Source: Cetorhinus maximus (Eukaryota). Taken from it: a stretch of DNA of 64,000 bases. Below, piece by piece: positions 1 to 64,000 of the stretch; positions within the stretch are counted from its first letter, which is position 1; each line of letters begins with the position of its first letter. The DNA is taken from NCBI RefSeq assembly GCF_964194155.1, contig NC_135879.1, positions 138,632,001 to 138,696,000 of the forward strand. Direction: 5' to 3'. The translations under genes were made by a program, and so were the position numbers. Under the pieces are notes generated by a model, which was not told where the DNA came from, ran no database searches, and was given only the letters and a program-made list of their open reading frames with translations.

Positions 1-790
1 TCTTGAGAAGACTTATGGTTCTCTCCACCACAGCCCTTGTGGAGACGTGGCTCCTATTGTACCGCTGCTCAGCCTCTGTTCTTGGATGCCCGAGAGGCGT
101 CATGAGCCACTTTTTGAGGGGATACCCCTTGTCACCCAGCAGCCATCCATCCAGCTGGCTGGAGCACTGAAGAGCCTCAGCACCAGGGAGTGTCTGAGGA
201 TGTAGGCATCGTGGGAGCTGCCTGGGTACCTTGCACAGACTTGCAGAATCTGCAGCTTGTGATCACACACTATCTGCACGTTCATGGAGTGGAATCTCTT
301 CCTGTTGACGAAGGCACCGGGCTCACCTGCTGGCGCCTTGATGGCCACATTTGTACAGTCTATTGCACCCTGGACGCAGGGGAAGCCAGCAATGGCCGCG
401 AAGTCTCTGGTTTGCTCTGTCTGACTGGCATTGTCCCAGCGGTAGTGGATGAAAGTCAATGCACGCCTGAATAGAGCGTCTGTCACCTGCTTGACACAAG
501 TGTGGACAGCTGATTGGGAGACTCCACAGAGATCACCCACCGACCCCTGTGAAGAGCCGGAGGCATAGAAGTTGAGGGCAGCTATGACCTTTAGAGTCAT
601 TGGCATGGGGTCCCCATCCAAACAATTTGCGGAGATCTCAGGGCCTATCATCTGACAGATAGAGGTGACTGTCTCTCTTGAAAGACAGAGCCTCCTTCGG
701 CACTGCACCTCAGACATATTGAGGTAGCTGCTTCATCACCTGTAAACCCTGGAGGCAGGATACTGGCGTCTTCTGCAGCCCCTTCCACCT
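1..790 (-). pseudogene. HARBI1-like Harbinger DDE transposase, frameshifted
   Basis: ORF 100..717 contains [32 protein letters not shown] and [17 protein letters not shown] and VVERTI motifs follow in a shifted frame. Confidence 0.9.
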
Positions 791-836
791 TGCACTTCTA
801 CGTGGGCGTGCGTGGGCCAACGGGAAAATTCTGCCC
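1..836 (-). mobile_element. PIF/Harbinger DNA transposon, one end only (runs off window), internally deleted
   Basis: Terminal AAAATTCTGCCC (825-836) matches the TIR of the full element at 22461-26877. Positions 1-790 align with 25450-26230, then jump directly to the terminal ~45 bp. Confidence 0.85.
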
Positions 837-839
837 ATG

Positions 840-1302
840 AATAAATTTGATTGGGCGTGTAATTGGCAAAAGAACTTAATAAGTGCAGAGCAATACATTT
901 TGGTAAAAAGAATAAAGGTACATACTCCTTGGAACATGAGCAGCTAAATAGGAAAGAGGAACAGGGGGTTCTGCTAGTACAGATTGTAAATCAGTAAATG
1001 TAATGATGCAGGTTCATAATGTCATTAAAAAGCAACCGAAACACGAGTTTATTTCCGCAGGATTAGAATTGTAAGGCAGATTATTTATGTTAAACTTGTA
1101 TAGAACCTTGATTAGACCATTTTTGGGGTATGGCAACAGTTCTGGTCACTATATTATGTATAGGATATAGAAGCACTGGAGCAGGTTCAAAAGTGATTTA
1201 CTATAATGATACCACAATTGAGAGGTTCAACAGGCTGTGGTTCTTTTGTCCAAAAAAGAGTGTACTGAGGGCTGACCTAATAGGGATCTTTATGATTATG
1301 AA
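840..1302 (+). mobile_element. CR1 LINE fragment (end of ORF2), degenerate
   Basis: Collinear with 4070-4560 (e.g. ATGTTAAACTTGTATAGAACCTTGATTAGACC, GGGCTGACCTAATAG). Confidence 0.7.
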
Positions 1303-1925
1303 GGGTCCGGGCACGCGCCCGACCCGCTTGAGCGTAAAATGACGTGCGTTGACGTCGGGTGAGTGTCCCAATTTCAACGCACAGTCGCACGCCTGAGTCA
1401 GCAGCGTGCCCACCGACAATGCAAAGGCCTCTTAACAACATTAAGCAAGTTTGTTAAAAAAAAAATCTTTTGCTGCCCTTCCAACCTTACTGTTAGCAGG
1501 GAGGCAAAAAGGCCAAGAGGCCTTTAGATTTTTTAAGAAACCTCATCCACGGGCAGGATGAGGTTTCCAAAAGCAAATTAAAATTTTAAAATTTAATTAA
1601 TAACATGTCCCTGCTCATGTGACAGAGTCACATGAGGGGACATTTCATAACATTTTTCATTTTTTTTTTTAAAAAACTGTTCATCTCCCTGAGGCAGCTT
1701 TGTGCCTCAGGGAGATTATCAAGCGCGCACTCGCACCCATGCATGAAGTTTGCGCTCGCCTCACTCGCACTCCTCCTGCCCTCCTTCCAGCCACACCCCC
1801 CCCCCACCCGCACAGGCAGCGATGAGCGCTGACTTTCGTGTTTCACGCTGGGTGGGCCTTAATTGGCAGCAAGCAGCTTCCCGACTGCCCCGCCGAACCT
1901 GCCCAACAAGGGCAAAATTCTGCCC
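1303..1925. mobile_element. Harbinger-family MITE, left end truncated
   Basis: Right TIR AAAATTCTGCCC. Shares internal motifs (GAAACCTCATCC hairpin, CATGTCCC, CTCCCTGAGGCA) with the MITEs at 16079, 30596 and 32441. Confidence 0.75.
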
Positions 1926-2056
1926 CAGGTGCAGTGTCACCAATGCCATATATAATTGCAGCAAGACTTAAATACTCTTGCACTCCAAGCCCCTTGCAGG
2001 TCTGTTTTTTGAGACAGAGTAGAACAGGAGGGAAGTGGGGGTGGGTGGGGTGTGGT

Positions 2057-2373
2057 TTGGGGCAGGGGGAGGCAATGGCACAGTGTTCCAGAGACCCAGC
2101 TAAATGCTCTGGGGACTTGGGTTCAAATTCCACCGTGGAAGATGGTAAAATTTGAATTCATTAATAGTCTGACAATTAACACAAAACCCCTCTGGTTCAC
2201 CAATGTCCTTTAGGGAAGGAAATCTGCCATCCTTACGTGGTCTGGCCTACATGTGACTCCAGACCCACAGCAATGTGGTTGACCCTTAAATGCCCTTTGA
2301 ACAAGGGCAATTAGGAATAGGCAATAAATGTTGGCCCTGCTAGCAATGCCCACCTCCCATGAATGAATAAAAA
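2057..2373 (+). mobile_element. tRNA-derived SINE (Meta-domain-like core, CR1-type LINE tail)
   Basis: B-box-like GGGTTCAAATTCC; core GGAAATCTGCCATCCTTACGTGGTCTGGCCTACATGTGACTCCAG; 3' ~70 nt similar to the LINE tail at 35368-35440; ends ATGAATGAATAAAAAA. Confidence 0.75.
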
Positions 2374-2501
2374 AGACATTGTTGAACACCATTTTAAGTG
2401 TTTCCCAGAGTGCAAAAAAAATGTTGTTAAAAGAACACACTAGTGAGTCTCCTAAATAAATAAAGATGTAAGGGAATAATTGAGCATTAGGAAATACATA
2501 T

Positions 2502-2989
2502 TGTTGTGGAAATATCTGTCTAATTTCATGATTCATATGTTGTAAGAAAATAACTAATAGTTTTGGGGAAATGAAATTTGTAAATATATTGTAATTGGAA
2601 CTCTGGAATTCAAAAGTTGCCAGGTCACCCAAACTATTTACTCAAAGGTCCTCCCATTTGTACTTATAAAGTCAGAATTAGAAGGGAGTGAGCCATAAAA
2701 TGGCAGGTTGGCCCATTTAGCAGGGGACTGAGACCTGTGGCACACTCTAGTTTAGTCCCAGGAGAAGTGAAGTAACCCTCAAGATTCTGTCACATTTAAG
2801 GGAACCGCAAGTGGTCTGTTGAGATTTTGGTTTAAATAATAAGGGTTAAGTTAGTAGTACATGTTTTGTTTAATCCTTGTACAGTGAAAGTTTTTCTTTA
2901 ACACGTGAAATCCTGTGGTGTGATTCCTTCCATTAAAACCAGCAGTTTGAACTTTTTCTAAGCTAATGATCTCCCTCGAGATCGTAACA
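2502..2989. mobile_element. Solo LTR (4-bp TSD, Gypsy-type)
   Basis: TGTT...AACA ends, ATAT duplicated at 2498-2501 and 2990-2993; interrupts the CR1. Confidence 0.65.
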
Positions 2990-5344
2990 ATATACATTAA
3001 TTACATAGGTAGCAGAGGAGTGCATAAGAGAGGACACCACGATTAGGAGAGAAGTAAAAGAAAACAATTACGAAAGCAAAGAGGAACTATGACATTAACT
3101 TATCAAGGAAAACGAATACAATATTTTACAGGCACATCAATAAAAAAGGAAGGCTGGGATGGGAATAAGACCATTAAAGGATAGTGAGAATGATACAACA
3201 GGTAATGATGGATATATGGCAGAAATATTAAATGATTATTTCACTACAGCATTTACCAGGGAGAACAGGTAGACTGTTCTCTGACACTGAATGAGATAAG
3301 TGCATTTAAACTAAAAATGTGGGGGAATTTAATAAACTAAACAACTCAAAAATGATAAAGCCCTTGTCCCAATGGATTGCATCTATACATTTTAAGAGGA
3401 TCTAGGGAAGAGATTCCAGACGCAGTACTACACATTTAATAATTCATTGGAAAAAGGTGTAGGGCCAGTGGACGATGGAACAGCTAACATAATTCCTACA
3501 TTTAAGAAGGGGGACAGAACATGCCTGGGGAATTTTCGACCTGTCAGCTTAAAATCAGTGATAGGAAAAATAATGGAATCCTGGCTAAGAGAAAAAGGAA
3601 CAACTGGAAAAGAAAAATATAATAATGAATAGTCAGGATGGATTTCAAAAGGGAAAATCTTGCTTTACCAATCTTATTGAATTTTTTGAGAAGGTAGAGA
3701 GTAGACAATGGCAATACAAATATGTAATTTATCTGGATTTCCAAAATTCCATCAATAATGAGCCCCCTTAATAGACTACCAATAAGATCAGAGAATTTGG
3801 ATTAGTGGACAAATGGCAGACTGGATTGCTAGCTGGATTCAAGACAGAAACTGGGAGTAAAATGGAGTTATTTAGAGTGGCAGAAGGTGGGAAGTGGTGT
3901 TCCACAAGGATCCATACTGTGACCACTGCTGTTCACAATTTATGTTAACGATTTGGACTTTGGGAACAAAAGCACAATTTCTAAATTTGTGGATGATACT
4001 AAATTGGGAGGGATAATCAATACTGAGGCAGACTGCAGCAAATTACAGGAGGTGGTCATTAATAAACTTACAGAATGGGAAAATAATTGACAAATGAAGC
4101 TTGACAGAGATACACGTGAGGTAGTACATTTTGGTAGGAAGAATAGGGAGGTCACTTATTGCTTGGAAGATACAAGTCTAGTTGGGGTACAGGAACAAAG
4201 GCATCTCAGAGTACAAATATACCAATCACTAAAAGTTGCGCCACAGGTTAGCAAGGCCATAAAAAAGCAAACTAAGCTTTAGGTTTTATTTCTAGAGTGA
4301 TAGAATTGAAAAGTATTGAAGTCATGCTAAACTTGTATTAAATCTTGGTTAGACCATGCTTAGAGTACTGTGTGTTGTTTTGACCACCATATTATAAAAA
4401 GGAAATAGAGGCACTATAGAGGGTGCAGAGAAGATTTACAAGGGTGATACCAGAAATGCATGAGTACACATTTCAGGAAAGGGGGAACAGGTTTGATCTC
4501 TTTTCTCTTGATTAAAAAAAAGGCTGAGGGTTGACCTAATAGAGGCCTTTAAAAATATGAAAGGTTTAGGTGGAATGTATACAGAGACAATGGCTGGAAT
4601 TTTCTGGCCCTGTTGGTGTCGGGGTAATGGCAGGTGGGGTGGAGTGGGGTGGGGTGCGGTGGGGTAGGGGGGAACTATATGGCGAGGAGGCCAAAAATCA
4701 GTTTCACACCATCATGAAACTAGTTTGCGATCGCCCGATCCACCCAACAATGGTGGCCGTGTTTCCCACCGCCGCACGTTGGGAACCTAATTTCAATACT
4801 TCAGCATCTCATTATAAGCCCTGCTCGCCAGAATCATCAACCCAACTGCACATAAGTGACACGCACCAGGCGAGCTGCACTTCGCTCAGGCCTTTGAGCT
4901 TTGTTTGGTTAGCTTGCTTCGAGCAGCACTCGTGGTCACCAACACCAGGCTTCACAGGCAGCACCACATCACTTTTAGGGGGGGTCATTGGCAGGTCTCT
5001 ACCTACCAGACCAGCCATAAGCTTTTCAGCAGCTACAGGGCTAGGGCTTGCTTGGAAAGGGGAAGTGGCCTCAGGCAAGGGAAGAGGCTGTAGGGTGAGG
5101 GCTGTACTGGGGAAGGGGGGTATCCCAGGGTGTGTGTGGGGTCACATGTTCATCCATACAAGTGCCCTCAAGATGGTGAGGGCTGAGGAGGCAGTCTCCA
5201 GAGGAGATGAAGCCAGATGGTGATGTGAGAGTGTGTGACAGACAATGAGTGCTGATGTCCCTTGAGCTGGCAATGAGTGAGATGCCAGTGAATGTGTGAT
5301 GGCCTTCTGAGTGTGTGAGTTTAGAATGAGAAGATGGTTGCCTT

Positions 5345-5590
5345 CCCCTGGCAGCACAGATGAGATTATTCATCCGTCTTCTGCACTGGATGGCCGACCT
5401 CTTGTGTGCAGCATTGGTGTTCAGCACCTCTACCACCACCTCCCAAGCCAGAGTGGTGAGACTGATGGGCCTCCTGTGACCAGAGTTGGGGTAGAGGACA
5501 TCACAGCGGGCCTTCATAGTGTCCAGAAGGCATTCCAGGGATGTATCACTAAATCAGCGGGCTGAACTCTTCTTGGCTTTTGGGCCTATG
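5345..5590 (-). pseudogene. Harbinger Myb/SANT (trihelix) exon remnant
   Basis: ORF 5071..5517 contains AWEVVVEVLN...RSAIQCRRRMNNL, matching the W..VA..V......QC.KK..DL pattern of Harbinger ORF1 proteins. Confidence 0.75.
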
Positions 5591-5853
5591 TCTTCACTAG
5601 TGTCCTCCTGGGGTGCAAGCAGTTCGGCTGCAGTTTAAATATGATACCCTGCATGAGGAAGCAGAGAGGTAGCGGAATGGCGGGCAAATTGGAGGTCGCC
5701 TACCAGCGAGATGATGTGTTTCCTGTGGCTGCATAATTAATGAGGTGGGAATGGCATGATATGGGGTGAAAACCCGCCATTACGGCCGGCAGGTAAAACG
5801 ACTTTTTTCCCCGCCTGCTACTGCACTTTGTGCAAACCTGGGATGATTCCACC

Positions 5854-6552
5854 CGTTATGAAATGGAGATAGTTTAAGTAAGTTACATTTGTATTTGTGG
5901 GTGTTAGGAATGAGTTTCAGCTTTAAAGTTAGTTTGATTTGTATTTCTGTATTTATGTGTTAAGAAAAGGTCAAACTGAGTTTTAGTTTCACTTTAAAAA
6001 GTGCTTGCATTTGTAATGAGGTTTTTATGACTGTTGCATTGGTTTGGGAGAAGATTCCGAAATGAGTTATTGGAGAGTGGAGATTTGAAACCCTCAAGTG
6101 AAAGACGGAGTTCAGTGAGACCAGTTGGCTCATGGTGTGACAAGCGGCTGGGTGCAGTTGAGGAGAGACCCATAGCATCTGTTTGAGGCGGCATATGTCA
6201 CTTGGTTTCAGAGTGTGGTGTGTCTGACCACAGGTCACCACAGGTTTACATGGACTGTGTATTTACGGTGAACATTAGAGTATAAGATAGCTTTTGTAAC
6301 TTGTGTTATATTTACAAATCTGTATATACCTGGAAAGGTATAGTTGTGGGTGAAGGAGTATTATAATATAGTTCATCTTTTCTTGTTGAATAAATGTTTT
6401 ATTCATTTGTTAAAAGTTCATCAGCTGACTCCTGTGGCTCTGTTCAGTAGCCCCTGTCCACGTATCAAAACAAACAAAGTTAGGATCTATCAAGCTGGGT
6501 TCCACCCTGGGATCAGGCTTGTCCAAGGGTAACCTCAGCTGGGCTCATAACA
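5854..6552. mobile_element. Solo LTR
   Basis: Ends (C>T)GTTATGA...TCATAACA; AATAAA near 6389; flanks CACC/CGCT interpretable as a decayed CGCC TSD. Confidence 0.7.
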
Positions 6553-7329
6553 CGCTCAATGTTTCAACTTGCAAGAAGAGCAAAACTAGAAGCCAAGAAT
6601 ATAAGATAGTCAACAAGAAATTCAATAGGGAATTTGGAAGAAACCTCTTTCCCCAAAGAGTGGTGAGCATGTGCAACTACCACAGGGGGCTGGCTGAATT
6701 AGCAAATACTGCAGATGCATTTAAGAGGAAACTAGACAAGCCTATGAGAGAAAGGGAATAGAGGGTTACGATGGTAGATTTAGATGAGGAAAGACAGGAG
6801 GGCGTACAAGCTGAGCATAAATGTCAGCATGGACTGTGTGGGCAAATGGCCAATTTCTGTGCAGTATTTGCAATGTTATCCTAAATTACAGTCAACTGGT
6901 TTCCGGCAGGGATTCGTTTTTCAGAATGAGGTGACGGCAACTTTAACCACTGGGTTTCATTAACGTGCTACCGGTGGGAAAACTCCTCTTCCTCAGCTTA
7001 CGAAGAAAGGCAAAAAATCTGCTTTGAATGGCATCATGTGCTTCTGATTCTCTTCAGCCTAGGATTCACATTGTGAGCAAGCTAGTGCAGCTTCCCTTTC
7101 AAGCTGAAGTTAAAATAAGAATAAACAATAGAAACACCAATGTTCATGTTTACAGAAAGACCCTGCCCCTGTCAGTTGGGTGCCGTTGTCATCTGTTCAA
7201 AAGAGCAAGTTAATTGCAGGATCCAGGCAGAACTTCAGCACATGAGATATGAATTGTTTAATAATCCAATTTCCACTGGCCAGGATGGATCAAAATCAAC
7301 AATGCAAGTTTGCTGACCAATAGCTACAT

Positions 7330-7426
7330 AAATAGAAGTCTTATTCACCCCAAAACATTACATATGCATCTCTCTCCACAGATGCTGCCAGACTTGCTGA
7401 ATATTTGCAGCATTTTTTTTACATAT
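7330..7426 (+). mobile_element. Old Penelope-like terminal fragment
   Basis: TCTCTCCACAGATGCTGCCAGACTTGCTGA motif, flanked by direct repeat AATAGCTACAT (~7319 and ~7427). Confidence 0.55.
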
Positions 7427-8058
7427 AATAGCTACATGCACACTTGTTTTCACTAAAATTATGGAAGCTGGTATGTGCATCATATTCTCTGTCTTGGGCA
7501 GTACTGAGGCTTAAAGATCTGCCTCCTATCCTTCACATCTTGCTTCCCATGGTTTTCTGCTGTCTTGCTGTTTCCTTCCAAGCAAATATTTTTATGCTGC
7601 AGCCATGCTGTTTAAATCTCCTGTTACCAATAACCACGTACAATCCTATGATCAAGCAAACTCTGCCTGCTCCATCAGATGCTTTAACGCTATGCTGCAA
7701 TACAAGCAGGTAATGGAATGTGCGAGAGGATTAAATTTGATGAAATGTGCCTATCTACTTTATGCTGCTCGATAAGTAGTTACGGTGTTAAATAGTTAAG
7801 AATAGCATGTATGTCAGTTCCCTGCATTACATACACCATTTTATTCTAATGTAAACTTATGAGTTTACTTTTTTATGCATAAGCACCAACTTTTATTTTG
7901 TAGAACTTAAGACATTTCAATTCATAACCATCAGTTAAACAAAACGTAAGCAGCTGATAAATAGCACCTTGAGTACTTTTCTTCACATCTTGAATATTGG
8001 CTTAGCTGAAGTATTCATAAAGGAAGTGGACTGATTCCTGATTCAACCTATAATAAAA

Positions 8059-8678
8059 GGGCTGAATTAAAGAAGGCACTTAATTCCCCGTGGCCCTCTC
8101 CCAACACCAGCCAAAAAGTTGGGGTTGCGGGGGAGGGAAAAGGGCCCACCAAGGGAAACTCCCTGTCCTCCACCAATTTAATGGCCAATTGGCCGTTAAT
8201 AGGCTGGAGGCAAGATTTCCGCCCCTCAGGAACAGGAAATTCCACCTCAGAGAATATCGGCCAATCAGAGGCCAGCAGTTCTCCAGTACTTTGGGACAGA
8301 GGTGTGCAGCATTGGGTCAGTGTTTCGGGTCAAATTGGGTGCCAAGCTGGCAAGAACCAAAGAGACGGGTGGGGGTCTTCCAAGCAGCCCAGCGGGCCAG
8401 TTAAGGAGGTACACACCGGCTGCCACCAGCCTTCACAAGGAAACCTGCTGGGCTGGCACTTGCTTGGGCCTCTCCAGCTGCCAGTTAAATCCCAGTGGCA
8501 GTGGGATGAGGCCATTAAGTGGGAATTAATTGCCCACTTAAGGGCCTGAATTGGCCCACAGGCCCACATTTTGGCCCACTCCCGCCATTGGTGTAACTGT
8601 AGTGGGGGCTGGGGCATGCAGGTAGTTGTTGGGTGTGCCATCCTCTGGCCAACAGCGTGTGAGCTTAAAATCTTGCCC
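8059..8678. mobile_element. Older Harbinger-type MITE
   Basis: Ends GGGCTGAATT ... AAAATCTTGCCC; internal GGCCATTAAGTGG/CCCACTTAAGGGCC motifs. Confidence 0.6.
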
Positions 8679-9207
8679 AGATAAACAAGCCTTGTGTCAA
8701 AGCAAAAGAAAATTGACACTTCAGATCTTGAACATGGACCTAAATAATGATGGAAGTTGGATAAATGAATGTTTTTACTTTCTACTTGCAGTCTCATGGT
8801 TATATAATCATTAAATATTACAAATCATATGTGGAAAAACCCTACTTACCAGAACTATTAAGTCAAATTAACTAAAACCAATTTTGCTCCATTGTACTTC
8901 TAGATTAGCACCACAAGACCTAAAGGTCTGTAAACTTGCACGTATAAAGCCATAAAATCTCCAACAAATCAGGTTTTTAAATCCAAATATGCAGTAAACA
9001 TTCCTATTATCATTACAATTTCGACAACAATTCATGGTATATCACAAATCAATAAAATTAAATATCCTAAGTTAAATGTAGGAAAAATGGAACGTAATAA
9101 AGAGTGGTTTAAAAATAATAAAGGAGAGTTATTAATGATTAGCTAGTTGTCAGTTATTTTTATGCTAATAAATTCATGAAACTAATAACAGGCTAAACCA
9201 TGCTTGA

Positions 9208-9367
9208 TAAAAGCAAAAAACTGTGGATGCTGGAAATCCAAACCAAAAATAAAAATACCTGGAAAAACTCAGCAGGTCTGGCAGCATCTGCGGAGAGGAA
9301 CACAGTTCTGTTCCTCTCCGCAGATGCTGCCAGACCTGCTGAGTTTTTCCAGGTATTTTTATTTTTG
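9208..9367. mobile_element. Palindromic Penelope-like insertion
   Basis: Perfect ~57-bp inverted arms (AAAAATACCTGG...GGAGAGGAAC / GTTCCTCTCC...CCAGGTATTTTT); 14-bp TSD TAAACCATG(C/A)TTGA at 9194-9207 and 9368-9381. Confidence 0.8.
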
Positions 9368-10451
9368 TAAACCATGATTGAGTTGGGTGTTAAAAGGTCT
9401 AGGTTTGCGGATTCTTCCCTTTTTATTGCTGTTACAGACAGACTTTGACTCATGGTTCATGACAGTTTAGGGCTCTATTGTAAAATAGAGTATAATTGGA
9501 GGAAATACTAGCAGTGTAATGACAATTTCACAATGCATTTACACCAAAACACAGCAAAGTGTTAAATAAGCTTCACTTTAGTTTTCGTTGTCATTACTAG
9601 CTGACAAGCCAGAAAGGTTCCCTAATTCGGTCTGCTTGTCGCACCATTAGTTTCGTAGATAAAATTGATTATTCACAGGGTCTATGAAGAGAACACTGAT
9701 GCATTTGGTACTCAGTTACAAAAATTTTCACTCCCATTTGGGCTGTCTCACCACACACTAAGTTTGTGCTTGCCCACCAGCATGCTACAACGCATCTTTT
9801 GTCAGGCACATTGTGCTCAACTCCACCATCCCTGCCCCCCACTTACCAGTCCTCTGCAATTTAGTTGCTCCACATTTTGTTATTCAAATAGCAAAATTTT
9901 TGAATAGACTTTGTGAGTAAGCTTTGTGAAAAATTCATATCGCCTATTACTAAATGTTCTGCCCATCGACAGTGAAACTTTCTTTAAGGCAAGCACTAAG
10001 GCTTGGCTTCCAGTCAGGCAGGGAGCCGTTTGGTGGAGGCCACAGGACAAGAAAGGTCTACACCCCTGAAGGTAGGTGAATGGGTGGGGAAGAAAAATAT
10101 TGGAGACTGGGAGGTGGGGGGTCAGGGGACACAGGATGAGACCTTGTAGGGAGGTTTAGGGAAGGGGGTGTGGGGAAAAATTGGAAGGATAGGAGGAATG
10201 GGGTGTCCAGATACATTGAAGGAAACATTAGTGCTGGATCCAGCATGCTTGCCAATTTGAAAAGGCACACCTTTCTTGGATCCAACAATCCTCAACTGGG
10301 TTTAGCTGCAAGGTTCCTTGAGCCTCGCGAAACCTGACCATCCACAGTTAAATTTCAAATGTTGAGGAACAAGGCTTGCACCCTCATTGCAATATTTAAG
10401 ATCCACCACTTAGTCTCTAATGTCGAACAATGTGAGATCAAATGTATTTGC

Positions 10452-10880
10452 TTTTATTTATTCGTTCATGGGATGTGGGAATCTCTGGCTGGGACAGCAT
10501 TTATTGCCCATCCCTAATTGCCCTTGAGAAGCTGATGGTGAGCCACCTTCTTGAACTGCTGCAATCCATGTGGTGTAAGTACATCCACAGTGCTGTTAGG
10601 GAGCGAGTTCCAGGATTCTGACTCAGTGGCAGTGCAGGAACGGTGATATGTTTCCAAGTCAGGATAGTGCGCTGCTTGGAGGAGAACTTCCAGGTGGTAG
10701 TGTTCCGATCCATCTGCTGCCTTCTCGGTGGTAAAGGTCATGAGTTTGCAAGGTGCTGTCAAAAGGAGCCTTGGTGAGTTGCTGCAGTGCATCTTGAAAT
10801 GGTACACACTGTTGCCACTGTTTGTCAGTGGTGGAGGTATGGGCTATCCAGTTCAGTTTCTGCTCAATGGTAACCCCAAG
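10452..10880 (-). mobile_element. 3' fragment of a second CR1-clade LINE family (family B)
   Basis: WNSLPNSTVDVLTPHGLQQFKKVAHHQLLKGN and the same tail as 35368-35700. Confidence 0.8.
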
Positions 10881-11467
10881 GAAGTTAATTTTGTTATGCC
10901 ATTTATTACAAGGATGCATCAATCAAATAGAGGCAAAACAAAAAAAAATTGCAAGAAACACATTCATCAGCATCACAGAATAGAAAAACTGATTAATTCT
11001 TGTATGGAAACCCTCATCAACTCTAGGACTTTAGCCTAACTTTCCTCTTTCAGATATTTCCATCTTCTGTTTTTAAATTTCACATTTAAAACACATTTAG
11101 CACATTCATAATTGAGCTTTTCTATATTCTAAGAGCAATCCCTGCCCAACAACATCATTTCCATGCTCCATCTTAATAATTTTAATAAGCTGTATCATCT
11201 AAACTGTTGTTTACATACATAAAAATGATACTAAAATATTGTAAACATGGTTAATTTTCACATAGCAGATAGCGTATCATGAATTTTTCAGCTGACTCTG
11301 TAGCTTCCTTATTCAATATGTGGACTATGTTACCTTTTTAATAATTTATTAAATGAACAGCCAAATTAAAACAAATCCACTAACAAGGTGATGTTTTATA
11401 TTCCGACAGCCAAAGATTTTCTCAAAATTCCACTGGCCACTCATATTTTGTCAAGATTTACATTTTC

Positions 11468-14150
11468 CTTTTTATAATTTGTTCATGGGATGTGAGCATC
11501 GATAGCAAGACCAGCATTTGTTGCCCATCACTCAATGCCCTTGAGAAAGTGGTGGAGTCGCCTTCTGAACCGCTGCAGGTCATGTAGTGTAGGTACACCC
11601 ACAGTGCTGTTAGGGAGTTCCAGATTTTGACCCAGCGACAGTGAAGGAACAGCGATATATTTCTAAGTCAGGATGGTGAGTGACTTGGAGGGAAACTTCG
11701 AAGTGGTGGTATTCCTATCTATCTGCTGCCCTTGTCCTTCTAGATAGTAGCGGTAATGGGTTTGGAAGGTGTTGTCTAAGGAGCCTTGGTGAATTCCTGC
11801 AGTGCATCCTCTAGATGGTACACACAGCTGCTACTGTGCTTCGGTGGTGGAGGGAGTGAATGTTGGTGGATGTGGTGCCAATCAAGCAGGCTGCTTTATC
11901 CTGGACAATGTCAAGTTTGTTGAGTGTTGTGGGAGCTGCACTCATCCAGGTAAGGGGGAAGTATTCCATCACACTCCTGACTTGTAGCCACAGTATTTAT
12001 ATGCCTGGTTCAATTCAGTTCCTGGTCAATGGTAACCCCCCCCAGGATGTTGACAGTGGGGGAATTCAGCAATGGTAATGCCATTGATCGTCAAGAGGGG
12101 ATGATTGGATTCTCTCTTGCTGGAGACGGTCATTGCCTGGCACTTGTGTGGCGGGAATATTACTTCACTTATCAATCCAAGCATGGATATTGTCCAGGTT
12201 TTGCACAAGTGAGCCTCTGCTTCAGTAACTGTGGAGTTGTGCATGGTACCGGAAAATAATCAACGAACATCCTCAGTTCCAATCTTATAATGGAACGAAG
12301 ATCTTTGGTGGCGCAACTGAAGATGGTTGGGTTGAGGACATTACTCAGAGGAACTCTTACAGTGATGGCCTGGGGCTGAAATGATTCGCCTCCTTCCTTT
12401 GTGCTAGGTATGACTCCAACCAGTGGAGAGATTTTCCTGATTCCCATTAACTCCACTTTTACAAGGGCACCTTGATGCCACACTGTGCCAAATACTGCCT
12501 TGATGTCAAGGGCAATTATTCTCACCTCAGCTCTGAGTTTCAGTTCTTTCCTCCCTGTTTGGATCAAAGCTGTAATGACGAAGGGCGGAATTTTCCGCTC
12601 CCATTGGCAGCAGGCATGTTTGGCGATGTGAGTGGACAATATGGCGAGAAGCCAAAAATCGATTTTACGCCACCATGAAACCAATTTGCGATCACCCGCT
12701 CCACCTGTCAATAGCAGACCGTGATTCCCACCACCCCACATCGAGAACATAATTTCAATACTTTAGTATCTCATTATAAGCCCTGCTCGCCGGAATCATC
12801 CCCCCCTGATAGATCATCCGGGCACACACCAACATGTTTCACAACAGTACATAACACATCCACCTGGCGAGCTGCACATTGCTTGGGACTTCAATGTTTG
12901 TTTGCCTACCTTGCTACGGGCAGCACTCAGTCATCAGCGCCAAGCTTTGCAGGCAGCACCACATCACTTTTAGGGGAGCTCACGGACACGTCTCTACCTA
13001 CCAGGTCAGCTGTAAGGTGGGGATGGCTTTTCAATGGCTGCAGGGCTAGGGCTTGCATGGGGAAGGGGGGGGAAAGTGACCTCAGGCAAGGGAAGAGGCT
13101 GCAGGCTGCGGGCTGTACTGGGGAAGGGAGGTATCTCAGGGTGTGCGTGGGGGCGCATATTGATCTTTGCAAGTGGCCTCAAGATGGTGATGGCGAAGGA
13201 GACAGTCTCCAGAAGAGATGAGGCCAGATGGAGATATGAGTGTGTGAGAGAAAGTGAGTGCTAATGTCCCTTGAGCTGGCAGTGAGTGAGATGCCAGTGA
13301 ATGTCTGATGGGCTTGTGAGTGAGAGAGTTTAGAGTGATGAGATGGTTGCCTTACCCTGGCAGCACAGATGAAATCATTTACCCTCCTTCTACACTGGAT
13401 TGCCATACTCTTCTGTGCAATGTTGGCACTGACCACCACTGCCACCGCCTCCCAAGCCGGTGTGAGAGGTTGCTGGGCCTCCTGCAGCCACAGTGGGGTT
13501 GAGGCCATTCCAGCGGGCCACCAAATGGTATTTCAGTGATGGGTCACTGAGGTCTTCTTGGCTTTCGGGGCCATGTCTTCACTGAAGCAGTCCTGGGGTG
13601 CAATTATTGAGAACTGTGCACGCCTGCAGTTTAGATATGGCACCTGAAGTGAGGAAAAGGTGAGGTCACAGCGTAGCAGGCGATTCAGAGGCTGCCTGTC
13701 GGTGAGACGGTTTGTTTAATGAGGTTGGAAGCAGCGATACAGTGTGAAACCTACCATTGTGGCCAGCGCGTAAGACGTTGTTTTTCACGCCACTACCACA
13801 CTTAGTGCGAATCCGGGATGACTCCGCCCAAAGTCTGACACTGAGTGCCTCTGACAGAACCCGAACTGAGCATCGGTGACAAGTGATCACTCTGTAAGTG
13901 CCTCTTAATAGCACTGTCGACAACACATTCCATCATTTTGCTGATGATTTAGAGCATACCAATTGGGTGCCAACTGACTAGTTTGGATTTGTCCTGCTTT
14001 TAGCGTATAGGAAATACCTAGGCAATTTTCCATTTTAGCAGTTAGATGCTGTTACTGGTGCTGTACTAGAACAGCTTGGCGAGGGGCATGGCTAGTTCTA
14101 GAGCACAAATCTTGTTGTCAAAGTCCATTGCCTTTGCTACATCCTGTTCA
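11468..14150 (-). mobile_element. CR1-clade LINE family B, interrupted by a Harbinger derivative
   Basis: IALDIKAVFGTVWHQG and VPLSNVLNPTIFSC RT motifs; family-B tail at ~11470-11540; resumes at 13833. Confidence 0.8.
12583..13829 (-). mobile_element. Non-autonomous Harbinger carrying Myb/SANT exon 1 (second copy)
   Basis: TIRs GGGCGGAAT / ACTCCGCCC; TSD GAA/AAA; ORF 13179..13508 AWEAVAVVVSAN...IQCRRRVNDFICAAR followed by a GTAAG donor; ATG GCC CCG AAA GCC AAG AAG at ~13574. Confidence 0.85.
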
Positions 14151-14810
14151 AATCACAAACTGTTCAGATAAACAATGGTTTTAGACTGAACCATTAAGAC
14201 AGTTGAGAGATTATTGATATTCTCTCATTTCCAACTGCATTTTTTTTGCAGCTCCAAGCGAACACTGCAACTGACCAGCACTTCACTGATTTGACTTGAG
14301 TCAGCTTTACTCTGCCTCTGAGCTGACCATAATAGTTGACATGTTACATTTGATGATATACTTTCTGTCTGCTAACTTAAACAAAAAGCTATTTTAGTTC
14401 ACAAATATAAACTAAATAATTTCTATGAAGAATAACTTTCAAACTTGGCTGACAAGATAAAGATCAGGCCCTGATTGGAACTGATTAATGAAAGCATGTC
14501 ATTCTCTTTAGACAGTGTAACCATCCAGTTCATGCCTTGAGGTGCATCCTCAAGCAGATTTAAACTTCAATGCAAAACATACTAGCAGCTGCCCTCAAGT
14601 AGGTCCTGGGAACAGGAGTGAGGTTGGCAACTGGGAGAGCGGGGGAAGCTGATGACAGAGAGGGTGAAAGCAAATCGGGATGGTGGTAACGGTTGTATAA
14701 TGTTTTTGTACCGCCAGACATCCATATATATTATATATGGAACACATCATTGGATATGACCTATATGATTTAGACATCTATTTACATGACAGCATGTGCC
14801 TGCATGCCAT

Positions 14811-15091
14811 TGTAATGTAAAGCTGCTCGACAGAGCAAGGGTTCACATGGGACTGGAGAATAGTACTGCCCACTGTATGATGTATAGAGTCACATGGTAA
14901 TAGAACTGTGAGAGAACAATCTAGAGAGAGTACTCTGGAAGCAGCCTACCTTTATGGCAACAGCACCATGCATCACAGTAACCTGGGATTAATAGATAGT
15001 TAAAGACTAATAATAAAGGGTTCATGTTTAAATATACAAGTCTCAAGGCCTTCTCATCAATAAGCCACAACAGCACTGACACCATATTACA
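14811..15091 (+). mobile_element. Probable short solo LTR
   Basis: TGTAAT...ATTACA ends and AATAAA near 15012; no clean TSD. Confidence 0.4.
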
Positions 15092-15624
15092 ACAGGGGAA
15101 GAGAGTAACCAAGTAGTGAGAAGGACTAAGCGGGGCCAAGTAACAGTTTCCAACACTGCAGCGGACCTAGGAGTACAACAGTTGACCCTTCTGGCTCATT
15201 TTTGAAAAAAATGCAGACTTTTGATTCTTTGAAATTGGATGAATTGCAGCCATTCAGGCAGTCCAAATTTACACAGGGGGCTTGTAATAGCTGTTTGGCC
15301 CCTATTTGCATATATGAGAGGCACATGCCTGTTTTAGGAGAGTATTTTTCTCTTCACTGAAAGTAAGGCAGTACACTTCTGGCCGGGTATGGTGCACACT
15401 TCCAACCCAACATATGATATGCTTATACGATATATTTAAAATGTAAAAACTGTCATTTGCCCCATCTTGATCCATATTCTTATTGTTAAATGCAGAAGTG
15501 AAACATAATCAGAGAGAAAGAACAGTAACAGGTAGCAAGGTCGTTTAAAAGAAACCATTAATTGCATTAATCAATTTATTCTGCCAATTGCCTGGGTGGC
15601 TATCAAAGGCATTAGGTCCGATGA

Positions 15625-15759
15625 CAGCACAAGACAAAAAGAGCTGGAAAAACTCAGCAGGTCTGACAGCATCTGTGGAGAGAGATAGAGTTAACGTTTC
15701 CAGCACTTCTTATTTTTGTTTCAGATTTCCAGCATCCACATATATAATATACCCTTTAT
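15625..15759. mobile_element. Penelope-like inverted insertion, internally deleted
   Basis: CTGGAAAAACTCAGCAGGTCTGACAGCATCTGTGGAG arm joined to an opposite-strand tail; 14-bp TSD ATTAG(G/T)TCCGATGA at 15611-15624 and 15760-15773. Confidence 0.75.
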
Positions 15760-16062
15760 ATTAGTTCCGATGAGTTTGGAAAGTCATGTAAATAGATGTC
15801 TAAACCATATAGGTCATACCCAATGATGTGTTCCATACATAATATATATTGATGTCTGGCGGTACAAAAAGATTACATAAAATGCTTAGCAGTTTCACAA
15901 TAAAAGCTTCAAATTAGGTATGATTTGTGCTGGTACAGGGTGAAATTTTGTGGAGTTTCTGAAATCAATTTTTTTTTGGGCAGGGGGTGGTGCGGTACTG
16001 CAGAACTAGGAAAGCTCCTGCAGAAATTCACCCCCTAATATCTCCTATGCTCTTTCCAAAGA

Positions 16063-18710
16063 GAATCATAGAAACATAGGGCAGATTTTAGCCCTCGTCG
16101 GGCGAATTCGGTGGGGGCGACCACCCAGACCGCGATTTCACGCCAATTAAGGCCCGCCCAGCATGAAACATGGGTGGCAGTGCTCAGCGCTGCCTGTGCC
16201 GGGGAGGACGGAGGAGGAGGGCGAGCGCGAACTTCAAGCATGCGTGCGAGTCCGCACTTGCAAATCTCCCTGAGGCACAGAGCCGCTGCAGGGAGATGAA
16301 GACTTTTCAGACAAATAAACAAAGGCACATAAAATGTTGTAAAACATGTCACATGAGCAGGGACATACTATTATTTAAATTTTAAAATTTTTACTTTATT
16401 TTAATTTTGCTTTTGGGAACCTCATCCCGCCAATGGATGAGATTTGCTAAAAAGTGCAAAGGCCGCTTGGTATTTTTACCTGCCTGCCAATCGTAAGGTT
16501 GGACAGGCAGCGAAAATTTCAGTTAATTAAGACTTTAATGGCTTTAACGGGCCTTTTAATTGTCGGCGGGCGCATTGCCGATTCCCATGCACGCCCGCCG
16601 ACCAAAATATCGCACAACTGCGCGTTGACGTCGGGACTCTCAAAAGGGTTATGGTTAGGCGCGCGCCCAACCGCCGAGGTAAAATATTTTCCCATAGAAA
16701 CATAGAAAATAGGAGCAGGAGTAGGTCATTCGGCCCTTCGAGCCTGCTCCCCCATTCAATTTGATCATGGCTGATCCTCTATATCAACGCCGTACTCCCG
16801 CCCTCTCCCCATACCGTTTGATGCTCTTAAAGTCTAGAAATCTATCTATTTCATTTTTAAATATATTCACTTGGCCTTCACAACCTTCAGTGGTACAGAA
16901 TTCCACAGGTTCAGTGAAGAAGTTTCTCCTCATCTCAGTCCTAAATGGTCTACCCCATATCATGAGATTGTGACCCTTTGGTCTGGACCCTGCCAGCCAG
17001 AGGAAACATCATCCCTGCATCCAGTCTGCTCAGCCATGTCAGAACTTTATACATTTCAATCAGATCACCTCTCATTCTTCTAAACTCTAGTGAATACAGG
17101 CCTAGTTGGTCCAATCTCTCCTCATATGACAATCATACTATCCCAGGAATCAGTCTGGTGAACCTTCACTGCACTCCCTCTATGGCAAGTTTATCATTTC
17201 TTAAGTAAGGAGACCAAAGTTGCACACACACAATACTCCAGGTCTGTCTCTACAAGGCCTTGTACAGCTGCAGTAAGACATCATTGCTCCTGTACTCAAG
17301 TCCTCGCACAATGAAGGCCAACATACAATTTGCCTTCTTAACTGCTTGCTGCACCTGTATGCTTGCTTTCAGCGATTGGTGTACAAGGACACCCTTTGTA
17401 CATCAACATTTCCCAATCTATCACCATTTAAATAATACTCTACATTCTGCTTGTTCTACCGAAGTGGATAACTTCACACTTATCCATGTTATACAGTATC
17501 TGCAATGTATTTTCCCACTCACTCAACCTGTCTAAATCGCCTTAAAGTCTCTCAACCTTCTCCTCATTGCTCACATTCCCACCAAGTTTCATGACGTCTG
17601 CAAACTTGGAAATATTACAGTTGGTTCCCTCATCCAAATCATTGATGTATATTGTGAATAGCTGGGGCCCAAGCACTGATCCTTGTGGTACCCCACCTGC
17701 CACTCCAAGAAAGACCCATTTATTCCTACTCTCTGTTTCCTGTCTGTTAACCAATTCTCAATCCATGCCAATATATTGCCCCAATTCCATGTGTTTTAAT
17801 TTTGCACACTAACCACTTATATGGGATTTTATCAAAAGCTTTATGAAAATCCAAATACACCACATCCACTGGTTCTCCCTTATCTATTCTGCTATTTACG
17901 TCCTCAAAAAACTCCAGTAGGTTTGTCAAACATGATTTCCCTTTCATAAATTCATGTTGACTTTGTCTAATTCTGTTGATATTTTCCAAGTGTCCTGTTA
18001 TCACATCCTTTAGCATAGACTCTAGCATTTTCCCAATAACTGATGTTAGGCTAATCGGTCCATAATTTCCTGTTTTCTCCCTCCCTCCTTTTTTAAATAG
18101 CGGGGCTACATTTGCCACCCCACAATCTGCCGGGAATGTTCCAGAATCTACAGAATTTTGAAAGGTGACAACCAACGCATCCACTATTTCCATGGCCACC
18201 TCCTTTAGTACTCTGGGATGTAGATAATCAGATGCTGGGGATTTATCAGCTTTCAGGCCCATTCATTTCTCCATCACTTTTTTTTAGTAATACTTATTTC
18301 CTCCAATTCCTCCTTCTCACTAGATCCTTGGTTCCCTCATATTTCTGGGAAGTTATTTGTGTCTTCCTTCTTGAACATAGAACTAAAGTAGTTGTTTAAT
18401 CGCTCTGCCATTTTCTTGTTCTATATTATAACTTCTCCTGTTTCGGACTGTAAGGGACCTAGATTTACCTTCACTAATCTTTTTCTTTATATATACTTAT
18501 GGAAGCTTTTACAGTCCTCTTATGTTCCTTGCAAGTTTACTCTCGCACACTATTTTTCCCTCTTAATCAATCTCTTGGTCTTCCTTTGCTGAATTCTAAA
18601 CTGCTCCCAATCCTCAGGCTTGCTACTTTTTCTAGCAGCTTTATATGACTCCTCTTTGGATCTAATACTTTCCTTAATTTCTTTTGTTAGCAATGGTTGG
18701 GCCGTTTTTC
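16063..18710 (-). mobile_element. CR1 LINE, 5'-truncated, with (CATAGAAA)n tail
   Basis: ORFs 17747..18262 (PLFKKGGREKTGNYGPISLTS, KSCLTNLLEFFE, VYLDFHKAFDK), 17542..17754 ([14 protein letters not shown]) and 16950..17132 (SYEERLDQLGLYSLE). Confidence 0.92.
16079..16693. mobile_element. Harbinger MITE inserted in the CR1 tail microsatellite
   Basis: GGGCAGATTTT ... AAAATATTTTCCC, with ATA TSD at 16076-16078 and 16694-16696. Confidence 0.85.
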
Positions 18711-18904
18711 CTGCTGTATCAAAGTGGTCTCTGGTGACCAATAGAAGAAGTCAAAACAGCAACATGTATCAGGACTCTGTCCTTCCCGAGCCTGTTTTCC
18801 TAGTAACACTTTTCTGAAACTGTCACAATCTGAATTAGCTGCACTTTCATTGCAACCTAACTGAAAATATTCATGCTGCATGTTGTAATGCCCTTCACGC
18901 AATT

Positions 18905-18969
18905 GGGGTAATTTTAACTTTGGGTGATATCGCCTGTTTTACGCTATTGCCCAAGTCAAATTTACCCCC
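18905..18969. mobile_element. Tiny (~65 bp) palindromic MITE-like element
   Basis: GGGGTAATTTTAACTTTGGGTGATA ... TATTGCCCAAGTCAAATTTACCCC fold-back. Confidence 0.5.
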
Positions 18970-21900
18970 AGTATCTTCCTTATATAAATAATGCCTATTC
19001 TGTATGGCAGTTTAAGATTCACTTTATCTTTATTTACATCCCCATCCCATGCCCCTACCCTGCACTATACAATTCTCCATATTTGTTTCAGCATTAGTCT
19101 TTAACAAGGCCTTCATATCCCTTAACCTGCAATTTTTTTGATTTTATTCTGTTAATTTTCCTACATCTACTTCAAACAAGACTTAAAATATATTACTATT
19201 TTCTACACAATTTGCTCACATATACTTCCTCATTCAACTTAAAACTCAGAATTAGATATCCTCCTTATAACTTCTACAGTAATGTGTTTCTGACAGCAAA
19301 GGTTCCAACAGCCCTCAAACAGGTAGAAGTATTGATGAAAAAGACAACAAATTTATCTATGCTTTGCTTGTTAAATATTAATCATTAAAAGATTGCTAAT
19401 TCATTGACTTTAAACAATCAGGAAAAAAAGTGCAGATTTACGCAAGGAGAAAAAGATATAAACATTCTGTTTCTCGCACATTGTCAGGACAATCAGATCT
19501 ATACCAAATGGCAAAATGGGTTTTCAAAATGCTGGTAGCTGTGGTAAAATTGTAGAAGCTGAGGCCTCAACCCCCTACCAAGCTGACTTCAGCTGCAACT
19601 CAACTTAAATTTGGCCCTGGCCTAACTCCAGTTGTTTGTGCTAATCCAACATCCATTTATTGGCCTAGTATAACTTTCAGTGGCAATCAAGGCCTGACTC
19701 CAGACCCCTGGGAAAATAATGCTGTACCTTCAGCTCTTGTCATCCTTCAGAAACTTGCAAAATTGTCATCGCAGTGAAATGAATATTATAGCACAGCAAG
19801 AATGCTGCAGCCTTTGCCAATTATCTTATAGTGCAGCAGGAAATTAAGGACTTTACAGGTATGCACTCCAACATGCCTGATACACCAATACTCACTGCAC
19901 CCAGGTGACCCAATTAACCAGGCGCAGATTGAGGAAAATCTCCCCTCACATGATAAGTCTGATTGACTTTTGGAAGAATAACACTTCTTTTCTTCGCAAT
20001 AAAGGACCAATACATCAAGGTATTTAAGGTAACAATTTTATTTACTGCACAAATGAATGAGGTGTGAGTCTTTAATGAGCTAAGATATTTTAATTACCAC
20101 TTAAAATTCTTGCACTTCTAAGTATGGCTTGTGCATGTGCATCACTCCTAGGTATTCGCACAGATGAGGGAGTAGCTATGATGGTTAGCTACTGGTCGAA
20201 CAGATCAAGCTACCTGTAATTCAGAAGATCCACCGCTTGAAATCTGTTGTACTTGCCACAGTTTCAGGATTTCCCTGCACTGTGCTCAATGGGACTCACT
20301 ATTTTTAAAAGTGGTATCCACAGTCACTTATATAGGGTTAAATGGTGAGTCAGGACCGCTGGTGATGTTATTACTACTTCATTTTTCCTGTGCTTCGCCA
20401 CACACTAATTTCTTCATAATGCCCTTGCTCTGTGCGAACATACAGCAGTGGGCTTTTACAAATTCCTTGAATGTCTTCTTGATGGTCATCTATAATATAA
20501 GCATTGTCCAAATAAGGTGAAGCCAATCTTGACCATTTCTTGGATCTTAGATTCCAAAACATCCATATAGCTATGAATTATTCATGTTCCTACTATTTTA
20601 CCCATGGTTTCTATAAAAAAATAGCTGCTATTACATTTGATAACTTGCATCATTCCTTGTTCAGTTTTAGCCTAGAATATAGACAATTATTTGTTCAAAT
20701 CTTACACTCCTTCAGGCATGGAAAAAATACCCGGCGAATATTGTCCATGCATTCTAACATCCTTTGTTGGAAAGCAAGCTCCTTAAATTCTGCATCCCAA
20801 GGATATTGATGAGGGCCACTGGACATACTGCCTCAAATTGCTGCCCATCATTAGCCACCAGTCAGTTTTAGAAGCCAGTTTGTACTTCACCCTGTGCTAT
20901 TTTATAATTAAATATGCCAAAATATCTGCATCTAGGCTGCTGACTGATGCAAGTGTTGGTGATGATAGTTTGTGAATGTTCCTCCTGATGGCCACTGGAT
21001 TCTCCATGCTCTGTGAAGAGAGGAGGAGATGAACTATCATTAGTGACAAAGCACGTTATCCATTTGAGTGTTATGTTTTCCTTACATGACCTATGAAGCA
21101 CTTGTGTACAGTCAGTATAGCCAATTTCAAGTAATATATGGAACACATCACAGGATATATGATTAATATATACATACCAGTTAGTCTGCGCTCATCTCAA
21201 ACCTTCTGAGGAACCTCCCTACAAACTTTACTTGTCCTGTTCATGTGTTATCAGAGACCTTTCAAAATGAGGTCCGCCAGCTATTTGTGCAGTTGCCTTT
21301 CTGTTCACAACAGCAAGCTTTTGTTTTAAATATAAGAGTAATGTTAATTGATAAGATACGCCAATTTATCACTCAGCATTGCATTCATCTTAAAGTGTGA
21401 ATGTTTTATCTCAATTTTTTATAAAGATGTCAGTTATAATCTAGTTCCCCATAAATGTTCATTATCTTCATTTAGCAGTGGCTGACTTGTCAGCTAGAAA
21501 TCCATTCCTTTCAATGTGTTGGTATTTTATTTACTTGATTCACCCTAAGGTATGAAAATAACAGGTAGGAAAGGACTATCTGGTACATCAAGTCTTCCCA
21601 TAAAAGTTTGAATATGTGAAGTATGATTACCCAATAGCAGCAATGTAATCTTCTTGGTGCAATAAAAAATAAAAGATAAAAAACAAAAATCAATTTAGGG
21701 GGCAAAAATCTTGAAAGTTCTTCTTGGACACCTTCAGGCAATCAAAAACTAGAGCAGGAGAGCACATTGGTAATGCTTATGTTGCCTCCTACTACACTAT
21801 ATTTTGAAATCACTCCAGGCACAGGCTGACAACTTATTCCAGAGGTCTACCATTCTCTTGCATAACTTGTGCATGACCTTTGTGTTATTGATAAATCTCA

Positions 21901-22633
21901 GAAGACCAATCAAGTCCGTGAACTGTTTTTTTTAAATTTTATTTCAAATCTCCACTGAGTATTTACATCTCTAAAAAGTGAACAGATCAGGCTTTTTAAG
22001 CCTCACTGAATAACTAAGGTTTAAGCTGTGATTTATTCTTGTGGACTTCCCATGAACTTTTTCCAAAGCTGCTATGTCACCCACTATATGGCAGGGCCAA
22101 AATTGGACCCAGAGTCGTCTAGCCAAGCCCTTGTACAAGTGCAAGATGGTGTGCCTTATATTAATTGGACTAATAATTATAAAACAACCTAACAACCTAT
22201 TTGCTTTGGCTATGGCTTCAGCGTTATGAACTTTAAGTGAATTATGAACTGTAAACTTCAAAGTGCTTTTCTCTCAACAATTCAAATCTATTCCAGGTAA
22301 TGTGAAAATATTCTTGGTGTTGATCTTACCCAAGTGCATAACACTGCATTTATTGAAAATAAATACTGGAGTTTGACCCATTCCCTTAGTACATCGAAAT
22401 CTGCTTGCAGAGATGTTTTTCTTCACAGTCCTGACAATCACACAACTTTTGCATCATCTGGGGCTGAATTTTCTGTTTGGCGGAGCGGGAGCGGATGCGG
22501 GCAGACGCGGACCCGATCCTGAGGATAGCAGGAGTGGGCAGGCAGTGGCGGGAGTGCATTATCCACCGGGTCGAGAGGTGACCCAGCGGCCTGTTTAAAG
22601 GAGCCTCTGGCAGCCTTTGCAAGGCTGCTCTCA

Positions 22634-24863
22634 ATGACAAGTGGAAGGGCTCACCAGAGGGCTTCTGGTGAGCAGGTCTGTTTGGAGGGTAGGCTAGTGG
22701 AGCAGGCCAGGCTGGAGGGTAGGGCAGGAGGCCAGTGTGCCCCTCATTTCTCAGATGGCTGCCTTGCTGCCCTCCTCGAGGTGGCAGCACGGCGGGAGGT
22801 GCTGATTCCCGAGGATGGGAGGAGGAGGCCCCCCACATGACGAAACGTGCCTGGGAAGAGGTGGCGGAGCTGGTGAGCTCGCGCGACGTGGTGCGGCACA
22901 CATGGATTCAGTGTTGCAAGTGCTTCAAAGACTTGTTGCACACCAGCAGGGTGAGTCCCATGTTGGCGTTGGTCACTTAACCCAGCAGGTCAGCTTGCCC
23001 ACCTGCTCCGACCACCGCCCCCCGCCCCCAAATCTGAATGTAGTGACTGCATTGAATCATTGATGGCATTTGTTCTTTGCTGAATGGGCAAGCAGATACT
23101 GCCCTGAGAGGTGATGAAGAGATGTGTTTTGCCCCCGCAGCATGTGTTATACTGAGTCCCACATGACTGATTTGAGAGCAACCTGGAGGAGCTGTGCCTA
23201 GGCGCTGTGTTTGAACTCAAGGACATGTCCAAGTCAGGGTGATGACATGCTGGGAGGGGAGCTTCAAGGTGGCGTGGCAATGAACCATCTGCTGCCCTCT
23301 GCGCTCCACGTGCTTGCGCCTCCTGTCTATGGAAGGATATACCATGTGGTGCCTAATGTGATGTAGGCAGCATGTGTCTAAGGTAGGTGTTGGGTGGGGG
23401 GGGGGAGCAGGCCTAGCATCTTTGTGTGAGCGTTGGGCAGCAGAAGGGTGAGGAGGCACTGGAGCCCTGCAATGTCCCAGTCTGGTTGGGGTGGGCCATG
23501 TGCGAAAAGAGTCCATGTGCAATGTTCACTAATCAATGCTCATCTCTCATTTTCAGGAGAAGAATGCTCATAACGCGGCAGAGCATGTGAGGACTGGCAG
23601 CGGGCAGGAGCAGGTCGCCATTCTTTACCGCTTCGAGCAGGAGGCCCTAGATCTGGAGAGGCACCATGCACCCAGGTCCACTGGTATCGGTGAGGCTGGG
23701 GCGCCACGGCCAGGTATTTATGCCCAACAATGAGGTCAGCATTGTCCTTCCAACAGCCATAGCAATGCTGAATGTTAATTGATTTAATTTTGCAACATGG
23801 CTTGACCATTGGTTATGGGAGGATGAGCGCATAATAACCTGGGGGACAGGGATGCACTTTTACATTGTCTCCACATTAACTGATCCAATGTCCTTGTTCT
23901 TCCTTTCAGCATCAGCGAAGCAGGGCCGGGAGGAGGAGCAGCAGAGGCCCCCTCCCACACCTGAGGGGCCTGAAGACTCACCAGCATCACACCATCTCTG
24001 ACAGGCAGGCACCAGTGCAGATACTAGTGCCTCGGTGGGAATTCAAACATTAGCTAGTGTCCCAGGGCACAGCGTGAGAGCACTTCACAGTCTCTGGAGG
24101 AGCTGGCAGAGACAGAGAGTGCCCATGGTGCCAGCAGTCAGAGGACTGCAGGGAACTAAGCACATGCTCAGTCGGTGCCTGATGATGTGCCTCTGGAGTT
24201 GTCCCCGATGCAGCAGCTGCAGGAAATGCGGCCGGGTGTGCAGGAGCATCTGGGGGAGATACATGAGGCTTGGTCTCCGTGGTGGAGGAGTCCACGCGGA
24301 CGATTACCGAAGCAATGAGACACGTGTCCGAGAGCCATGCGTCGTCCATGGAGAGAGTGGCGACTCTCATGGAGAGGCTCCTCCAGGAGACCCATCAGGG
24401 CTTCCTGGGGATGCGCTCTGACCAGCAAGCCCTCACATTGGCATTGACTTCAGCTGGTCAGTGCCAGTGTGGGAGATGGTTTGGGCATCAACTTTCCCAG
24501 CTCGGTGCCCATTCATCCATGGTGGGCAGGGAGGTCAGAAACGACCTCATGTCGGCACAGCAACTGCCTGGTGTCTCTGCGGGCATCTCTCAGGGCGCTC
24601 CGGATGAAGGCAGCAGCTCCTCCGCCCCTCGCCTAGTGGCCGTTGCATCCGATGAGGCTGCGACGGCTGGGGAGATGCCAGCTGTGTCACTGGCCGCTCC
24701 CTCCCAGGCGGGCCCAGCACAGGCTCCACGGGCCAGAGGACAACCGCCAAGGCCATCGAGGCCAACGGGACAGCACAGTGAGCAGGCTGTCTCAGATGCC
24801 ACTCCGAGCGATGGGGCAGCACCAAGACGTAGCACCCGAAAATGTAAACATAAGGCACCTTAA
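22634..24863 (+). pseudogene. Harbinger Myb/SANT DNA-binding protein gene, 3 exons (22634-22950, 23557-23713, 23910-24863)
   Basis: APHFSD...LLEV...; AWEEVAELVS...WIQCCKCFKDLL|GTGAGT; TTTCAG|EKNAHNAAEHVRTGSG; basic C-terminus RRSTRKCKHKAP*. Frameshift at ~22835 and in-frame TGA at ~23999. Confidence 0.85.
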
Positions 24864-25189
24864 GCACACCATGGGTTTATCACTGGTGCTTTTGTGTTGG
24901 CTCGAGCTGAGGTCCTTATGATTTGCTTTGTTTTGTAACATTATTCTCTTTTTTTTAGAATAAGTTGGTTTGCTTGACATAATAAATTCAGGTATGTCAC
25001 CATGTCTGAGGGTGCCTCTTTTCTTTTGCATGTGGATGGTTTCCAAAACTGTAATGAGTGCTTTGTTGGACATTCAGCTTTATTAACAAGGCCCTTAGCT
25101 GACTGTTCCTAACCTGGAAGAATTTGCACTTAGGTGTCGAGTGTCGTGCCTACAGCCCAGGCTTGTCCTGGTGGGACTTCTGTGGCATG

Positions 25190-26380
25190 CTACGTGATGG
25201 TTCATTGGATTAAAGCCTCCTGGGTGTCCCTGCCTCCCTGCAGTATGCCTGGGTCAGCATCTAGCTTCTCAGCATTTCCCTGTGCATGCTCATCCTCAGA
25301 CTCTCTGCTGGACTCATCGTGTGCAGCCACAGCCACTGCGTCGACATCTTCATCGTCCACTGCGTCCTCCCTTTCCAGGCAAGATTGTGGAGAGCGCTGG
25401 GGGGTAATGGAGTGCAGTCTCTGAGCGGTCCAGGCATCGGAAGCGCATCTTGAGAAGACCGATGGATCTCTCCACCACAGCCCTTTTGGAGGCGTGGCTC
25501 CTATTGTACCGCTGCTCAGCTTCTGTTCTTGGATGGCGGAGAGGCGTCATGAGTCACCTTCTGAGGGGATAGCCCTTGTCACCCAGCAGCCATCCATCCA
25601 GCCGGGCTGGAGCACCAAAGAGCCCCGGCACCAGGGAGTGTCTGAGTATGTAGGTGTCGTGGGAGCTGCCTGGGTACCTTGCAGACTTGTAGAATCAGCA
25701 TCCTGTCATCACACACTATCTGCATGTTCATGGAGTGAAAGCCCTTCCCATTGACAAAGGCACTGGGCTCACCTGCTGGTGCCTTGATGGCCACATGTTT
25801 ATAGTCTATTGCACCCTGGACACGGGGGAAGCCAGCAATGGCCGCAAAGCCTCTGGCTCGCTCTGTCTGGCTTGCCTGGTCCCAATGGTAGTAGATGAAG
25901 GTCAATGAACACCTGAACAGAGGATCTGTAACCTCTTTGACACAAGTGTGCTGATTGGGAGGCACCGCAAAGATCACCCACCGAGCCCTGGAAGGAGCCA
26001 GAGAAGTTGAGGGCAGCTGTGACCTTCAGAGTCACTGGCATGGGGTGTCCACCTGCACAGTTAGTGGAAATCTCAGGGCCTATCATCTAACAGGTATAGT
26101 TGACTGTCTCCCTTGAGAGGCAGAACCTCCTTTGTCACTGCACCTCAGACATATTGAGGTAACTGCTTGGCCACCTGTATACCCTGGCAGCAGGATAGTG
26201 GCATCTTCTGCAGCCCCTTCCGCCTTGGACTACCTCTTGGCCCTGCGCCCCTTGTGCCTGCACCTGTTCTCCCAATGATGTCTCCCCTGGAGGCTGAATG
26301 TGCACTCCTGGCCTCCTCCCCCTTCCAGCCCTCCCTTCCTCAGAGGAGGAGGTGCCTCTCATGAACAGTTCAGCTCCCAT
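25190..26380 (-). pseudogene. HARBI1-like Harbinger DDE transposase
   Basis: Chained ORFs: YLNMSEVQ, GFPRVQGAIDYKHV, FHSMNMQIVCDD, GDKGY, YNRSHASKRAVVERSIGLLKMRFRCL; several stops and frameshifts. Confidence 0.92.
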
Positions 26381-27402
26381 TCCCAGGCTAAGGGAAGGCT
26401 TCCTGAAACCTGCAGGCGCAGAAAAGATTCCTCACTGCAGAGTATTGACCTGAAGGTTAGAAATCCAGAAAAAGCAGCTGGTATGTGTTTTGAAGTACTG
26501 CAGATCACACAGGCAAGTTTCAAAAACTTTCATAAATAAATACTTGATTGTGCACACTTGCGACCACAGTAAGCCCTTTTATCCTGCCCGTGGATGAGGT
26601 TTATAAAAATGAGGCCTACATGCCTGCCTGTTGCACCCATGTGCCGACCTGAAGATTGCACAGATGCCGAAAAATCGGCATCGATTGGCGCCTCAAGGGC
26701 CTTAACTGGCCCGTTAATTAATGGCGAGCGCATGTCGGACATCATCGCGCACCCATCCAGCGAAATATCATGATGGCGCGCAGTGACGTCAGGACACTCG
26801 CCCGACGTCACTGTGCATCATTTTACGTGCAGACATGCTGGGCCTGCCCCCCGCACGCCAAAGGAAAAATTCTGCCCCTGCAGACCAGTCTCCCAACTTA
26901 TCTAGTCATTTATAAAAAGCAACAATCCCTGCAAGATATCACTAGTAACTGCCTCCAAGTAGATCCGCAGCCATGGATAAAAACCTTCTGCTTCTGGTAG
27001 TTTAGCCAATTCCTAATCTATTGCAGCAGTATTCTCAATGATTCTATGAGATTCTGCCAGATGTGCGATACCTTATCAAAGACCTGCTGAAAATCGAAGT
27101 AAACAAAGTCTATTGGTATATCCCCAAACTTCATAAAATATTATAGCAAGCTAGTAAAAATAATTTATATTCAAACAAGTGCCACTTATTATTTCTACTT
27201 GCATGCAGTTTCTTCCCTTCCACATTAAGGCTGGTTGATTTTATTATTCACATTGTTAATCTTCTCCCAGATCTTCTTATTCATGGGCCATGAGTTGACT
27301 GATTATTTTCTGACAATCTCTTTGCATTGTGTAATTGTCAATTGATTTCCCAACTCAAAAGGTTCAGTGCGTTTTTGGCCAGGCTCGGAGCAGAAACACT
27401 GT

Positions 27403-27519
27403 GGGCAGAATTTTACGACAGCGGGATTTTACGCTCCCGCTGTCGTCAGTGGGGGTTATAACGGCCCGCTGCATTTTACGGCCCCGTGCCCACTGAAACG
27501 GGGCCGTAAAATTCTGCCC
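27403..27519. mobile_element. 117-bp Harbinger mini-MITE
   Basis: Perfect TIR GGGCAGAATTTTACG / CGTAAAATTCTGCCC; TGT TSD at 27400-02 and 27520-22. Confidence 0.9.
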
Positions 27520-27920
27520 TGTGAGTCAGGAGTAGCACTCGCTGCTGAGTCAAAAGGTTGTGGGTTTGAGCCCTACACCCGAGACTTGAGTACAATATAT
27601 AGGCTTGAGTGATGTACTGTCAGAGGTGCCATCTTTTGGACAAGATGCCAAACCAAGTCCCCACTTTGCCCTCGTAAGTGAATGTAACAGATCCTGTAGC
27701 ACTATCTGAAGAAGCAGAGTTGCGCTTCTGGTGTTTTCCACAGCATTTATCTCTCAAACAACAACACTAAAATAGATTATCTGGTCATTAATCACATTGC
27801 TGTTTTTGAAACCTTGATGTGTACAAATTGGCTGTCATGTTTCCTACAAGACAATAATAACCATATTTCAAGAGTACTTAATTGGTTGCATAAAGCATTG
27901 TACAAATAGCAATTCTTTCA
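27520..27920 (+). mobile_element. tRNA-derived SINE resembling the Deu-domain SINEs (SacSINE1/AmnSINE-like)
   Basis: tRNA-like head GTAGCACTCGCTGCTGAGTCAAAAGGTTGTGGGTTTGAGCCC, then GAGGTGCCATCTTT..GATGCCAAACC and GATTATCTGGTCATT..CACATTGCTGTTT. A related tail fragment lies at ~41053-41125. Family name is from recall. Confidence 0.65.
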
Positions 27921-28241
27921 TTCTTCCTTATCTCTGTGTCCAGGTCTCTAAAACAAGCTTTATAAAAGCTTTATTGAACTATTTTATTACACAGCTGTTA
28001 AGTACAAAGCTTAATATAAACTTGTCTTAAATGACAAATATTATGTGCAAATTTAAGTACTTGAAGTGCGTAAGCAGCATTATTACAAGTATATCCTGGT
28101 AACAAAGCATTGGATTGCACAAAAATTCCACATCAGCAAATGGTACACATGTGGCATCTTGATTTTGGTCTGTTAAATGGTACAAATTAAGGGCTATTCA
28201 CAAAGAGAGGAAAAGTTGGGCAATATTTTTATCAACTTATT

Positions 28242-28930
28242 GGGGCTAAATTTGATAGCTCCCAAAAATGGATGGGGTGACCTTGATATATGCTACACCC
28301 ATGCCAGTTCAATATGATGCAGGCAGTACACAAGTTTTCTGCTGCTTTTTGATTGCATGCTGCAAATGTTTCAGCCTGCACACTTCAACAGAGGGACCAA
28401 AATCAAAGGCTAGCATCAGTTAAAACTAACCTGTACTATTTAAAACCAGCCTGTACCTCTTAAAGGTGAGGCTATGGCTGTGGCAAGTGCTGGACATCAT
28501 TCTACAACTGATTTCTGACCTGGGAAAGAGAAAATAATGCCACAACAAGGGGGAGAATGGGCTCCAGGTTATGGGCCTGGATTTGGAAAGGAGTATTGGA
28601 GGTGTCCTCTATACACAGGAAACCAAGAGGAACTCCAGATACACATTCAGAGCAGTCGAGGCAGATAGCTTGTAAAGGTTAACAAGAGTGAAGACAAAAG
28701 GAAATGGATTAATTCCACAAGCAGCTCAAATGACCTTGCACAAGCAGTCAAGGTTAATGAATGCATTGTCAATTGCCATATCCTATCATTTGCACCATTA
28801 GCCTTGGACACTGCTTAATTTACCAAATCTCCCTCTACTCACCTGCCTACAATCCCTATCAGGACTCAAACCTAGCATTCATATGTTCCACCACATCCTC
28901 AAACATTTAACACTGTTGCAAGCCTCAGAC
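28242..28930 (+). mobile_element. Very old Harbinger remnant with a decayed Myb exon
   Basis: GGGGCTAAATTTG start; W..Q..K..NDL-like stretch at ~28705-28755. Confidence 0.35.
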
Positions 28931-28954
28931 CACACCTTACAGTTTGAAAAGCAC

Positions 28955-29840
28955 TTTGTTTTTATTCACTCATGTGGGCATCACTTAGAAGGTTAGCATT
29001 TATTGCCAATTTGAATGACCCTTGAAGGTGGTGGTGAGCTGCCTTGCTGAACTGCTACAGTCCATGCGTTGTTAGGTAGGGAATTCCGAGGTTTTCACCT
29101 AGTAACACTGAAGGAACAGCAATATTATTCCAAATCAGGATAGTGAGTAACCTGGAGGAGTCTTGCAGGGGACTTGCAGTTGATGGTGTCCCCATGCACC
29201 TGTTGTCCTCATTATTCTAAGGGGTAGAGGTTACTGATTTGGAAGGAGCTGTCAAAGGAGGATTGGTGAGTTTCTACAGTACATCTTGCAGATGATGCAC
29301 ATGGCTGCCACAATGGACGTAATGCATGTTTGAGGTGGGGAGTGGGATGTCAATCAAATGGGCTGCTTTACCAGGATGGTGTCAAACTTCATGAGTGTTG
29401 CTGAAGCTACACTCATCCAGGCTAGAGAATATTCCATGAAGCAGCTGAGGATGGTTGGACCTAGTACACTCCCTGAGGAACTCCTGCAGCGATGTCCTGG
29501 GGCTGAGATTATTTGGCCTTCGAGTAACCACAACCTTTTTTACCTTCCTTTGTACTAGGTATGACTCCCGCCAGCCAAGATTTCCACCTCCCCACCACCA
29601 CCACCAACCCCCAACCAATTCCGATGAATTTTGAATTTTACTCGGGCTCCTTTATTCAGTCTGACAGTGCTTTGATATCAAGGACAATCACTCTCACCTC
29701 CTTTGGAAAATAGCTCTTTTGTCCATGTTTGGACCAAGGCTGTAATGAGATCTGGGACACAGTGGTCCCAGCAGATTTCAAACTGAGCATCGGTGAACAG
29801 GTTATTGTGAAGTAAATGCCACTTGATAACACTGTCGACT
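28955..29840 (-). mobile_element. CR1-clade LINE family B fragment with deletions
   Basis: PDLITALVQTWTKEL; tail TTTTTATTCACTCATG. Confidence 0.75.
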
Positions 29841-30595
29841 ACAGGGATAGGTGGGAGCCGTGGTTCACTAGAAAGGTTAAAGACAGTATCAAACTTAAAG
29901 AGAAAGTATATCATTGTGCAAAGATAGGTGGAAGGCCGGAAGATTGTACAGAATATAAGGAACAGCAAAGGATGGCTAAAAGATTAATAAGGAGGGAAAA
30001 ATTAGAGTACGAGAGAAAGCTAGCCAGGAATATAAAAAGATAGTAGGAGTTTCTATAAATATTTTAAAGAAATGAGTTAATAAAGTGAGTGTTGCTCCTG
30101 TGGAAAGTAAGTGTGGAGAATTGATAATGGAAAACAAGGAAATGGCAGATGAATTGGACAGGTATTTTGCATCAGTCTTCCTATAAGTAACATCCCAGAA
30201 GCAGCTATAAATCAGGAAATGGAAGGGAGGGAGAAGCTCAGGAAAATTACAATTACCAGAGAAGTGGTAAATTGTTGGAACTGTGGGATGACAAGTGCCC
30301 AGGCCATGATGGACTTCATCCTAGAGTCTTAACAGGACTGGCTAGTGTGAAAGTTGATGCATTGGTTTCAATTTTCCAAAACTCCCTAGCTTCAGAGAAG
30401 GTCCCATTTGGTTGGAAAATAGCAAATGTAACTCCATTATTCAAAAAGGGAGGGAGACAGAAAGAGGCCAGTTAGCTTAACATCTGTCAGAGGGAAAATG
30501 TTAGAAACTATTATGAAAGAAGTTATAGCAGGGCACTTGGATAAGTGCAAGGTCATCAGGCAAAGTCAACATGGTTTTGCGAAAGGGAAATCATG

Positions 30596-31284
30596 GAAAG
30601 AATTTTCCTCCCGTCGGTGGTGGGGGGGGTGGGGGGGGGGGTGGGGGTGGGGGGGGGGGGGGTGCAGGAGCGGGTGCGGGCAGGCACGCCTCCGATCGGT
30701 GCCCCCAATTGAGGGCGCGCCGCCATTTTATGTGAGAGGGCCAATTAAGGCCCGCCCTGCATGACGTCCACCAGGAAGTACTATGTGCTCCATGTGCGGG
30801 TGGGGAGAGGGGGGGGATTCCCTCCCCCTAAGGCTAAGTGCTGCCTCAGGGAAATCTGTGCCAAATTTAAAAATGGCCAATTTCCCTGACATGTCCCCTC
30901 ATGTGACACTGTCACATGAGTTGGGACATGTCCATCACTTTTAATCAAACAGTTATTAAATTTTTAAAAACCATCATGAAACCTCATCCTGCCCGTGGAT
31001 GAGGTTTCATGCTTTTTCTGAAGCCCGCCAGGGCTCCCAGCCTGCCCGCCAACCTTAAAGTTGGATAGGCAGGTCCATTAATTATTTGAATTACTTTTTA
31101 AATGGCCTCAGTAGGTCGTTGACAAGTTGGCAGGCGCACAACTGATTCGGCTGCGCCCCCGCTGACTTGAAAATTGAAATGACGCGGGGTGACGTCGGGA
31201 GTTCCGCCCGTCGCCATCCCGCATCATTTTATGCATCGGCGAGCGGGTCCCGCCCCTCGCTCACCAACCTAAAGATCCTGGCCC
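30596..31284. mobile_element. Harbinger MITE
   Basis: Interrupts CR1 exactly at GKS|CL with an ATG duplication (30593-95, 31285-87); ends GAAAGAATTTTC ... AAGATCCTGGCCC. Confidence 0.85.
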
Positions 31285-32440
31285 ATGTTTAACCAACTTA
31301 TTGGAGTTCTTTGAGGAAGTAACATGTGCTGTGGGTAAGGGGGAACTGGTGGATGTACTGTACTTAGATTTCCAGAAGGCATTTGATAAAGTGCCACATC
31401 AAAGGTTATTACATAAAATAAAAGCTCATGGGAAAGGGGGTAACATATTGGCATGGATAAAAGATTGGCTGGCTAACAGGAAGCAGAGGGTAGGCATAAA
31501 TGGGTCTTTTCATGTTGGCAAGGTGTAACGAGTGGTGTGCCACAGGGATCAGTGGTGGGACCTCAACTGTTTACAATTTAAATAAATGATTTGGATGAAG
31601 GGATGGTTGCCAAATTTGCTGATGGCAGAAAGACAGATATCAAAGTAAGCTGTGAAGAGGACATAAGAAGGCTACAACGAGATATAGATAGGTTAAGTGT
31701 GTGGGCAAAGATCTAGTAAATCGAATATAATATGGGAAAATGTGAAACTGTCCATTTTGGCAGGAATAATAAAAGAGAAGCATATTATCTAAATGGTGAG
31801 AGATTACAGAGCTCTGAGATGCAGAGGGATCTGGGTGTCTTAGTGCATGAATCACAAAAGGCTAATATGTAGGTACAGCAAGTAGTTAGAAAAGCTAATG
31901 AAATGTTATCATTTATTGCAAGGCGAATTGAATACAAAAGTAGGGAGGTTATGCTTCAGTTACACAGAGCACTAGTGAGGGAAAATCTGGAGTACTGTGT
32001 ACAGTGTTGGTCACCTTATTTAAGGAAGGATGTAAGTGTGTTGGGAGCAGTTCAGACATTTATAAGACTAATACCTGGAATGAGCGGGTTGTCTTAAGAG
32101 GAACTGTTAGACAGGCTAGGCTTGTATACGCTGGAGTTTAGAAGAATAAGAGGTGACTTGATTGAAACATATAAGATCCTGAGGGGTCTTGACAGAATGG
32201 ATGTGGAGAGGATGTTTCCTCTTGTGGGAGAATCTAGAACTAGGGGTCACTGTTTAAAAATAAAGCATTGCCTATTTAAAACAGAGATGAGGAGAAATGT
32301 TTTCTTCCAGAGGGTCATGAGTTTTTGGAACTCTCTTCCTGAAAAGGTAGTGGAAGAATATTTTTAAGGCAGGGGTTGTTAGTTTCTTGGTAAGCGAGAG
32401 GGTGATAGGTTATCGAGGGTAGGCGTGATGCAGATTTGAG

Positions 32441-32928
32441 GGCCAAAATTTTCACGTCGGCGTGCAAGGGCGGGCCCGGCATGCCGACACGTAAAATGAC
32501 GCGCAGTGATGTCGTTCAGCAGGCACGCACTGGAGGCGGCTGCGAGCCTGCCGAACTTCAAAGTCCTGTTAAGGCCATTAAAAAAATCAATTGAAGTAGT
32601 TAACAATACTGCCCGTCCAACCTTAAGGTTGGCGGGCAGGCGAAGAGCCCAAGCAACCTTCGCATTTTTCAGGAAACCTCATCTACGGTGGTAGATGAAG
32701 TTTCCTGGAGGTTTTATTAAATAAATATTTTTTTCAGAATTCATAAACATGTCCCAGCTCATGTAACACCAAGGGGACATGTCTAAATAATTTTAATCTT
32801 TCTTTAAAACTTTCAATCTGAACTTAATCTCCCTGAGGCATGCAGCTGCCTCAGGGAGATTTCTGCACTCTTTTGCGCGCATGCCCACCCACGATTGCAG
32901 GCGGCGCCTGCTCCCGAAAATTCTGCCC
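32441..32928. mobile_element. Harbinger MITE
   Basis: GGCCAAAATTTT ... AAAATTCTGCCC; TSD GAG/AAG; inserted in the CR1 3' UTR. Confidence 0.85.
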
Positions 32929-33044
32929 AAGTTTCCTATCAGATCAGCAATGATATTATTGAATGGCAGAGCAGGCTCAAGTGGCCGAATGGCCTACTCC
33001 TGCTCTTTGTTCGTATATATGTTTGTATGTCATGGATACAAGAG

Positions 33045-33392
33045 AAAGGGAGTGTTAATGGTAGCGGTAAAGACTAAAGAAGGTGCTGATAGTGGCATAA
33101 AGGTAAAATAGCAGAATGTGTTAATTGCAGAACAAAGATCAGCACTCTGTAAAAGCACGATATAGAAACCAGTGCCAGATAACCCTGTGGCAGTTGGAAT
33201 GGTGGGGGTGGGGGGGGGTAGATTGGGGAAAAAAGATTAAGGAAAATAAATATAAATAAATAAATAAGAAGAATTAAAATAAAAAACAAAATTAAAATTA
33301 AAATTAAAATTTAAAAAATGGATTAAAGGGGTAAAGACGGAGGAGAGAGTTCATGGTCTGAAGTTGTCGAACTGAATGTTAAGTCTGGACGG
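33045..33392 (-). mobile_element. Penelope-like element 3' fragment (ORF C-terminus + 3' UTR)
   Basis: Minus strand CTT AAC ATT CAG TTC GAC AAC TTC AGA CCA TGA (LNIQFDNFRP*) resembles the P.GLN end of PLE GIY-YIG ORFs, followed by a pyrimidine-rich UTR. Confidence 0.55.
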
Positions 33393-33394
33393 CT

Positions 33395-34130
33395 CATGTT
33401 GGTTCTCTTTACCTTTTGCAGGACCAGTCTGGCAGATATGTTTTTCAGGACTTGGCTAGTTCGGATAGTAGTGGATTCACCAACCACTCTTGTTGATAGA
33501 CATTGAAGACCCCCACTCAGAGTATACACTTTGCCCTTGCTACCCTCAGTGCTTTTTCCAAGTTGTATTCAATATGGAGGATTGCTGATTCGTCAGTTTA
33601 GGGAGGGCTGAAGGTTTCCTTTTCCATGTTTGGCTTGATACCATGAGGCTTCACAAGGTCCGATATCAATTCTGAAGATACCCAGTATATAATCAATATG
33701 CTGCCACCTCTGGTGGGTCTGTCCTGCTGGGGGCACAGGACATAACTTCCCCAAAACTGCTGTTAGACTAATAGGCCTATAATTTCCTAGCTTCTCTCTC
33801 TTACTCTTCTTAAATAGTGGATTGGCATGACAATCTTCCAATCCAAGAGACAATTCCTGAATCGAGAGTGTTTTAGAAGATCATAATTAAACACTTCAAC
33901 AATTTTTTCACCTATTATTTTTAATACCCTAGAGTGGAAACATCAGGTACCAGGGACATATTAGTTTCACGTCACCATGTTTTAATATTGAATCACGTTA
34001 GCTCCCCTCCTTGAGTTTATTTTTTGGTTTTCTTTTTTCTCTCGTATTCTATCCTCATACTCTACTTGAAAATGGACATAAAGTAGCTATTGAGTAAGCC
34101 TGCCATTTCCTAATTCCCTGACAAAGAAAG
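33395..34130 (-). mobile_element. Abutting LINE fragments (family B 33395-33750; CR1 33750-34130)
   Basis: ANPLFKKSKREKLGNYRPISLTAVLGK in ORF 33593..33853; CCACCTCTGGTGGGTCTGTCCTGC typical of an APE region (R.DRPTRGG on minus). Confidence 0.55.
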
Positions 34131-35120
34131 TGAAACACCAGCTGACTTGCCAGGCAGAGAGTCGAAGACCACTCTGCATTATTAAAGCCAAGGTCAGACA
34201 ACAGCAAAAAAATTCTTACTAACAGCCAAACTTGACAAGCATTAACATCAAAGAAGTCCATCTGTGGCTGTTTTGAGCTTTTATTCCCATGTGACATCTT
34301 GAAAATAGATGCAGGTCCATGAACAAAGACAAATTATGTTTGGTTTTAAGCTAGCTATAAGTGGGATAGTAGCAACCTGAAAATAGTTTCTTGCCCCAAT
34401 TAGGAGTGCTCCAGGCACCTCTTATTTTTAAAAGGGGCCTATCACTGGGTGCCTGAAGCACCCATCTGTTTCAAGTGATAAGCCCTTTTAATATGCAATT
34501 TAGGATTCTACAACATTCATGCAAGATCTGCAAAGTTTCATGCTGGCAATACAGCCAATCAGCTTCCCAAAGGTAGGTTGTATTTTTGTGGGGCTAGGAG
34601 TAGATATTCTAGTGGCTGCATAAAAATTACCACTATGGCACCAGGTTTCCCCCTCCCTGCAAGAATAGTTTCCTCATAAACTACTCCTTTCTGAGTCAGG
34701 TCATCCTTTGGGCTGCTTGATATGCTGCTAACCTGGAGCCAATGGACTGCCCCAGGGTACCTGTTCTCCACCTGCAGTAGGCATGTAATGAAGCCTGGCC
34801 TTCAAAATGGACTGTGCCTCCATGGGCATGATCAGGTGGCAGTCCAGCACACTCTGCCAGGCAGTTGCCCCATCATTGTTTCTTAAAAGGTTTTAGAGCC
34901 TCTGAGCATCAAGCTGACTATTTCAACAGAATACCTCTTCTGGATATCTGAGATAGTCATGCAGTGACTAAACCTTATTACCGGTGTTGCAAAATTCAGA
35001 TAATATATGGAAAGTTGAAGTGAAAGTCATAAACTTACGTGGGTTCATTTTCTGTAAAAAGTTACTTAGTAGTAAATCAAAGTAATGTGCTACTTAATAT
35101 GCAGCATGGTATTTTGTGTA

Positions 35121-38070
35121 TCATCAGCTGTCCCTCAATTCCAGAATGATGTCTACTCCAAGTCTTGAGCTTCTGCCATGTGTCTTCATGTGACTGAACA
35201 GCCCAATTCTCGACCAATACATCTTTCAGCATGTGGGCAGGACGTCCCATGAGGTGGTGGAATCTAGAATGCAGAATATGTTTCCTTTTCTTTCCTTCTC
35301 CATCTCATCATTAAGGCTTCTGGACTCAAAGCATGATGCAGCTTGATGGACAAGTTGTCACCATTTTTTTTTAATTCATTCATGGGATGTGGGCTTCGCT
35401 GGCTGGGCCAGCATTTATTGTCCATCCCTAGTTGCCCTTGAGAAGGTGGTGGTGAGCTGCCTTCTTGAACCGCTGCAGTCCATGTGGTGTAGGTACACCC
35501 ACAGTGCTGTTAGGAAGGGAATGCCAGGATTTTGACCCAGCGACAGTGAAGGAATGGCGATATAATTCCAAGTCAGGATGGTGAGTGACTTGTAGGGGAA
35601 CTTTTGGTGGTGGTGTTCCCATCTATCTGCTGCCCTTGTCCTTTGCAATGGTATTGGTCATGGGTTTGGAATGTGCTGATGAAGGTGCCTTGGTGAATTC
35701 CTGCAGTGCATCTTGTAGATGGTACACACTGCTGGTAATGTGCGTCAGTGGTGGAGTAAGTGAATGTTTGTGGGTGTGGTGCCAATCTAGCAGGCTGCTT
35801 GTCCTGGATGGTGTCAAGCTTCTGGAGTGTTGTAGGAGCGGCACCCATCCAGGCAAGTGGGGAGTATTACATCACACTCCTGACTTGTACCTTGTAGATG
35901 GTGGACAGGCTTTTGGGGAGTCAGGAGGCGGGTTCCTCATCGCATGATTCCTAGCCTCTAACCTGCTCTTGTAGCCACAGTATTTATATGGCTAGTCCAG
36001 TTCAGTTTCTGGTCAGTGATAATCCCTAGGATGTTGATCGTGCGGGATTCAGTGATGGTAATGCCATTGAACATCAAGGGGCGATGGTTGGATTCTCTCT
36101 TGTTGGAGATCGTCATTGCCTAACACTTGGTGCGAGTCTTATTTGCCACTTGTCAGCCCAAGCCTGGATATTGTCCAGGTCTTGCTGCATTTGGACATGG
36201 ACTGCTTCAGTATCTGAGGAGTCACGAATGGTGCTGAACATCATGCAATCATCAGCAAACATCCCCACTTCTGACCTTATGATGGAAGGAAGGTCATTGA
36301 TGAAGCAGCTGAAGATGGTTGGGCCGAGGACACTAACCTGAGGAACTCCTGCAGTGATGTCTTGGAGCTGAGATGACTGACCCCCAACAACCACAATCAT
36401 CTTCCTTTGTGCTAGGTATGACTCCAACCAGTGAAGAGTTTTCCCCCTGACTCCAATTTTGCTAGGGGTCCTTGATGCCACACTCAGTCAAATGCTGCCT
36501 TGATGTTACGGGCAGTCATTCTCACCTCACCTCAGGAGTTCAGCTCTTTTGTCCATGTTTGAATTAAGGCTGTAATAAGATCAGGAGCTGAGTGGCCCTG
36601 GCGTAAGCCAAACTGAGCATCAGCGAGCAGGTTATTGCCTTGCAAATGCTGCTTGATAGCACTGCTGATGACCCCTTCTATTACTTTAGTGATGATGGAG
36701 AGTAGACTGACGGGGTGGTAATTGGCCAGGTTGGATTTGTCTTGCTTTTTGTATACAGGACATAACTGGGCAATTTTCCACATAGCTGGGTAGATGCCAG
36801 TGTTGTAGCTGTACTAGAACAGCTTGGCTAGGGGAACGGCAAGTTCTGAAGCACAAGTCTTCAGTACTATTTCCAGAATGTTGTCAGGGTCGATAACATT
36901 TGCAATATCCAGTGCCTTCAGCTGTTTCTTGATATTACATGGAGTGAATCGAATTGGCTGAAGACTGGCATCTGTGATCCTGGGGACCTCCGGAGGAGGC
37001 TGAGACGGATCATCCACTCCGCACTTCTGGCTGAAGATTGTAGCAAATGCTTCAGCCTTATCTTTTGCACTGATGTTTGGGCTCCTCCATCATTGAGGAT
37101 GGGGATACCTGTGGAGTCTCCTCCTCTAGTCCATTGTTTAATCGTCCACCACCATTCATGACTGGATGTGGCAGGACTGCAGAGCTTAGATCTGATCCAT
37201 TGGTTGTGGGATCGCTTAGCTCTGTCTATCACTTGCTGCTTATGCTGTTTGGCAAACAAGTAGTCCTGTGTTGTAACTTCACCAGGTTGACACCTCATTT
37301 TAAGGTACGCCTGGTGCTGCTCCTGACATGCCCTCCTGCACTCTTCATTGAGCCAGGGTTGATCCTCTGGTTTGATGGTAATGGGAGAGTGGGGCATATG
37401 CTGGGCCATGAAGTTACAGATTCTGTTTGAGTACAATTCTGCTGCTGCTGATGACCCACAGCGCCTCATGTATGCCCAGTCTTGAGTTGCTAGATCTGTT
37501 TGAAATCTATCCCATTTCGCATGATGGTAGTGCCACATAACACGATGGAGGGTATCCTCACTGTGAAGGCGGGACTTCGTCTCTATAATGACTGTGCGGT
37601 GGTCACTCCTACCGATACTGTCATGGACAGACACATCTGCGGCAGGCAGGTTGTCACCATTTTGAACAATTGGTAGCAAGCTCCAACCAGTCATTAATGC
37701 CAATGCTTTCACACTTCAAGTTGAGCTTCAGAGTGTGTCTTTGAAGCGTTTTCTTTGTGCTCCCCTGGGAGACTGGCCATTTGAGAGTTGAGAAAACATG
37801 ACCTGCCATGGGAGGCAGTTTTCGGCCATCCAGACACAATGTCCAGTCCATCACTGTTGATTTTTCAGGAGCTCTGCCTGAATGCTTGTGGAGCTGGCGT
37901 CAAGAAGGGCACTAGTGTTTGTTCAATGGTCCTCCTATTGAATCCGGAGGACGAGGCAAAGGCATTACTGCTCAACTTTCTGTAGCACACTTGTATGTCG
38001 CTGATACACAGTCCAGGTCTCACTGCAGTATAGGAGTGTGGTGACAACAACTGCTCTGTACACGAAGATT
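35121..38070 (-). mobile_element. RTE-clade LINE 3' fragment, split by a family-B LINE
   Basis: Minus-strand translation of 38070-37664 gives VYRAVVVTTLLYCSETWTVY..WTGHCVWM..LP.QVMFSQL..G..RGAQRKRFKDTL, the RTE C-terminal pattern; (TGA)n-type tail at ~35121. Confidence 0.75.
35368..37649 (-). mobile_element. CR1-clade LINE family B, 2.3 kb, 5'-truncated
   Basis: GRSDHRTV (end of APE), WKIAQLCPVYKKQDKS, GVPQVSVLGP, FADDC; 14-bp TSD GTTGTCACCATTTT at 35354-35367 and 37650-37663. Confidence 0.92.
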
Positions 38071-41000
38071 TTAAAAGACAAAGATCTTATGTCTCATTAT
38101 ATTGGCAAAAGGAAAATACTTCTGGAAACCAATTATATATACCTAAGAGACTGTTGACATTTACATTTCACACCTCCCTATATCCTCATGAAAATCCTGA
38201 TCTAACTGTAGAGACATGAACTAACAGAAAGCAATTACCAGCTGTGACCCATACATGGTGTAGTACACAGACAAAAAATATCATTTTTATTTAAATGCAT
38301 GATATGCTTTGAATCATGGTGATTCAAATGAGCAGAGACAGTGGGCTCAGGCACTCCCATCATCTCTGAAAATGAATTATTAATCTATTCTATGAGTGGC
38401 GACTAAATAAATCAGTTACATTGGTGAATCCTGAGCTATTAGTCAAATGAATCTAATAGATTCTCAGTAAACATAATAGGCACCTGGTTAGACAGAAATG
38501 CTTAAGTACTACCAACCAGATATGGAAGAGTCTCTATCTTTCTGCTATTCTAAGCAGTTCTGCTCTCCTTTCCCATCCCAACATGCCTGTGATTCAAGCT
38601 CGATTAGAAACCTTAAGATGAATGTTGTAACATAGAGAGGCTGATCCACACAAGACATTTCATCTATGATTGATTGTACCATTTTAAGGCATTGTAGTCC
38701 CCTGAAATAAATCACTAATTATTGATAAAATGTGTGCACGCAGCTCATTGCAATTCTGCATGTTTTATTTAAAAACTTCAGAAGCTGATAAATACACAGC
38801 TACAGATGTTATACAAATAATGCCTGTGGAAATGATAAAAACAAAACACAAAGCTATGTTTATACATTTTGACATAACTGGCCAGGATAAAATGGTCAGA
38901 ATATTATACCCATATCAAGGCTTAGGCTCTCCAGATGCCATTCTGAAACACCAGTGTTTGCTCCTGATTCATTCAAAATAGACAAATAAACTCGCAGCCA
39001 AAATGCTGCCAAAACATCCCAGATTTGCCCCTGACTCACTAAAATCTAAATGTTTCACTTGAAATAATTATCTTTCAGTAAATACTCCAAGACTGCAGAG
39101 AGTAGCAGCAAAATATAGGTAGTAAGCCAAATTTTATACATATTCAAATACTCAATCTGTTTCTTCGTTCTGAAGAAGTCAGCTCATTTTTTCCAGTACT
39201 TTTCTTTCAAAAACATTGAGAAATTTATAAAGTGCCCCTTGAAGAGATGACAATTCATTTGGTCACTTGTCATTTTCCAATGGTATTTCTAATACAGCAC
39301 TGGCTTCTCAGAAGTATGTTACAAATTTGAAGTAATAATTTATTTAAGGAGCACTTAGGAAAAAAATTCTTAAAATTGTGTTATAACTGATCACTGATAT
39401 TTATGTACTGATGTTGTACTTGTTTCTCATAGTCATAAAATATCAACCAATTACTTAAGTAGATGCCTCTTAAATAGGCTTAAATCTAGATGCAGTTTAA
39501 AGCACTAATTTCAAGGCTTGTTTTTGCAAATCAATTCCTCATTGTAAATATTCACTAATGACAAAAAAATATTGTTCTATTTGATTTAGCGAGTTAAAAT
39601 GAATGACAATGAACAATAGTGTCAAGCATTCCCAACAAAAGTATTTCAAAACAAAAACAGAAACAGAAATACCTGGAAAAACTCAGCAGGTCCAGCAGAT
39701 TTCAAAATTGATAGTTGACATAGGATTACAACAGAACAAAGTAAATGCAGGGACTGATTCGTGCGATTCCAGAATTACACTCCTTACTTATAAGAAAGTA
39801 GCAATTTTGGTAAAAGGCGTAAATGAAGCCCACTAACGTTCAAAAGTGCATTTGTGAAATTTATTCTGACAGAAAAATAACCAGGAAATGTGCCATTGTT
39901 TTAGAAGGCATTTTTTATGATGTGTCATCCTTAATTTGATTTAATAAGTACATGAATTAATCACTCAAGGTGAAAACATTTGGAAAGACAAGCTTGTTGA
40001 GTAAATATATTAGCACAAATATCTCAAACAGTATCTTGGATAAGGGTTAAATGAAACTTAATTATGTGGACAACTGAAATAAAAGTAAGTTGAAGGAAAA
40101 TGGTGCCTGGGCAAACAAAAAAAATTACTACAAAACCTATGCACACACAAATTAAATATTTCTGATGCTTTTCATTGCCCCAGAGTTTATGGTCAGTGGC
40201 GAAGGGCACTCACTGCTGACATCAAAGAAAGCTGCCCACAAAGATCTGGTGATCTCTGTAGCATAGTTTCCTACATTCCCAACAGCAGTTTGAAACTGAT
40301 GCCTGGTCAAGGGGATTACTTGGTGTGCAGCAGCACTGATGTCAGCAAGCAGGAAGAAGCCAATCACTTTGAAGCGTTGACACACAGCAAACCAGGAAGC
40401 TAAAAGCACTTAACATCCTTCACCTTTAAATTTAAATTTTCAGATAGCGAAATAAATAACTATGTTTGGATAAGACAGAAGCTAAAACAAAGATGAACAA
40501 ACTTTAAAAAAATTAAAATGTGAATTATCATGGAGAAATTTGACATTCCAAATATAAAATTAGTTTCTTGGAAGTTGGCTGGGGGCGGGTCAGTGAGGGT
40601 GTTTAGCAATAATTTTGAAGTCTGCACACCATTAAAACACAATTATACTTCATTCAACAAAGGTGTAACTTTTTCAAGGGTTTTTACAGCAAAACCAATA
40701 GCACAAGTGGTGTATTCATCAGTTGGTAACCCATTAATTGCCGTCTGTGGATGACTCACCAGCACACCCTCTGGGGAATCGTAGAATTACTGATAGCAAC
40801 TTCTGGATTTCCGTGTTATTCTGCGTATGAATGGTTCGAGAAGTTGCTGTCAGTTTCAGTGAAGTAATGACAGAGAATGCTAATAATTATGCTGTCATTA
40901 CCACCACAATATCCAGGCCATTAATTGTGGTTGATATCAGCTGCTGTACACCATTAATATCCATAATTTTCCCCAATTGTCCACTGATACCACCCATTGG

Positions 41001-44000
41001 ATTTCAAAGAAAGGCAAATCAGACGGACTCCACAACAGACGGTTGGCTATCCTTCAAAATTACTTCATTGGCTGTTAAAACACTTTGGGACATCCTAACA
41101 TTGTGAAAGATGCTATATAAAAGTGGATGTTATTTCACTAAAGACAAAAATCTACCCCATACTTTCTGAAATGCCAAGGAGTGCTCAAAAATACAGGCGT
41201 ATGATTTTTTTTTAAATTACGCATGGAACAGGAAACCATTTTTATTATGCTATGGAGTTCATCATGAAAGGATAATTGAAGACAAATACAAAGTTAAAGT
41301 AAAACCTGTAGATGGAAAGACACAATGGTTTAAAGCAGGCCCGCTTCAGCGTTCACACTGGGATGTGTTACAAACAGGATCGGTTTGGGGGGGGGGGGGT
41401 TGGTTAATTTAAAACAGCACTAATTTCTCCTCTCACCACCCTTCCATAAATGGAAAGGGACTTTTCATTTGTTTCCCTCTTTATAAGTGGTGGCATGATT
41501 GGTGCGATCCAATTTTCTATTAATAACTGGACTGCAACAGTTCAAGAAGGCAGCTCACCACCACCTTCTCGAGTGCAATTAGGGATGGACACTGAATGCT
41601 GGCCTAGCCAGCGATGCCCACATCCCATGAATGAATAAAAAAAAGAACAAACCCGAGATAAGACAAACTCAAAGGGTTAGTTTATTTGCATACACTCAAA
41701 TCACGAAAGGAGGATCGCAACATTTCCTCCACACTCAGGCAGTAAAGAGAGGGATAGAAAAAAGAAAGATTTACAGTGAAGAGACCACAGAGAAAAAAAA
41801 AGTTTCACGTGGGTCCCAGAGTCAAGAATCAAAGACCAATGTGTTAGCACAATGCACAGCTCAGCAGGCTGAAAAAACGATGCTGTACAATTCAGTTTTC
41901 TGGTGGTGTTGACTTCACACAATGAGATTGGCACACAGAGATGAATCAGTCTTGTAGGCAATGGTACAGAGCTTCCACAAGAAGCAGTGTAGATGGGGCC
42001 AAGTGTTCAACCTGGGCAGAGGCTCCTTTTCTGTGAGGCTGCCAGTCAGATTGTAAACAGCAGACTGGGCTATGCAGTTCAGCAAAGCAATATTACTTGT
42101 TCCACAAGCCGGAAGCCCATGTCAGATGACCTCCTACCTCTCCAATCAGCTTTTGACAAAGGATGTGTATCCATCATGTGAGTTCTGAAGACAGTTAATT
42201 GCCTCAGCCATTAGGAATTGAAAGAAAGGGCCTTTGTCTTAGCAGACGATCCATCCCCATCTGGCCAGCCTGGGTGATTAAATGCAGTTAGCCTTTGTAT
42301 AGCTCTCCTTGCAGTTCGGCCCTACAGTCCACAAAGGAGTTGTTAGTGGCTCCTCACAGATAACGAGGTGTGAGTTTTCCTAAAACTGCCAGGCGGCTTC
42401 TCCCATCCAAGGTTCACAGATAGACAATTTCAGCCATTTTAAGGATCTTTGCTCAGTTTTATAGTTTTATAAATAGTAATGAGCATATCTATATATATTT
42501 TATAAAAATATACAGCCTGAGGTCTTAGTTCCTCACAGTTGCCATTTTTGTCTTTTTTCCTGTGTGAAATGTGTCCTATTCATGGAGTAAAATGGATAGG
42601 CTGTACATTGTGCTGTATACCATTAGAAAACCTGGCAATGCAGAATTTAAAAAGACAAGATTGGTGCAGTTGTTTGATTCATTTAATTAACAGATGAAGA
42701 TTAATTATATTTCCCATCTAACTAACTTCCATTTTATATTGATGACATTCTTAGATTATCCATGCACAATGTACAACACAAGCAACGTGCATTATGTAAC
42801 AAAACCATTAAATCTGTTATGGATTGGAATTAGCTTACTTGAAAACCTGAAATGGTGAACTAACAAAGATCTTATTTTAAGAAAGCAATTGACAGAAAAA
42901 AAGGTAATACATTCTCTTTTCTACAGCAGTTAAATCCACTGTTATGCAAAAGGTAAACCTTTTAGGAATTAGTCATATGTCGTGTCATAGCTCATTTTAT
43001 ATTGCTGGATGCTTGAGAGTGCTCCACGGTCAATATCGAAACACACAGGAAGGAATCAGTGGACAATGCAATCCCAACATTTTCACAGGGATATCTTGGT
43101 ATTTGTGATGAAAATGCATAGTTAAAAAAAACAAATTCTGTAACGTTCCAACGCAGTAATCCTACTAACACTACAAAACATATCCAACAAATACAAATGA
43201 ATAGTGCATTATTTATTTATATTTAAAAGACCTACTGTAAAATAATGTCAAAAACCACAAAATTATGTGTTAGCCGATAGCTTATGACAAATCCAAACAA
43301 CCATGAGTACAAGTATTCATACCAAATTTAAGGTATAAGTCATTTTATTTGGCAACATTTCCCCATATAGACCTGTCTTACACAAATTATGGGCCCACTA
43401 TAGTGTCAGGTGATGCCGGTCACACCAGTTTACAAAGTTGAAATTTCAACTATTTGCTGAGTCCACACAGAATTATCTTCATCAAACGATGGCTCATGCA
43501 TTTTAAGGTATTCTATGATACACTGAAACAACCCATCCAAGCAGTGAAGCCTCAGGGTCACAACGGGGCTCAACACAATACTGTTTCTCATCAAGGCTTC
43601 TCGTTCTTTCACAAATAATGATAACACAGACAGGTGTGCCATATAATCTCTCTTGTATACAATTGGACCAAAACATTCGATCTGATGCTTGCATCAACAA
43701 TTGATTATGAAGTCCTGTATTTCAGTGCATTAATAGATTCTGTGTGTGTTTTCTTTACAAAAGTATCATACACATTCACTATTTTTATGTCATTGTTACA
43801 TTTGTCAGTTTTTCATAGATAACCAGCTTATATTTGGAGGTTTACTTTTACTGTTCTGAACACTGGGGTTCACCACTTTCACAGCTCCGAATGCAGGAAA
43901 TGTCCAGCACAGGCTATGTGGAATGCAGACTGGTCCAAATCCTACAGTCTCCAGATCATCGGAAACATAACCCCCTCAAGATGCATTCTGGGACCTCTCG

Positions 44001-44808
44001 GGAATCCCGACACACTGACTCCATGGAAATTGTCCAGGAAGTTTGAACTTTCAATGGGAAATTCCCCTGCTCCTGGAGCCTTCTGAAAAGGTCTCCAACT
44101 CTGAGTTAGAGTCGGAGTCTTCAGGCAATTCCAACTTACTTACCTGGACAACTACCCAGGAAATGTTGACAAAAAAAATTCTAGTCTAACTCCTAACTAG
44201 CTCCCACCACCCACCCCAACACTCCCCCAAGCCCAACCTAACTAACCTCCACCCCCCAACTCCAACCCCCTGACCCAGCTAGCCTGACATAACAACCCTG
44301 CCCAACCTGACTACCCCTGATGCACCTGCCGACTTCATCCAGCTGCCACCCTCCCCACCTGCCTACTTACCTCACCCATCCTACCCACTTCCACACCTAC
44401 CATTCACTCATTCACACACGCTCACTCACTAACACACTGAAAAGCTGTTGAAATGTCCCAAAGCTTTTCAGTATGTTAGTGAACACCTACCAGAATACCG
44501 CAATGAGGGCCGTAAAAAGGGAATGTAACTTTTTCTCCCCCAGTGATCCAGGGCTACGTGGAAGCAGTTCGATGGGAGATTACTCCACATTTCTGAAGTA
44601 GCCAGGATTGGAAGACTGGCCAGGAATGTGGAGTTCCATCGTGGAGCAGAAAAGTAGGAGTGGAGTGGCAATCTAATGGTGATTCCCGCTCCTTGGAAGA
44701 TTTGGGCCCATTATTTCAGTTACTGTGCATGTATCCTTTGGTTATTCTTGAAATTGTTGAACAGGCATGTGCAAGGTTCAAATACATGGATCAACAATGA
44801 ATGTAAAA

Positions 44809-45027
44809 TAAAAGCAAAATACTGCAGATGCTGGAAATCTGCAACAAAAACAGAAAATGCTGGAAAAAGTCAGCCAGTCTGGCAGCATCTGTGGAAAGGG
44901 AAACAGCGTTAATGTTCTGAGTCCAATATGACTCTTCTTCAAAGAAAGACTTGAAACATTAACTCTGTTTCTCTCTCCACTGATGCTGCCAGACCTGCTG
45001 AGCTTTTTCAACATTTTCTGCTTTTAT
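44809..45027. mobile_element. Palindromic Penelope-like insertion (older)
   Basis: TAAAAGCAAAATACTGCAGATGCTGG...TGAGTCCAATATGACTCTTCTTCA arm followed by its inverted copy. Confidence 0.8.
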
Positions 45028-48000
45028 ATCATGGGTTTTCTGTGTTTTAGAGATGTACTGTTCAATCTGGGTACCTGTATTATTTCAGGACACGTCCGTT
45101 TGCATACATTCAGTTGAGAATACGGCATATCTGTTAGTGATTTAGAATCATAGAATGGTTACAGCGCAGATGCAGGCCCAGCACAGGAGGCCAATCAATC
45201 CATGTGTCTGTGCCAGCTGTCTTTAAGAGAAGCTCAGCTAGTCCCACTTCCCCACCATTTCCCAACGGCCCTGCAATTTTTTCTCTTCTAATCAAGTAGT
45301 TTAAATATCATAAACTGTAAAAGTGAAAGTCAAGCAGTTTACCTTCACTACAGACCATTATAATTCACTCACAAGCATCCAATATTCACAGGTTAGTGAA
45401 TTTTTTGATACTTTTTAACAACTGTGTCATCACTTTATGACTATTTCATTTGACGTTGTAAGGTTGATGTTAAATTAGTACCAGAATCATATCCCAATTA
45501 GTCTTGAATTATATCCAAGGCTACATGTTTTTTTTAAGTGAATAAATCAAATTCCATTTTTATCGAACAGAGTTTTGGAATTCTTAACCAGTATTTCAAG
45601 AATGGCATTAAGTGCTTCTCACAATTTATAATTAGGCCTACTCCTTTGTGGTGACTAATATGTAAAATGTCATTTTTATTACAAAGAATTCATATTTTCT
45701 GGGACTTTTGGGATAATACCACAAGTCCAAACTTTATCTTTAAATGAAAACCACAAATCAACAGGCTTGATTATACCCCCATGACCCCCAATAGTTCAAA
45801 CTGATTACTGTCATGCTATTGTGATAGCAGGCAGCCAAACACACTGAACATGTTTTATATGTATGCTTCTCCAAATTTGACGTAATATTTTCAAATCTAT
45901 CTGAAATTATTTTTAATATAACAACATGAGCATAAAGAAAGAAGTCAACATGTAATCCTCTAGTAAGTTGGCTATATAAATGTTTTTGTTTGATGGCAAT
46001 TGAATCTATAACACCCACTTCCAAGTTGCATCTGACATACTAATGCAACTAAAATGATCGGCAACTGTTTCTTTTGAAAGAAGGGCTCAAAAGAATCTAA
46101 TTAGATAAATTGTCACCAATGAATGCAATCATCTTGACAAATGAGAATTTGCTTTGACTTTTGATACTTGTGGTTCACCACCTATCAATCCACCAAAACG
46201 AAATGATTTCTTTCAAAGCCAGATTGAAAGAAGGGCACCAGATGTCATATAAACTTAATAGCATTAGTCTTCTTCCCATTGCTCAGTGACATTCAATAGT
46301 GAGCGCATGACTTCCAGAAAATACCATCGACCAACATGTGTCAATAATTCTTTTTGACACATGGTTACTAGTCATACCGCTTACGATTTAACTTAAAGTT
46401 AAATAGTAAATTATAAGTTTACAACCACTTTAACTGGCAAGATGTATTTTGTACAATGTATTTAAATTCTTGTTATTAAGTCAATTTTTCCACACTATAT
46501 GAATGGACTGTACTGCGTCCTTCAAATTTTAACTCTAGACTGCTTCTGATGGATCTTCTGCATGCAAGGAAAATAATGAACACCTAGCAAAACACAACAA
46601 TGATGAATGCGTCTGGAATATTTGTAACATTGTTTGTATTGATCATGTTGAATACATCTTTTATGTATGTATAAAAAAGTGTCTAAAAGGAAAAAGAATG
46701 GAGAGTGCTGCATGGCAAAGCACCAGTATGTGCCAAAGCACAGGCTTGCTTCGCCCACAGGTTCAGTGGGTGGATGCCTTACGTCGGGCATGAACGACTG
46801 CAGCAGAGTTACACAAGACAATGATGTTGACTTTTACATCAACATTTTGATTTTTTTGGTCATTTATTAGTCTTATATCGCAACTACCATTATGGTAAGT
46901 ATTATAACTATGCATTTTTTATATTCCATATAATATTGTAAAATTAATAAAACATAATTCATGGTGCCTATCATGGCAAAAGAGCAGAATATTTTTTGCA
47001 TAACGTTCAATATAACTGAAGTCCTAACACAGGCCTATTTTTAAAAAATACAACAGTAATTGCGAGTGAAAACCTCATAGCACCAACTAGTCCTGATGCA
47101 CATTTAACAGACTTAAATGTCACCAGTAATTCGGGCTGCTAATTGTGATATGCAAGTATATCAAAAATCCTGCCACTGTGAGAAATCTAGCATGATTCCT
47201 CTGCATCAGTTCTGACACAGCATCTCAAGCAAAGAATTAACCTGTCTTTCACATTCAGATGTGGACTGATCTGCTATGCATTAAAAGCATTTTCTATTTT
47301 TATTTTACAATTCCACAGCTGGTGTGTGAATTATTTATATATGTTATAGAGAAAATAAATCTATGATTATGATGCATAGCTATCTGATATTCTGAATGGA
47401 TACTCCTAGTGAAATAGTTGTATTTGGAAAACTAATAACCGCTAATGCTGACAATTAGCAATGAAAATTGTAAACATGATGCTTATTATGTAAGACTTAT
47501 TTTGTTAAACATGTAGTAAAGTAGTTGTGTTTTGTTTATAACAATGTTCAAGATTAGGTACATACCATGGAGGCTCACAACCACCCATGAGTAGTTTCAA
47601 TCAATGATTACTTAAATTGATAAATTTCTCAAGCTCCATATACTAACTATTTGGGGTCTCTGATTTAGGATTTATCCATCAACAAGGTAACAGCACTAAG
47701 CGCAGCTCTTTCTAACTTCCAAGTCCACAACATTAAAATGGGACAAATCAAGGATAATAAACACAAATGTAAATAAAACTAAGTTATCTACATTGACAGG
47801 GCTTGTGAACCCTGTATGGGTCATAGTCGGGATACCCCTACCCTATTGCCTATTGTAAAAATGGTCAGCCATGTCATTAGTATCTCATTGATAGAAACAA
47901 ACATTTTCAATGCTATGATGTGAGAAATCGCAAAAGAACTGAACTGCTCAAATCAAACAAGGGATAAATAGTAATTTTAAAAAGTTTATTTGAGCAGATG

Positions 48001-49435
48001 ATTTATTCTTACCTTTATTCCTAAAGGAACAATGCTGATTTTTCTAGAAACACCAATTAGAGGAAATCTTTCCATAACAATCCCTAACACATAAAACACA
48101 AAAATTCTTCCCTCATTAATTTTAAAATAGTGATCTTGACAATGTCCAATTTATATCTGGTTCACGAGTTAAGTTTTGAAAGATCATATTTTAGCACAGA
48201 TTTTTATAAATTTTTAATGATCTGACCTACAGTGTTTATATGAATTTTTAAACTTACCTTAATAACTGACTAACCTTACTTATATAGGACCCATCTTGCT
48301 CAGCTTATGCTAAAACATCAACATAACTGGTAGCGTCACAGGTCATTCTATTGGACCCTCAGAAGAGTTCTAATACTACAAGACATATTTTACAATACTA
48401 ATGCACTATTCTATTGATATGTTCAAATTGTTTTCCCTTAAGCATACATTTTTTTTTAAATACCTACAACCAAGCAGTCAGTTTTCACAGTTTTAACCAA
48501 TAAGACCTTTGCTCATTCAGGCAGCAATAACTGCTTTCTGTGCTGAAGTTGTGTGCTGACTCCACCTAGAGGTTTTAAATGAATAGCAGCTTTTCATTTC
48601 TCAAACTGAGCTAAGGTGAAAATCACCTGATAATTTTTCCATAAAACCATAGTTACTGACATCTCAATATTTACCAAAACTCTGCCGATTAAAACATACT
48701 TCTCTCCATTGTCTTCAAATAACCACAAACTTTATTCATACCAGCCATTTTGAAATTGGGAAAATTTCAACATGCCAGCTGTCAAACAGAGCCTTTTTGC
48801 CTCAACCCTTCCAATATTTTCTACTTTTGTTGAAATATAAACAATTAAGTTTACTGTCATTTACACATCAATACAATACATTACAATTAACAGTCCTATT
48901 GTAGGCCTGTGTATGAACTAGGTTTATTCTTGCTTTACAAATACATGCCACATTATTGGCTATTTCCTCTGTACAGAGAAACGCACTTCAGTAATTCAGA
49001 GAACTATACCCATCCCCTTACTTTTCTGATTTCAGTGTCGCTTTTGGTTAACTCTATCACTAGTTTTTATTTAAAGCATACTATGTCTCAGGAAGAAATG
49101 TAGGTACTTAAAAATAAATGACATTTTTGTGGCCATACACCTAGCTACATTGACATTTTTCTCTCCCTTCTCAAAAGGCAGGTTGAACACTGGATTGAGA
49201 AAAGCGTACAGGTCCAGTGAACAGAGAATGCATTTAAAACAATAATGTATTTCAGTTTCTGACTGAAATGCCCAAGGTTGAAACACCACCCATGTATCTT
49301 ATGGATCTGAGATTGGTAATTGCTTAAACCTGAAGCTGGACACGTTCCCTCCTGCCTGGCACAACTGAAGTTTATAAAAGGTTAGTAGGAAGCCATAGGT
49401 GAAAAAGGTTTAATATTCATCACTCCTCTACTCAC

Positions 49436-49515
49436 CCTGCTAGCCAGGAGACCACCAACGCCAGACTAATAAGGGCTGAAGGCAGAAATTTGTTCATGGT
49501 CAGATTTCTCTTCAT
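49436..49515 (-). CDS. Putative first coding exon of a host gene; signal-peptide-like MKRNLTMNKFLPSALISLALVVSWLA(G), phase-2 end
   Basis: Acceptor TAACTTTTTTTTAAAAG at 49524, Kozak GCAGCCATG at 49515, basic-then-hydrophobic peptide, donor AGG|GTGAGT at 49436; ~590 bp from the CpG-island exon. Too short for the ORF track. Downstream exons not identified. Confidence 0.6.
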
Positions 49516-49899
49516 GGCTGCTCCTTTTAAAAAAAAGTTAAACAGTACAGCTAAAGAATAAGGAAAACAGTAAGATTACATAAACCTCTACAAGTGTCGG
49601 AATCATGCTCGTTAGCTTTCACTGACTTCAGTGCCGAATGCTAATTGATGTGGCAAAGCCCATTTTACCATAATTCAGCTGTATGATCCACAAAGTACTA
49701 TAGCATTTTTTTCTGTCGCCGAAGTGATGCATTCAGAATAATTAGAAAGCGTGCATTTTAAAATCGGATGAGTGTTTATATTTACATATGCAGAGAATGA
49801 TTTTTTTGAAGTATCTCACTATTTTAGAATACTGATGTTATCGAACCGATGGAAAATGAGAGACTTTAGGACAATTACACATCTGTCTAATTACAATCA

Positions 49900-50520
49900 A
49901 ACAGCCCGGGTTTTCAAACCCTACACAGGGCGCGATGCAAAAACTAAGGATGGTTGCAGCCTGCATATTATTTGCCTCAAAACACGAGCCCAAGTGTGCA
50001 AGGGGCGAGCACAAGGCGGAGGGTGAGATAGTTTTCCCCGTCCTTTCGGGATTCCTCAGTGAGGGAAGCAGCGAGAGCTGCTGCCAGCTGAGGACCGGGG
50101 CGCTCGCAACTCTTACCTGTGTGCCCGAGGGAGGTGGAGGGGGGGGAGGAGGGGCTCCAAGCCTCCCGCTGAAGGGCTGAGCGGCTGCAGTCCGCTGCCA
50201 GAGGAGGAAAAGCCCTGAGCCGGGAAAGTTGGCTTGCTCCGAGTGCGATGCTGCAGCGGCAGCGGGCGACAGCCAAGTGCGCGCGCCAGGCCGGCTCGGG
50301 GCCGCACGCATTCGGGAGCGTGCCTCGGGAGCGCGCCTCTCTCTGCTGACACAACCTCCGGCAACGCTAATTTATGCTGATCCAGAGTGACACCCGAGTG
50401 ATGACCGTCCACTATCCATAACCTGCGTCAAATTGCTGGAGGAGCGACTCGAGCACACAGGTCCCGGGCCACTCGAAAGCTAAACACGCTCTAGCACGCC
50501 TCGGGGTCCTAGCGCCCACC
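49900..50520 (-). promoter_or_regulatory. CpG island / promoter of the minus-strand gene
   Basis: Non-repetitive GC- and CpG-rich block in AT-rich surroundings; CRE-like TGACGCA at ~50424-50430. Confidence 0.75.
50117..50350 (-). other. Putative exon 1 (5' UTR) of the host gene
   Basis: Consensus donor CAG|GTAAGA at 50117/50116 inside the CpG island; the 5' end (TSS) is a guess. Confidence 0.6.
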
Positions 50521-50540
50521 CAGTCCAAAATACACACAGT

Positions 50541-51260
50541 CCAGTTAAACATATACCCACCCACATAAACCACCAACCCAAACTAAACACACCTAGCCCA
50601 GTTAAACATATACCCACCCACATAAACCATCCACTTCAACTGAACACACCTAGCCCAGTTAAACATATTCCCACCCACATAAACCACCAACCCAAATTAA
50701 ACACACCTAGCCCAGTTAAACACATACCCATCCATATAAACCACCAACCTCAATTAAACACTCCTACCCACATAAACCACATAAGCCATCCACTTCAACT
50801 AAATACCCCCGCCCACATAAACAACCCACCCAACTAAACACAGGCGTCCCAACCACATGAACCATCTACCACCAAAGCAACCCACTTTAACTAAACACGC
50901 CCGACCACATAAACCACCCAATCCCAACTAAACACTCGTACCCACATATACCACCCAGCCCAACTGAATGCACAAACCCACATAAACTACACACTTCAAC
51001 TAAACACAGTTTCCCAACCACATAAACCACCCATTCCAAAGAAACACTCCCATCCACACATTCAACTCATCCCAACTAAACGCACCACCCCGCCCCCAAC
51101 CCTTTACATAAACCACTCAATCACGTAAACCACCCACCCAACCTAAATACCGCTTCCCAACCACACAAACACAGGCACGCCAGCTAAACGCGTCCACCCC
51201 CATAAACACACCCCCCAACATAAACCAGCCACGCCAACTGAGCACACCTTCTCCTCCACC
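50541..51260. repeat. A/C-rich minisatellite, 57-bp period decaying into ~19/38-bp units
   Basis: CCAGTTAAAC starts at 50541, 50598, 50655 and 50712; CACATAAACCA and CAACTAAAC subunits continue to ~51240. Confidence 0.9.
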
Positions 51261-53154
51261 CACACAAAGCCCATGTAAACTGTGCTAGCACTCAATCGCC
51301 TCACTGCCTCTTCCATTGCTAAAATTAGATAAGTACTGATATTTCTTCAATTATCTTTTGGCATAATTGTTGCCGTTGTGCAGCGGTATGCTAGGTTTGG
51401 CGGTGCTATGCTACAGTCAGCTCATTGTTTTTATTTTTAAATGTAAATACAATATGTGCTCCTTTCGTGAAGGATGCTGATGTGATTCTGGTGTCTGCCC
51501 CGTACATCCGCAAACACACGACAGAAAGGAGGATCTCAATCTGATCGTTTTAGTATTCCTTTCAATCGCTGTCACTCTGTTCCCTATTCTGAGCGTTCCC
51601 CTTTCTGGTTTTCCAAGGAATCGTCCAGGGGCCCTTTGATCGTTTCTGTTGCAACTGTCACTTCGTTTACTTATTTTTGCCTTGCTTTTAATTTGTAGAT
51701 TATTTATAAACTGAACAGATACCTTATTGTAGCTAATATGTGTTTGTTTGATATTTATGAGTATATTTTTGTCAGATCATAATTCTGTTTATATATTTGT
51801 CCGTATTTACGCTGCCAGTTATGACCGAACACTTCATCTGTTTGAATTTGCGTTGTGCGGAAAGCATGAATGACAATGAAATAGCTGGACATTTATAATC
51901 ATTAAAACGAGTAACCTGGTATGCAAAACGTGCTAATCAATAAAGTGATCCGTTGCTTTTTTAACCTACTTTATAATCTAATTTACAGCACTTGACGCCA
52001 GTATAAAGCACTTCAAGTTATACAGATCAGTCATTTAAATTCTGCCTATGTACACTTCCCATGAATAATTAAATGCCTGTATTTTCACAGCCTCCCTTGA
52101 CAAGGAAGATAGAGAAACTGCAGGAGAAGAGGAGAACAGACAAAGATTGTGAATGCGTTAACTGTTATTACAACACTTACATGCTCTGCGTCTGTTTCTT
52201 TTTTTCCTTCTTTATTCCTGGACTAGTTTCTTTTGCTGTATGGATATTAGATAAATGCATTGCTTTGTATTCTTTTTTTCAATTCATTGAATGAAGTTCA
52301 CCTTTTGTCGTTTTGAGTTAAACATGTTTGTAATTGCATTTTGCCTAACTTGCAGAGAATGAGCACGCACTACAGTTTATTAAACCAAATTAATAGAATA
52401 ATAAATGTATTACTTTTTTAAAATATAGTTAAATAATGTTTGCCATTTTAGTACATTCCTATAAACCCCTACTAAATAATGTCACATTCAACAAAAATAA
52501 ACACTCCTAATATTTCAATGTGAATTGATTTTTCAGAATAACTTTTCTGGGGCACTTCCTATATTAAACTTAAAGATGGCAGAACCAATCTTTATATAAT
52601 GTTAGGGTCTGTTTGATTTGTTACATTTTGTTGAGAAAAGAAACATTTTGGAGCTGCCATGCACAGCATTGTGCCCATGGCAACTATGGAAAATGTAAGT
52701 ATTAAACATGACAAACATTGTAATCAATAGGCAAATATGTATTCGGTATGCCAAATGTATACACCTAAAATTATTAGCTACAATGCAACAAATGCATGTG
52801 GATAAAGGGCCTTTTTTCCCATTCTATATGAGTCAGCAAAGCCTCCAAGAATTGTATTCCCCTTTGCAATGCATTTTTTAGTGTTTCCAGATTCAAGTTT
52901 CTCTGTAAATAAGCACACAAGTACATGGTTTTTAATCATGGTTTCAGGGTTGTTTCACCGGTGTCAGCTCCCCTCTATTTTCTCACCCAGGTTTTCTTCG
53001 TCCTCAAGTAATTTTACACAACCATTCAGCTATTGATCATGAAAGGCATTTTGGAGGCAAACCCCAAACCTATTGTAACAGGGCTAAGACCTCACATATT
53101 TTTATGAAATATATATGTTATATACATCAGTCATGACTAATTCCTAAAATTTTA

Positions 53155-53382
53155 GCAGAAAATGCTGCAAAACCCAGCAGGTCTGACAACATCTGTGGAA
53201 AGAGAAACAGGGGTAACGTTTCGAGTCCGTATGACCCTCCTTCAGAGCTCTGAAGAAGGGTCATATGGATCTGAAATGTTAACTCTGTTTCTCTCTCCAC
53301 AGATTCTGCCAGACCTGCTGAGTTTTTCCAGCATTTTCTGTTCATATTTCAAAATTCCAGCATTTGCTATATTTTGCTTTTA
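53155..53382. mobile_element. Palindromic Penelope-like insertion nested in the LTR
   Basis: Inverted arms centred on TTCAGAG|CTCTGAA (53247/8); exact 13-bp TSD TCCTAAAATTTTA at 53142-54 and 53383-95. Confidence 0.85.
53243..53287 (+). ncRNA. Minimal type-I hammerhead ribozyme-like motif (mirror copy on minus, 53252-53208)
   Basis: CAGAGCT-CTGAAGA-A-GGGTC-atatg-GATCT-GAAA-TGTT-AACTCTG: helix I, CUGANGA core, helix II, GAAA, vestigial helix III. PLEs are known carriers of such motifs. Activity untested. Confidence 0.55.
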
Positions 53383-55502
53383 TCCTAAAATTTTAAAACT
53401 GGACAATGGCCTTTTAAAATGACTGAAGCCATGTCTGGCTGTGACCTTCACACAATAGGAGCTAATCTAGCAGTATCAAAGACATTTGTGCCTTGTTATC
53501 TCTGACGAGACTCTAATAACCCCTGTGGGCTGCAGAGACAAAACTCAAAGGGAATTATACAAAGGCCATTTACATTTCATTAGCCAGGCAAGGCCACTGG
53601 AGTCTACTAGTTTTCTAGAACAAAGAGCACTGCAACCTTGTTTTCAACTTCATAATGGTTGGGACATTGACCATCTTAGGAACCCAGACAAAGGAATACA
53701 TACCCTTTGTCAAACCCAAAGTGGAGAGGTGGGGGTCATGTGACATGAACCCCTCCTAACTGGGAGAACCATTTATTCTGTCTTGCTGGACTGTAAATTG
53801 TCTGCCATCTCCTAACTACCAAACAGCAACTCAGAAAAGGGGCTTTGTTCAGGTTTGAAAGCCTGGTCCCCATCTACATTATTTCTACTGGAACTTCTGA
53901 ACTTCTATACCATCGCCTACAGGACTCTGCGTACCTATCTCATCGTGGAAATCATTTCCAATGGAAAAGTCAATTTCCAGCATCAGTTATCAGCCAACTG
54001 ACCTCTGCGAAAGAATACATCATTGGACTTTGATTCTGGACTTTGGACTCACGTGAAACAATAATGCCTTGCTCTGTGGTCTTTGCCCTGTAAATCTTTC
54101 CTCCTCTATCCCTCATGTATTGTATGAATGCAAAGGGGGCTGTGTAGTGACATCTCCTCCCAGGTTTTGAGTGTGTGAAAATAAACTAACCCTCTAAGTT
54201 CACCCTATTCATGTTTGCTGTGGGGTTATTAATAGAAATTGGATCACACCAAAACTGAGGGAATGGGAAATACACCTCCGCAAATAAAGACATTTAAACT
54301 AAGACACCTTTCTGTTTACAGATGGGCGGTGAGAGCAGAAAGCAGGGTTGTTTAAATTCAACCCTCTTACGTCCCTAACACTATCCTGGATTGAATCAGT
54401 TCATTTGAAGCACGAGCACGCAAAATCTATTTGTCACACATTGAATTGTTTTCAGTTTATAGACTCTAAACTATAAATAAAGTTAGGTAGTTTGATGTTT
54501 TAAAGATAGCTGTACGTCAATATTTGAGGCTAAATGATCGCACACTGACACTTAACGCACCAAATGCAACAAGATTAAAAAACAATAAATTTCAATTTAG
54601 GGACATGGTGCCATGGTAAACTATAATACTTCGTGTTGAGCCTCAATTTCAATCTAAACTAGAATGATAGGATAAAAGTTTATTTCTATAGTGCAAGTCA
54701 GCATCATAACAATGTCCATAATTCACATAAAAATTGGGAAAATTTGGAAATATCAAAGCAAAGGAGCTGCAACAGCATGTGTTGTGGAAAATGAACACAT
54801 CACATTGATTCTACAAGTGGTGTACTTCCTGAGGAGCATTGGAGAATCTTTACCTTGCACTTAGCCTATATTATGCCCATCTTGAAATGATTTGAACTCA
54901 GCACTAGATACCAACAGTCACTATTGTTTTACCCCACAGAACTGCCATTCATGATGCTTTTTTTGGAGGGAGGAGAACTTGCATTATTTTCACGGCCAGG
55001 ATTTTACGCACTAGTAGTGGGTGCACATTCAACCCAGGGAGCATTAAATCTCACATGAAGATATCAGGTGCACGTCCCGACCCTATCACGCACTCGCACG
55101 ATAGTTCAGTCAGCGGGCACGTTCAGCGCTCAGAAGCATGCCCGGCGACAATTAATCAACCACTTAAGGCAATTAAAAGTGCAATTGAATTAAATTTTAC
55201 ATGCGGTTTCATGCTCATCACATGAGCAACATGGGCAGGCAGCCAACTCGTTTATTCACTTTTCTCATCCAAGGGTGGGATAAAAGGGGAGAGGAGCGTT
55301 GGCTGTGTGAGCTGCTGGAGTTCGTGTAAGAATTTGATACTGCATGTTTGCTAAGATTTCAGATCTTTTCCTGTGGTTTCTTCTGAAGCGTTTGCTTTGT
55401 TAGCTTTGTTTTGAGGACTCCTTTGTTTTGTCGACCCTCTTGGAGCATTTCAGCCGAGTGCAGCCCTCATTGCATAGAGCAGTGCCAGCTGTATTTCAAC
55501 AG

Positions 55503-56720
55503 ATGAGGACTGTGTACCCCACTGGGAGAGCCTCCTCTGAGGAGGAAGAGAGGGGCAGATGGGAGAGGACAGGTGCCCACAGGCAGTGTCACAGGGATGG
55601 ATCTGCGGGAGGAGAGGCACTGGCACAGGTGGTGCAGGGCCAGCAAGGTGAGCAAGGCAGAAAGGACCACAGAAGATGCCACTATCCTGCTGCCAGAGTG
55701 TACAGGCAGTGATCCAGCTACCTCAACATGTCTGAGGTCCAGTGCCGCAGGAGGCTCCGCTTCTCTCGGGGCACCATGACATCAATCTGCCAGATGATTG
55801 GTCCGAAGATTGTCTTCAACTGTGTGAGTGGGCACCCAATGCCAGTGGTTCTGAAGGTTAGAGAAGCCCTCAATTTTTTTTTTACTTTTGGATCTTTCGG
55901 GGTCAGTGGGAGATCTGTGTGGAGTGTTCCAATCAGCTGTCCATAGTTGTGTCAGGCTCATCACTGACGCTCTGTTCATACGGGTCCTCATAATCATTCA
56001 TTTCCTGATGGACCAAGCCAGGCAGGCTGAGCAGACCAGAGGCTTCACAGTTATTGCTGGGTTCCCCTGCATCCAGGGTGCCATATGGCCATCAAGACAC
56101 CAGCAAGTCAGCCGGGTGCCCTTGTGAATAGAAGGGGTTCCCACTCTATGAACATGCAGGTAGTATGCCACTCTGAGACCCAGATTCTGCAAGTCTGTGC
56201 AAGGTACTGTGGCAGCTCCCATGATACATACATCCTACGACACTCCCAATGCCAAGTCTGTTCATGGCTCCAGCTTGGCTGGATGGTTTGCTGCAGGGTG
56301 ACAAAGGATATCCCCTTAAAAGGTGGCTCATGAGGCCACTTCAGCACCTAGGACAGAAGCAGAAGAGAGGTGCAATAGAAGTCCAGCATCCACAAGGACT
56401 GTGGTTGAGAGGATAATTGGCCTGCTGAAGATGGAGTTCCGCTGCTTGGACCAATCATATGGTGCACTGCAATATCATCTAGAGCACATGTTACTTATTG
56501 TCATTGTCTGCTGCGCTCTGCACAATCTGGCACTGGCAAGGGGAGCCCACTGGAGGATAAAGATAGCAAGGCAGCTCCACAGGCCACTGAGGAAGGCTCT
56601 ACAGATGGATCTGATGTGGAACCCTGGCAGGCACAGGTTGAGGATGTGGAAGCAGGCTTGAGGAACGTTTAGGGAGGCAGAGACACCAGGGGGGCCTTGT
56701 TTCAACACACTTTCTGCTAG
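55503..56720 (+). pseudogene. HARBI1-like Harbinger transposase
   Basis: [76 protein letters not shown]; many frameshifts; the first catalytic Asp region is deleted. Confidence 0.9.
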
Positions 56721-57010
56721 GCTGCCAAAGCATGGCTTTTCTCTTATGCCAAGGGCACTGTCTCCCTACCACACATTTCTGAGGAGGCAATCCCATGATC
56801 CCAGTGTTGCCTCACAACCTCTGTAATAAAGTTTGCACCTATGGAAAACATGAAGGTCAGTCAGGGCATTGAAACAAAATCTAGATTTATATCCTTTCCA
56901 GAGTTTCAAAAGAGGAATGTAAGATAAGATGGTTCCTACTGTCACACAGAAAATAATACATAAAACTGATTAAATGAAAGAATGTCACCCATAAATACCC
57001 CATCCTGTGC

Positions 57011-58880
57011 TCACAGTGCCTTAAACTTATGCTTGTGAGCACTGGGTCTTGGTGTCCCCACCCCCCCCAACTCCTTCACTGGCTGCACCATTGGAGTCAG
57101 ATTGCTCAATATGTTATTGTGTCAGTCCTGATGATCTTGGCAGTCGTCCTCTGGCTGGGGGAGCATGAGCAGGCTCCACCTGGGAGGGTGCAGCCAGCGA
57201 CATGGCTGGGCACTCATCAGCCATCATAAAAGATGGCACGGTCACTAGCAGAGGGGCGAATTTTCTGCCATCCTCATCCGCAGAGCCGTGAGAGGAGCCA
57301 ACGTGAGGTATGTCTGGACCTCCCACTGTCTATTGATGGACGGACACCTAACAGAGAGACTAGGTGCCTCATCCATCTCTCACATTGGCAGTGACCTCCT
57401 CCTGAGGTCACTGCCGGTGTGTGGGGGTGCAGGTCCAAGCGCGACCCCAGGAACCACTGATTTTGTTCCTGGAGCTGCCTCTCCATAAGAGTCGCCACTC
57501 TTTCAATGGAGAAGGCTGTGTGCTCCTGTTCAGGGTCAACTAGGTGTTCACGTTCCTCAAGGACTCCTCCATGACAGAGACCATGGCACTCAAACCCTCA
57601 GGGATCTCCGCCAGACCTTCCCATGCATTCTGCTGGATATCCAGCACCTGCTGCCTGATAGACAACTCCAGAGGCTTATCATCTGCCTCAGACTCAGCAT
57701 CATCCTGGTCTCCAACAGTCCTCTGACAGTCGATGCCCTGGCACTCTCTGCCTCCGCCAGCTCCTCATGCGAGTGTGCCGTGTCCACCCCATAGTACACA
57801 ACCATCTGAGCCGATGAACTACAGCCCACCAACATGCTTGTATCTGAGCTAGTGCCTGATAGCCAGAGAGGGTGTGATGCGGGTTGATTGTGTGTGGCTC
57901 CTCCTCCAGTGTCAATTGAGGGTCCTTGAGGTCCCAGGTGCCTCTGGAAAATGGTGCATCTGAGGGAGGAAGACAATATGTCAGTGGCATCAATCATCAC
58001 ATATTGAATGTGCATGCTAGGAAGCCTAGTGAGACTATCATGGTGCCATCGTCATTGCTGGATCTCTGGGGTCTCTTGATTAGAAGTTATCTTTTGAGAA
58101 GAGAGGACCCTACATTGTTTGCAGTCTCCGCCTATCCCACATCTGTCCACTGGACTCTTACCTTCCTCCGAGACACCTGCCTCTCCACGGCCTGATGACC
58201 TTGGTGCATGTTCGCACTCAAGCTCCAGGGCGCCAATTTCACATTTGTTCAGGATGAGAAGGTTGGCCGCCCCACCACCTATTCTTGTGTGCTCAGCAGC
58301 ATTATGCCTTCTCTTCTCCTGTACGGACAACGGTCCATTCATTAGTCCACCCTCTACCTGCAACACCATGCCAGGTTCGCCACCCACCCCTCCAAACACC
58401 TGCCCCACATCTGGGAAGCAGGTTGGAGTGCCCATCATATTTTCACACCTGACCCTTATATGCACCCAGAGCTACAGGTCTGATCTCCAAGCCTGAGCAG
58501 GCACATGTATATGTGCCTTCTGTTACCCTGAGTCTTACACCCGAATGCCAGGAAGGACGGCCACCCTCCAAGACTTCTCCACAAAGTACCATGCCAAATT
58601 GGTACTCATCCTTCCTAAGTGCAGAAGATCATTGAACTTTTTTTGGCACTGAATCGAGGTGCAGTGCACCATGTCGTGCCTACTGACCTGGGCTGCCACC
58701 TCTACAGAGGCTTTCTTTGTTTGTTGGGGTGGCCTCCTCGTGCCATCCTGCAGCATCAGGATGTCCTGCCTGGCACTCACTGCCTCCACAAGAGTACGCA
58801 GGCATTCGCCCAAGAAGCGGGTGGCAGAGCGTCCACCTGCATTGCCCTCCCACCTGGCGTGTCGAGCGGGTGCTAATGTG
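57011..58880 (-). pseudogene. Harbinger Myb/SANT gene, 3 exons (~58880-58610, 58318-58162, 57959-57011)
   Basis: LVEAVSARQDIL..VAAQVSR..IQCQKKFNDLL; EKRRHNAAEHTRIGGG; intron positions match 22634-24863; first donor mutated GT>AT. Confidence 0.82.
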
Positions 58881-60626
58881 ATACCTTCAGCTTATATTTG
58901 GACAGCTCTCTCTGCCTCCTCTGGAAATCCTAGCAGCCTTCAAGGTGCTGCCTCAGCCATTTTAAAACCTCCTGCCGGGTCCCCATTGGACCCGGCGGCC
59001 GCCACACTCCTGCTCCTGCCGGCAGCCCTTCCCCAATGTGGGGGCGTATTTCACACTGGCTGGCTCGTAATTGGCCAGCAATTGTGAAACCTCAATCTTC
59101 TGATGTTCACAGGTGGACATGGTAATTGAGGCTGCTTCTGGGCCTGCTGATCACGCGCACCATGTTCGCAAAATTCAGACCCATGGCTTTTGTTGCCACT
59201 GTCTGCCTTGATTTTCCATGGCTATGCATTTCCTGCAGCCTAGAGATAGTGTGGTGAATCTGCTCACAGATAACTAATATTGGCCTAGAATTTCCAATGT
59301 GTATCCAAGTGAGTCTATAAGCACTCACCATTATTACGGAGGAAATCCAACTGAAATTTCTGGAGTATTCACATGCATATTTAAATGTGGATATCTGGAA
59401 GTTGCTGTCAGAGGTAACCCCACTTGTCCACAGTGTGCACCATTGCATTGCTTGCCAATAGACTTGCTATTGAAATGATGGCAACAATGTGAATTTGGGG
59501 TACTTGACTACTAAGTATGCACTAAAGTCAGCTGCAAAAATTTAGGGCTGGTGCATTTGGGAATAAATGTCATTAATGGCACAGGAAGCAATAATTACTT
59601 ATGAATAACCTCTGTGGCCTTGAAAATTTAATTTTACAGCATGGAGTCTCATTCCTCGAGAAGAAGATTAATACTGGACATTTAATTTTTAAAAACTTTT
59701 TCTGTCTCTTATCCGATCTGTAGTACACAATCTTTATTTCACTTTTTGTGCATATTTATGTCTAATTTATATTTTCTGCTTTACACTTTCTTGTTTGAAC
59801 TCTGCATGTCTCTGTGAAGATTCTTTAATCTGATTTGTTGAAGACCCTCACTGTTTTTCCTGTTCACATTTGCAATAGATTCCTTGTAGTGTGCGCTGTG
59901 CTGAATCAGGCATCAGGAACAGGATTTTCCTTGCAGCAGCTGGCCTGTCAAATCAGGAGGGAGCAGTCAGTGTGATATTCTCTTGAGTGACAAATTAAAG
60001 GCCAGAGGCTGGGCTCAGTGTCCAATTAAGGACTTTGGGTGGGCTCTTGAAACTGGAGGGCCAATAATAGGCCTTCCGGCTTGAAAGAAGCAGCAGGCTA
60101 TGATGGTAGGTATGTGAGGGAGAGTACACTTCAAAATGAAGGCACCCTCTCTCCAATCTTTTCAAAATCTGCAGCTAGGCCACTACTGTAGGGTTGGAGC
60201 TTTCAGGGAGCACCTCTACAATGTGGCGCATTGCTGCTCCTGCAATGTGCAGGCAGAGAGGGCCTCTAAGAATGCCTGGAGTGTTGGCTTCCAGGTCTGC
60301 CACTGGCATCCCAACTCCAGGTAACTAAATTGTCCCCCGCTGCCTCCAGGAACCTGGAAGCTGACTGAAACAGCCCTGTCAGTTTATTTCAAATAGTCTT
60401 AAATTGGTATTAACAAGCTTAATCTTTTACCTGCCATGTGTGGACAGATAGCCCTGCTGCCACCAACCCCCTCTCATCCAGCCTTCAGGAAAATGGTGCG
60501 AGAATTGGATGTAGCTGGAGAACTGTCATGCAGACTGGTAGCGCTAGTCTTAACAACCACCCAGATCCGTTACTGGTCCCGACGAGAGTTAAAAATCCAA
60601 TCCAGATTACTAGAAATCTGGTATAA

Positions 60627-61593
60627 TAAAAGCAAAATACTGCAAATGCTGGAGATCTGAAATAAAAACAGAAAGCGCTGGAAAAACTCATCAGGTTTTT
60701 TTAAATTCATTCATGGGATATGGGCACCACTGGCTAGGCCAGCATTTATTGCCCTTGTTCAGATGGCATTTAAGAGTCAAACACATTGCTGTGGGTCTGA
60801 AGTCACATGTAGGCCAGACCAGGTGAGGACAGCAGATTTCTTTCCCTAAAGGACATTAGTGAATCAGGTGGGTTTTTACAACAATCAACAATGGTTTCAT
60901 CATTAGACTTTTAATTCCAGATATTTATTGAATTCAAATTCCACCATCTGCATTCAAACCCAGAACCCCAGAACATTACCCTGGGTCCCTAGAGCACTGG
61001 TCCAGTGACAATACCACTACACCACCACCTCCCCTAGGTCTGGCAGCATCTGTGGAGAAGAAACAGAGTTAACATTTTGGGTCCAATATGACTTCTCCCA
61101 AAGAAGAGTCATATTGGACTTGAAATGTTAACTCAGGTGCTGCAGGGAAAATCCTTTTCCTGGTATCTGATTCAGCACAGTGCCCTCTACAAGGGATCTG
61201 TTGCATATGTGAACAGACAAGAAACAATGAGGTTCTTCAACAAATCAGATCTGCACAAAGACATGCAGAGTCCAAACAAGGAAGTGTAAAGCAGGAAATA
61301 TAGATTAGATTTAAAGATGTACAAAAAGTCAAATAAAGATTGAGAAATACAAATAGGAGTAAGGGAGAAGGGTAAGGGACAGAAAAAACATTAAACTTCC
61401 AGTATTAATTTTCTTCTCAAGGAATGAGACTCCACACAGTAAAATTACATTTTCAAGGCCCGAGAGATTGTTCAGCAATAATTATTGCTTATGGTGCCAT
61501 TAATAACACTTAGTCCTAACTTTTTGAAGATATCTTTAACTCTCTCCACAGATACTGCCAGACCTGTCGACTTTTTTAAGACTTTCTGTTTTT
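60627..61593. mobile_element. Palindromic Penelope-like insertion, twice interrupted
   Basis: Arms at 60627-60696/61036-61098 and 61099-61134/61540-61593; ATTACTAGAAATCT repeated at 60606-19 and 61594-607. Confidence 0.75.
60697..61035 (-). mobile_element. tRNA-derived SINE, same family as 2057-2373
   Basis: Reverse-complement match through core and tail; a partial third copy lies at 62253-62422. Confidence 0.8.
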
Positions 61594-61849
61594 ATTACTA
61601 GAAATCTCCACTGGCCAGCCCACGTAGAACCTGAAGGCAACTTTCAGGAGGGTGAATGATAAGCACTGTTCCTTCACCACTGAGAGCAAAATCCAGATCA
61701 ATGCTACACAGAACAATTGGTCAAAAGTGTACATAAGTTGCTGTGAATAATAGTGGTGTCAGACTTCTCTCCTTGCCTGGGAGTATCTTGCACTTGGGAT
61801 TTTTTTTGACAATATCACAACTGAATGAAAGAACTTGCAGAAATAGCTG

Positions 61850-62080
61850 GAAAACGTAATTAAACATCCCAAGGCACTTCGCAGAGGTGTAATCAAACAA
61901 AATTTGACACGGAGTCACATAAAGAGAGATTAAAACAGGTGAGGAAAACATGATCAAGCAGGTAGCTTTTAAGGGGCATTTTAAAGGAGGAGAGAAGGGT
62001 AGAGAGGCAGGGAGGTTTAAAGAGGAAATTCCAAAATCCTAGGCTTAGGGCCTAGGCATCTAAAGTGCAGTTGTCAATGA
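61850..62080 (-). mobile_element. Probable L2-like LINE 3' fragment
   Basis: Minus strand GGAATTTCCTC (WNSLP-like)...CCTTTAAAATGCCCCTTAAAAGCTACCTG (F...LK.YL-like), then a tail ending AAGTGCCTTGGGATGTTT..TTACGTT. Confidence 0.45.
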
Positions 62081-62219
62081 TAGAGTAGCTGTCAACTTCT
62101 GTAAATTGTATTGGTTATCCAGCATTTTGTGCCATTACAGAGCTGTATTTTAGTAAACCTTGCAAACAGTAAACATCCTTCATTTGCCACATTTTAAGCG
62201 ATTACAACATAGAAATATG

Positions 62220-62811
62220 GGGCTGAATTTTAGAGGTGGATGAGCATTTTAAAAAATTTGTTCATGGGATGTGGGCGTCACTGGTTAGGCCAGCATTTAT
62301 TACCCATCCCTAATTGCCCTTGTTCAGAGGGCATTTAACAGTTAACCACACCGCTGTGGATCTGGAGTCACATGTAGGCCAGACCAGGTAATGATTGCAG
62401 ATTTCCTTCCCTAAAGGACATTGCTCACTCCTCAGATAGAAAAGTTGGTCGCGAGCGAACCAACTTCAAAATAACCTGCCTCGCCGCAATAGTACATTGG
62501 GGGTGGCCTGAACAAGGTAATTGTCACCCCTCAATGAAAGCAAATTCTGCCCTTGAGAGCAGCTGAGTAGTTCCAGCAGCACCAGAATTCAGTAGTGGCC
62601 AGTGCTGGGACGACAAGCAGTCCTGAGGAGATGATCCATGCCCAGTGAATTTAAAGGTACGCCTGAGGTTTTGATCAGGGATGCATTGGGGACCCTAGGG
62701 AGAGAGTGAGGGGGATGGAGGGGTTGAGATTTGGACACCAGGGAGGCAGTGGGCTAGCCACCTGTTGTATTTTATAGGCAAATACACCAGCCGGGTGTTG
62801 TAAAATTCCCC
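62220..62811. mobile_element. Harbinger-type MITE inserted in a CR1 tail, containing a SINE fragment
   Basis: GGGCTGAATTTTA ... TAAAATTCCCC; flanked by CATAGAA repeats. Confidence 0.55.
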
Positions 62812-63870
62812 ATAGAAGCAAAAGTGGCCCATTCAGCCCCTTGAACCTGTTCTGCCATTCAATTAAACCATGGTAATCTATATCTTTATGGAGGTCTTGT
62901 GGCAAGTGGATGGCATCCCTGCTTCTGAGCCAGGAGCTCTGGGTTCGTAGTCCCACTCCAGGACTTAATGGCCATTGAAGATGCATTCATAACGTAGACA
63001 AGCAGGTTGTTTATCAACCTATAAATCATTCCAAAATGCCTATGGCAGGGAACTTAGTTTATGTAACCCTTGGAGCTCTGATGAATCTACACTGCACTCT
63101 TTCCAAGGCCACTTTATCTAAGGTGTGGTGCTCGGAACTGTAGACAGTAATCCAGATATGGTTGAGCCAGGGCTTTGTGTAGCTAGAGCAAAACTTCCTC
63201 CCCTTCATATTGCAGCCTTCTAGATGTAAAGGCAAACATTCCATCAGCCTTTCTGATTAGTTTTTGTACCCGGCCACTATATTTTACAAGAATCACCTAT
63301 ATCACTTTGAACTTCCACTGTTCCTAACTTTTAACATTTTAAAAATACTTAGGTCTCTCTTTCTTAGGTCCAACATGATAACTTCATACTTACCTGATTG
63401 AAATTTAACTGTTGAGTTTTTCTCACTCACTTAATCTATTAATGTCTCTTTATAATATCCTACTTACTATGTTATATATCTTTGTGTCATTAGCAAACTT
63501 GGATATATGACTCTCTATTACCTAAGTCATTCATAAATATAGTGAATAATTGAGGCTACACCACAGAACCTTGTAGGATATCACTTCTTTCAAATTCAAG
63601 TATATTATTTCTATTCTTTGCCATCTATTACTCAACCAATCTCCTAACCAGATCGGCAATTTACAATCGGTTACATGAGCTTTAAATTTAGCTAATGGTC
63701 CCTTGTGTGGAACCTTATTAAATATCTTCTTGAAGTCCACATAAACTGCATCCATGAACATTCTCCTGTCTATTCCTTTGGTTTCTTCCTCAAAAAGAAA
63801 TTTAGATTCATTAGACATGATCTAACCTTTATGAATTCATGTTGGCTGCAATTAGCTCAATTTCTAAGTA
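62812..63870 (-). mobile_element. Old CR1 LINE with a tRNA-type SINE inserted at ~62889-63050 (+)
   Basis: ORF 63531..63818 DAVYVDFKKIFNKVPH; VALERVQCRF; SINE head GTGGCAAGTGGA..GGGTTCGTAGTCCC. Confidence 0.7.
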
Positions 63871-63924
63871 CTCAGTCATTTTGTCCTCAATTGGTTCAAG
63901 AAGGTGACTCGCCACCACTATTTC

Positions 63925-64000
63925 TTTTATTTGCTCATGGAAACATCACTGGCAAGGACAGTATTTATTGCCTATCCCTAATTGAGCTTGAGAAGGTGAT
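63925..64000 (-). mobile_element. 3' tail of a family-B LINE (runs off window)
   Basis: TTTATTGCCTATCCCTAATTGAGCTTGAGAAGGTG as at 10500 and 35414. Confidence 0.65.

Follow-up and report, generated by a model that had tools for sequence, protein, structure and literature searches.

Fold-back ends of a Penelope-like element in Cetorhinus maximus break at the start of a minimal hammerhead motif, upstream of its predicted cut

In the 64,000-nucleotide stretch of Cetorhinus maximus DNA analysed here (the window), a short insertion at 53155-53382 folds back on itself, with a hammerhead-like motif on each strand at the point of inversion. The locus raises the question of how such a mirror is formed, and whether a ribozyme decides where it turns. 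The first-pass annotation had read it as a Penelope fold-back carrying two head-to-head minimal hammerheads, with a breakpoint set by the ribozyme-made RNA end. Both motif strings that it gave, on the plus and the minus strand, are in the sequence as written, and its bounds for the insert were exact, being set by a directly observed 13-bp target-site duplication. As shown in Table 1, element positions are numbered from core C3 as +1 (53250 on the plus and 53245 on the minus strand), which puts the predicted cut between +31 and +32.

Table 1. Features of the fold-back insertion and of its sister copies, in window positions
Feature	Positions	Strand	Basis
Target-site duplication, left copy, 13 bp	53142..53154	+	identical to 53383-53395
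Target-site duplication, right copy	53383..53395	+	identical to 53142-53154
Short arm, element end -4 to about +92, without tail	53155..53249	-	profile match
Long arm, element end -4 to +133	53246..53382	+	profile match
Tail of 30-40 nt between the two preferred 3' ends (about +100, +134); long arm only	53350..53382	+	end positions; PMC11167929
Self-complementary AGCT, junction common to both arms; likely first four bases of the element RNA	53246..53249		junction counts, native upstream
Minimal hammerhead, minus: core 53245-53239 (A9G), extra A 53238, helix II 53237-53233/53227-53223, predicted cut 53215/53214, mismatched helix I	53211..53249	-	
Minimal hammerhead, plus: core CUGAAGA 53250-53256, extra A 53257, helix II 53258-53262/53268-53272 (G10.1-U11.1), predicted cut 53280/53281	53246..53284	+	
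Sister fold-back, long plus short arm, decayed cores	44808..45031		profile match
Sister fold-back remnant, decayed cores	61036..61138		profile match
Sister fold-back, arms begin about +33 and +36, adjoining the predicted cut; the window's exception	9206..9368		profile match
Sister fold-back, arms unequal	15632..15740		profile match

The insert is 228 bp long and consists of two ends (pLTRs) of a Penelope-like element (PLE) joined head to head, with no open reading frame inside. Its inverted arms, 53169-53247 and 53248-53326, are 79 nt each and 84% complementary, with a spacer of 0 and 13 differences in the 79; the profile match of the short arm runs on to +103 through partial likeness to the target duplication. 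The exact 30-bp junction of the insert recurred at 185 loci genome-wide against 0 for the control, so the junction at 53246-53249 is not a matter of chance. The palindrome CAGAG/CTCTG had been annotated as a helix I strand common to both ribozymes; this was right for the AGCT at its centre but not for the CAG, since the native sequence before the junction is TTTAGCT/TTCAGCT and the preceding CAG is the other arm read in reverse. An assembly artefact was considered and rejected, as the arms differ at 13/79 positions, their lengths are unequal and a target duplication is present. In run X20, labelled as another organism, contig pieces with about 95% likeness were found over 52900-53109 and 53314-53650, matching the left flank and the right arm with its flank, and the insertion may therefore be older than a species split. 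The contig pieces from four runs show no transcript starts or ends, and none reaches across the whole of this region.

Both motifs of the insert are damaged. Helix II of the plus-strand motif reads GGGTC/GATCT with a G10.1-U11.1 pair, position 15.2 is U, and the AACGTT palindrome is lost in GAAATGTT; the minus-strand motif has the core CUGAAGG (A9G) and two mismatches in helix I. Neither combines an intact core with a G10.1-C11.1 pair. The locus is an ordinary dead and decayed stub of a Penelope-like element.

A family profile built from 10 copies gave 16 matches within the window, including the sister fold-backs of Table 1. The sisters had been cited for a helix II of GAGTC/GACTC in which pairing is preserved, A-U versus G.U. 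The copy at 61103-61134 in fact reads GAGTC/GACTT and has lost CUG, the copy at 44920-44942 carries C3U and a broken GAAA, and the change is one-sided, so it is no covariation. The fold-back at 9206-9368 is a young-type copy. Elsewhere in the window, a DDE_Tnp_4 transposase fragment lies at 103-732 on the minus strand (E 4e-14), and a degenerate C/A-rich tandem array with a period of 57 nt at 50480-51250. At 53305-53382 and at many other loci, the two preferred 3' ends come after similar T-rich stretches, TTTTCTGTTTTTAT and TTTTGCTTTTAT, which are perhaps a repeated signal for two reverse-transcription starts; each of them also looks like a splice acceptor.

The family is very large: 55 profile matches were obtained in 540 kb of evenly chosen stretches, or about 400,000 when scaled to the genome. 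Its identity as a PLE with minimal type-I hammerheads, as first annotated, was observed directly. At two loci (L023, L031), frames for reverse transcriptase (RT) and GIY-YIG precede the motif on its strand, the RT being followed by a C-terminal GIY-YIG domain tied to the end sequence. Pfam matches were RVT_1 at E 5e-6 to 2.5e-5 and GIY-YIG at E 3e-4 to 5e-4, both genuine although under the curated cut-offs. A CCHH motif with two cysteines inside GIY-YIG was present in L233, L234 and L239. The native sequence upstream of the motif is a pyrimidine-rich pLTR, and complete pLTR-ORF-pLTR copies made up 3 of the 16 long-frame loci fetched (L230, L233, L234), with the ATG at about +165 to +175, past the tail (ATA in one copy). 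The pLTRs around the ORF, the optional 30-40 nt tail (ends about +100 and +134) and the inverted 5' copy are those of endonuclease-bearing PLEs. Between RT and endonuclease, a CX4CxxC linker was found in L023, L233, L234, L239 and L244; this CX2-5CxxC type belongs to Neptune, and is common to Nematis too, whereas a linker zinc finger is absent from Penelope/Poseidon. The linker and the CCHH motif together point to an element of the Neptune type. Non-LTR retrozymes have at least two head-to-tail units with hammerheads; here the arms are head to head, with no tandem at the locus. On contig C32, many near-identical RT matches with the same 469-aa open frame are clustered, perhaps amplified within a larger repeat.

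At family level the motif follows the minimal type-I plan CUGANGA...GAAA...UH, with an extra base, a helix II and a palindromic 15.2-16.2. In a set of 97 motifs, collected with a search pattern that fixed CUG..GA, helix I has 4 bp and the helix II pairs were kept in 85-92/97; a two-sided change in helix II occurred once (U-A 77, C-G 6) and came from one subfamily. The extra A between core and helix II, which had been called unusual, was present in 95/97 motifs, and a base between 9 and 10.1 is given as a conserved feature of minimal hammerheads in the excerpted text of PMC4209133. With Rfam covariance models at E<=5, no hammerhead was among the 11 matches in the window, only hairpin-type chance matches.

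A free-core search, with positions 6 and 7 free and the CpGs required intact, returned 45,604 exact motifs in the genome. Among the 100 matches listed (first 6 Mb, one contig; counted by eye), U was the commonest base at position 6 (52), followed by C (32), A (14) and G (2), that is, 86/100 of these least-decayed motifs are without the core A6. The U6/C6 subfamilies, two of which had 6,421 and 5,770 exact matches, kept helix II, one of them via a compensatory pair. In a sample enriched for long frames, their motif divergence was 0.016-0.044 versus 0.094, and the longest open frames were carried by these low-divergence subfamilies. The lineage of 53155-53382, the old CUGAAGA lineage, has A6. 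Around the motif, with loose ends at 53271, a further subfamily with the core CUGAUGA and a helix II starting AGGUC was abundant in four runs (X16, X20 and X1, with a similar one in X2). Dimer cleavage of PLE-linked hammerheads has reportedly been described by Lunse et al. In another hammerhead, A6C lowered Mg2+ cleavage by orders of magnitude (PMC7151607, in the part consulted), and minimal hammerheads showed no cleavage as monomers and low cleavage as dimers according to the excerpts of PMC4209133. Judged from these sequences, cleavage may be dispensable in the low-divergence U6/C6 subfamilies.

Copies of the family were collected as one set of 91 arms with an exact 33-mer at +59..+91 (2,977 genome matches; 89 loci among the 100 matches listed) and another of 29 arms from a distal similarity search, and those used for truncation counts were chosen by the stretch downstream of the cut. 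Among 90 non-inverted copies, 26 extended past -150 and 64 were truncated within -149..+58. Forty of the 64 truncations fell in the 15-nt edge at -11..+4, where 4.6 were expected (p=1e-29); 4 lay at the cut (+26..+38; 4.0 expected) and 8 at -149..-12. This pile-up of 5' ends at the motif's edge is a direct observation. Breakpoints are non-random with respect to the motif, in line with the annotation. In a genome-wide count limited to the old CUGAAGA lineage, the 5' edge of the motif had 365 symmetric fold-back junctions and the cut site 3, with 0 for the controls, and the scarcity at the cut stands although the cut-site half-pattern is commoner than the edge half-pattern (38 versus 21 of 91). 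The junctions and truncations together place the breakpoint at the beginning of the motif, 35 nt upstream of the predicted cut; it is not the ribozyme-made RNA end.

Of 50 edge junctions listed and scored by eye, 25 had a 4-nt spacer and 11 a 2-nt one; in the other 14 its length varied over 0-12 nt. In AGTT lineages, where the palindrome is absent, junctions lie at the edge too, with 6-11 nt between the cores. That the hot spot is an alignment artefact was considered and rejected, as the flanks of the edge-truncated copies differ and 18/51 have a detectable target duplication. Short internal duplications or deletions beginning at the motif's 5' edge were seen in L094, L095 and L112, suggesting template slips at this place.

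Why copies end there may lie in the promoter. A TATA[AT] box was found 29-31 nt upstream of the A in AG(C/T)T in 61/86 copies with native upstream sequence, in two versions that go with different lineages, TATAAA and TTATATT, and TCAGTT at the edge resembles an initiator. Because of the box at this distance, the motif's 5' edge is probably the transcription start. A cap-derived G does not stand out: the starts scatter over about -6 to +1 with filler bases, and those at -3 are preceded by G in 7 cases and by T in 6. The main rival to a transcription start is the native edge itself, a quasi-palindrome, TTCAG-CT-CTGAA, which could promote fold-back and predicts the 2-nt spacer seen in 11/50 junctions. 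TATA plus Inr are described for the rotifer pLTR in the excerpts of PMC3846280. The internal promoter of D. virilis Penelope is TATA-less (PMC2377424), which counts against a TATA-driven start.

The strength of the hot spot differed between lineages. In a scripted lineage call on 131 motifs (24 without a call, 1 with G6), edge breaks in A6 motifs were 17/23 in the old TATAAA lineage and 5/18 in the young TTATATT lineage (p=0.005). Within the young lineage they were 7/30 for U6 and 2/35 for C6, and A6 differed from C6 (5/18 versus 2/35, p=0.037) but not from U6 (p=0.74). When counted by eye among 100 matches listed for each class, native upstream sequence was lost within about 11 nt in 53 of AA, 31 of AT, 16 of TT and 10 of CC; the AA count used a stricter pattern, and about 5 are doubtful. 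Lineage explains the strength of the hot spot more than A6 does (p=0.005 versus p=0.74), with promoter, age and core confounded.

The 3' ends provided the other half of the answer, and these lie at about +100 or +134. Among 93 head-to-head pairs in all the loci collected, some of which were picked by junction patterns, 67 combined a long and a short arm, 1 had two long arms, 1 had two short arms and 24 had an arm ending elsewhere. The single copies comprised 192 long, 158 short and 31 other, with overlapping loci kept; with such a split mixed pairs are expected in about half by chance, and 67/69 were observed (p=2e-18). This long-plus-short rule, itself directly observed, fits priming on both target strands. 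The earlier stop was in the long arm in 39/67, in the short arm in 15 and in neither in 13, a weak measure since the profile ends overlap at the junction. A tail on one arm only was already known from the excerpted PMC3846280. The anole protein, predicted to be a dimer, nicks the two target strands, extends both of them and uses two internal starts that bound the tail; insertion in vitro was unaffected by dead ribozymes, so cleavage is not needed (PMC11167929).

On this evidence, 53155-53382 probably arose in one event in which both nicked strands were primed and both copies ran off at the RNA's transcription start. The element protein would nick both target strands about 13 bp apart; reverse transcription would be primed by one strand near +134 and by the other near +100. 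We infer different starts on the two strands within one event; in bulk in vitro data no difference in start site between the strands was seen (PMC11167929). Both cDNAs would read through the ribozyme, still uncut, and end where the RNA begins, at the A of AG(C/T)T, and the two cDNA ends would anneal through the self-complementary AGCT, followed by fill-in. The hammerheads would be passengers: as the motif begins where the RNA would begin, it would mark the breakpoint without causing it. Two points weigh against this explanation: cut-site junctions were counted for the old lineage alone, and the copy at 9206-9368 folds near the cut. A wider reading is put forward tentatively, with rather less than even confidence: the protein dimer would prime the two strands at fixed +100 and +134 in every event, transcription would be TATA-driven from the hammerhead's first base, and the recent subfamilies would have spread after A6 changed to U or C with the fold kept, the motif perhaps working now less by cutting than as a structure at the 5' end or a site for protein binding.

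The fold-back could instead be due to structure or sequence at the ribozyme edge, with the cDNA snapping back or switching template at the quasi-palindrome or at a DNA-form helix I, so that the second arm copies the first (self-priming, Arkhipova 2013). The native upstream sequence is able to pair with the core start, the 4-nt palindrome is common among the junctions listed (25/50, with the 2-nt form in 11/50), the arms mostly carry the same subfamily letter (6/50 mixed, by eye), and junction palindromes are so read in the excerpts of PMC3846280. Self-priming is nevertheless unlikely here, as it leaves unexplained why the second arm uses the other RT start (67/69) and why simple truncations with duplications end at the same place, and AGTT lineages give near-blunt joins. 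Ribozyme activity might also shape the breakpoint indirectly, an intact core favouring ends at the edge, for example by a jump between cleavage products joined by helix I. The share of edge-broken copies does drop with core damage (AA 53, AT 31, TT 16, CC 10 of 100 listed each, by eye), A6 differs from C6 (p=0.037), and 9206-9368 folds at the cut; but A6 and U6 with the same promoter type do not differ (p=0.74), the cut site shows no excess (4/64; junctions 3 versus 365), and catalytic mutants insert normally in vitro (PMC11167929), which makes such an influence improbable.

A 3' splice acceptor at the edge (pyrimidine tract plus YAG), with short copies derived from spliced RNA as in D. virilis, is very improbable. 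The upstream sequence is acceptor-like and the D. virilis intron ends at the helix I 5' end in the excerpts of PMC4209133, but the AG is kept in truncated copies (starts at -4, n=9; -3, n=7; -2, n=2) and these are without a common upstream exon. Least credible of all is the proposal of the first-pass annotation, that bidirectional ribozyme/hairpin cassettes are functional as such and that the fold is set by the cleaved RNA end. Its large family was confirmed, the exact junction occurs 185 times, and the fold-back lengthens the potential plus-strand helix I to 6/7 pairs; the working cassette was not borne out. RNA folding prediction put the cost of forcing the hammerhead in the fold-back RNA at 43 kcal/mol, with a helix II pair probability of 0.0 on both strands. 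Each transcript contains one sense motif paired to its own antisense, and a cis dimer is impossible since the two motifs are on opposite strands. With the motifs predicted to be buried and both cores damaged (A9G; G10.1-U11.1), a working two-way cassette at 53155-53382 is unlikely. In addition, junction spacers range from 0 to 12 nt, and 35 nt separate the breakpoint from the cut.

Two-strand priming is familiar from L1 twin priming, in which both target strands prime and a 5' inversion results; there each cDNA copies its own part of the RNA, whereas here a single part is copied twice, from two fixed starts. A close parallel is the inverted-pLTR insertion of endonuclease-positive PLEs (Adineta Pen2a_Av), which in the excerpts of PMC3846280 and PMC8557442 has the same head-to-head 5'-truncated end, palindromic junction, one-arm tail, target duplication and TATA plus initiator-like motifs. 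Here, unlike in those excerpts, both arms are minimal, the interior is ORF-free and there is one preferred start point; those insertions have been explained in print by self-priming on an antisense template, whereas the counts here favour two-strand priming. For metazoan PLE minimal hammerheads, the excerpted text of PMC4209133 (Cervera and De la Pena 2014) reports the same 4-bp helix I, unpaired base 9/10.1, G10.1-C11.1 and palindromic 15.2-16.2, as well as opposite-strand motif pairs and the motif in fish Neptune elements. In contrast to that text, helix II here has 5 bp, the pair distance is zero instead of 100-700 bp as in Schistosoma, and the least-decayed subfamilies have U6 or C6, which it does not mention. 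The green anole Poseidon PAc (PMC11167929) shares the two internal RT starts around the tail, nicking and extension of both strands, and cleavage unneeded in vitro, but belongs to a different clade, and its ORF starts in helix II, against an ATG at about +165 to +175 here. Non-LTR retrozymes (bioRxiv 10.64898/2026.07.22.740005, in excerpt) are also short, non-coding and pLTR-related with type-I hammerheads, but form head-to-tail tandems rather than one head-to-head pair. In the open-access literature searched, no genome-wide count of PLE breakpoints relative to the hammerhead and no genomic test of two-strand priming were found. The layout, the motif and the extra A are already published; the genome-wide counts and the link between hot spot strength and lineage are what this analysis adds.

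These family statistics bear on the origin of inverted ends with a one-sided tail and on the role of the minimal hammerhead. The 67/69 rule predicts that each strand uses a different start within one event in vitro. From the 365-to-3 junction count, cleaved RNA would seldom serve as the template, and the least-decayed subfamilies, having lost A6, provide natural variants bearing on whether cleavage matters. If the wider reading is true, the hundreds of thousands of stubs would be a natural run-off experiment for Penelope transposition, and the most recently active subfamilies would have reached tens of thousands of copies after A6 had been replaced.
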